From: Eledone cirrhosa
Lineage: Eukaryota
Length of the DNA stretch: 64,000 bases
Reading direction: 5' to 3'
Assembly (NCBI GenBank): GCA_964016885.1
Contig: OZ024748.1
Span: 19,096,001 to 19,160,000, forward strand
Part shown: positions 1-64,000 of the stretch, in pieces
How the letters are laid out: each line of letters opens with the position of its first letter
Numbering within the stretch: position 1 is the first letter of the stretch
Program-made: the position numbers and the translations under genes
Notes under the pieces: model-generated
The model's input: only the letters and a program-made list of their open reading frames with translations
What the model was told of the DNA's origin: nothing
Databases searched by the model: none

Positions 1-329
1 ATGTGTGTGTGCGTGTATGTGTGAGTGTATGTGTGAGTTTCTGTGTGCATGTGTGTATGTATGTGTGTGTTTCTGTGTTCATGTGTGTATGTAAGTATGT
101 GTGTATGTAAGTATGTAGTATGTGTGTATGTAAATATGTAAGTATGTGTGTGTTTCTGTGTATATGTATGTTTGTGTATGTATATGTGTACGTAAGTATG
201 TGTATGTATGTGTATGTGTTTATGTGTGTATGTATGTACGTCGAGGAAATATAGTATTTAAGAGTAAAGAAGACAACAATGTTTTGACGGTTGAGTGACA
301 AGTGACTGACAGGTGGGGGTTTCAATGTG

Positions 330-1370
330 TGACAACTGTGTGACCTGTGGGTGACCTGTGAGGACCAGCGTGGCTGGATCAGCACGTGACAATTGGACGA
401 CTACTGTGTGACCACTGTATGGCCACTGTGTGACCATCGTGTGACCACTGTGTGACATATGTGTGACATGTGAGGACCAGCGTGGGTGGATCAGCCCGTG
501 ACAACCGGACAACTTCAGTGTGACCACAATGTGGACACTGTATGGCTAATGTATGGCTAGTATGTGACCATCGTGTGACCACCGTGTGTGAGAGGTTGGC
601 ACCAGTTCCAGCGTTTGTGGATCACCACGTGACAATTAGACGATACTGTGTGACCATGCTGTGACCAATGTAAGGCCCCTGTGTGACCAATTTGTGACCA
701 CCGTGTGTAAGAGGTCGGCACCAGCCCCAGCGTGAGTGGATCACCACGTGACAATTAGACGATACTGTGTGACCATGCTGTGACCAATGTAAGGCCCCTG
801 TGTGACCAATTTGTGACCACCGTGTGTAAGAGGTCGGCACCAGCCCCAGCGTGAGTGGATCACCACGTGACAATTAGACGACTACTGTGTAACCACTGTG
901 TGACCTGTGTGACATGTGAAGACCGGCATGGGTGGATCAACACGTCACAACTGGACGATTACTGTGTGACCACTGTGTGACCACTGTGTGACCACTGTAT
1001 GGCAAATGTGTGACCACTGTGTGTGAGAGGTGGGCACCAGCGTATGTGGATCAACACGGGACAACTGGACGACTACTGTGTGATCTGTGTGGTGGACCAG
1101 GGTAGTGGGTGGACAAATATGGTGACATTTAGTGACAGATGATGACCAGTGTGTGATCTGTACAAGTGGATCTACGTTTGACAATTGTAGACAACCTGTC
1201 TGGCGACTGTGTGGTGGATCTGTTTGACGGACCAGTGCAGTGGGTGGACAAATAAGGTGACATTTAGCGACAGATGATGACCAGCGTGTAATCTGACCAT
1301 TGTAGAGTACCTGTCTGGTTACTATGTAATCTGTATGGTGGACCAGTGTGGTGGTCAAATGTGGTAACAG
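330..1370. repeat. Degenerate tandem repeat of about 119 bp, rich in gtgacca
   Basis: atcaccacgtgacaattagacg recurs at 621, 740 and 859. Confidence 0.85.
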
Positions 1371-1569
1371 ATGGTAAAAGATGATGATTAGTGTGTGTAT
1401 GTGTGGAGGGAGAATTGTTGTTTGTTATTTAACTCCTGATCAAAGCTGATCGATCAAGCCTAGAATCAAACACATTCCTGCCGTGGCTATCACGACTGCT
1501 GTTTACTATGTTTAACTAATCGCCCTAGCTTTGTGTGTGACCATGGTGACTGGGAATAATTTGGTGGTC

Positions 1570-2238
1570 AGAGAGTGACCAGTGTAAACAGTGTAGGGGA
1601 TCAGAGAGTGAGGAGTGTTGGAGATAAGGAAGTGACCAGTGTGCGAGACAAGAGATTGACCAGAGAGTGACTAGTGTGGGAGACAAGTGCGTGACCAGTG
1701 TAGTAGACCACTGAGTGACCAGAGAGTGACCAGTGTGGGAGACAAGTGCGTGACCAGTGTAGTAGACCACTGAGTGACCAGAGAGTGACCAGTGTGGGAG
1801 ACAAGTGCGTGACCAGTGTAGTAGACCACTGAGTGACCAGAGAGTGACCAGTGTGGGAGACAAGTGCGTGACCAGTGTGGTAGACCACTGAGTGACCAGA
1901 GAGTGACCAGTGTGGGAGACAAGTGCGTGACCAGTGTGGTAGACCACTGAGTGGCCAGAGAGTGACCAGTGTGGGAGACAAGTGAGTGACCAGTGTAGTA
2001 GACCACTGAGTGACCAGAGAGTGACCAGTGTGGGAGACAAGTGCGTGATCAGTGTGGTAGACCACTGAGTGACCAGTGTCTGAGACAAGTGAGTGACCAG
2101 TGTAGTAGACCACTGAGTGACCAGTGTGTGAGACAAGTGAGTGACCAGTGTGGTAGACCACTGAGTGACCAGTGTGTGAGACAAGTGAGTGACCAGTGTG
2201 GTAGACCACTGAGTGACCAGAGAGTGACCAGTGTGTGG
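1570..2238. repeat. 59-bp / 48-bp minisatellite built from gtgaccag subunits
   Basis: agacaagt recurs every 59 bp (1681, 1740, 1799...) and then every 48 bp (2083, 2131, 2179). Confidence 0.9.
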
Positions 2239-2437
2239 AGCTAGGAATGTTTATTTACTTCACCCTAATCTTCAACATAAAATTTATGTTAAACTAAATG
2301 ATATGTGTATATGGAGCCGGCACTTCTGATGGAGTGGTGGGGGCAGCCTTAGTGACATAGGGCTTTCCTTGGGTAGTGTAATCATGACGGAGGAGTCCTT
2401 CCCCTCTCCAGGGCTGAATAAAGGCAGGCGATTTACC

Positions 2438-2509
<72 letters not shown>

Positions 2510-2512
<3 letters not shown>

Positions 2513-2734
2513 TGGTTACACAACAGTTAGTTCACCATATCGAGAACAATTGTTTCACCTTATCGGATCCTCAGCTCGTAATGGCTCGTAACGATTAAGA
2601 GCTGAGGATCCGCCAAGGTGAAACAATTGTTCTCGGTATGGTGAACTAACTGTTGTGTAACCACTTCTACCTAACTCGTCCCATGGACTGAGTGCTCTAC
2701 TACTAAGGATATTACCTTCCAGTGATCTACTACT
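2510..2734. mobile_element. Fold-back element (palindrome 2510-2666 plus unique tail) inside (TA)n, with a minimal hammerhead-like motif
   Basis: Arms of about 70 bp; gag-CTGAGGA-tcc gccaa ggt-GAAA-C AATT G-TT-ctc at 2599-2634; (TA)n on both sides. Stems I and II are weak. Confidence 0.6.
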
Positions 2735-2916
2735 ATATATATATATATATATATATATATCATAAATCACGTCCTTAGAATTATTAGATAAAATATATAC
2801 CATTTCCTCTCCCAATTAGCATAATTAACCATATAAAAAATCAATTAGACCAAGCTATAAGAAGAAAGGCTCTTATGAAGAAATCTCCGACAAATAACTT
2901 TATGTATATGTAAATC

Positions 2917-2946
<30 letters not shown>

Positions 2947-2947
<1 letters not shown>

Positions 2948-3149
2948 GAGTGGGTAATAGGAACAAGTAAGACCTCGACGGCCGAGCTCAAGCCGCTTCG
3001 ACGGCTAATTCTGTACTGAATTAGCCGTCAAAGCGGCTTGAGCTCGGGGGTCGGGGTCTTACTTGTTCCTATTACCCACTCTACTACCCTAAGTATTGAG
3101 TACTTTGGTGCGTTATGGTCCACCTGGTTCCTTACCACATTTCCTTCGT

Positions 3150-3150
<1 letters not shown>
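2947..3150 (+). mobile_element. Hairpin family A copy (TA-embedded fold-back element)
   Basis: Palindrome centred on ggctaattc...gaattagcc plus the conserved tail ...ggttccttaccacatttccttcgtta, flanked by (TA)n. Confidence 0.8.
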
Positions 3151-3184
<34 letters not shown>

Positions 3185-3840
3185 GGAGAGAGAGAAAGAA
3201 AGTGCTAAAGATAGATAGAAGAATCGACCCAAATCTTGCCAGGTACATTTTTTTTTTTATCAATCTCGAAAGAAATAAAAGTAAAGTTGACCTTGGTAGG
3301 ATTTGAACTCACAGCCAAGTGAACCGGAACGAAAACTACAAACCATTCTATCCGTCTATTAAACACTCACACACACACACATAAACACAAAGAAACACAC
3401 ACACATACACACACACACATAAACACAAAGAAACACACACACATACACACACACACATAAACACAAAGAAACACAAAGAAACACACACACATACACACAC
3501 ATAAACGCAAAGAAACACAACATTCTCGAGAATTTACGAGTAACAGCCTGTTGTTTTTGTGGTCTAGACTATATATGTATCTGTATGTCTGTGTATATAT
3601 ATGTATGTTTGTGTGTATGTATTATTATACGTGTATATGTGTGTATATATGTGTGTGTGTGTGTGTGTGTACTCAGGTGTTATGTGTATGTGTATCTGTA
3701 TATCTGTATGTATCTGTGTGTCTATCTACATGTCTGTATGAATATGTTATATGAGTATCTGTGTGTCAGTGTGTCTATCACTCTCTCTCTCTCTCTATGT
3801 GTGTGCATCTGTATGCCTATACGTATGTGTGTGTCTGTAC

Positions 3841-4009
3841 GTGGTCGCAATATGGCCGAATGGTTAAGTCGTTCGCCCCGTAATCCTAAAATCCAGAGTT
3901 CAATCCCATTTCGTGATATCTTGAACAAGTGTCTTTTATCATGACTTTGGGGCGACTTGAAACATTATCAGTGAAATTGGGTGGACGGAAACTGTTTGGA
4001 AGCCCGTCC
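3841..4009 (+). mobile_element. tRNA-derived SINE family D (also about 22628-22765 - and 61738-61875 +)
   Basis: A box tggccgaatggttaag, B box gagttcaatccc, shared 3' part gtgaaatt..gt.gacggaaactg. Confidence 0.65.
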
Positions 4010-4109
4010 AATGGACTGTACCAGTAATTAATAGGTCAACCTTCTTACACACATGTGAAACTGGATCTCCCCGAGAATTACGTTAAAGGTACACGTATTT
4101 GTGAAGACG

Positions 4110-4385
4110 CACAGCTTAATGGTTGGTAGGGATATTTGACGTAAGATCATAATGTCGTGGGTTCGATTCCTGGGCAGGCTGCTGTGTTGTGTTCTTGAGC
4201 AAAACACTTTATTTCACGTTGCTCCAGCACACACTCAGCTGAGAGCGAGTACCAGCAGTAGCTGGGAAGTTAAACCTGCGATAGACCGGTGTCCTATCCA
4301 GGGTGAGCCTTGTTCTCTCAGTTGCTTAACACTAAGTAAACATCAGCCCGACGAGGTTTCAGTTTTAGACAAGTCTTTAACATTA
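4110..4385 (+). mobile_element. tRNA-derived SINE family C (other copies at about 8856-9135, 33705-33830, 33897-34035, 44378-44507)
   Basis: B box GGTTCGATTCC and shared body gtgttcttgagcaaaacactttatttcacgttgctccag. Confidence 0.75.
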
Positions 4386-4604
4386 ACTGATACACGTGTT
4401 TGTGGAAAACTCAGACACTCACGTTATTTCATGAGCAGACTAGTCCAGTGATCGGACAACTGCGAAACTCATCGTCAAAACTGACGCAGATCCATCCCAC
4501 ATCTGTGTGTATGTGTGTTGCTTATATATCGTTGGTTGGTATTGTTGCTGCTGTTGTTGCTGAATGTAAACAGATCTACTGCTGTTTGCATTATGTATGT
4601 TGTG

Positions 4605-4681
<77 letters not shown>

Positions 4682-4859
4682 GTGTGTTGTGTGTATATGT
4701 GTGTGACTATATTTCTGTAGTACGTGTGTATCTATGCATGTGTGTCTCTCAGTGTTTGTCTGTGTGTTACTGTGTGTATGTCAGTGTGTGTGTGCGTCTG
4801 TGTATGTGTCTGTCTGTATGTATATGTATATACACACATACCCGCTTATACACACATAC

Positions 4860-5765
4860 AGGCTCATACAAACCCACACTCGCTCATACATACCCACAAT
4901 CACTCATGCTTACCCACACTCACTCATACATACCCACAATCACTCATACATACCCACACTCACTCATACATACCTTCATTCGCTCACACATACCCACACT
5001 CACTCATACATAGCCACACTCGCTCATACATACCCTCACTTGCTCATACATACCCACATTCACTCATACATAGCCACACTCGCTCATACATACCCACACT
5101 CGCTCATACATACCCACGCTCACTCATACATACCCACATCGCTCACACATACCCACACTCACTCTTTCATAGCCACACTCGCTCATACATACCCACACTC
5201 GCTCATACATCCCCACATTCGCTCATACATACCCACATTCGCTCACACATACCCACACTCACTCATACATACCCACATTCTCTCACACATACCCACACTC
5301 ACTCATACATACCCACACACGCTCATACATACCCACACTCGCTCATACATACCCACAATTGCTCACACATACCCACACTCACTCATACATACCCACACGC
5401 TCATACATACCCACACTCGCTCATACATACCCACACTCACTCATACATACCCACGCTCACTCATACATACCCACACTCACTTATACATACCCACACTCAC
5501 TCATACATACCCACACTCACTCATACATACCCACACTCGCTCATACATACCCACACTCCCTCATACATACCCACACTCAGTCATACATACCCAGACACCC
5601 TCATAATACCCACACTCGCTCATAATACCCACACTCGCTCATACATACCCACACTCGCTCATACATACCCGGACACCCTCATACATACCCACACTCGCTC
5701 ATACATACCCACACTCGCTCATACATACCCACACTCGCTCATACATACACATACTCGCTCATACA
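4860..5765. repeat. 20-bp minisatellite (catacatacccacactcgct)
   Basis: Direct periodicity. Confidence 0.9.
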
Positions 5766-6291
5766 TAGACACATAATACATACATACATACATACACACA
5801 TATACATACATACACACATACATACATGCATACACAGACATTCATACATTGACATATTCATATAGACACGCACACACACATATACACGCATATATATATG
5901 TACATATGCACACTTAAACACATGTTCATGCATACATGCACACAGTTCCACTCACGCACTCACTCGTGCGCTCACACATGCACTCGCACACGTATACACA
6001 TTTACACGAATGCACTCACAGACGCATGCATACATTCACATGCACGCACTCACACAACACTGATACACTCACGCATATACACACTCACGCATTCACGTTT
6101 TTATATTCACACAAACACACACAGACACACGCACGTTCAATTCCCGCCTCCTCCACCAAATTACACACACACATACACACACATATATACACACATACAC
6201 ACACATACACACACACAGACGCACAGAGGTTCAATTCCCGCCTCCTCCATCAAACTTACACACACACATACACACACAGATATACACACAT

Positions 6292-6358
<67 letters not shown>

Positions 6359-6444
6359 CACACACACACACCTCCTCCATCAAACTTACATACATACAAA
6401 CACATACACAGACACGCATACATACACACACACACACACACACA

Positions 6445-6483
<39 letters not shown>

Positions 6484-6695
6484 ACATACATGCATACATA
6501 CAAACACACACACGATACATACTTATGTACCCATATTTCTATCTCTCCCTATCATATATGTGTGTGTATGTGTGTACGTGTATGTGTGTCTGTGTGTTCG
6601 TATGCGTGTGTGCAGTATGTACGTATTTCTATATATATATATATACGCACACACACTCACATGCATATACATAGACACTCATATATCTTTTTTTC

Positions 6696-6753
<58 letters not shown>

Positions 6754-7320
6754 CATCTCTCTCTCTCTCTATATATATATATATACATATAAGATTCACA
6801 AACCTACACACACATACATTCATGGACATATACATTCTCTCATATAGACATATCTAGATACAACACACGCATAAATAGATACAATGCACACATACATAGC
6901 TACGCAACACACATACACAAACACAGCAAGCACAACACACACACAACACATACATAGACACAACACATACATAGCCATAATATACCCATAGTACACACAC
7001 ATACACAACACACATAGACACAACACATACTCACATACATAGACATGATACACACACATACACAACACACATACACACAACACTCACATACATAGACATA
7101 ATACACACACATAAACAATTCGCACATTTTGTTTTCGCCATCATATTTTACTCCAATTTCTTCCCTCATTCCATCTCTCTCTCTCTCTTCATCTTCTCTC
7201 TTTATTCTTCACTCCATCTTTCTCTCATTTTCTTTCTTCCTCCTATCTCCCTATTACTCTGTCTCTTTGTCTGTCTATCTGTCTATGTGTCTGCCTGTCA
7301 GTCTGTCTATTAATCAATCA

Positions 7321-7398
<78 letters not shown>

Positions 7399-7524
7399 TT
7401 ATCTATCTATCTATCTGAGTTACAGCTCTTCACAGTGGGACATCGTCTTCTATTTCATCTTCCTCCTCTCTATTACAATTCTATCTCTTCCTTTCTCTCT
7501 CTATGCCTATTTCCGGCCAACGTC

Positions 7525-8218
7525 TCAATGTGTCAATGTGCCAATGTGCCAATGTGTCAATGTGTCAATTTGTCAATGTGCCAATGTGCCAATGCGTCAG
7601 TTTGTCAATGTGTCAATGTGTCAATATGCAATATGTCGACGTCTCAATATGTGGATTGGCAATATCGGTAGAGGGTCGGACGCCATGCTTTGACGCACAG
7701 AGTTACGGCCCTTGCCATTCTGAGTTCAAATCCCGCCGAGGTTAACTTTGCCTTTCATCCTTACGGGGTCGATAAAATAAAGTACCAGTAATACACTGGG
7801 TAATTGCTGGCCTTGTGCCAAAAAGTAGAAACACTATTCCAATATTTTAATGTGCCAATAGGTCAATATGTCAATGTTACAATATGTCAATTTGCCAATA
7901 TGCCAATATATCAATGTGTCAATGTGTCAATGTGCCAATGTGCCAATGTGTCAATGTGTCAATGTGTCAATGTGTCAATGTGCCAATGTGTCAATGTGTC
8001 ACCAATATGTCAGTGTGTCAATGTGCCAATGTGCTAATATGCCTACTAATGTGTTAATATGCAAATGTACAAATGTGCCAATATACCAATGTGCCAATGT
8101 GCCAATGTGCCAATGTGCCAATGTGCCAATGTGCCAACGTAGCAATGTGCAACTGTAAAAGTGTACGAATGTGTTACTGTGCCAATGTATCAATATGCCA
8201 ATATACCAATATGCCAAC
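7525..8218. repeat. 8-bp minisatellite (caatgtgY), interrupted by a SINE
   Basis: Direct periodicity. Confidence 0.9.
7651..7838 (+). mobile_element. tRNA-derived SINE family B, full copy inserted in an 8-bp minisatellite
   Basis: A box TGGCAATATCGG, B box GAGTTCAAATCC, conserved body gcctttcatccttacggggtcgataaaataaagtaccag; more than 10 copies in the window. Confidence 0.85.
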
Positions 8219-8377
8219 TCAGCAGTCATTGAACTCTACAAACTGAAAATCAGCAATAACTGTAATATCGATTTTTGAACAGTTACATCACTGATCGAAC
8301 ACACAGACACATCGATATACTGTACTTATTTTTATATATAATCATGCTCGCACACACAGACACACACCCACACAGGG

Positions 8378-8466
<89 letters not shown>

Positions 8467-8578
8467 GTCAGATACGTACACACAGACAAATACACACATA
8501 GCTACTTACATATATATATATATATAATCGTACACGCACACACTTACACACACACACACATATATATATATATGTATG

Positions 8579-8626
<48 letters not shown>

Positions 8627-9261
8627 ATTATATATATATATATATATAATCATACACGTACACACTTACACATACACACACACAGAGACACACACACACA
8701 CACATACACATATTCAGGTATATACACATACTGATTCACATATACACATACTTATACACCTATACACATATATAATCACACACGGACAGATGTACACATA
8801 TACACACAAACGAATACATATATATATTCAGTGATGTCCATACATGTGTGAAGGTGTGTCGTTTAGTGGTAAGAGTGTTGGCCATACGATCATAACGCGT
8901 GTGTTCGATTCCTAGACCAAGTGATGTGTCGTATTGTTGAAGAAAACACTTCATTTCACGTTGATCCAGTCAACTCAGCTGGAAATAAGTACCAGCACAG
9001 TAGCTGGGGAGTTAGCCCTGTAATTGACTGGCATCCTCTCCAGGAGGACGTCTTTTACTCACACCACAGCCACTTAACGCCGATGAAATATGAAACCGGA
9101 GATAAGCACCGATATCAGGGTTTGGGACTTTAACTTTTTGTTAACATACACCAGTTTATATCGGGTCACACGAACTTGCGTATAAAGGAATGTATATATA
9201 ATCATAAACACATACAAACAGATTCAGGTAGTCATGCACATAAAAAAATTCATATAGCCGT

Positions 9262-9292
<31 letters not shown>

Positions 9293-9363
9293 TATATATA
9301 TATGCCTCCTGTGGTTGTTTGCTTTTAATTTATTAACTATAATATATATATATATATATATAT

Positions 9364-9585
9364 ATTTCTTCAAAATCGGTGACTGAATACACACGTGTCT
9401 TTTTTTCGTTCCTTGCTATTTTCACTCTGCATTTTTCAATTTGATCTTTTATTTCTCTTCTGATGAAGGACAAACGTCCAAAACGTAAATAGTCTTTTCC
9501 TATTATACCAAGCGTTAAAATAATATATATTTTCATTGTACTGTGTTGTTTACTTTGTTGTCTCCGTTTATCTTTTACATACATA
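9364..9585 (+). mobile_element. TA-adjacent remnant with a degenerate hammerhead (G12 lost)
   Basis: CTGATGA-a-ggac aaac gtcc-AAAA-cgta at 9460-9487. Confidence 0.45.
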
Positions 9586-10193
9586 TAGAACTATACATAT
9601 GGTTATACGTATACAGGCTATTCGACACACACATAACAACATGTACACATAAATGGATCCTTCGTCGGTTTCGATGATGAGTATTCTAGTGGTTTGACCA
9701 CCTGAATTGTCTATATATTATTTTCTAGAGTATGTGGCTGAGTATTCCACAGGTACGAGTAGTTCTCGGGTAGAATCAGTGTGACTAATTTTGTGGCATA
9801 GTATGACACGAAACGACACAGTGGGTGACACCTTGTGACAGTGTGTGACAAGGTGTGACAAGGTGTGACACTGTGACGCGGTGTGACACTGTGAAGCGGT
9901 GTGACACAGCGCGACACAGTGTAACACAATGTAACACAGTCTAACACAGTGTAACACAATGTGTGACAATGCTGAGTCTTTAAATTACAGGTAGAAACTA
10001 TCTTGTATATTTTAGTGTAACGTAATTCTCAGGGAGATTCAGTGTGACACAGTGTGACACACCGTGCCATATCCCAAATATATATTATATAAATACTCAT
10101 GCATGCACCCAAACGTGTATCGATACACACACTCACGAATACACACATATATGAAGGAATGTGATGTGTGTGTGTGTGTATATATATATATAT

Positions 10194-10283
<90 letters not shown>

Positions 10284-10500
10284 GAGGGTGAGAAAGATAG
10301 ATAGATAGAGAGTGAGAGAGAGAGGGAGAGAGAGAAGGGGAAGAGAAAAAAAGAAATACTCAGGTATAAGTCACACCTGATACTCCCTACCCAGCTCTTT
10401 CAATATCTTCCATCAGCCAATCAGCAGCAGTCACTGTAGTTAGTGAGTGTGTGTGGCAGCACCACACACACTGACACACACACACACACATACACACACT

Positions 10501-10547
<47 letters not shown>

Positions 10548-11029
10548 ACACTGACACAGACACATACACTAACACAGACACAGGCATTCAGGAAGACATA
10601 CAGACACACAGACAGACACACAGACAGACATACACACACACACACACACACACACTGACACACTCTCACACACACAGACACATATGCACACAATCACACA
10701 CACACACACACACAGACAGACAGACAGAGATATACACAAAGACAGACACACACACACAGACACACAGACAGACACAGATACGCACAGAAACACACACATA
10801 CGTTCACACATTGACTAAAACACAGAGACACACACACAGACACTGACACACACGTACACACACACACGCAGACACTTATACACACAGACTCAGACACACA
10901 GGCAGAAACAAACACATACACACACACACAAACATAAACTCGCACACAGATACTAAACACACAGGCACACACACATACATTCACAGACACACGCACACAC
11001 ACACCTCCACACAGACACACACCCACAGA

Positions 11030-11880
11030 CTCACACACACCTCCACACAGACACACATACACACAGGCAGTTAAATACACATACATAGACGCACACACCT
11101 TCACACAGACACACAGACACACAGACACACAGACACACAGACAGTTACAGACACACAGACAGTTACAGACACACACACCTTCACACAGACACACAGACAC
11201 ACAGACAGTTACAGACACACAGACAGTTACAGACACACACACCTTCACACAGACACACAGACACACAGACAGTTACAGACACACAGACAGTTACAGACAC
11301 ACAGACAGTTACAGACACACAGACAGTTACAGACACACAGACAGTTACAGACACACACATCTTCACACAGACACACATACACACAGATACACAGGCAGTT
11401 ACATACACACACATAGACGCACACACCTTCACACAGACACACACACCTTCACACAGACACACAGACACACAGACAGTTACAGACACACACACCTTCACAC
11501 AGACACACATACACACAGACAGTTACAGACACACACACACCTTTACACCTTCACACAGACACACATACACACAGATACACAGGCAGTTACATACACACAC
11601 CTTCACACAGACACACATACACACAGATACACAGACAGTTACATACACACACATAGACACACACACCTTTACACCTTCACACAGACACACATACACACAG
11701 ATACACAGACAGTTACATACACACACATAGACACACACACCTTTACACCTTCACACAGACACACAGATACACAGACAGTTACATACACACACATAGACAC
11801 ACACACCTTTACACCTTCACACAGACACACTGACAGTTACATACACATACACACACCTTCACACCTTCACTCAGACACAC
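11030..11880. repeat. CA-derived minisatellite (acagacacacagacagtt and higher-order units)
   Basis: Direct periodicity. Confidence 0.85.
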
Positions 11881-11969
11881 AGTCACGCAGACAAACGCGC
11901 GTGTGCTGTAATGTAATATACCTATTGTAAGGAAAGTTGAATGAACTTGGTGCATTAGTCTACCTGAGT

Positions 11970-12021
<52 letters not shown>

Positions 12022-12067
12022 GTTGCTACTACTACTACTACTACTACTACTAATACTACTACTGTTG

Positions 12068-12102
<35 letters not shown>

Positions 12103-12106
12103 GTTG

Positions 12107-12162
<56 letters not shown>

Positions 12163-12187
12163 GTTGCTGCTACTACTACTGTTGCTG

Positions 12188-12246
<59 letters not shown>

Positions 12247-12263
12247 GTTGCTACTACTACTAG

Positions 12264-12309
<46 letters not shown>

Positions 12310-12313
12310 GTTC

Positions 12314-12372
<59 letters not shown>

Positions 12373-12376
12373 GTTC

Positions 12377-12416
<40 letters not shown>
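11970..12416. repeat. (CTA)n trinucleotide microsatellite
   Basis: Direct. Confidence 0.95.
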
Positions 12417-12512
12417 CCTAAATGATGGATGCTGCTCCGAGATTAAAGTGGTTGAGTATTCCACAGGCACGTGTAGCGATAACGTATTTCTCATTACTTA
12501 CCTATATATATG

Positions 12513-12707
<195 letters not shown>

Positions 12708-12733
12708 ACACACACACACACACATATATATAT

Positions 12734-12946
12734 ATATTGTTATACTTGGGGAGGGTCATATTTGTGTAATATTGCCAGAATGGTAACATTGAGGACCGAA
12801 TAAATTAAATTAACCGATATAAAAGACACAGAAGCGAAAACCAACCAAACAGTGAGTGTGTTCTGTTATTATCTCTGGCAGTATTATTACAACAATATGA
12901 CCCTCCCTAAGTATAACAATATGACCCTCCCCAAGTATAACAATAT
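12734..12946. mobile_element. MITE-like element with TIRs of about 29 bp; right TIR tandemly duplicated
   Basis: atattgttatacttggggagggtcatatt ... aatatgaccctccccaagtataacaatat. A second right-end copy lies at 47318-47393 next to (TA)n. Confidence 0.65.
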
Positions 12947-13000
12947 TTGTTTCAACACACGATTTCATATCAAAAACCTCGCAAAACTAATTCATCGCCG

Positions 13001-13130
13001 TGTCCCTTTACTGTCTGAGTTCAAATCCCGCCGAGGTTAACTTTGCCTTTCATCCTTACGGGGTCGATAAAATAAAGTACCAGTAATGTACTGGGTATTT
13101 GCTGGCCTTGTGCCTAAAGTAGAAACAGTT
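13001..13130 (+). mobile_element. SINE family B, 5'-truncated
   Basis: B box, body and tail matching 7651-7838. Confidence 0.8.
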
Positions 13131-13159
13131 ATATTTATATATACATACACACACACATA

Positions 13160-13304
<145 letters not shown>

Positions 13305-13580
13305 ATATATAAATATATATCCTGTATATACACACATTACTCATTAATATTGTACACATATTCTCTCATCCCATACATATATATATATATATATATATAA
13401 AATATATGTATATATATATGTAGTATTAAGGATACTATTTATGGTTATGTATATACTAAAACCTTTTATAGGTATATATATATTATACCCTAAATAGTGA
13501 AAGACAGTAATTTATTACTATCTTATTACCAGTAAGATAAATAGCTCAATATAACAACGTCAGTTGTTTTACAGAGCAGT

Positions 13581-14222
13581 TATATAGAGATTACATGAAA
13601 CAAAGTTCTGTTTAAATCATTTATCTGCTTACAATTGTTTCTTCCAAACCGAGGTTTGGTGTCTTCGGAGCAATTATTCAGTGATTTTTAACATACTTGA
13701 CCTCCTTTTCAACACAAGAGACATATAGAAACATATGTATATATATTGACCCGGGCTTCTATATCGTACAGGTGTGTGTAAATAATGCTTAACCAGTTCA
13801 CCCCCATGTCGCTTTGACTACTTGTTTTACTTGTAACAATCTGCCGCACTATAATCTTGTATAAATAGGACACGCGTGCATGCCACACGTGTGACTGCTG
13901 CATACACTGGCTACTCCAAACTTTCCTTTTACTTTATCTTAGTAGACTGCCAATGTTTTATTTTAATTTTAATTTTGTCCTTTAATATGACTGTAATCTT
14001 TGTATGTAAATTACCATGCTATATTATTATAATGGATGTCAATCCACTGTGGGTCAATATATATACATATGTTTCTATATGTCTCTTGTGTTGAAAAGGA
14101 GGTCAAGTATGTTAAAAATCACTGTATAATTGCTCCGAAGACCTCAAACCTCGGTTTGGAAGAAACAATTGTAAGCAGATAAATGATTTAAACAGAACTT
14201 TGTTTCATGTAATCTCTATATA
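13581..14222. mobile_element. Inverted-repeat element (arms 13581-13752 and 14051-14222) with hammerhead-like motifs
   Basis: About 170-bp near-identical inverted arms ending in TATATA. The spacer of about 300 bp contains TATAAATA (~13860). Confidence 0.7.
14131..14177 (+). ncRNA. Minimal hammerhead-like motif (CCGAAGA core variant)
   Basis: tgct-CCGAAGA-..caaacc tc ggtttg..-GAAA-C AATT G-TA-agca. A mirror copy lies at 13626-13672 (-). Confidence 0.6.
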
Positions 14223-14319
14223 TATATGTATATATATTTAAATGTATGTATATACATATATATACGATGATTAAGAATGAGTAATATGTGTATATATATA
14301 GTGTACATTTAGGATGATA

Positions 14320-14351
<32 letters not shown>

Positions 14352-14354
<3 letters not shown>

Positions 14355-14665
14355 GAATAGAAAACGAAAAATCAGTGATGCATCTGAACTCAATTTATTG
14401 TGTGTTACAATTGTTTCCCCGGCGGACAGCTCGAGACGCGATCATTGTGTGGATCTGTCTGATTCTGGACCAGCAGGTTCGACGGACACGTCTAATGATT
14501 TCGGCTAATGCTCCGAAATCATTAGACGTGTCCGTCGAACCTGCTGGTCCAGAATCAGACAGATCCACACAATGATCGCGTCTCGAGCTGTCCGCCGGGG
14601 AAACAATTGTAACACACAATAAATTGAGTTCAGATGCATCACTGATTTTTCGTCTTCTATTCTAT
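14352..14665. mobile_element. Near-perfect 314-bp palindrome with a degenerate hammerhead motif
   Basis: Arms of about 153 bp with a loop at about 14505-14512, starting at a (TA)n tract. GAAAC-AATT-GTA-acac at 14600-14615 is followed by AATAAA. Confidence 0.65.
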
Positions 14666-14737
14666 CATACTCTGCTCTGTAAGGGCACAGAGTGCTCAAC
14701 CGGCACACCGCCTATGGAAGCATCTTAGCTACCATCA

Positions 14738-14860
<123 letters not shown>

Positions 14861-14864
14861 TTTA

Positions 14865-15062
14865 ACCTGTTAGTTTTTTCGTTACTTTGGTATTGTGTGT
14901 TAGGTTTTGCCTACCACAATGTTCAATTTGTCAAGCTATCTAAACGTATGTTATTACTCGAAGGACCTACCTACCCTTATTGAGTGCTTTGCTAACTAAT
15001 TCCTATTGTAGGTAGACTTTGCTTGCCCACGGCCAAAGCTTCGATTTAACTAAGCTTCCACT

Positions 15063-15064
<2 letters not shown>
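14865..15064 (+). mobile_element. Dispersed repeat with fixed 3' end ...aagcttccacttg; second copy at about 57062-57258
   Basis: About 200 bp of homology; both copies end at the same base, followed by (TA)n or (TC)n. Confidence 0.7.
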
Positions 15065-15152
<88 letters not shown>

Positions 15153-15156
<4 letters not shown>

Positions 15157-15361
15157 AACGAGTAGGACCCCGATGGTTGAGCTCAAGCCGTTTCGACGGC
15201 TAATTCTGGACTAAAAAATCAGAATTAGTCCAGAATTAACCGCCGAAACGGCTTGAGCCCAGCCGTCGGGGTCCTACTCGTTCCTATTACCCACTCTACT
15301 ACCCTAAGTATTGAGTACTTTGGTGCGTTATGGTCCACCTGGTTCCTTACCACATTTCCTT

Positions 15362-15411
<50 letters not shown>

Positions 15412-15511
15412 CGAAGGAAATGTGGTAAGGAACCAGGTGGACCATAACGCACCAAAGTACTCAATACTTAGGGTAGTAGAGTGGGTAATAGCCGTCGGGG
15501 TCCTACTCGTT

Positions 15512-15513
<2 letters not shown>
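15153..15513. mobile_element. Two family A copies tail-to-tail (15153-15366 + and 15410-15513 -) separated by (TA)n
   Basis: Same sequence family as 2947-3150; (TA)n on all sides. Confidence 0.8.
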
Positions 15514-15548
<35 letters not shown>

Positions 15549-15668
15549 TGTATATATATATATATATATATATATACAGATATATATATTACTCATCTAT
15601 TATCTATAGTACATGCACAGTAAGAAGAATTTTGCAAAAAGCAAGTGATGTATTTATTAAAACCTATT

Positions 15669-15705
<37 letters not shown>

Positions 15706-16075
15706 GAGTCGTAGTATTAGTAGTAGTAGTAGTGGTGGTGGTGTTTGTGGTGAAGGTATCGGTGTCGGCGTGGTTGAGGTAAATGTGGTATTTGTAGTAG
15801 CAGTGGTGGTTGTGTTAATATTCGTGATCAATAAATTTGTTATGTAAACCGTGGGGGGGGGGGGGGTCGTTGATTTGGCATTGGGGCAGTTGATGACATC
15901 ACCCCTCCCTCACAGATTGCGTCTGATCTTTCCTTCTTTCTTTCTTTCTTTGTCTTTATCTCACTCTATTACTCACCGTTACTCCCCCCCCACCACAGAC
16001 TGTATACGACCTCTCTATACATCCATTTATATATATATATATCTATGTGTATATAACTAGGTATGTATATATATA

Positions 16076-16144
<69 letters not shown>

Positions 16145-16184
16145 CACATATTTATATATGTATGTATGAATGGATATATACACA

Positions 16185-16241
<57 letters not shown>

Positions 16242-16303
16242 ACACACACACATATATATATCTACACATATATGCATATATACAATACATACAAATATGA
16301 ATA

Positions 16304-16361
<58 letters not shown>

Positions 16362-16418
16362 CATATATATACATATATATACATATATATATATACATAT
16401 ATATATACATATATATAC

Positions 16419-16487
<69 letters not shown>

Positions 16488-16589
16488 TATACATATATAT
16501 ACATATATATACATATATATACATATATATATATATATACATATATATATACATATATATACATATATATACATATATACACATATACA

Positions 16590-16651
<62 letters not shown>

Positions 16652-16876
16652 TATACATATATATATGTGTGTCTAAATGTATGTGTGTAAGAATGTGAAT
16701 TTCGTGTTTGTAATACTGGAATGATCTTTTTTGTAGATGTATGTTGATGTATGTCAGTGTGTTAGTGTGTCGGTATGTCCGCGTGTGTAAGCGTGCGTGT
16801 ATATGTGTGTCAGTGAGTCAGTGTGTCAGAGCGAGTGTGTGCATGCATGTGTATGTATGTCAGTGAGTCACTGTGT

Positions 16877-16910
<34 letters not shown>

Positions 16911-18350
16911 ACCTGTGTGTTTTTGTTAGTGAGTCAGAATGTCTGTGTGTGTGTGTCTGTGAGTCAGTATGTTTGTATGTGTGTGTGCGCGCGTGTGTGC
17001 GTGCGCGTGTGTGCGCGTGTGTATGAGTGTGTGTGAGTGTGTGTGAGTGTGCGTGTGTGTGTGAGTGAGTCTGGAACCACAATAGCGAGAATGGTGAATA
17101 TTTTGAAGAAGCAACATTCTTGTATATTTTCCCTACACACATACCTACCCACCTTGATATCTAACCCCTCATACCTACCTACTCCCTTTACCCCCACCTA
17201 CCGACCTCCCTACTTCACTACCTCCGCTTTTACACCTGACTACTAACCTACCTACCAACATTCATACATGCATGCATACATGCATGCATACATGCATGCA
17301 TAGATGCATACATATATATATGCATACCTATATACATACAGGCATGATAATGGCTGCAATTTCGAGTAATGCCATCGCTTGATACTTAAGCTTGAGTATC
17401 ACAGACGTGGCTTTTTAGTTCTGCTAGGGGCTTGCCTATGGCCAGCAATACTATGCATCGCCAAAAATGTCATATATAAATTGGTGCTTGTGCTTGAAGT
17501 TTTTTTAAATGAGGAAAAGCTTTGCACGGGGCCAATCCCACTCTGAACATCGAATGCATTTACCCCCAAAGAAGAACTGGTCTACAGCATTGGATACAAA
17601 TGAAGTTGCAGGTTTTATATCAGAGTGACCTTCTCCTAGAGTGATGTCTTATACACACATACATACATACATGCATGCATACATATAAACATACATATAT
17701 ACACACATACATAAAATCATACATACGTACAATCATACATACAGCCTGCTGGCCAGCATCAAAGACAGTTATATAACTATATTCTTTCATTTACCAGTTT
17801 CAGTCATTGGATTGTGACCATACTGGGGCAATGCTTTCATTGTTTTGTTCGATCATGTACCTACCAGTACCTATTTCAGATTAGTTCTTATTGACCCCTA
17901 CTGACCTCTGATTTTAAGCATAAACACACACGCACACACACCACACACACATACACATATTGACTGTAGCTACTTCCATATTATGGTTTCACGCTAACAC
18001 CTAAGAACATGGACACAGCTTTCTAACATTTGTTTTGTTGTCGTTGTTAAAGTAAAATACAAGATGGTGACGTATCTTAGCTTGTGTGACGTCACCATAA
18101 CTCTCTGTTGTCCAGTAAAGAGAGTAATAATTTCATATTGTGCCTACATGTCGACATTAGTTCTGTATTTCTGTCATTTGTTACGAGAACAATGTCGTCT
18201 TTTCTTTGAGGTGGTGTTTGAAAGAAATAATAGGCTGATTTAGTTGGCTCTTAGATTAGTTTTTCATCTAGTCATTGTAATACAAAGCAATACATATTTG
18301 TCAGTTGTAGCGCCCCAACACACACAGAGAACTTCATCACGGTACCAAAA

Positions 18351-18403
<53 letters not shown>

Positions 18404-19479
18404 GTTAACGTTTTATCCACATTTCTATGTCTTAATCCATCTACTACGCACATTTTCACCTCTTACTTTGACCTTAGCTTTTACTATTTGTGTCTGTTTG
18501 TCCCTCTCTCTTCTTCCCCTCTCTCACAGACACATACGCGCATACACAAACACACACACACACACCTCCCAAATTTCCTAAAAACAATATATGCTCTCCT
18601 AAATCTAAATATGTGGAAAAACACTCGAAGTTTAACAATTTGTTTTAAGAAGATGGAGAGTAGCTCTATACCCAGTTACCTCATCAACACAACACCCCCT
18701 CCATGTCTGCAACAATCGTCAATTTTACACTCACACCATCTCATCACTCCCACAACAATTTTCAACACAAAACCCACCCCATTCCCACAGCCCTCAACAA
18801 TACCCCACCCCACTATACTCACCCTATGTCCATTCCCAAAACCACCCTCAATTCTACAACCTTTCTATCTTCCCATTCCCACAAACATCTTCAACTTTAC
18901 GCCAACTATACTCACCAACCATCCCACAACAATCATCTCTGCTACACTCATGCTATTCCCACTGTCTAACAACCACTACCAACCCAACACCCATTCTATT
19001 CTCCCTTCTCGTCCCACAAAATCCTCTCCTGTACACACATGCTATCTCCCCTTCCCGTCCCACAACAATCCTCTCCTCTACATACCTACTGTCACCCCCT
19101 CTCTCCCCCGTTCCCACATCAATCCACATTTCTATATCTCTCCCATAATACAAAATGGACACCATAGCCCTGTCACACATTCTGTTAAATGATATAGTTG
19201 GTCTTAGCTTCTTACTATCAATAGGTGACTGAAGAGTTAGGGATGGTGGTGGGACTGAACATAGTGTCTGGTCACAAGACAACTGTGATCAGCCTTTGGG
19301 TGAAACTTATATTGCAAGTAACTGTCACTTATTGATATCAAATAGAATATCTCTTAAATCTATCTACGTATAAATGTCTGGATAAAAGAATATTTGCAGC
19401 CTGTAAAACTTGCACTTTTTTTATATTTTACAACAAGGTTAGGTTATCCATCAATCCATCCAAACACTTATCCTTCTGT

Positions 19480-19545
<66 letters not shown>

Positions 19546-19677
19546 GTGAGGTTTTTTTTACAAATTGAAAAATAACCGAGGTGTCCTACACGAGTGAAAG
19601 TATAAAGAAAAAGAGATGAAATCAAAAATGCAACTGGAGTCTTATTTAAAAAAAAAAATATATATATTTATTTGGTT

Positions 19678-19715
19678 CCTTTACCGGTTTCGCAGTTCTT
19701 CTGCTTTTCAAAAGG
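19678..19715 (-). ncRNA. Mirror hammerhead copy (stem II GCAG/CTGC perfect)
   Basis: Reverse complement reads ccttttgaaaagcagaagaactgcgaaaccggtaaagg. Confidence 0.7.
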
Positions 19716-20011
19716 TGAGTTGAGATGGAGGGTCTGTGGTTTTTCTCACATCTGGTTGGTCTCTGAATGTTACTTGTTTTAAAGAAATTCAAACACTCAT
19801 ATATGAAAAAACAACCTGTGACAATCCCCCCCTCTTATTTGAAGAACTATTGTAACGCGAACTGGCGCGAAATTTATTATAATTATTGACAAACCAATCA
19901 AATTACTTCTCGAAAAACCTGGCATTTCGAGCCACTTTTTCCATATAAAACAAGTAACATTCAGAGACCAACCAGATGTGAGAAAAACCACAGACCCTCC
20001 ATCTCAACTCA

Positions 20012-20049
20012 CCTTTTGAAAAGCGGAAGAACTGCGAAACCGGTAAAGG
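20012..20049 (+). ncRNA. Minimal type-I hammerhead ribozyme, U3-A8 core variant
   Basis: cctt-TTGAAAA-gcgg aagaa ctgc-GAAA-C CG G-TA-aagg: stem I cctt/aagg, 4-bp stem II, palindromic ACCGGT stem III, GUA triplet. Confidence 0.7.
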
Positions 20050-20119
20050 AACCAAATAAATATATATATTTAAAAAAAAAAATAAGACTCCAGTTGCATT
20101 TTCGATTTCATCTCTTTTT

Positions 20120-20219
<100 letters not shown>

Positions 20220-20410
20220 AAGGATATGGTAAATTGGCATGTGGACCATAACACACCAGAGTACTCGATACTTGGGGTAGTAGAGTGGCTAATATGAAAA
20301 TATTAAGGACTCCGACGCCTGAGTTCCGGCCTTTTCGACAGCTAGATCTGAGTTCGGATCTAGCTGTCGAATCGGCCGGAGCTCAGCCGTCGGGGTCCTT
20401 AATCTTTTCA
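20220..20410 (-). mobile_element. Family A copy, diverged subfamily
   Basis: Tail gtggaccataacacaccagagtactcgatacttggggtagtagagt and hairpin gacagctagatc...gatctagctgtc; flanked by TA repeats. Confidence 0.7.
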
Positions 20411-20841
20411 TATATATTCATATAAATATGCATATGTGCGTTTATGCGTTTGTGTAGTGGGTGTATGTGTGTTTGTATATACAACACAATTCATCTCATA
20501 AGACAACAAAAGATATATCCATACATACATACATACATACATACATACATACATACATACATACATACATACATACATACATACATACATACATACGTAC
20601 ATACATACATACATACATACGTACATACATATATGCATATATATACATATACATAGAATATATATACATTATGTATATAAAGTAGTGAAGTAAGCGATTT
20701 TAATTAAAATAACACTGTTAGTGATGAGGACAATCATCAATTTTAATTAATTAAAATTTCTTGGCTAATTACAAATATGCTATAGCACACTTTAGTATTA
20801 AATTTTCATGCAGCGGGGGTCCATGAGCATTTCTTAATAAT

Positions 20842-20935
<94 letters not shown>

Positions 20936-20966
20936 TATAAATATATATATAGAGAGAGAGATATAA

Positions 20967-21028
<62 letters not shown>

Positions 21029-21249
21029 GCGCACACATACATACACATGTACTGGCAGGTATACTATATATTCCCACCCATTTAGACACGTAGAAACGCA
21101 CACACGCGTATATACATACATAAATATGCTAACACACACACACACACGCATATATATCTACAACTTTGTATAAATATTTAATCTACATATAAACACTATT
21201 AAAAATATATTAAAAAATATCTACTTTCGTATACAGATATATATATATA

Positions 21250-21349
21250 CCGGGTGTCCCCCAAAAATGTATACATACTTCAACAGCATTCTAATAAATA
21301 TTGCCTGTACAGGTAATCGAAGTTTGTATACTTTTTTGGAGCTCACCTC
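21250..21349. mobile_element. Tc1/mariner-type MITE remnant
   Basis: Imperfect TIRs ccgggtgtcccccaaaaatgtatac / gtatacttttttggagctcacctc flanked by TA. Confidence 0.5.
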
Positions 21350-21387
21350 TATCTAAAAAAAAACCCATGAAAGAATAGACACACACC

Positions 21388-21418
<31 letters not shown>

Positions 21419-21534
21419 TCGTCTACACACATAAGACATATTATATGTTTCTGTCCCCTCTTTCACTTCACAACAACCATCTCTCTCTCTCTCTTTCTCT
21501 ATCTACCGCCTCTACCCCCCTCTCTCTCTCTCTC

Positions 21535-21598
<64 letters not shown>

Positions 21599-21724
21599 AT
21601 TATGTATATATACTATATATATATATGTATATATAACTGTCCTCTTTCTCTCTCATTTTCTATCCAGACGATTTCGTATGGCCACATGTCTACAAAACCC
21701 TTATACACACACATTCATATACCG

Positions 21725-21810
<86 letters not shown>

Positions 21811-21893
21811 TGTACAATAAGCGCTCACGTCTAATACATCTAAACAAATATACACGTGAATACAAATGCAAACATATATAGATCTCTTTATAT

Positions 21894-21974
<81 letters not shown>

Positions 21975-22117
21975 TCCGTAACACCTTGTCGTGTTGTAGG
22001 GATGCCATCGTGACTTACAGCATGTCTTGGGCAGATTTAATGCATGACAGAGCCGATCTCCTCTCCAAGTCTGAGCACAGCGGTTTCTTCCAGTGAAGGA
22101 GAGAGAGAGAGAGAGTT

Positions 22118-22202
<85 letters not shown>

Positions 22203-22833
22203 GAGAGAGAGAGAGAGAGTGATAGAAAGGAAGTGAAAAAGAGATATAGAGGAAGAATCAACCCCAGTACGTGACTGGTACATGTCGTTTTATCGATTTT
22301 GTAAGGAATATTCTCTTCTTTCAGATGTGTGCTTGTTAACTGACAATTAACATTAGATCCAGTCACCCTCTGATATACCAAGTGGCAGAAACTTCCCAGT
22401 AGATGGGCCTCCATCTCTTTTGACGATGAATGTCTTTGTTGTTCAGACAAGAGAAAGTCCTACTCGTTAAATTAACTATATTACTCTACTGGACTGCGGC
22501 CATGCTGAAACACAACGTTCAATATGTAAGTGGCTAACTGTTGCACTGCCACGTGTATTCTTAACACACATTCTTAAGGAGATTCAGTGTGACGCGGCTG
22601 ACTCTTTGAATTGCAGGTATAATTCATCTGACGGGCTTCCAAAAGTATCCGTCAACCCAATTTCTCTCACAAAGCATTGGATCGATCCGAAGCTATGAGA
22701 AAAGAGACTTGTCCGAAGCGTCACACAGTGGAATATAACTCGGACTCTCATGCTACGTTAACTCCCTTTTAATACAGATCCCTACAAACATACTTCATTT
22801 ACCATATCCTGACTTTCTGACTTTCTGTCGCTG

Positions 22834-22926
<93 letters not shown>

Positions 22927-22937
22927 TTATCTATCTA

Positions 22938-23152
22938 TGCCCCTGTGGCTAATAAAGAAACACATCTATCTATTGCACATTTTTTCGGGAGTATGTGTTA
23001 CCCATATGAAATGTCTCCCCCTATTGGGGAAAATCGATTAACTTTCAAATTGCATTTGTGATAATATTTTACACGTTTTTATTGTATGTAAACTTCCCCC
23101 TTTGTATTTGACCCCTTCTTTTGTGCCCCTGTGGCTAATAAAGAAACATATC
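22938..23152 (+). mobile_element. Two retroposon-like 3' ends (tgcccctgtggctaataaagaaac) within (TATC)n
   Basis: The same AATAAA-containing terminus occurs at about 22938 and about 23125, each followed by atctatc repeats. Confidence 0.55.
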
Positions 23153-23167
23153 TATCTATCTATCTAC

Positions 23168-23234
<67 letters not shown>

Positions 23235-23631
23235 CTTTCCTACCTAACCTCCTATCCATTATTTCCGCCTGTTCCTTCCTCCTTACCTTTATCTATTTCT
23301 CTCCCTTTATCTCCCTCTGTCTCTTCAACATATACTCCACCCACACCTCACTCTCTCTATATAGTTATAATCCTACATAAGCGACGTCCCACTCCCACCC
23401 ACACTTCCTCAATAATGCTTACTACCATTATTTCTTTGGTCTACTTCTTTTTATATATTGTCCTATGTAGTATTGTTCTTCTCGTCCAGCTTGTTCTGAA
23501 AACAAACAATAATACAGCTAAAGCTTTCTTGTATGTGTGTGTATATGTACGTATGCGTGTGTATGTATCTATGTGTGTGTATCTATGTATGCGTGTATGT
23601 ATGAATGTTTGTATGTATGTATATATGTGTA

Positions 23632-23809
<178 letters not shown>

Positions 23810-24159
23810 TATATATATATATATATATATATTATTTCTGAAGACACCATATATATGTGTAGGTATGTATATTCCCTGTGATAGTTTGTAAATTTTTTAC
23901 ATAGATCTATATGATATACATACCAACACACACATATATATCATAGAAACGATCGTAAAATGATGAATTTTTTAATATAAGGAACTGTTTCTTTGTTTTT
24001 ATTCATTGTTTTTATTAATTTATCTTGACTCTGTTTTCCTGTGATTTTCATTGAAAACATTTTTAAATACATCTCTTTTCATAATATTTGGATTACATTG
24101 AGATATGTATAATGAAATAAATATGGTTTTATAAATATAGTTTCCATTTATTAATATGG

Positions 24160-24276
<117 letters not shown>

Positions 24277-24511
24277 TTATATATATATGTATTTATATAT
24301 ATATGCGTACATATATAAGTAAATGCTGTTTACAGAGTCTTGATAACATTTTTTATTAACAGTGATTACTTTCTTCTAATTTCACCCAAACCACCAGCTT
24401 TTCAAACACATACATACATACACACACACCGACTCATATGTATATATATATATCTATACACACACATACACATACATATATACATACAAACATACACACG
24501 TATTTATATAT

Positions 24512-24558
24512 GTTTCTTTTCTCTTTCTTTTCCGGTTTGTTGGTGGTCGCCGACGCAG
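24512..24558 (+). promoter_or_regulatory. Probable 3' splice acceptor for the Maf coding exon (5' UTR intron)
   Basis: Polypyrimidine tract tttcttttctctttcttttcc followed by CAG at 24556-24558, 38 nt before the ATG. Confidence 0.55.
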
Positions 24559-24596
24559 ATCAAAGAGAGAAGGTGTGAATCTCGTTATATAACTCA

Positions 24597-25397
24597 ATGG
24601 AGTCGACTCAACACCTGACAGATGGATATATAACAGATTTTGATCTGGAACAACTGGAAATGTTGCCAGTTATTAAAATGGAGTCCGACAAGGACCGCTT
24701 CTCAAGCACGTGCTGTAGCAATATATCGGAGTGTTCCCAGTCGGCACCTACGAGCCCTGACGACGGCGAATCAAGCATTTCATCAGCGTCCCCTGACGTG
24801 ACCAGCTTACAGCCGCCCGTGAAAAACTTCATGGAGGAAATCTACTGGTTCACCAACACACACAGCAATCACGACATATCTCAGAATGGAGTGCTAGACT
24901 TATTTCTTAGCAACTCACCAAACCCGAATCTCGGGAGTAGCAGTCGGAGCCAATCGCGAAAGAATAGTACATCGTCCATATCTTCATCATCAACGTCCGC
25001 GTCGTCATCGTCAGTTTGCATAAAAAGGAGCTTCAAGACTCGATCGTCGCCCGATCTCGCCAAATGTGAGCTGAACGATGACGAACTGGTGTCGCTGCCC
25101 GTACGCGACCTCAACAAACGACTACACGGCTTCCCAAAAGATGAGGTGAGTCGTTTGAAACAGAAACGGAGAACGCTGAAAAATAGGGGCTATGCCCAAA
25201 ACTGCCGTTCGAAACGTATGCAACAGCGAAACGAGTTAGAGCGGACGAACAAATCCTTGCAACACCAATTATCGGTGATACAACGTCAGATTGGATTGGT
25301 CACGCGGGAAAGGGATTATTACAAAGATTGTTTTGAAAGGCTACAGAGGAAACGGGATAGCTCATTATCAAGCTCGCCCAGTCCACTAACTGAATAA
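24597..25397 (+). CDS. Maf: Large Maf family bZIP transcription factor (MafA/MafB/c-Maf/NRL/traffic jam-like), single coding exon
   Basis: 266-aa ORF with the Maf extended homology region plus basic region ([20 protein letters not shown]...[21 protein letters not shown]) and a leucine zipper. The N-terminal motifs [17 protein letters not shown] and MEEIYWF resemble vertebrate large-Maf YVNDFDL, SVPSSP and LEDLYWM. An in-frame TGA at 24576-24578 fixes the ATG. Confidence 0.96.
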
Positions 25398-25980
25398 ATA
25401 AATAGACAAATAAATAAATAAATAAATGAATAAATAAATGAATAAATGAATAAATGAAAAAAGGAAGAAATGAATTTAATAAATAAATAAGTAAATAAAT
25501 ATATTATATAATGAAGGAGGAATTTCAGTCCCCCACCACCACCACCACCAAAAAAAAAAAAAAAAAAAAAAGATATTAACAACAATGTTATAAAAATCGT
25601 ATGATTGATGATAATAAAACATAAACTGAAAAATGTTGATATTGATATATAAAAAGATATATATATATATATATTAAAAGAAATTATCATTGTTATTTCT
25701 ATCATAAATGAAGAAAAAAAACCCCGATAATAATAAGAATATAGAAACCATCTCACCTTTTGAAGTAATGAACTATATAATAAACCAGCAGCAGCAGCAG
25801 CAGCAAAAGCAGCAACAACAGCATCATGAAATATTACAGGATGAAACGTTTGTTAAAAGTGAAAGACACAAAGCCCCACATTAAAATAATAATAATAATA
25901 ATAGTATTAATAATATTAATTAACTATTACAATCATCATTATTTGTGGATATCAGCATCTTTTGTAGAATGTAATAGTTA

Positions 25981-26076
<96 letters not shown>

Positions 26077-26097
26077 TATATGTATGCATATATATAC

Positions 26098-26128
<31 letters not shown>

Positions 26129-26208
26129 CATATATATACATACACATATATATATATGTATGTATATGTATATATATACATATATATATATACATATATA
26201 TATATACA

Positions 26209-26241
<33 letters not shown>

Positions 26242-26331
26242 GTATATATATATATATATATTTACATGTATCTATATGTATGTATGCATATATGTATATG
26301 TGTTCATATATGTTTGTATATATAAATATAC

Positions 26332-26449
<118 letters not shown>

Positions 26450-26730
26450 TGACATAAGTACACATACAGATTGTTGACACAAGCAAACACACACACAGAC
26501 ACAAGCACCTACACATACATTGCAAAAGCTGCAAACTCGCAATTTCCATACTTGGTTAGTGTAAAGACAATCATATTTACACCTAAGTATATGTATGCAT
26601 ACATTCATGTATACATATATATTCACACTTATATATATATGGTTAGACGTATATATTATAAGCACACTTGCACACATACATACATACGTACATACATACA
26701 TATATACATTCATACAAACATATATACAAG

Positions 26731-26845
<115 letters not shown>

Positions 26846-26901
26846 GCATACCAATATATCTAATCATATCTGCACATCTCTCTCTCTCTCTCTTTCATTC
26901 T

Positions 26902-26977
<76 letters not shown>

Positions 26978-27019
26978 ATATATAATATAAGATCAAAAGA
27001 TGGTTAAAAGAGTTCCATG

Positions 27020-27090
27020 TATTTTATTATGCGCATTTCAAAAACAAATATCCTCATGGGATGATATTTGCGTTCTCATCAGATAAAATA
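27020..27090 (-). ncRNA. Mirror copy of the hammerhead in the left arm of the same palindrome
   Basis: Near-exact reverse complement of 27225-27295. Confidence 0.75.
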
Positions 27091-27224
27091 TGGAGACATG
27101 ATATGAAGCTTAAAAAACACTTGCGAACAGTGAAGTGTTAAATCAACATATGTTGATTTAACATATGTTAATTTAACACTTCACTGCTCGCAAATGTTTT
27201 TTTAAGCTTCATATCATGTCTCCC

Positions 27225-27295
27225 TATTTTATCTGATGAGAACGCAAATATCATCCCATGATGATATTTATTTTTGAAATGCGCATAATAAAATA
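27225..27295 (+). ncRNA. Minimal type-I hammerhead ribozyme (canonical core)
   Basis: Stem I tattttat/ataaaata (8 bp); CTGATGA at 27233-27239; stem II aaatatcatc-ccat-gatgatattt; GAAA at 27276-27279; palindromic stem III T-GCGC-A; AUA triplet with cleavage predicted after 27287. Confidence 0.8.
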
Positions 27296-27513
27296 CATGG
27301 AACTCTTTTAACCATCTTTTGATCTTATATTATTTATAATCCAGTCCATAAACTGTTGAGTGCTACTTATCCGATATTTGCATTGCTTTATTGTGCTACA
27401 ATAAAACTCACCTCCTACATTATATATATATATATTGGAAAATGTGTGAGATCCTTGGTACAGTTAGGTATATTTGAAAAAAAGGAAAAGAATGACCTCA
27501 CTTGTAGTTCTAT

Positions 27514-27784
27514 ATAATTTGATTTAATTTTATCATATTGTAATATTATGAGTTGGTAGACCTAGTAAGTTATTTGTTAACTTCGGTGGGAAGAATTTTA
27601 AAGATTCCTGGTTAACTTTGTTGGAGAACTTTTTCGCATTCACAATCGCCACTGACGAATGTGAGAAAGTTCTCCAGGAAAGTTAACCAGGAATCTTTAA
27701 AATTCTTCCCACTGAAGTTAACAAAGAACTTACTAGGTCTACCAACTCATAATATTATAATATTATAAAATTAAATCAAATTAT
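27514..27784. repeat. Palindrome of about 270 bp (arms about 125 bp)
   Basis: gagttggtagacctagtaagtt...aacttactaggtctaccaactc arms; no convincing hammerhead core. Confidence 0.8.
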
Positions 27785-27840
27785 TTAACACTACAAGTGA
27801 AGTCATTCTTTTCCTTTTTTCCAAATATATATATATAAAT

Positions 27841-27879
<39 letters not shown>

Positions 27880-28923
27880 AACACCCCCCCCCCCCCACAC
27901 ACACCCACACACACATATATATATATATACATATATATAGATATAGATATACATAATAAACAAACACGAGAAGAGTGTGCTGACCAATCCAAATCTTGCA
28001 GTCACACTAAAACCAAACCTAAAACATGAAGCTAATCGATAAAACAATAACAAAAACTATAAAATCAATACAACGATCTAATAATAAAGAAAGAATAAAA
28101 AAAACAAAATAAAATAAAACATTTTTGGGACAGAAAACAATAAATAAACAAAAAAACAACAAAAAAACAACAACACAACACCACGTGGTCAAGAAAACAA
28201 ACAAATAACACCCCACCCACCCCCAGAAAAAAAGACAAAAGAAATAAAAAGTGATAAGATAACAACAACAACAACAAGATAAATCAGCAACAAGAAATAA
28301 TAATAACAGCAACAACATTTACAGCAACAAGAAATATAACAGCAACAACAACAACATAGTACACACTCTGATAATGAAAGTGAAAGTAACTTTAATCAAT
28401 GAAACGTGAAATTGAAAAAACAAAATTGAAAAAACAAACAAACAAAATTATAACTAAAAAAACAACAACAAAAGATTATTATAAAACAACAAGAACAAAC
28501 AAGAAATGTTTAATGTCGCGATGGTATTTTTATTCCCTTCTCTCCCTCCCTAGTGATGATGGGGAGATCTCTCCCCCCTAATGATGGTGGAGAGACCCTG
28601 TTGATTTAATTGGATAACATTTGATTACATAATTACCTTCCATGGACAAGGAAATAAAAACAAATTTATACAGTAAGGACTGATTCTTCAGAAGTTTCCT
28701 TCTTCTTCTTATTTTTCTTCTTCTTCTTATCATTATTATTATGATTTTGTCACTGTTTACGTTTATTTTGTGAAATAATTTTTACTTTTTATTTGTTTTC
28801 TGCTGTTGTTGTAAAGCAGTGGCTCCCAAACTGTTTCACTACCAAAGACCTTCCAACCCTTTTTATTTTTATTTAAATGAACATTACCACGTTCTCCCAG
28901 CTACTTATAGATTGCTGTACGGC

Positions 28924-29597
28924 AATAATAATTGTTTCTACTTTTGGCACAAGGCCAGCAATTAACCCAGTGCATTACTGGTATTTTATGACTTCTACTA
29001 TAGGCACAAAGCCAGCAATTTGGGGGGAGGAGAAAGTCGATTAAATCGACCCCGCTGCATTACTGGTACTTTATTTTATCGACCCCGTAAGGATGAAAGG
29101 CAAAGTTAACGTAAAGAGACACAACTATGCCGCAAAGCAAGGTGTCCGACGCTCTACCGATAATGCCAATCCAAATGATAATAATGATTTCTACTATAGG
29201 CACAAGGCCAGTAATTTGAGGGGAGGGGAATTAGATTAAATCGACTCCAGTACGTTATTGGTACTTTATTTTATCGAGCCCGTAAAGATGAAAAGCAGAG
29301 TTAACCTTGGCGAGATTTGAACTCAGACCGTAAAGAGTCGTAACTCTATGCTACAAAGCATGGCGTCCGAACCCCTCCCGATACTGCCAATCCAATCCAA
29401 ATGATAATAATTGTTTCTACTTTTGGCACAAGGCCAGCAATTATCCAGTGCATTACTGGTACTTTATTTTATCGACACCGTAAGGATGAACGGCAAAGTT
29501 AACCTCGGCGGGATTTGAACTCAGATCATAAAGGTTTGTAACTCTATGTTACAAAGCATGGCGTCCGAACCCCTACCGATACTGCCAATCCAATCCA
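28924..29597 (-). mobile_element. Cluster of about 4 head-to-tail SINE family B copies
   Basis: Repeated ttctact..ggcacaaggccagcaatt...atcgaccccgtaaggatgaa...cgatactgccaatcc units. Confidence 0.85.
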
Positions 29598-30319
29598 AAT
29601 GATAATAATGATAATAATAATTGTTGTGTGCATACTTAGGTTATTAAAGAAAGCCCTTGAAATTCTAAACTTAAGATCAAGTTCTACCTTTACCGAATCC
29701 CTATTTGGGTGTGAACACATGGTTGGGAACCACTGTTGTAAAAAAAAAAAATTGTCATTTTTTTTTTGCCCATCCCCACATCCGCTCTGCCATATCTTGG
29801 ACAACAATTACAAAAATGTTTTGTTTTTACCGCCAAATCTTGGACAAAAACTACGAAAAGTTTTGTATTTCCCGCCAAATCTTGGACAAAAATTACGAAA
29901 TGTTTTGGCTTCTTTCCCGCCAAAACTTGGACAAGAAACAATACAGACATAGAAGCAAGAACAATAAAAATATAACAAACACACGCACACACGCACACAC
30001 GCACACACACACATACACACACACACATACACACGCACACACACACACATGTTCACACTGTTACTCATTTACCTTCCATGTAATATATAATGTAAGATAT
30101 ATGTATATATGTATATAATCACGAATAATACAAAAGAATTACGTGTATAAACACACATACACACATACATACACACACGCACACATATATTAATGTTATG
30201 GTTGTTAAGTGATAAATAACAACAAACATTTACTGATGAAATGGGTGTAGCTTCAAATATATATGAAGTAATTGACTGTGAATTCCTCTTCCGTCTGCCT
30301 CGTAGTTTGTTTCATATAA

Positions 30320-30368
<49 letters not shown>

Positions 30369-31255
30369 TATGTGTGTGTGTGTGTCTTTAATGCATAGGA
30401 ACATAGACCCTTTTATATATACGTATATGATATATTTACATATACTTATACAATCATAAACATATGTATACACAAGCACACCCACAAAAGTTCCATCTAG
30501 ATGGGCTTTATTTTGATTGGTCCATTTCGTTTTATAAGAAAAACCTCCATTACAATTGTAGTTTGTTTATATTCTAAACAGGTGTATGTCTCTTTGTTAG
30601 AGTCGATTGAACTTGACCCGAATATATAACTGATTATTTCTTACATGATTCCAAGCATAACATGGGTGTATTTCTAATAAAGTGAGGAAATATCGTACTT
30701 AAACTGAAACGTGTGTATGTGTGTATGTGTGTCTGCTTTACTCCTTCCAAATCTTGGACAAAAATGACAAAATGTTTTTGTTTTTTCCTGCCATATATTG
30801 GACAAAATTTACCAAAAGATTTGGGGTTTTTTTGTTGACAAATTTTGGACAATAAACAATAGAAATAAAATCCCAAATATCGTCGTTCAGTTTTTCTCAT
30901 CATCACCCTGTCGATAGGTATCTATTTGCTTTAATATGAGTCCTTGAAAGCCTTTTCTGGTGTTCCCTTTTGGACCAAACCCCCGGTTTCTTTCTCACTC
31001 ACGTTTTCTTGTTTCTGTAGTCATTGATCTACAGATGTTTGACTGAGAATAAACAAGTGACTTTAATGTCCTCACCCATTCTAGGAAGAAGTTTTACAAA
31101 ATAAAAAAGGGACTAGCTCCCTTTCTCGCTGTTTACATCAGTAAAACAAAATAACAATTAAAACCAGCCAACCCTTGCCAACATAATTTTCTTGAAGGAT
31201 ATAGCTTTAGAGCTATAAGCTAAAAACCTTCTTGAGCACTGTCCACTGTGATTCA

Positions 31256-31665
31256 TAATTGTTTCTACTTTTGGCACAAGGCCAGCAATTACCCAGTACA
31301 TTACTGGTACTTTATTTTATCGACCCCGTAAGGATGAAAGACAAAGTTAACCTCGGCGGGATTTGAACTCAGAATGACAAGGGCCGTAACTCTATGCGTC
31401 AAAGCATGGTGTCCAACCCTCTACCAATACTGCCAATCCACCGCAAATTCAGTGATTCATATAATTGTTTCTACTTTAGGCACAAGGCCAGCAATTACCC
31501 AGTGCATTACTGGTACTTTATTTTATCGACCCCGTAAGGATGAAAGGCAAAGTCAACCTCGGCGGGATTTGAACTCAGATCGTAAAGGGACGTAACTATG
31601 CTGGAAAGCATGGCGTCCGACCCTCTACCGATACTGCCAATCCACCGCAAATTCAGTGATTCATA
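31256..31665 (-). mobile_element. Two tandem SINE family B copies
   Basis: Two full units, each followed by ccaccgcaaattcagtgattcata. Confidence 0.85.
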
Positions 31666-33225
31666 TAATACGACCTTATCTGGCGTTAACAGTCGTTATT
31701 ATATCAAGCAGTAGCGTATATTGTATATATCCGGAATAGCCATTGGTGAAATACTCGTTCACCACTTTCAGATACTCAGACTGATGCTAGAACTCGACCG
31801 CTCATCTAGGCCTGGTCTGTCTCACTTGGAAGCTCTGGATGATGATTGTAAAGACAGCACGGTTTGACAGGGGACTCTGCGTCTTTTCTTGGGAACCTCC
31901 AAACAGGAAGTAGATGAAACCAAGCCAAACATACTTTGTTCATAGTAGAGCCAAGTGCCGACCTTCATACTATGTCTTTATTGCAAACCTGAAAGTTGTT
32001 CTGGAAATACCAGATATATACTGGGGTTTATTCAATCGAACATTGTTAGTGTCCCAGCTCAATAAATAGCAATCTGAGAAGTCAATGTTGTAGTGGTTGG
32101 TTTTGTTTTTAGTTTCATCACCGACACTCAAGCATCCACACTCAAGCAACCACACTCAAGAACCCACACTCAAGCAACCACACTCAGGAACCCACACTCA
32201 AGAAAACACACTCAAGCACCTACACTCAAGCTCCCACACTCAGGCAACCACACTCAAGCAACTGTACTCAAGCACCTACACTCAAACAACCATACTCAAG
32301 CTCATACACTCACGCACATACACACACATTCCCATACACTCAACACTCATATACATAACCCATTATACAAACACTTGCACACAAACGTATTTACATCACA
32401 CAGAGCAGGAAACGCATATATACTTGCATATATGTATGTATACATACATATACATTCACACACACAGACATACACACAGGCACACACAGACATAGATATA
32501 CATTCACACACACAGACATACACACAGGCACATACATACATACAGATATACATTCATACACACAGAAACACACACACATGTATTAACGCACACGAATACA
32601 TATAAATTCTACATACAAACACATATACATTCACACATATACTCTGACATACAATCACGTACATATATTCACACACATTCACACATATACTCACACACCT
32701 ATATACAATCACATACACAAATTCATAAACTCACATACACGTATACTCATACACTCACATGCAAACACTTACATATTCTACGTGTTTTTTTTTCTTCATT
32801 TCTAATTTACATAATGATTATCGATACTAAGTTATACAATTGGTCCCATTGTATTACTGGTATTCATTTTATGGAGTCCGGAATGATGATAGTCAAAGTT
32901 GACCTCTGCGCGATTTGATATCAGAAGCTAGAGGGATGAAACTAACCCGGGGCTCTGTAAACTGAGGCAGCTCTTCACCTCCAGATACCACGCTACCAAC
33001 ACCTCCAGCTCACCCCCACATACACTACGCTGCTAACACTTCCACCCTGCCCCCACACACATTACATTGCCCTCCCACCCCAGGGCATTAACACGTTACA
33101 CAATATAAAACAATTTATACAACGACATTCAGAATTTTCCTGTCATGCACATGCACTCATACATACATACATACATACATACATACATACATACATACAC
33201 ATATATACATACATACATATATACA

Positions 33226-33258
<33 letters not shown>

Positions 33259-36200
33259 GATGGCTGCCCCCTCGTTATTGAGTATGGTCATTACACGATA
33301 TACCATTATTAATAATTATTAATTAATTCTATCGTGCAATGCCTGTGCGTTAAGATATTTTTTAAAGTGAGGAAAGACTGTGCACTGAGCCAATCCCACT
33401 CTCTGAGCGACAGTAGCTATAACCCGAAAAGAAGAAAAGATCAACATCATCGGTAACTACTGAGCCGAAGAATCATCATGACGTGGTGTGTATGAATTTG
33501 TATGTGTGGGTGTGTGTTTTGTGTGTGTTGTGATGTATGTGTTTGACAAGGTTGGTACAGTCCACCTTGTACTAAAATGAGTACTACATACGTGATATTA
33601 CTTCCTGTGACAAAGGACACGGTTCGTATCACGGCTGTAGCCCAAGTGATGCCCCTCTACATTTCTGGTCTACCTTTGTTTTATCATCCCACATTATAGT
33701 CTCAGTGGAGGCACGTGGGCTAGTGGTAAGGATGTTGGACTTACGGTCATAATGTCGTGGGTTCGATTCCTGGGCTGGGTTGTGTGTTGTGTTCTTGAGC
33801 CAAACCCTTTATATCATGTTACTCCTAGGAACACTATGTCTGATGACCAGTAACACTAACTGTTATACTGTACATTAAATAATGTAGTACTAGATAGTGG
33901 AGACAAGTGGCCTAATGGTAAGGGTGTTGGACTTACGATTATGTGTTGTATTCTTGAGCAAAACACTTCATTTCACGTTGCTCCAGTATACTCAGCTGAA
34001 AATGAGTACCAGTAATAGCTGGAGGTTTAGCGATAAAATAAAGAACCAGTTCATGGTTCACATTGAATTGGCGGAATTATTGGAGCGTCAGATGAGATGA
34101 TTTGGAATATATCCTACCACTGGTCAGGGAACGTCACTCAAACATGGGACCACAACTGATTATAACACCCTGTAACCTGGCTGGAATACTGGACTGAACA
34201 TTGGCTACTTCTTTACGTCGAATGATAGCGAAGATGATGATGATAATACTGGTGGTGGTGATGATGATGATGATGATGATAGAGGCCTAATCACCTGACC
34301 TTGGGACAACAACTTGTTATTAAACCCTGCAACCTGGGTGCAGAAGGATTGCGGCCCTCTGCAGCTGTGATTGGACGATGATGATAATTACGATAAGGCT
34401 ATCGAAAAAGAAACCTTCTCGAGGTGGGATCGAGCCCCGCATCTGGTTAGTGTAAATTGAATGTCTTACTGTCACAGCTAAGCAGTCATCATCACTAGAA
34501 AAGAAACACACACACATCAGCGGGACCCATTATTTTATCCAGCTCCGAATTGAACCTTGAACCAAGCATTATAAACAACGAAGTTATTTGTGATTTCACA
34601 TTGCTTTCTTCTCCAGCATTGACATTGTTGGTGTATGGTGGTTTCTAAGTACAGCCAGGTGGACTGGGCTGTAGAACGTTAACCAATGGAAGCAGAATTC
34701 GAACTAACAGCTTTCCTAGTTCTCTCTCTCTCTTTCTTTTCCTGTCTGTCGCTCTCACTCTCTCTGCTTATCTGTCTGTCCCCACCTCTCTTTCTATGAT
34801 TTGGCTACTATTTCTTAGCACATTGAACGACTCAGTAGAGAAACTTCTCCATTGATTTGAATATTGATTTGTATTGCAGTACTGTTGTTATTGTTGTTGA
34901 GTGATCCCCAGATCAGCTCTCATCCAGTAGATCTATTATCAAAGACAATCTAGCCATGACTATCCAGTTTCTCCAGACATAATTTATATTAGACAACATT
35001 ATTCAAAATGTTCTTCGTCCTTTTTATTTAAAGATAGCAGATTGTGATGCAAGAAAGACTTAGTTGTTATTTCTAACAAGACAATTGACCACATAGTGGT
35101 TCTCTTGTTGATTTTCGAGAGTTTTGGAGTCTCCCCGCTATCTTGGTAGGTTGCCTACCTTTTGGAGTGTCTGTTGGTTTGCTAGGTTTTAAAAGGGTTT
35201 TGAAGGTTGGATGCGGAGGCCAACGGTGGGAACATCTGTCTGTGTGTTTGTATGCGTTAATATGCAGGTATGTGTATACCTATTGTATGTATACATATTG
35301 TATATGTGCATGTGTGTACATGTACGTACGTGGGTCATAGAGAATTGGCAAGTTGTAGCTGGCTTGACGGTTCAATTTCCAGTTAAGCTGGATACCTGGG
35401 AGATAGGCTTAGCTCCTCTCTCTCATCCATCCATCCATCCAACCATCCATCCATTCAAACTACTCATCCAACCATCCATCCATTCAAACTACTCATCCAA
35501 CTATCTATCCATTCATCCACCTATACAACCATCCAGCCAACCAGCCAGCCAACCCATCCATCCATCAACCCATCCTTCCATCTAAACAATCCATCCATCC
35601 ATTCATCCATCCAACCATCCAACCATCCAACCATCATCTATCCTTCCATCCACCCATCCTTCCAGCCCCCCCCCCATCCAGCCACCCATCCACCCCTCAA
35701 CCCCTCAACCCATCTACACCCCCCTCCATCCCTCCCTCCAAGCAGCCCCCATTTATTGAAATTCCCCCCCAAAATGCCATCATTATACAAATTACCTTGA
35801 GGGGACAATGTTGCGTCTGGGTGTAATGAGGTATTACTAATAGTAATGACGTAGTGCTTGCAGGGGTGATATTGTTGCTATGGCGATTGGTCAGGTGATC
35901 TCACGTGGTGATGTTCAACAATGACCTACAGTGGTACTCGCTGCTGTTTTTAACTCTTAAAAACATTTAGCAGAAAATATCAAAAAAATCTTCTTCTTCG
36001 TCCACTTATTCCTGAGAGGGTCATGGGAGGGGGGAAGAGTCCCTAAAACACTCCTTCCAATGTTCTTGACAGGAGCAACCAACCCCTAAGCGTGACCAGC
36101 CAAGCTAATGGCTGTTATTCAACTATTTTGCTAAGGGTCTACCCCTGGGTCGCTTACCGGTTGGTTTTGCCCGTAAAATCTGTCCAGAGATTCTTTCCAG

Positions 36201-36399
36201 AGATTTTCTAACCACGTGCCTGTAGTGTCAGGGCTGTGATATCTAAAAGAATCCAATGTGTTAATTCTAATGCTTATAGTATAGTTACTAGTGAACAGAT
36301 CTTTGTAAAGATTTGTAATACACTAAAGTAAAGACTTTAATTGTTGATGTGATGCAGATATAAAACTGTTTTATACTGCTTTATGCATCACTATATAAA

Positions 36400-36549
36400 G
36401 TAGTAGAGGTAGTAGAAATAGTAATAGTAGTAGTAGAAGTAGCAGAAATTGTAGTAGATATTGTAATAGTAGTAAAAGTAGAAGTAGTAATAGAAGTAGT
36501 AGTAGTAGTAGTAATAGTAGTAGCAGCAATAGAAGTAGTAATGGTAGTA

Positions 36550-36631
<82 letters not shown>

Positions 36632-36717
36632 AAATAGTAGTAGTAGTAGTAGTAGTAGTAGAAGTAGTAGTAGTAGAAGTAGTAGTGGTAATAGTAGTAG
36701 TAGAAGTAGTAGTAGTA

Positions 36718-36754
<37 letters not shown>

Positions 36755-36972
36755 AAGTAGTAGTAGTAGTAGTAGTAGAAGTAGTAGTAGTAGTAGTAGT
36801 AGAAGTAGTAGTAGTAGTAGTAATAGTAGTAGCAGTAATAGAAGTAGTAATAGTAGTAGTAGTAGTAGTAGTAGTAGAAGTAGTAGTAGTAGTATAAGTA
36901 GTAGTAGTAGTAGTAGAAGTAGTAGTAGTAGTAGTAATAGTAGTAGCAGTAATAGAAGTAGTAATAGTAGTA

Positions 36973-37036
<64 letters not shown>

Positions 37037-37039
37037 AAA

Positions 37040-37078
<39 letters not shown>

Positions 37079-37116
37079 AAGTAGTAGTAGTAGAAGTAGT
37101 AGTGGTAATAGTAGTA

Positions 37117-37153
<37 letters not shown>

Positions 37154-37240
37154 AAGTAGTAGTAGTAGTAGTAGAAGTAGTAGTAGTAGTAGTAGAAGTA
37201 ATAGTAGTATTAAAAGTAGTAGTAGAATTAGTAATAGTAT

Positions 37241-37327
<87 letters not shown>

Positions 37328-37479
37328 AAGTAGTAGAAGTAGTAGTAGTAGAAGTAATAGTACTATTAAAAGTAGTAGTAGAATTAGTAATAGTAAAAGT
37401 AGAAGTAGTAGAAGTAGTAGTAGTAGTAGTAGAAGTAGTAGTAGTAGTAGTAGATGTAGTAGTGGAAGTAGTAGTAATA

Positions 37480-37510
<31 letters not shown>

Positions 37511-37585
37511 AAGTAGTAGTAGTAGTAATAGTAGATGTAGTAGTAGTAGTAGTAGAATTAGTAGTAGTAGTAGTAGTAGTAGAAT

Positions 37586-37630
<45 letters not shown>

Positions 37631-38024
37631 AAATAGTAGTAGTAGTAGTTGTTGAAGTGACATTAATAGTAGTGGTGGTAGTGATAGTAGTAACTATACT
37701 AGTATTAGTATTAGTGTTAGTAATAGTATTAGTATTAGTGTTAGTATAGCGATACTAATAGCAGTAGCAGTAGTAGTGTAGTAGTAGCAGAAGCAGCGGT
37801 AGTTGTTGTAGTAGTAGTAGTAGCAGCAGCAGCAGCAGCCGTAGTAGTAATAGTAGTGCAGCAGCAGTAGTAGTAATAGTAGCAGTATTAGTAGTATTAG
37901 TAGTATTAGTAGTAGTAATTGTAGCAGTATTAGTATTAGTAGTAGTAGTAGCAGCATCAGTAGCAGTAGTTGTAGTAGTAACAGTAGCAGCAGCAGCAAC
38001 TGTAGTAGTAGTAGTAGTAGTAGT
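36400..38024. repeat. (AGT)n trinucleotide microsatellite, about 1.6 kb, imperfect
   Basis: Direct. Confidence 0.95.
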
Positions 38025-38080
38025 CCTAGATACACTGTGTCCTTAGAAATAGTAGACAAATATTTTCTATATCACACACA

Positions 38081-40143
38081 ATCTAGGTCTATGTCACCCA
38101 ATCTATGTCTATGTCACCCAATCTAGGTCTATACGACCCAATCTAGGTCTATACGACCCAATCTAAGTCTATGTCACCCAATCTATGTCTATGTCCTCCA
38201 ATCTAGGTCTATACGACCCAATCTAGGTCTATACGACCCAATCTAGGTCTATACGACCCAATCTAGGTCTATGTCACCCAATCTAGGTCTATATGACCCA
38301 ATCTAGGTCTATACGACCCAATCTAAGTCTATGTCACCCAATCTAGATCTATGTCACCCAATCTATGTCTATGTCACCCAATATAGGTCTTTATCCCCCA
38401 ATCTAGGTCTATACGACCCAATCTAGGTCTATGTCACCCAATCTAGGTCTATACGACACAATCTAGGTCTATACGACCCAATCTAAGTCTATGTCACCCA
38501 ATCTATGTCTATGTCCCCCAATATAGGTCTATGTCACCCAATCTATGTCTATGTCACCCAATCTAGGTCTATGTCACACAATCTAAGTCTATGTCACCCA
38601 ATCTAGGTCTATACGACCCAATCTAGGTCTATGTCACCCAATCTAGGTCTTTATCCCCCAATCTAGGTCTATGTCACCCAATCTAGGTCTATACGACCCA
38701 ATCTAGGTCTATGTCACCCAATCTAGGTCTATGTCACCCAATCTAGGTCTATGTCACCCAATCTATGTCTATGTCACCCAATCTAGGTCTATGTCACCCA
38801 ATCTAAGTCTATGTCACCCAATCTAGGTCTATACGACCCAATCTAGGTCTATACGACCCAATCTAAGTCTATGTCACCCAATCTAGGTCTATGTCTCCCA
38901 ATCTATGTCTATGTCACCCAATCTAGGTCTATGTCCCCCAATCTAGGTCTATGTCACCCAATCTAGGTGTATACGACCCAATCTAGGTCTATACGACCCA
39001 ATCTAAGTCTATGTCACCCAATCTAGGTCTATGTCACCCAATCTATATCTATGTCACCCAATCTATGTCTATGTCACCCAATCTAGGTCTATGTCACCCA
39101 ATCTAGGTCTATGTAAACCAATCTATGTCTATGTCACCCAATCTAGGTCTATGTCACCCAATCTAGGTCTATACGACCCAATCTAAGTCTATGTCACCCA
39201 ATCTACGTCTATGTCACCCAATCTATGTCTATGTCCCCCAATACTATTTCCATCTATATCACGATGTAAAGAAGATGGAAGGACGTATTGGGGGACATAG
39301 ACATAGATTGGGTGACATAGACCTAGATTGGGTGACATAGACTTAGATTGGGTCGTATAGACCTAGATTGGGTCGTATAGACCTAGATTGGGTGACATAG
39401 ACCTAGATTGGGTGACATAGACCTATATTGGGTCGTATAGACCTAGATTGGGTGACATAGACCTAAATTGGGTGACATAGACTTAGATTGGGTCGTATAG
39501 ACCTAGATTGAGTGACATAGACCTAGATTGGGTGACATAGACCTAGATTGGGTCCTATAGACCTAGATTGAGAGACATGACCTAAATTGAGTGACATAGA
39601 CCTAGATTGGGTGACATAGACCTAGATTGGATCTCATAGACCTAGATTGAGTGACATAGACCTAGATTGGGTCGTATAGACCTAGATTGGGTCACATAGA
39701 CCTAGATTGGATCGTATAGACCTAGATTGGGTGATATAGACTTATATTGGGTCACATAGACCTAGATTGGGTCGTATAGACCTAGATTGGGTCACATAGA
39801 CCTAGATTGGATCGCATAGACCTAGATTGGGTGATATAGACTTATATTGGGTCACATAGACCTTGATTGGGTCGTATAGACCTAGATTGGGTCACATAAA
39901 CCTAGATTGGATCGCATAGACCTAGATTGGGTGATATAGACTTATATTGGGTCACATAGACCTAGATTGGGTCTATAGACTTAGATTGGGTCACATAGAC
40001 CTAGATTGGGTCACAGAGACCTAGATTGGGTCGTATAGACCTAGGTTGGGTCACATAGACCTAGATTGGATCACAGAGACCTAGATTGGGTGATATAGAC
40101 CTATATTGGGTCACATAGACCTAGATTGGGTCATATAGACCTA
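38081..40143. repeat. 20-bp minisatellite arranged as a giant inverted repeat (about 58 units +, about 43 units -)
   Basis: atctaggtctatgtcaccca units to 39244, a 40-nt spacer, then reverse-complement units from 39285. Confidence 0.95.
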
Positions 40144-40796
40144 AGGTTATGGTTAGATACATTGTGTCTGACAAAATAACGTTATGAGTGGGTTTGATAT
40201 GTCTTTGATCATGTTTACTTGATGAGAGCTAACCTGAAGCTGAACTAGAACAACAACAACAACAACAACAACGACGATAACAACAAAAACACCGACGACA
40301 ACAACAACAACAACAATATCGACGACAACAACAACAATAACCATAAAGAATATATCAACCGTAGCTGACCAAATATTTTTTAGTAAATATTTTTGAAATA
40401 ATACTGCTACATACAACGGTGAGCCGTTTCTCACTGTGACCCATATATATACATGGTTCTGGTTGGCAAATGATGATGCACCAAACTAATTAAAGCACTC
40501 AACGTTATGCAAATCATCCATCGTAGATGTGATATCCAGTGGTTGGTGCGGGAACAGAGTAATGTGTTAATTAAAACAACAGAAGGCCAGACTAGAACAT
40601 TTACTTTAGAATTTTAATTCCACGAAATCACTCTACATATTTCATATGGCTCAGCTCTATCATCAGATTATGATGCAAGCCAAGGTGATCTCATCAGGTG
40701 TTATTTCCGCTTTCGCGGTTCCAGTTCAGCCTTCCATTGTTGTCTTAATCTATCTATCTATCTATTTATCTCTCTCTCTGTCTCCCCCTCTCTATC

Positions 40797-40829
<33 letters not shown>

Positions 40830-40847
40830 ATATATTTTTCTGTAATA

Positions 40848-41008
40848 GTACTAATAGGGCATATACACAGCTATTCCTATACTACTATAGGGCATATACA
40901 CAGCTATTCCTGTACTACTATAGGGCATATACACAGCTATTCCTGTACTACTATAGGGCATATACACAGCTATTCCTGTACTACTATAGGGCATATACAG
41001 AGCTATAC
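40848..41008. repeat. 33-bp minisatellite, about 5 copies
   Basis: Unit actatagggcatatacacagctattcctgtact. Confidence 0.9.
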
Positions 41009-41353
41009 AAGTAACACTATAGGACATATGCACGTTTCTTTCTGTAATAATATGTGACATAGACATAGATCTCCCTACGACCTTATAGGTCATAGACACA
41101 TGTGTCTCTATAATAATATAGGGCAGGGAGACAGTTGTTCTATTGGTTCTATATATAACTATCATACACACAATGGCGGTTAGCCCCTACATTTCTGCTT
41201 CGTCTGCGGTTGTTTCCCAAGGCTAGACTTCTTTTCACGTTTTCTACATTGGAGCTAATGTGTAACTGTTCAGTGTAATGATGGTCTTTACATTTGTACA
41301 GTTGTACAGAGGTGTTCTTGGATCAAATGTTTGTATTTGAAGTTCAACGTCTT

Positions 41354-42135
41354 GTTTTCTAGGTTATCAATTTATCTTGTATATAAACTAGTCGTTTTGT
41401 GGATCAAATATGTATTTGTAGATGTACTGCTTATCTAGTAAATGTACAACTTGTCTTGCAGATGTTTTCTAGGTTATCAATTTATCTTGTATATAAACTA
41501 GTCGTTTTGTGGATCAAATATGTATTTGTAGATGTACTGCTTATCTAGTAAATGTACAACTTGTCTTGCAGATCTCCCACATGTGTTGTAGATGTCCCAC
41601 ATGTTGTACACGTGCCACATATCTTGTATATGTACCACTTATCTTGTAGATGTACTGCTTATTTTGTAGGTGTACCAGATGTCTTGTAGAAGTACCGGAT
41701 GTCTTCTAGATGCACCACTTATCTTGTAGATGTACCAGATGTCTTGTAGATGTACCACATGTATTGCAGATGTACCACGTGTCGTGTAGATGTACCAACT
41801 GTTTGTAGATATACCACATCTCTTGTTGATGTACCTCATGTCGTGTAGATGTACTAGATGTATGTAGATGTACCATATGTCTTCTAGATGTACTGCATGT
41901 CTTGTAGATATACCAGATATTTCTAGACATACCAGATGTTTTCTAGATTTGCCAGATGCTTGTAGATGTATGATACCAGATGTTGACTAGACGTACCACA
42001 AGTTTTCTAGAGGTACCACCTTTCTTGAAAATGCACCAAGTGTCTTGCAGATGCATCAAATGTCTTGTAGACGCATCATACGTTTTGTAGACGCACCATA
42101 CATCTTGTAAATGAACTATTTGTGTTGTAGACCAA
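41354..42135. repeat. 110-bp tandem duplication followed by a degenerate 20-bp minisatellite (cttgtagatgtaccagatgt)
   Basis: Duplicate starts at 41354 and 41464; tgtagatgtacc recurs about every 20 bp. Confidence 0.85.
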
Positions 42136-42417
42136 TTATGTTTCATGTGAGTCAAATATGGACTTTGTAAATCAGTTTTATAGACCATCTCCTATATAGA
42201 TCCCCTCAAATAGAACATTAGCCCAATATCTAGTGCACAAGAATTATACCTTTACATAAACACAACACACACACAAATATATATATACAGATAAATACAT
42301 AGATGCGAACTTCTTTTTGTTATAATTATATTTTGCTGAAATTCTGCCTACTTATCACTCTCCCTTTCTCTCCTTCTATCTCTCTATCTCTCTGTCTATC
42401 TACCTATCTATCAATCA

Positions 42418-42482
<65 letters not shown>

Positions 42483-42534
42483 ATCTATCTATCTATCTAT
42501 CTATCAATTAATCAATCAATCAATCAAGCAATCA

Positions 42535-42575
<41 letters not shown>

Positions 42576-42590
42576 CCTATCTATCAATCA

Positions 42591-42627
<37 letters not shown>

Positions 42628-43071
42628 ATCTATCTATCTATCTATCTATCAATTAATCAATCAATCAATCAAGCAATCAATCTATCTATCTATCTGTCTA
42701 TCTATCTATCCATCTGTCTATGTATTTATCTATGTGTCTATCTATCTGCCTATCTACCAATCTATCTATCTCTCTGTATATATATATATATATCAGCTTG
42801 GTCATGCTTCCTTATATATATATGTAATATAAATCTGTATGTTTCTTCTGTAAGTCTATATATAAACATAATAAAAATACACACCCTACACATACAGACA
42901 AATGCACATCTGCAGGCACACACACACATGAACATACAGACAGATACATATACACACACACACACACACACAGACAGATGTGTGAAGATCGTTCTGTCAG
43001 ATATACCAAAGAAAAAACACATCATACATTACTGACACATGGGGATTCCTCACATGATGTCACACACACAA

Positions 43072-43157
<86 letters not shown>

Positions 43158-43161
<4 letters not shown>

Positions 43162-43345
43162 AACGAGTAGGACTCCAACGGCTGAGCTCAAGCCGTTTCG
43201 ACGGCTAATTCTCAGAATTAGCCGTCGAAACGGTTTGAGCTCAGCCGTCGGGGTCCTACTCGTTCCTATTACCCACTCTACTACCCTAAGTATTGAGTAC
43301 TTTGGTGCGTTATGGTCCACATGGTTCCTTACCACATTTCCTTCG

Positions 43346-43348
<3 letters not shown>
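43158..43348 (+). mobile_element. Family A copy
   Basis: Hairpin plus conserved tail between two long (TA)n tracts. Confidence 0.85.
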
Positions 43349-43438
<90 letters not shown>

Positions 43439-44028
43439 CATATACATACATATATATACATATATCATATATATATATATATATATATATACAGATAATT
43501 ATAGACAAACATATACAGACACACACACATGTCAGAGAGACACACATATATATTGAGATCGAGTGAGACACACCCATATTCACAATGAGATAGATAGATA
43601 GATAGAGAGAAACATTGAATGATTGAGAGAGAGAAGGAGATAGATAGATAGAAAGAGAGAGAGAGAGAGAGAGAGATAGATAGATAGAGAGAGAGAGAGA
43701 GAAGCCGTCAAAATGCAGCCAGGATGACCCAGATGTTGAAGTCAGTCTCTGTAATACTTCTTTATCTATTGACCTACAAAACGACTATAACTGCTGCTGC
43801 ATCATACACACACATAGTGATACACACACACATACACATACACACACATACACACACACACACAGACATAGTGAGATACACACACACACACACATACACA
43901 CACACATACACACATACACACACATACACACACACACACGCACACACATAGTGACACACACACACACACACGCACACACACACATACACACACACACACA
44001 CACACACGCACTCACACACATACACACG

Positions 44029-44061
<33 letters not shown>

Positions 44062-44212
44062 GCATATATACACACACATATATATATACACACACTCACA
44101 TATATATGTATACAAAACACAAAACGACTATAACTGCTGCTGCATCATACACAGACATAGTGACACACACACACACACACACGCATATATATATACACAC
44201 ACACGCATATAT

Positions 44213-44243
<31 letters not shown>

Positions 44244-44527
44244 CACACACTCACATATATATGTATTTATTAAGGCTAAATAGTGAGTCTTGTAACTCTG
44301 GAGTGTTCACCTGTTCACTCACATGGTCGTCAGACAAGAACATATATACATATATATACATATATATATATATTTCCGTGGAGGAGGCGCGTGGCTTAGT
44401 GGTTAGAGCATTAGGCTTGCAATGGAAGTACTCTCAGTCGCTTCACGCCATGAAACCGGGATAAGCCCCGGCCAAATGAGTCTTCTGGCTGAAGACAGAC
44501 TTTAGACTTTTTTTAGATATATATTTC

Positions 44528-44633
<106 letters not shown>

Positions 44634-44732
44634 AATATAAAGATTTACATATACATAAAGTCATAGATATATGTGTGGCAACCGGTCACGTTGTGGCTCA
44701 ATGAAGAATTAATAAATTAAATAATCAGAGCA

Positions 44733-44857
44733 ATATATCATAAATCATGTCTTATAGCCTGGTCTAATTGATTTTTTATATGGTTAATTATGCTAATTGG
44801 GAGAGGAAATGGTATATATTTTATCTAATAATTCTAAGGACATGATTTATGATATAT
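44733..44857. mobile_element. Short TA-associated element with terminal inverted repeats; second copy at 2756-2862 in the opposite orientation
   Basis: atatatcataaatcatgtc ... gacatgatttatgatatat; the body is the reverse complement of 2761-2862. Confidence 0.65.
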
Positions 44858-45236
44858 ATATATATATATATATATATGTAGAAAGAGCATATATGTCCTA
44901 GAAACGATCGTTAAATAATGAACTTTTTTTGTTTAATATAAGGAACTGTTTCATTGTTTTATTCATTATTTTTTTAATACTATATATATATATATATATA
45001 TACGTATATGGGGAAAGATAGAATAAGATCGAGTAGAGAAAGAGAGAGATTGAAAGAGAGGGAGAGAGCGAGGGGAGAGAGAAAAGGAGAGGGAGAGAGA
45101 GGGTGATATATATATATAGAGAGAGAGTGAGAGTGAGAATGAGTGGCTATTATATATCATATAGACATTGTATAATTGCTGTATAAAATATATAATCATT
45201 TCTATATTTCTATATTTCTCTTTGATCTTGCTCAAT

Positions 45237-45284
<48 letters not shown>

Positions 45285-45304
45285 GCACACACACACACAC
45301 ACCA

Positions 45305-45409
<105 letters not shown>

Positions 45410-46297
45410 TATATTAATGTGTGAGTATGTGTATACTATTTTGAGTTGTCAGTTGACCTGATAGAATTAGTAGCCAAATATCGCTAAAAATATTAGACAT
45501 ATCTGAGCTGTCTTAAATATAGAAGGACACATTGGAAAATTTAATCAGTTATATGAAAGCAGAGGCTGTGGCCATATGACTATAGTTATAACCAATGAGG
45601 GTTGTGATGGAACTCGACAAAACCGTCATCACCACAGAAATAGCACAAAAAAAAAAGCAACAAATATAGAAATGCAAATGTACATCAGACACGTACAAAA
45701 TGTATACAGTGCAGATATGTGCATAAACATGCATGTATTTGTTTACAGAGTAGATTTCATGTAAATATTGATAACGATTCTCTTGGGTAAGTCCTAAACA
45801 TTTGTGTAAACACGCGTCTATATAAGGTGACGTACATGCATAGACACACATAAACATACACATACACGCACTTGTACATATACACACACATAAACATACA
45901 CATACACACAAGGACACACTTGTACATAGACACATACATAAACAAACATATACATCAAAGACACACTTGTACATAGAAACACATATAAACAGACACATAC
46001 ACAAAATGATACACACTTGTACATAGACACATTCATAAACAAATACATACACACAAAGACACACTTGTATATAGACACATACACACACACACACACAAAC
46101 AAATACAAACACACAATCACGCATGCACATGGACAGAGAAAGACACACGCACATATACAGAGAAAGACACACATATAGATAGACGGACAAATACATATAT
46201 ATATATATATATACATTCATACACATGGCTTAGCATTTATACAGGAGAATTTCCAGAGTGATAGCACACTGACTCGAAAACTATTTATAGTTACAAT

Positions 46298-46608
46298 TGT
46301 GGATTGGCAGTATCGGTAGAGGTCGGACGCCATGCTTTGACGCATAGAGTTACGGCCCTTGCCATTCTGAGTTCAAATCCCGCCGAGGTTAACTTTGCCT
46401 TACGGGGTCGATAAAATAAAATACCAGTAAATGAACTGGAATAATTGCTGGCCTTGTGCCAAAAGAAGAAACAATTATTATTATTGCTATCTGAGTTCAA
46501 ATCCCGCCGAGGTTGACTTTGCCTTTCATCCTTACGGGGTCGATAAATAAAGTACCAGTAATGCACTGGGTAATTTGCTGGCCTTGTGCCTAACGTAGAA
46601 ACAATTAT
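46298..46608 (+). mobile_element. SINE family B, full copy plus truncated tandem copy
   Basis: A and B boxes, body and (ATT)n tail. Confidence 0.85.
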
Positions 46609-46889
46609 TGCTACTAGTAACAAAATGTATGTATGTATGGATATCAAGTACTTCTGTAAAAACTCTCCGTTCCCTCCTTCAATTTCTATGTCCACCCTAT
46701 CTCTCACCCTCTCTCTCTCTCTACACACACACACTTGTATCTCTCTCTCTACACACACACCCACACACACACTAGTAGCTCTTTTTCTCTCTCACTCTCT
46801 CTCTCTCTCTCTATCTCTCTCTCCCTCTCTCTCTCTCTCACTATCTCTACCTATCTGAAAGAGATCTATCTATTTATCTATCTATCTAC

Positions 46890-46995
46890 CGGCCGTTCGG
46901 ATCTAGCTCAGCCGTCGGGGTCCTGAATCTTTACTTATTACCCACTTTACTACTATCCCAAGTATTGAGTACTCTGGTGGGTTATGGTCTAGGTG
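46890..46995 (+). mobile_element. Family A partial copy (diverged subfamily)
   Basis: ggatctagctcagccgtcggggtcc...ccaagtattgagtactctggtgggttatggtc matches the family tail. Confidence 0.6.
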
Positions 46996-47097
46996 TTTTT
47001 TTTTTTTACCACACTTTATCTGATATATATATACATACATACATATATATATATAGGAGGAGGTTATAGTTCACTTGAAGCATTGTGTAATGAGGTA

Positions 47098-47310
47098 TAA
47101 ACGTTTGTATATGTATAATAAAGCCAAAACAATGCTGGTTTAACCGCTTTACTTCCCTCCGAAGAAGAGATATTATCTCAAAAATTAAGGACATTTAAAT
47201 AAATCTAAGGTAAAAGACTAATTGTCAACAATATCTTTTGCATTTGCATTCTTTATTCTATGTCCATACCTGCATTGTTTTGGCTTTAATTATACATATA
47301 CACACGTTTA
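47098..47310. mobile_element. Inverted-repeat element (arms about 43 bp) with a degenerate hammerhead-like motif in the spacer
   Basis: taaacgtttgtatatgtataataaagccaaaacaatgc / gcattgttttggctttaattatacatatacacacgttta; CCGAAGA-a-gagat att atctc-AAAA at 47159-47183. Confidence 0.45.
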
Positions 47311-47401
47311 TATATAAACCAAACAGTGAGTGTGTTCTGTTATTAATTCTGGCAATATTACGCAAATATGATCCTCCCCAAGTATAACAATATATATATA
47401 T

Positions 47402-47494
<93 letters not shown>

Positions 47495-47875
47495 GTTCCT
47501 GCTTCACACATATGACACAAACGCACACATTTTTCTTCGTCCATTTTCACATTGTTGGGTTCTTTAAGGGGAGTTCAGTTTATTGCAAACATTGGGGTCA
47601 TGAATCAGCTTGCGGGTGAGTTCCTTCCTGCCTACCAGACAGGTTAGCCTTGAACTTGGCCACGAGCAGTGCTTCCTTTCAGTGATAAACACACACATAC
47701 ACACACACACACATATATATATATACATACACACACACACATGTTTATATATATATATATATAGATACACACGCACACTCACACACACACACATATATAT
47801 ATATATAGATACACACGCACACACACACACACACACATATATATTATATACACACACACACACACACATATTATG

Positions 47876-47906
<31 letters not shown>

Positions 47907-47961
47907 GTGTGTGTTTACATACATACACATATATATATATAAACACACACACACACATATA

Positions 47962-47992
<31 letters not shown>

Positions 47993-48224
47993 TATATAAT
48001 ATTAAACAAGTTTAGTTAGTAAAAGATATATGGATATCAATAAATGTATACACACAAAATATCTATACATTCGTATTTAGAAACTATATATATATATTTA
48101 TAAACATCTTTGTGCCTAGCAGTCGTCCGAACACGCCTAGATTAGCGGCCATATTAGATATACATCCGTATTGGTGAAACAGGACATGTAATAACATGCT
48201 CAATAGCTTTACACATTGCAAAGA

Positions 48225-48255
<31 letters not shown>

Positions 48256-48441
48256 TGTATGTATGTATGTATGTATGTATGTATGTATGTATGTATGTAT
48301 GTATGGTTTGTATGTATGTATGCATGCTTCCATGTATAATATGTAAGTATGTATGTCTCTTCCCCTCTCTCTCTCTCTCTCTCTCTTTCTCTCCCTTTCT
48401 CCCCCTCTCTCTCTTTCTCACCCCTTCTCGCTCTCTCTCTG

Positions 48442-48521
<80 letters not shown>

Positions 48522-48653
48522 CTATATATATATATATATATATAGTCAATATATCGATAATATTGATTATATCATGGCTCATTTCACCATTTGAATCGTT
48601 CGTTTAACAATAGAATAATTAATCATTGAATCCCGTCTTTTTTGTTTTGCTTG

Positions 48654-48704
<51 letters not shown>

Positions 48705-48764
48705 TATACACATATACACACATATATATGAAAGGAGCATAAAGGAAAAAGCAAGTTAAACAGA

Positions 48765-48795
<31 letters not shown>

Positions 48796-48797
<2 letters not shown>

Positions 48798-48858
48798 GGA
48801 AAAGTTGAAGACCCCGACGGCAGAGCTCAAGCCGTTTCGACGGCTATTTCTGGACTAA
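48796..48858. mobile_element. Family A fragment (one hairpin arm)
   Basis: gaccccgacggcagagctcaagccgtttcgacggctatttctggact directly after (TA)n. Confidence 0.65.
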
Positions 48859-49037
48859 AGTAGCATTTTTAGCGTGGTAATAAATAGCCGAACTTTTCAA
48901 GGGGTAATTCCTTATATGAGAAGGTTGTAGTTGTCAAAAGGATTGGTCAAAATTCTTGTAAACACAATTAAATCCTTCACACACACACACACACACGCGC
49001 ACACACACACACACACGCGCACACACACACACACACA

Positions 49038-49152
<115 letters not shown>

Positions 49153-49170
49153 CTATATGTATATATATAT

Positions 49171-49339
49171 AACGAAGGAAAGGAAATGTGGTAAGGAACC
49201 AGGTGGACCATAACGCACCAAAGTACTCAATACTTAGGGTAGTAGAGTCGGGTAATAGGAACAAGTAAGACTCCGACGGCTGAGCTCAAGCCAGAATTAG
49301 CCGTCGAAACGGCTTGAGCTCAGCCGTCGGGGTCTTACT

Positions 49340-49342
<3 letters not shown>
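49171..49342 (-). mobile_element. Family A copy
   Basis: Reverse-oriented tail plus hairpin, flanked by TA repeats. Confidence 0.85.
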
Positions 49343-49381
<39 letters not shown>

Positions 49382-49394
49382 CATATATATATAT

Positions 49395-49488
<94 letters not shown>

Positions 49489-49832
49489 GCGTGTATATGA
49501 ATATATATAAGCTGATTAGACACATTTTAAAACTCCTTTACCCTTACGCGTGTCTCGGCCGAAATGCTGAGACCATGCTGTAGCATTTCCATATTTTTCA
49601 ATTCATAATCTAGCTTGGTTTAAATTGCCCTAAGGAAATTTAAGTGCCTGAGAATTACAATAATGAACCCCAATAATAAATATCAATAAAGTAATGGTTT
49701 CTAATTTATGTACAAGGGGTGGAGGTGGGGTGGGGGTGGAAGGGAAATTGATTATATCGATTCCAGTATTACTTGATTGGTACTTTATTTTATCGATCTC
49801 GGAAGGATGTAAAGCAGAATTGATTTCCTTGG

Positions 49833-50032
49833 NNNNNNNNNNNNNNNNNNNNNNNNNNNNNNNNNNNNNNNNNNNNNNNNNNNNNNNNNNNNNNNNNNNN
49901 NNNNNNNNNNNNNNNNNNNNNNNNNNNNNNNNNNNNNNNNNNNNNNNNNNNNNNNNNNNNNNNNNNNNNNNNNNNNNNNNNNNNNNNNNNNNNNNNNNNN
50001 NNNNNNNNNNNNNNNNNNNNNNNNNNNNNNNN
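49833..50032. other. Assembly gap (200 N)
   Basis: Run of N; an identical 35-mer lies on both flanks. Confidence 0.99.
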
Positions 50033-50127
50033 CTCGGAAGGATGTAAAGCAGAATTGATTTCCTTGGGATTTGTAATTATAAAAAACAACAACTTCAACA
50101 ACACAAATGACAAAAGAACAACAACGG

Positions 50128-50178
<51 letters not shown>

Positions 50179-50614
50179 CCAACAACGGAAACAACTCCTC
50201 CAGATCTCCGAATAAACTCAACTAGGCAGCTTTACGCATAACGACTCATCTCTACATCCAAGCAATTTGGCAAATGGACAGCCAAAGCGACTATACAGAC
50301 CAATCATCCTAACAACCAAGCATCCAAGCAACTAATAAGCCAGGAAGCAACCAGAGCAACCAGGGCAACCAGGCAACCAAGCCAGAAGCAACCAGGCAAC
50401 CAGGCAACCAGGCAACCAGGCAGCCAGGCAGCCAGGCAGCCAGACAGCCAGGGCGCCCAGCAGTTAGATAGCCAGGCAACTAAAACCCACAAGCCATACT
50501 AACACGGCATTGGATCTAATGAAGATTTATCGAACATTAACATCTGGACAGCGAGACACGTGCTCACTAACTAGCAGTAACGTGACATTATTCTTTCTTA
50601 TGATTGGCTGAACC

Positions 50615-50645
<31 letters not shown>

Positions 50646-50667
50646 CTTCTTGCTATAATTATTATTA

Positions 50668-50853
50668 GGATTGACAGTATCGTAGAGGGTCGGGCGCCAT
50701 GCTTTGAAGCATGGAGTTAACCTCCCTTTATGATATGAGTTCAAATCCCGCCGAGGTAACTTTGCCTTTCATCCTTACGGGGTCGATAAATAAAGTACCA
50801 GTAATGCACTGGGATAATTGCTGGCCTTGTGCCAAAAGTAGAAACAATTATTA
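50668..50853 (+). mobile_element. SINE family B
   Basis: B box and body match. Confidence 0.8.
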
Positions 50854-50889
50854 GGCTCTGAATCGTTTATGATTTGGGCGCAATCAACT

Positions 50890-52180
50890 ACCGCCCCCAC
50901 TACTGCCACCACATCAACACCACACCACCACCACATCAACACCACACCGCCACGACATTAACACCACACTGCCACTACACCAATCGAACTACTGCCACCA
51001 CACTGCCATCATACAGAATACACACCAACCCCACACCGCCATCACACTGCGACCACATCGAAACCGCTCAACACTACACCACTACTAAACCAACACCACA
51101 CTGTCACCACCACAACAACACCCAACAAACTGTCCATCACCACAACACTACCACATCCACCACACTGTCACCACCACAACACTACAACACCCACCACACT
51201 GTCACCACCACAACACTACAACACCCACCCACACTGTCACAACCACAACACTACCACATCCACCACAACACTACAACACCCACCACACTGTCACCACCAC
51301 ACACTACCACACCCACCAGACTGTCACCACCACAACACTACAACACCCACCACACTGTCACCCACCACAACACTACAACACCCACCACACTGTCACCACC
51401 ACAACACTACCACACCCACCACACTTGTCACCACCACAACACTACCACACCCACCACACTGTCACCACCACAACACTACCACACCCACCACACTGTCCTT
51501 CACCACAACACTACCACCGCCACCACACTGTCACCACCACAACACTACCACACCCACCACACTGGCACACCCTACACTACCTACACCCACCACACTGTCA
51601 TCACCACAACACTACCACCGCCACCACACTGTCACCACCACAACACTACCACACCCACCACACTGTCACCACCACAACACTACCACACCACCACACCTGT
51701 CACCACCACAACACTACCACACTGTCACCACCACAACACTACCACCGCCCACCACATTGTCACCACCACAACACTACCACACCCACCACACTGTCACCAC
51801 CACAACACTACAACACCCACCACACTGTCACCACCACAACACTACAACATCCAACACACTGTCACCACCACAACACTACCACCGCCACCACACTGTCACC
51901 ACCACAACACTACCACCACCCACCACCACTGTCACCACGACAACCACTACCACACCCACCACACTGTCACCACCACAACACTACCACCGCCACCACACTG
52001 TCACCACCACAACACTACCACCGTCACCACACTGTCACCACCGCAACACTACCACCGCCACCACACTGTCACCACCACAACACTACCACCGCCACCCACA
52101 CTGTCACCACCGCAACACTACAACACCCACCACACTGTCACCACCACAACACTACCACCGCCACCACTACGCCAACACTA
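50890..52180. repeat. Minisatellite of about 33 bp (caccacactgtcaccaccacaacactaccacac)
   Basis: Direct periodicity. Confidence 0.9.
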
Positions 52181-52249
52181 CACTACGAACCGACCTCTAC
52201 CCACCACACCAACTAATACCACACACTTTGATTTACGACAACCAGAGCG

Positions 52250-52380
52250 ACAACAGTAACACCAACAACAACATCAATAACAACAACAACAATAATAATA
52301 GTAACAATAACAACAACAATAACAATAATAGTAACAATAACAACAACAATAACAACGAAACAATACCAATCTAATCATGA

Positions 52381-52415
<35 letters not shown>

Positions 52416-53401
52416 CAACAACAACAACAAACAACAACTTCAACAATAACAACAATAACAAAACAACAACAACACCTAAAATGAAAAAAATAATTTGCAA
52501 TGACACTAGTACACAAACAACAACAATTGAACCACTAGTTACTACAACAACATCAATAATAATAACAATCATAACAACAACAATAAAAACAACATCATCA
52601 AAATATCATCTATAACAATAAAACAACAAAAACAGCAACAACAACAGCAAAACAATAACAACTTCAACAGGCAACAACAACAGCAAAACAATAACAACGT
52701 CAACAGTAACAACAACAGCAAAACAATAACAACTTCAACAGCAACAACAACAGCAAAACAATAACAACTTCAACAGCAACAACAACAGCAAAACAATAAC
52801 AACTTCAACAGTAACAACAACAGCAAAACAATAACAACTTCAACAGTAACAACAACAGCAAAACAATAACAACTTCAACAGTAACAACAACAGCAAAAAA
52901 AACAACAACAATAACAACAGCAATAAAAACTAACAACAACAACAAAAATTTCAATAGCAACAATAACAACAACAACACTAGCAATAACAAATACAACAAC
53001 AGCAACAGTAACAACCAATACAAAAACAACATTAACAACAACAACTACAATAACAACGAGTACAAAATCAACAATAGCAACAACGTCAACAACAATAACA
53101 ATAACAACAACAGTAACAACAACAGCAGCAACAACGTCAACAATAGCAACAACAACAAAAAAACATCAATAACAACAGCAATTACTACAACAACGACGAC
53201 AACAGCAATAACAACAATAACAACAATAACACCAACAATAATCGCAACAACAACAACAATAACAACAACAACAACAGCTGCAACAATGTCAACAATAGCA
53301 ACGACGACAAAAACATCAGTGACAACAACAAGAACAATAACAACTACAACAACAACAACAATAACAACAATAACAACAATAATAACAACAATAACAACAA
53401 C
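52250..53401. repeat. (AAC)n-derived low-complexity and minisatellite tract
   Basis: Direct. Confidence 0.9.
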
Positions 53402-53789
53402 TGAACTGATTTCATGTTATTTTCTAAAATATCACTGGAAAAAAAAAATTTGATCATTCTTCAAAATGTTTTAATGTTCTTTTTAAGTCATTAATAAAAT
53501 AATAAAATTATATAAAAAAAAAAAATATATATATATAACACACACACAAAACAAAATTTGAAATGTTGAATGAATAAATATAAAATATATGAATATAAAT
53601 CTATATATTTTTAATCGATATTATCATTTTTACCATTATTAAAAATACTTTTATAATCCTTAACTTCATTTTCCATGTTTTATTTGTGTTTCGTTTTACT
53701 TTTGCGTTTCGTTTCATTTGTGCAATTTCACCTTTTGTTTTCACTTTGTTTTGTTTTTCAGTTTCCTTTCGTTTTATTATTCCTTTATT

Positions 53790-54428
53790 AGTTTCTTCTT
53801 TCTTTTACTGGTTTCAGTCATTAGATTGTGGTCATGCTGGAGCACCACATTGAAGAGATCTTGTCGAACATGTCAACTCTCAGTACTCATGGTTGTCCTG
53901 TCTGGTACTTTATTTTATCTCCTTTGATTGCCGGGAAACGGCTGGTAAGGACTCAAGAAAATATTGGCAACACATCTGGCATTTCAGTGGGTCTTGGCAG
54001 GGGCCATCACCTCCCATCCTCCTTATACATCCAATCACTCACTAAGTTTAGCCTTGCCAGCAGAAAGCAGATGCTAGGGTATGGCGGAAAAGCATCTTGA
54101 GCAAGATTCAGATGGTAGTTTCTTCTTTCTTTTACTGGTTTCAGTCATTAGATTGTGGTCATGCTGGAGCACCACATTGAAGAGATCTTGTCGAACATGT
54201 CAACTCTCAGTACTCATGGTTGTCCTGTCTGGTACTTTATTTTATCTCCTTTGATTGCCGGGAAACGGCTGGTAAGGACTCAAGAAAATATTGGCAACGC
54301 ATCTGGCATTTCAGTGGGTCTTGGCAGAGGCCATCACCTCCCATCCTCCTTATACATCCAATCACTCACTAAGTTTAGCCTTGCCAGCAGAAAGCAGATG
54401 CTAGGGTATGGCGGAAAAAGCATCTTGA
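53790..54428. repeat. 327-bp near-identical tandem duplication beginning with a SINE-like segment
   Basis: Identical ORF starts at 53828 and 54155. The head tttactggtttcagtcattagattgtggtcatgctggagca is also seen diverged at about 17790. Confidence 0.9.
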
Positions 54429-54827
54429 GGCCAGAAGTAAGATTCAGATGGGAACCAGTATACCCCCTGCCCACTATTAAGGACGCCGCCCGCCGCCGGA
54501 CATCAAGGTATTCCATTTATTGGAACACTTGGATAAGGCATGATCATCACGACCTCACATTTTCTTTTCACCTAAAATACGCACCCTTTGTATCTAACGA
54601 AACATATGTATGCATGTATGGTCCCATAACTCCTGATAGAGTCGTAGGGGTACCGTAATGACATACGGCGTTTTATCGCCATTTTAAAACATGGCGGAGC
54701 CCATCCCTCTCCAGGCCTCACTACAGCAGATTTCTTTCAGAAAAATGAGAGAGAGGAAATGAGAAAGATATAGAGGAAGATTCGAAAGATATAGAGAAAG
54801 ATTCTCCCAGAGAGAGGAAAAACTGAC

Positions 54828-54966
54828 ACCAGTACTAGACTGGTACTATTTTATCGACCTCGAGTGGATGAAAGGCAAAGATAACCTCGGCGGGATTTGA
54901 GCTCAGAGAGCAGAGAGCCGAAACGAATACCTTAAAGCATTCTATCCGACGTTCTAACGACTCTGC
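54828..54966 (-). mobile_element. SINE family B-related copy whose head seeds a minisatellite
   Basis: ggtactattttatcgacctcgagtggatgaaaggcaaag...cggcgggatttgagctcag. Confidence 0.75.
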
Positions 54967-55275
54967 CATTCTATCCGACATTCTAACGACTCTGCCATTC
55001 TATCTGACGTTCTAGCGTCTCTGCCATTTTATCCGACGTTCTAACGACTCTGCCATTCTACCCGACGTTCTAACGACTTTACCATTCTAGTCGACGTTCT
55101 AACGACTCTGCCATTCTATCCGACGTTCTAACGACTTTACCATTCTAGTCGACGTTCTAACGACTCTGCCATTCTACCCGACGTTCTAACGACTCTGCCA
55201 TTCTATCCGACGTTCTAGCGTCTCTGCCATTCTATCCGACGTTCTAACGACTCTGCCATTCTATCTGACGTTCTA
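54938..55275. repeat. 29-bp minisatellite (about 11.5 copies)
   Basis: Unit cattctatccgacgttctaacgactctgc. Confidence 0.95.
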
Positions 55276-55311
55276 GTAAACCGCAAACTACGGACACACA
55301 CACACACACAC

Positions 55312-55374
<63 letters not shown>

Positions 55375-55806
55375 AAAGCCTCAAATCTTTAATAATTGCA
55401 ACTAAAAATCAAATCTGTAAACTGTAAATAATATCCGAATTGACAACAAAGCACAAGATTAATCAATTATAAATGGGTTTGCATAGAATTGAGTAAATTT
55501 TACCCCAGAGTATTACTGGTACGTATCTTATCAACTCAGAAGCGGTGCAAAGCAATGCAGGCACAGTTAAAGTACTGACAGCAACAACAACAACAGCAAC
55601 AACAGAGCCAATGATAACAGCAAGAACATTTACGGTGAGTGAGGTTATGTAATCAAACAAATTAACATTTTTTTTTCATTCTTCAACATTTAAGGTCTTG
55701 AGTTTCATTTAAGAATTCACCATCATCATCATCATCATCATATTCAGAGTTATCATTATCACGGTTTCCCCTTTTTCCTCCTCCTAATAAATAAATAAAT
55801 AAATGA

Positions 55807-55883
<77 letters not shown>

Positions 55884-56274
55884 GATAGAAGAGGAGGGGG
55901 ATAGAAGGGGAGGGAGAGAGACGGGGAGGGTGAGAAACATTCTTACCCGATTTTTTTTTTTAGAGAAAGGCCTCAAATTTCATATAGCTTAAGGCCTCAG
56001 TTGAAAGTCCGACCCTCTATACTGTACTCTTCCATATAAATTACTTAGAATATTTTCTACTTGTGCTGAATACACATTGAGGAAATGAATCTGGCCCACT
56101 TTAGGTAAATTAACCACTGCACTGCACTGCATGTCCCTCGCAGCTGCACTCGATTATGTAGCGAGGGTAACCAGTAAAGTAACACTACTGAATAATATTG
56201 ATGATGATGATGAAGAGGAGGTGGAGAAGGAGGTGGAGGGAGAGGAGAGGAGAGGAGAGGAGAAGGTTAATTAC

Positions 56275-56537
56275 AATAATAATTGTTTCTACTTTAGGCA
56301 CAAGGCCAGCAATTACGCAGTGCATTACTGGTACTTTATTTTATCGACCCCGTAAGGATGAAAGACAAAGTTAACCTCGGCGGGATTTGAACTCAGACTG
56401 TAAAGGGACGTAACTATGCTAGAAAGCATGGCGTCCAACCCTCTACCGATACTGCCAATTCACCGCCCTTAATTACAATAATAATTGTTTCTACTTTAGG
56501 CACAAGACCAGCAATTACCCAGTGCATTACTGGTACA
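56275..56537 (-). mobile_element. SINE family B plus partial tandem duplicate
   Basis: Full unit followed by a repeat of ttaattacaataataattgtttctactttaggcacaag. Confidence 0.85.
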
Positions 56538-56645
56538 ATAATAATGAATATTAATAATACTCAATATATCATTGTAGACTCGTTATTGTGAATAATGAAA
56601 CTAACACACAGGCAGTTGTTATATATATATAGATATATATAAATT

Positions 56646-56676
<31 letters not shown>

Positions 56677-57256
56677 GTATACATACATACATATGTGTAT
56701 ATATATATACACACACACACACACACATATATATACTATATATATATATATGTCGAGAGCTTTTCATTCGGAATGTGGAGCGGAATTGAATTCCTTTATT
56801 CACACTTTGAATTTACTCGCCAAAAACCGGGGGTTACTTCCCTTGTTGGAAATAACACGTGACAGTGAAACACCGGGGGCTACAAACGATAGCATCTTGA
56901 GGCATAGAACGAAATTTCCTGTTGATGACGTGAATCCTCAGTTCGATCATAGAATACCACAGGCCTACATATTACGTAAGCTGGATGGATGATTTAATAT
57001 TCATAGAAACCTATCGAACATATTGCAAAATATCGTTCGATATGTCCAGGTCAGTTGCCTAATCTGATTAGTTTCTTCGTTGTTTTTGGTATTGTGTCGC
57101 TAGGTCTGCATGCCGCAATTTTCAATTTGTTAAGCTGTCTAAACGTATGTTATTACTCTAAGGCCCGACCTTATTGAGTGGTTTGCTACTCATTCCTTAT
57201 TGTAGGTCGACTTTGCTTGGCCACAGCGAAAGCTTCGATTTTACTAAGCTTCCACT

Positions 57257-57418
<162 letters not shown>

Positions 57419-57545
57419 CTCTAGTCCTGTAGAATCTCATCTATATTAAAACTTTTATACTCCGCTATGTATTGAGTACCTTACTTACTGTGGTTACCTC
57501 CGATTCAACCCGGAATAACGTACATATATATATATATATATATAT

Positions 57546-57750
57546 AACGAAGGAGTTGTGGTAAGGAACCAGATGGACCATAACGCAGTAGAGTACTCAA
57601 TACTCAGGGGGTAGTAGAGTCGGTAATAGGAAAAAGTATGACCCCAACGGCAGAGCTCAACCGTTTCGACGGCCATTTCCGGAGTGAAATAGACGTCCAG
57701 AAATAGCCGTCGAAACGGGTTGAGCTCTGCCGACGGGGTCATACTTTTTC

Positions 57751-57752
<2 letters not shown>
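57546..57752 (-). mobile_element. Family A copy (diverged)
   Basis: Reverse-oriented tail plus hairpin, flanked by TA repeats. Confidence 0.8.
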
Positions 57753-57787
<35 letters not shown>

Positions 57788-57978
57788 TTCATATATATAT
57801 ATTTATATTTATTTACACAATAAACAACACACACACACACTCTTACACACATGCACACTCTGTCTCACACACACACACACACACGATAACATTTGTGTGT
57901 GTTTTACGTCGGAGACGTTTTTGGGGGGTCAGTTTGTGTGTTTATATATATGTGGGTATGTGTGTATCTAGGTGAGCT

Positions 57979-58042
<64 letters not shown>

Positions 58043-58131
58043 TGTGTGTGTATGTGTGTATGCCCGTGTCCCTGTATGCATCTGTCCCTGTGTGTTTATA
58101 TATATGTTGGTATGTGTGTATCTAGGTGAGG

Positions 58132-58181
<50 letters not shown>

Positions 58182-58184
58182 GTA

Positions 58185-58217
<33 letters not shown>

Positions 58218-58412
58218 GTATGTCCCTGTGTAGTTATAAATATAATTAGAATTTGGAAATAGGACCCAGCCGAAGAAATGTCGTTGAATGGGAGAGAGGA
58301 ATCCTGAATAAAAAAAACAAACAAAAACAACCGAGGAAATGGAAACTATAAGAGAGACACGATAAAGAGAGTCAAGTATATATATGGACATATATATATA
58401 TACATATATGTA

Positions 58413-58444
<32 letters not shown>

Positions 58445-58526
58445 TATAAATCTCTATATATATATATATATATATATATACAGTTGTATATATATGTACA
58501 TATATATATATATACATTTGTTTATG

Positions 58527-58581
<55 letters not shown>

Positions 58582-58644
58582 GTATATATATATATATATA
58601 TATACAGTTGTATATATATGTACATATATATATATACATTTGTT

Positions 58645-58691
<47 letters not shown>

Positions 58692-58705
58692 ATATATATA
58701 TATAC

Positions 58706-58810
<105 letters not shown>

Positions 58811-58849
58811 AATATATATATAAATATAAACATATATGTATATAATATG

Positions 58850-58901
<52 letters not shown>

Positions 58902-59039
58902 CAGATATTAGTGCTTCTTCTGATCCACACGCTCATTGGGGTGTGGTTAACAAACTATGTAACAATATATGTACTATAACTCATAATATATATATATATG
59001 AACATGTATATATATATATATTTATCTATGTATATATAT

Positions 59040-59128
<89 letters not shown>

Positions 59129-59172
59129 TTAGTAAATATATTTATATATAGTGACACACACACATACACATA

Positions 59173-59214
<42 letters not shown>

Positions 59215-59407
59215 ACACATAGATATGTATATGAATGTATATTGTTTACATTATACTTATATCTAAATATTTATACGTTTGTTTATATATCCTTCTCGCC
59301 CTTTAAAAAAATTGTATATATTCTTTTGTGCGTACATATAACGTTTACTAACAAAATATATACAAATATATGAAGGAGAAACCGATTGAAGTTTATATAT
59401 ATATATA

Positions 59408-59457
<50 letters not shown>

Positions 59458-59458
59458 A

Positions 59459-59517
<59 letters not shown>

Positions 59518-59687
59518 AATATATATATGCGTGTGTGTGGGTGTATATGTATAACTTTGATAACTTTGATAGGTTTCGGCCAGTATTGGCCCAGGCCATG
59601 TCTAACTTAATAGCACCACCTGGTATATATATATGTATATATGTATATATGTAAATACATATACAGATTTGTGCTTTTGTCTGTGTG

Positions 59688-59723
<36 letters not shown>

Positions 59724-59817
59724 AGTGTGTGCGTGTTTGTCTGAGTGTCTGTATGTATGTATATATATATATATGAGTGTGTGTATGTGTTAGATATTTA
59801 TATGTATTTATAAATAC

Positions 59818-59924
<107 letters not shown>

Positions 59925-60604
59925 ATTAAATGTAAATAGACGAATAGATATTTAGACATATATACAACCAGATATAATCACATGCCCACATATCCGTATT
60001 TATCTCCTTATCTGTTTTTATATATGATGTATTTTTTAATGGACTAGTCAGATGTGGAAATACACCGCCCATCACATCATATAGGGGACTTGGTGGTAGG
60101 AGGTTTTGCCACTGACCTCACACCTACGATATTGCATGACTAATTCACCACATATGCTTCATGAGGGGTGAAGGGTTAACCCTACCATGCAGAAGAAGAA
60201 CGAACGCGTTTAGAAGAGATTCCTGTCATCTTCCATTAACTAAATTTCAGTTAAAAAGAGATAGATTCTATAGGAATAATACACTTGCTCAAGAGGCCGT
60301 ACTGTGAGATTCTTTTCGAAACCATTTAGTTGCAAAGCGAACTTCTTAAACTACTCAGCCATACCTGTGCTTCAGTGAGAGAGTACATTCAAATGTAAAG
60401 TGAAAATGTGGCGTCGTTGATGATGGTTGTGATGGTGGTTGTATATATACTTAAACACACATGCACACATATTGAACACAACTACGAGGATATGGTCCGA
60501 ACGTGGAAGAGCCGAACTCCCACTGACATCGCCTCCATCTCTCTCGCCCTGCCCATCTCTCTCTCTATGGTGAGAAAATGGGGTCCCACGTGCTGGCCTC
60601 CCCA

Positions 60605-61505
60605 CAGCTCCGGCGGACAGAATGGAGAAGGCGTTTCCTCGGAGGATGGTAAGGGAGATATGCTGGAAGAGCCATTCTATCTCGCGAGGCTCACACCTGC
60701 GGCTGGCCAGCTCAGGGCCTATGGTGGTGAGTAGGGAGGTAGCCCTAGGACCAAGGACACCAGAAGTCTTCACACCTGCGGCTGGCCAGCTCAGGGCCTA
60801 TGGTGGTGAGTAGGGAGGTAACCCTAGGACCAAGGACACCAGAAGTCTTCACACCTGCGGCTGGCCAGCTCAGCGCCTATGGTGGCGAGTAAGGAGGTAG
60901 CCCTAGGACCAAGGACACCAGAAGTCTTCACACCTGCGGCTGGCCAGCTCAGCGCCTATGGTGGTGAGTAAGGAGGTAGCCCTAGGACCAAGGACACCAG
61001 AAGTCTTCACACCTGCGGCTGGCCAGCTCAGAGCCTATGGTGGCGAGTAGGGAGGTAGCCCTAGGACCAAGGACACTAGAAGTCTTCACACATGCGGCTG
61101 GCCAGCTCAGCGCCTATGGTGGCGAGTAGGGAGGTAGCCCTAGGACCGAGGACACCAGAAGTCTTCACACCTGCGGCTGGCCAGCTCAGCGCCTATGGTG
61201 GTGAGTAAGGAGGTAGCCCTAGGGCCAAGGACACCAGAAGTCTTCACACCTGCGGCTGGCCAGCTCAGCGCCTATGGTGGCGAGTAAGGAGGTAGCCCTA
61301 GGGCCAAGGACACCAGAAGTCTTCACACCTGCGGCTGGCCAGCTCAGCGCCTATGGTTGTGAGTAGGGAGGTAGCCCTAGGACCAAGGACACCGGAAGTC
61401 TCTTCTGCCAAGAGCACGGCCGCAAACCTGTCGGAGAGCGACCGGTACTTGGAAAGTTTGGCCTCCTCAGCCCGACGTACAGCAGAACCTGGGTTAGTCG
61501 CAGAC
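60605..61505 (-). mobile_element. Dead non-LTR retrotransposon fragment: C-terminal restriction-like endonuclease region, CRE-clade-like
   Basis: Translation AVRRAEEAKLSKYRSLSDRF...EETSGVLGPRATSLLTTIG..L..RRCEPRE..WLFQHISLTILRGNAFSIL fits the AE..K..KY / ET.G..G / QR.S....RGNA pattern of RLE domains. Confidence 0.75.
60692..61402. repeat. 79-bp tandem repeat, 9 copies, inside the retroelement ORF
   Basis: Units start at 60692, 60771, 60850, 60929, 61008, 61087, 61166, 61245 and 61324. Confidence 0.95.
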
Positions 61506-62960
61506 TGCAAATGTTGTGTTGAATGAGAATCACGAATATTCTAGATTGACCTGTGACTCAACGTTGTCTCTGTAATATTAAGATAACCATTTAAATGTGA
61601 TATGACAGTCAAAGTTATTTGATTACGTAACATATGATAGTGGAGACGTGGCTGGTTTTAAATCTAATTGAAGAGAATGTTTTGGGGTAGAGAAGTGGAT
61701 GGGTTTAATTTAAAGATTATAGTAGGGTGTCTATGTGGACACAGCATGGACGAATGGTTAAGGTGGTTTCCTTGTAACCATTAGGTTCCGGGTTCGATCC
61801 CACTACGTGACATCTGCCGATTTACTTCGGGTCAACTCATTTCTCGCGAGTGAAATTAAGTAGACGGGAAACTGATTGTATCTATGATTTCAAAGGTCAG
61901 TCTTGTTATAACATGTATTATGCCGAATCTCCCTGAGAATGACATTAAGGGTGCACGTGTCTCTCGAATTCTCAATCACTTATACATAGATTTCATGAAC
62001 CGGAAGTTCCATTGGTGGAACAGTTGGAATACTCATAGTCGAAAGTGACGGAGGACCATCTAAGAGAATTACGTTAATTGAACAAGTGTCTAAGGAATGC
62101 TCAGCCACTTACACTATACCACAAGATGGACTGTATCAGCTTCGTTATACACTGTGCAATGCTGAATCTCCATGAGAAAGACGTTAAAGGTATATATATC
62201 TTGGAATGCTCAGCCACTTACACTTTACTACAAGATATACTGTAGTTCTAATTCTAAAGACCAACCTTGTTATATACTGCCTCACAATGAATCTCCCTGA
62301 GAGTTACCATAAATATATGATATAACACAAAGCCTATTGTGGAAGACAAGATTTCCATCTGATCTAAACATTTCATTCAAAGACACATATCAGTGGTCAA
62401 CCCCTTCCAAACTCTAAACTCGATACTACATTTACATAAATACCAGTAATTACCGAAGCACATGTGTACTAAATAATGAATAATATCAAAAGCTTGGATT
62501 TTTTTTAGAAAACGTGTATTTTGTTAATTCTGTCTCAAAGAACTGCGAAATATGCAATAGATTCTTTAAAACAACTTTTGGTGATGTTTCTATTTAAAGG
62601 ATTATATTTCTTTCTTAGATATTAAACAATTCTTTATTCATACAAATACGCATGCGTACGCTCACACATACATGTGCATAGAAATATACTTCATATATGT
62701 ATACATACATAGATAGATATGTACATATATACATACATACATACATACATACATACATACATACATGCATGAGTACGTACGTAGATTTACAGATTCATAA
62801 ACGCACAAGTGTATATGCATTTACACATTTATGGTGTTTATATATATATTTACACACATAGAAACCCCCACACACACACCCACACCCACACACACACACA
62901 CATATATATATATATGCTATAAGAATAAAGAAACAAAGATTCAGTGTTGCATCATACACC

Positions 62961-63106
<146 letters not shown>

Positions 63107-63143
63107 TATATACATATATATATATATTTATATATATATATAA

Positions 63144-63212
<69 letters not shown>

Positions 63213-63716
63213 ACACTTAGCTTAGATATTTCTACATATATTCATACGAGAGAGTATAACTATTCCCAATATACAGGAGACTCTCAGAAATATATTTTCC
63301 CTTCAAATCTAAGAAACACCTGAACCCATTTCTAAAGATATTTCATCTTAATCCTTTTTATTTCTATTCATTTTTATCATATATCGAAGCATATAACAGA
63401 AATCCACATTTTCTCCCCTTTTTTAGCGAATGAATGATTTCGTGTAAGCAACAACGCCCCAATACTTTCAGTTGATACCCAAAGAATTCGTCGAAGATAA
63501 TTCTCTCGGGTATTCTGATGGTAACCAGCCATAAAGAAAAACTTCGTTTCACAACGAAACAGAATCCTGTTTTTACCATATTCCCATATTTCTTCATGAA
63601 ATTCCACTTGGTCCCTTTAGGTTTCATTTCCGTGTTCTGCAAACAAACAAAGGGTATGAATAGGTGTCTTATACATCAGTCTATTGTGAAGAGTGTATAT
63701 ATATATATATATATAT

Positions 63717-63753
<37 letters not shown>

Positions 63754-63861
63754 TGCGTGCGCGTATGTTTCTGTGTATATATGTGTCTGTTTGCGTGTGT
63801 GTGTATATATGTGTGCGTGCGTGTGTGTATGGATATATATATATACATATGTGTTTATATA

Positions 63862-63940
<79 letters not shown>

Positions 63941-64000
63941 TACATATATATGTATATATATATATACATACATATATATACATATAAATATATACATATA

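Follow-up and report, generated by a model that had tools for sequence, protein, structure and literature searches.

The window analysed here is a 64,000-nt stretch of the Eledone cirrhosa genome, and all positions given below refer to it. It contains the coding sequence of a Maf bZIP protein and, 1,585 nt beyond the end of the stop codon, an inverted repeat that carries a hammerhead motif on each strand (Table 1). Both the identity of the gene, which is supported by a match to PF03131, and the presence of the inverted repeat had been recognised in a first-pass annotation; the repeat, which had been placed at 26983..27332, was found at 26982-27333. The extent noted at that time holds for the core repeat and not for its limits, since the right arm continues to ~27422. 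The left arm stops at the short end; the right arm is long and runs ~89 nt further, into a (TA)n run. Comparison of the left arm (26982-27149) with the right (27150-27333) shows 6 substitutions in 168 nt and one indel.

Several other repeats were seen in the window. The second palindrome directly adjoins the first, has a tail of ~33 nt on one arm, and contains a CTGACGA..GAAA arrangement at 27652 without a usable stem II; as a GIY-YIG-like frame lies upstream in L094, its family is probably another Penelope-like family. A palindrome of ~200 bp with (TA)n at its centre occupies 15285-15490, and related sequence was found beside copies of the family described below in L006 and L028. At 2574-2602 there are CTGAGGA..GAAAC motifs on both strands, with no stem I of at least 4 bp in the scan, which are possibly another decayed inverted pair. 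Clustered copies of a ~200-bp repeat, which we take to be an octopus-type SINE, are found at 28913-29640 and 31240-31654.

Table 1. Positions of the palindrome, its parts and its neighbours in the window
Feature	Position	Strand	Basis or remark
Splice acceptor preceding the Maf coding sequence	24556-24558	+	contig of run X1 breaks off at 24559, leaving a loose end
Maf bZIP coding sequence, 266 aa and stop; neighbour, outside the element	24597..25397	+	PF03131, E 1.9e-29
Maf 3' UTR piece in spliced run X1, furthest point seen	25685..25774	+	contig depth 64.3, against 68.3 on the coding sequence
Left target flank, (TA)n microsatellite	26900..26981	.	sequence
Left arm: pLTR copy of Penelope-like element, 5'-truncated, stops at the short end	26982..27149	-	
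Hammerhead motif of type I in the form of the family majority, with C-G at stem II pair 6; cleavage predicted after 27028	27020..27090	-	
Turn: self-complementary CATATG (27147-27152), then a 15-nt local duplication (27153-27167)	27147..27167	.	
Right arm: 5'-truncated pLTR copy	27150..27333	+	repeat search
Hammerhead motif of type I with the minority variant at 27270, giving CxA at stem II pair 6; cleavage predicted after 27287	27225..27295	+	
Tail of ~89 nt, on one arm only	27334..27422	+	
Right target flank, (TA)n	27422..27436	.	
Second palindrome, other repeat family, separate insertion, one long and one short end	27437..27829	.	1,680 candidates

Extent of the Maf transcript

Run X1 contains spliced Maf RNA, since its contig ends at the splice acceptor and the loose end matches a unique genome site, 6.7 kb upstream of the window, behind which stands a GTAAG donor. 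The upstream Maf exon, about 31 kb away, ends at G000:C8:19089286 (seen together with window:24559 and L090). In this run the Maf 3' UTR extends to at least 25774, and the RNA passes at least 10 AATAAA/ATTAAA hexamers up to that point; after 25880 the next such hexamers stand at 27287 and 27400, both of them inside the element. A candidate poly(A) site near 25914, obtained by extrapolating the X1 contig (30 nt after the ATTAAA at 25880), was discarded because extrapolation of X2, a DNA contig, leads to that end as well. Reads of the element over 26850-27820 are not assignable to the Maf-side locus, as the family is abundant both in X1 and in DNA-like runs. The low summed X1 depth at the turn (16.5) carries no weight here, since hairpins assemble badly and all four runs may lack the insertion. 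At 25269 all four runs have C where the reference has T, so that they carry a different haplotype or the reference is in error.

Hammerhead motifs on both strands

The conserved hammerhead core (CUGANGA, GAAA, NUH) is present, and a descriptor scan confirmed the motif on both strands, with the core at 27233 (+) and 27082 (-). The elements described earlier for the plus strand were all located: the 8-bp stem I (27225-27232), CTGATGA (27233-27239), GAAA (27276-27279) and, on the stem III side, ATGCGCAT (27279-27286) leading to the AUA triplet, the predicted cut and stem I' (27288-27295). A strict hammerhead descriptor had 0 matches when the window was dinucleotide-shuffled 200 times. A looser descriptor (stem I of at least 5 bp) had 0.015 matches per shuffled window (200 shuffles) and only two in the real window, which are the two motifs of the palindrome. 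An Rfam search gave no hammerhead family at the motif among 34 matches to E 10, and at the palindrome gave only microRNA-hairpin matches, all below threshold.

The first-pass annotation had called this motif intact and canonical, with a 10-bp stem II, a description that does not survive closer inspection. There is a G·U at 10.1, a mismatch follows three stem II pairs, and stem III is a palindrome of the dimer type; the 10-bp helix is the distal part of stem II and does not adjoin the core. Between the core and this distal helix the plus strand has G·U, A-U, A-U, CxU, G·U and CxA, and the minus strand has the same order with C-G rather than CxA as the last pair. A canonical monomeric hammerhead requires a G10.1-C11.1 pair closing a continuous stem II of ~4 bp together with a stable stem III, and neither is found here. 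Stem III is indeed self-complementary, as had been noted, but within a monomer it pairs over only 2 bp, with a predicted P of 0.0.

A short palindromic helix III within the pLTR, such as ATGCGCAT, is a feature of the dimer-type hammerheads of Penelope-like elements (PLEs). With two sense copies, a double hammerhead is predicted at -28.9 kcal/mol, versus -9.0 kcal/mol for two monomers, and this fold lies above the computed dimer optimum of -37.9 kcal/mol. In the isolated motif stem I is predicted with P 0.7-0.86. The proximal stem II is predicted with P ~0.02 on the plus copy versus 0.64-0.68 on the minus copy, and the A at 27270 in the Maf-sense copy is the minority form, present in 9 of 79 unique rows. 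By these folding predictions the Maf-sense copy is the weaker of the two.

The arms belong to an abundant Penelope-like family

A repeat search with the right arm returned 634 candidates, with 46 matches in the 40 that were scored and with the best full-arm matches 95-98% identical. The element is not specific to Maf: a 20-mer of the hammerhead core has 1,894 exact copies in the genome (949+945; control 0), and the same palindrome with the same turn, searched as the exact 26 nt around CATATG, is present at 18 loci (control 0). Copies of the family share common 3' ends and are truncated on the 5' side. Going upstream in the longest copies, we find a 3' UTR of ~1 kb and then a GIY-YIG-type frame and an RT frame, and the arm was present at all 16 loci fetched around RT matches.

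The arrangement of the longer copies is that of EN+ PLEs, in which pLTRs stand in partial tandem around the ORF. The arm flanks the ORF on both sides in L059, which belongs to the window's own subfamily and whose two pLTRs are at 92-95%, and in L062, where an 821-aa frame is enclosed by two hammerhead-bearing pLTRs of a sister subfamily that are 86-88% identical to the arm. In L034 the arm passes straight into the ORF's start, and the tail sequence runs on into the ORF 5' end in L034, L059 and L062. Uninterrupted frames of 715-908 aa adjoin the arm in L059, L062, L063, L065 and L066, with the RT and, at the C terminus, a GIY-YIG in a single ORF, as in EN+ PLEs; the unit measures ~3.9 kb, including the 1-kb 3' UTR and an N-rich linker. 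On this sequence evidence, both arms are 3' ends (pLTRs) of a Penelope-like retrotransposon that is abundant in the genome. The sister subfamily (L062, L063, L065 and L066, on G000:C5, C18, C1 and C4) has many near-identical open frames of 818-908 aa and is probably the youngest branch of the family.

A search with the RT piece gave 38,445 first-look candidates, a number that includes related families. Neither the RT nor the EN piece was recognised in a Pfam search, and a PDB sequence search with the RT piece returned nothing significant; the EN assignment comes from motifs together with an Atlas lead (a GIY-YIG cluster, score 0.94, with the family on 35% of members). The motifs read in the ORF are RLRW, SDKT, FDIASYY, GASDS, YRDD, CxCX5C, CxxC..E and N..CxH.

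These motifs allow the parent element to be placed. In the passages of PMC8557442 used here, the Hydra clade is defined by an RWK-type motif, DKT (for DKG), a CxCX5C linker, CxxC and CxH beside the E and the N, and the lack of CCHH. The family carries RLRWI or RLRWT, in which the third residue of RWK differs, and SDKT; CxCX5C, CxxC..E and N..CxH are present in L059 and L062, and there is no CxxC between the two EN motifs in the ORFs beside the arm. Its ends abut (TA)n at most of the loci shown, in line with the insertion preference of this clade, and its protein, compared by eye, closely follows the Hydra alignment in the supplement of that paper. Judged by its motifs, the parent element thus appears to match the Hydra definition. 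Naiad was ruled out since the EN is C-terminal here, and Neptune/Nematis since CX2-5CxxC, looked for in L059 and L062, was not found. A non-LTR retrozyme was also rejected: no same-strand pair lies within 5 kb among the first 100 matches listed, and the arm is contiguous with the ORF.

A recurrent mismatch in stem II

To describe stem II across copies we used a pattern demanding no stem II pairing, which, run on the loci examined, gave 23 stem II types. Pair 4 was mismatched in all 23 types (21 C·pyrimidine, one U·U and one C·A); pairing held at pair 5 in 21 types and at pair 6 in 19 types. Several unrelated stem II sequences arrive at the same pair-4 mismatch pattern through different base pairs, and in the sister subfamily the changes in stem II preserve pairing via wobble. 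At the level of sequence comparison, this pattern and the wobble-preserving changes support an RNA structure under selection in the parent elements. The mismatch after three stem II pairs is not drawn in the Hydra hammerheads of file S2 of PMC8557442, the table to which this comparison is limited. Other hammerhead families, with ATATATAT or a similar stem III, were observed in L009, L019, L022, L028, L032, L040, L071, L074 and L081; they have the same pair-4 mismatch and often lie in neighbouring (TA)n runs.

Form and origin of the insertion

Counted by hand, the first 100 listed core matches include 16 pairs that stand head to head within 3 kb, which extrapolates to ~300 such pairs genome-wide, and a single tail-to-tail pair. 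The family has two 3' ends, corresponding to ~27333 (short) and ~27422 (long), and (TA)n follows both. A short arm is joined with a longer one in 14 of the 15 same-turn loci fetched (of 18), including the Maf-side palindrome. An automated pass over all loci examined, in which some complex loci count more than once, gave long with short in 26 of 33 pairings, the other 7 being 4 long with long, 1 short with short and 2 of other kinds. Copies that are inverted, 5'-truncated and tailed on one side are known from the literature on PLEs and are a feature of EN+ elements.

The palindrome is very probably a head-to-head pair of 5'-truncated Hydra-type PLE 3' ends in (TA)n, likely unrelated to the control of Maf, with hammerheads that are predicted to be masked. 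Of this, the sequences show the match of the arms to the pLTR that flanks an RT-GIY-YIG ORF elsewhere, the presence of one short and one long end, and the recurrence of this layout at many loci.

How such pairs arise is less certain. Purified PLE protein has been described to cut and extend both target strands, with two RT start sites bounding the tail (PMC11167929, in the part that describes these reactions). We propose that the element protein would cleave the (TA)n target on both strands and extend the two ends, with each extension beginning at its own fixed start site on the element RNA, the two sites lying ~89 nt apart. The two cDNAs would then stop early near CATATG and anneal or join through this self-complementary hexamer, leaving the 15-nt local duplication. 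We lean towards this extension of both ends. A different route to the same structure, in which one cDNA folds back and primes itself at CATATG, or a second template is joined, with no priming at the second end, is possible though doubtful: self-priming was proposed for such palindromes by Arkhipova 2013 (PMC3846280), the palindromic hexamer turn is reused at 18 loci, and rare variants are common to both arms at several loci, but simple fold-back copying should give equal ends, while in most pairs a long end stands opposite a short one, and pairs that are 3-4.6 kb apart also obey this rule. At the Maf-side locus the arms share no non-majority variant, so that a single template for both arms gains no support there.

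A-to-I editing of templates was considered as a source of the arm differences and rejected, since A/G and C/T account for 25 each among 90 differences in 21 pairs. The single A>G in X1, at 27247, is also present in the DNA runs.

The hammerhead itself probably serves the parent element, where its cut in pLTR-ORF-pLTR transcripts would fall ~200 nt upstream of the ORF. Such cleavage may involve a dimer formed via the ATGCGCAT palindrome, or the help of protein; hammerhead cleavage assisted by the element protein is reported in the relevant part of PMC11167929.

The palindrome and Maf

In either direction of transcription the antisense arm is made before the hammerhead. The full palindrome is predicted to fold with 172-175 pairs; a fold made to include the hammerhead is less favourable by +94.5 (+) or +91.6 (-) kcal/mol. 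The first-pass annotation had suggested that a Maf transcript could here either fold into a masking duplex or cleave itself. The duplex is borne out by these predictions. The cleavage is not, since the antisense arm is transcribed before the ribozyme, stem III depends on another copy in sense orientation, and the variant of the plus copy collapses its proximal stem II. With the antisense arm leading on both strands, the RNA would instead adopt a 170-bp hairpin; given this order, the 172-175 pairs and the cost of 92-95 kcal/mol, self-cleavage in RNA crossing the palindrome is predicted to be unlikely.

We therefore regard the proposed switch, in which Maf read-through RNA either cleaves itself after 27287 or is masked and Maf is thereby regulated, as extremely improbable. 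All core nucleotides are present on the Maf strand, the isolated motif is predicted to form stem I, and a ribozyme in a host 3' UTR has a precedent in the rodent Clec2 genes. Against it stand the order of the arms, the penalty on the plus strand, and the predicted weakness of stem III and of the plus-strand proximal stem II. In addition, animal PLE hammerheads cleave weakly even as dimers, in the experiments of PMC4209133 drawn on here, or need the element protein, in those of PMC11167929.

A passive effect on Maf is possible, since the next hexamers after 25880, at 27287 and 27400, occur inside the element. The transposon-derived insertion would in that case now be part of the Maf 3' UTR and act as a double-stranded hairpin (a substrate for editing, small RNA or retention) or through the poly(A) signal at 27400 in the tail. 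The passage of Maf RNA beyond at least 10 hexamers to 25774 and the very stable predicted hairpin fit this idea, which we nevertheless consider very unlikely: with the ~300 pairs extrapolated for the genome, chance should place a few of them near a gene end, and the palindrome has decayed like its relatives, with no sign of selection found. The place of the palindrome 1.6 kb behind Maf is likely due to chance.

Discussion

The palindrome downstream of Maf is a truncated, inverted insertion of a Hydra-type PLE in the ordinary, usual form of such insertions, one scar among hundreds, and the case for a ribozyme switch in Maf is removed. With its long open frames, its long tail and its strong rule of one long and one short end, the family provides a clean test system for two-end priming, which is an unsettled step of Penelope transposition, and it is also suited for testing the role of the stem II mismatch.

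A broader reading would join these points: Hydra-type PLEs would use two fixed start sites on their RNA to prime the two ends of a single cut, their commonest small insertions would disarm their own ribozyme, the insertion at Maf may have been taken up into the 3' UTR, and the hammerhead would be a distinct variant. Disarming would follow from the two-start geometry, which puts an antisense copy ahead of the hammerhead either way, so that small insertions disarm the ribozyme in host transcripts. If this reading were true, the Maf 3' UTR may have come to include the hairpin, or the AATAAA that the tail carries at 27400, and the C·pyrimidine mismatch after three stem II pairs would mark a hammerhead variant kept across several families. 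As a whole we judge it unlikely.

Comparison with known systems

The closest known relatives are the Hydra-clade PLEs Hydra-1_Obim and Penelope-13_HM (Craig et al. 2021, PMC8557442). As far as the sections of that paper used here describe them, they share with the family a C-terminal GIY-YIG EN with no CxxC inside it, RW, DKT, CxCX5C, (TA)n targets and a type I hammerhead near the 3' end with a self-complementary stem III. Penelope-13_HM, like the Maf-side locus, has an inverted 5'-truncated copy, with the hammerhead listed on both strands. The family described here is distinct from Hydra-1_Obim, its hammerhead being unlike the one listed for that element, and it differs from the Hydra elements as described there by its ~3.9-kb unit (<3 kb described), its 1-kb 3' UTR, its N-rich linker, its ~89-nt tail (30-40 bp described) and its long, mismatched stem II.

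The animal PLE hammerheads of Cervera and de la Pena 2014 (PMC4209133; review PMC6765202) are, in the portions considered, also of type I and located in pLTRs, with a palindromic helix III that is thought to act as a dimer; their copies are mostly truncated, with some opposite-strand pairs 100-700 bp apart. The G10.1-C11.1 pair, which is highly conserved in that set according to PMC4209133, is replaced here by G·U (A-U in the sister subfamily). Moreover, there is no extra nucleotide between 9 and 10.1 here, and stem I has 8 bp.

The PAc Poseidon element of Anolis (Frangieh et al. 2024, PMC11167929) belongs to another clade and, in the part of that work relevant here, resembles this family in having two ends that bound a tail downstream of the hammerhead and in its AT-rich targets; its hammerhead overlaps the ORF start, whereas the predicted cut here lies ~200 nt upstream. 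The animal non-LTR retrozymes, in the portion of bioRxiv 10.64898/2026.07.22.740005 that we draw on, share a type I hammerhead in a short repeat related to PLE pLTRs. The family described here, in contrast, forms no tandem array, and other copies of it are contiguous with an RT-EN ORF.
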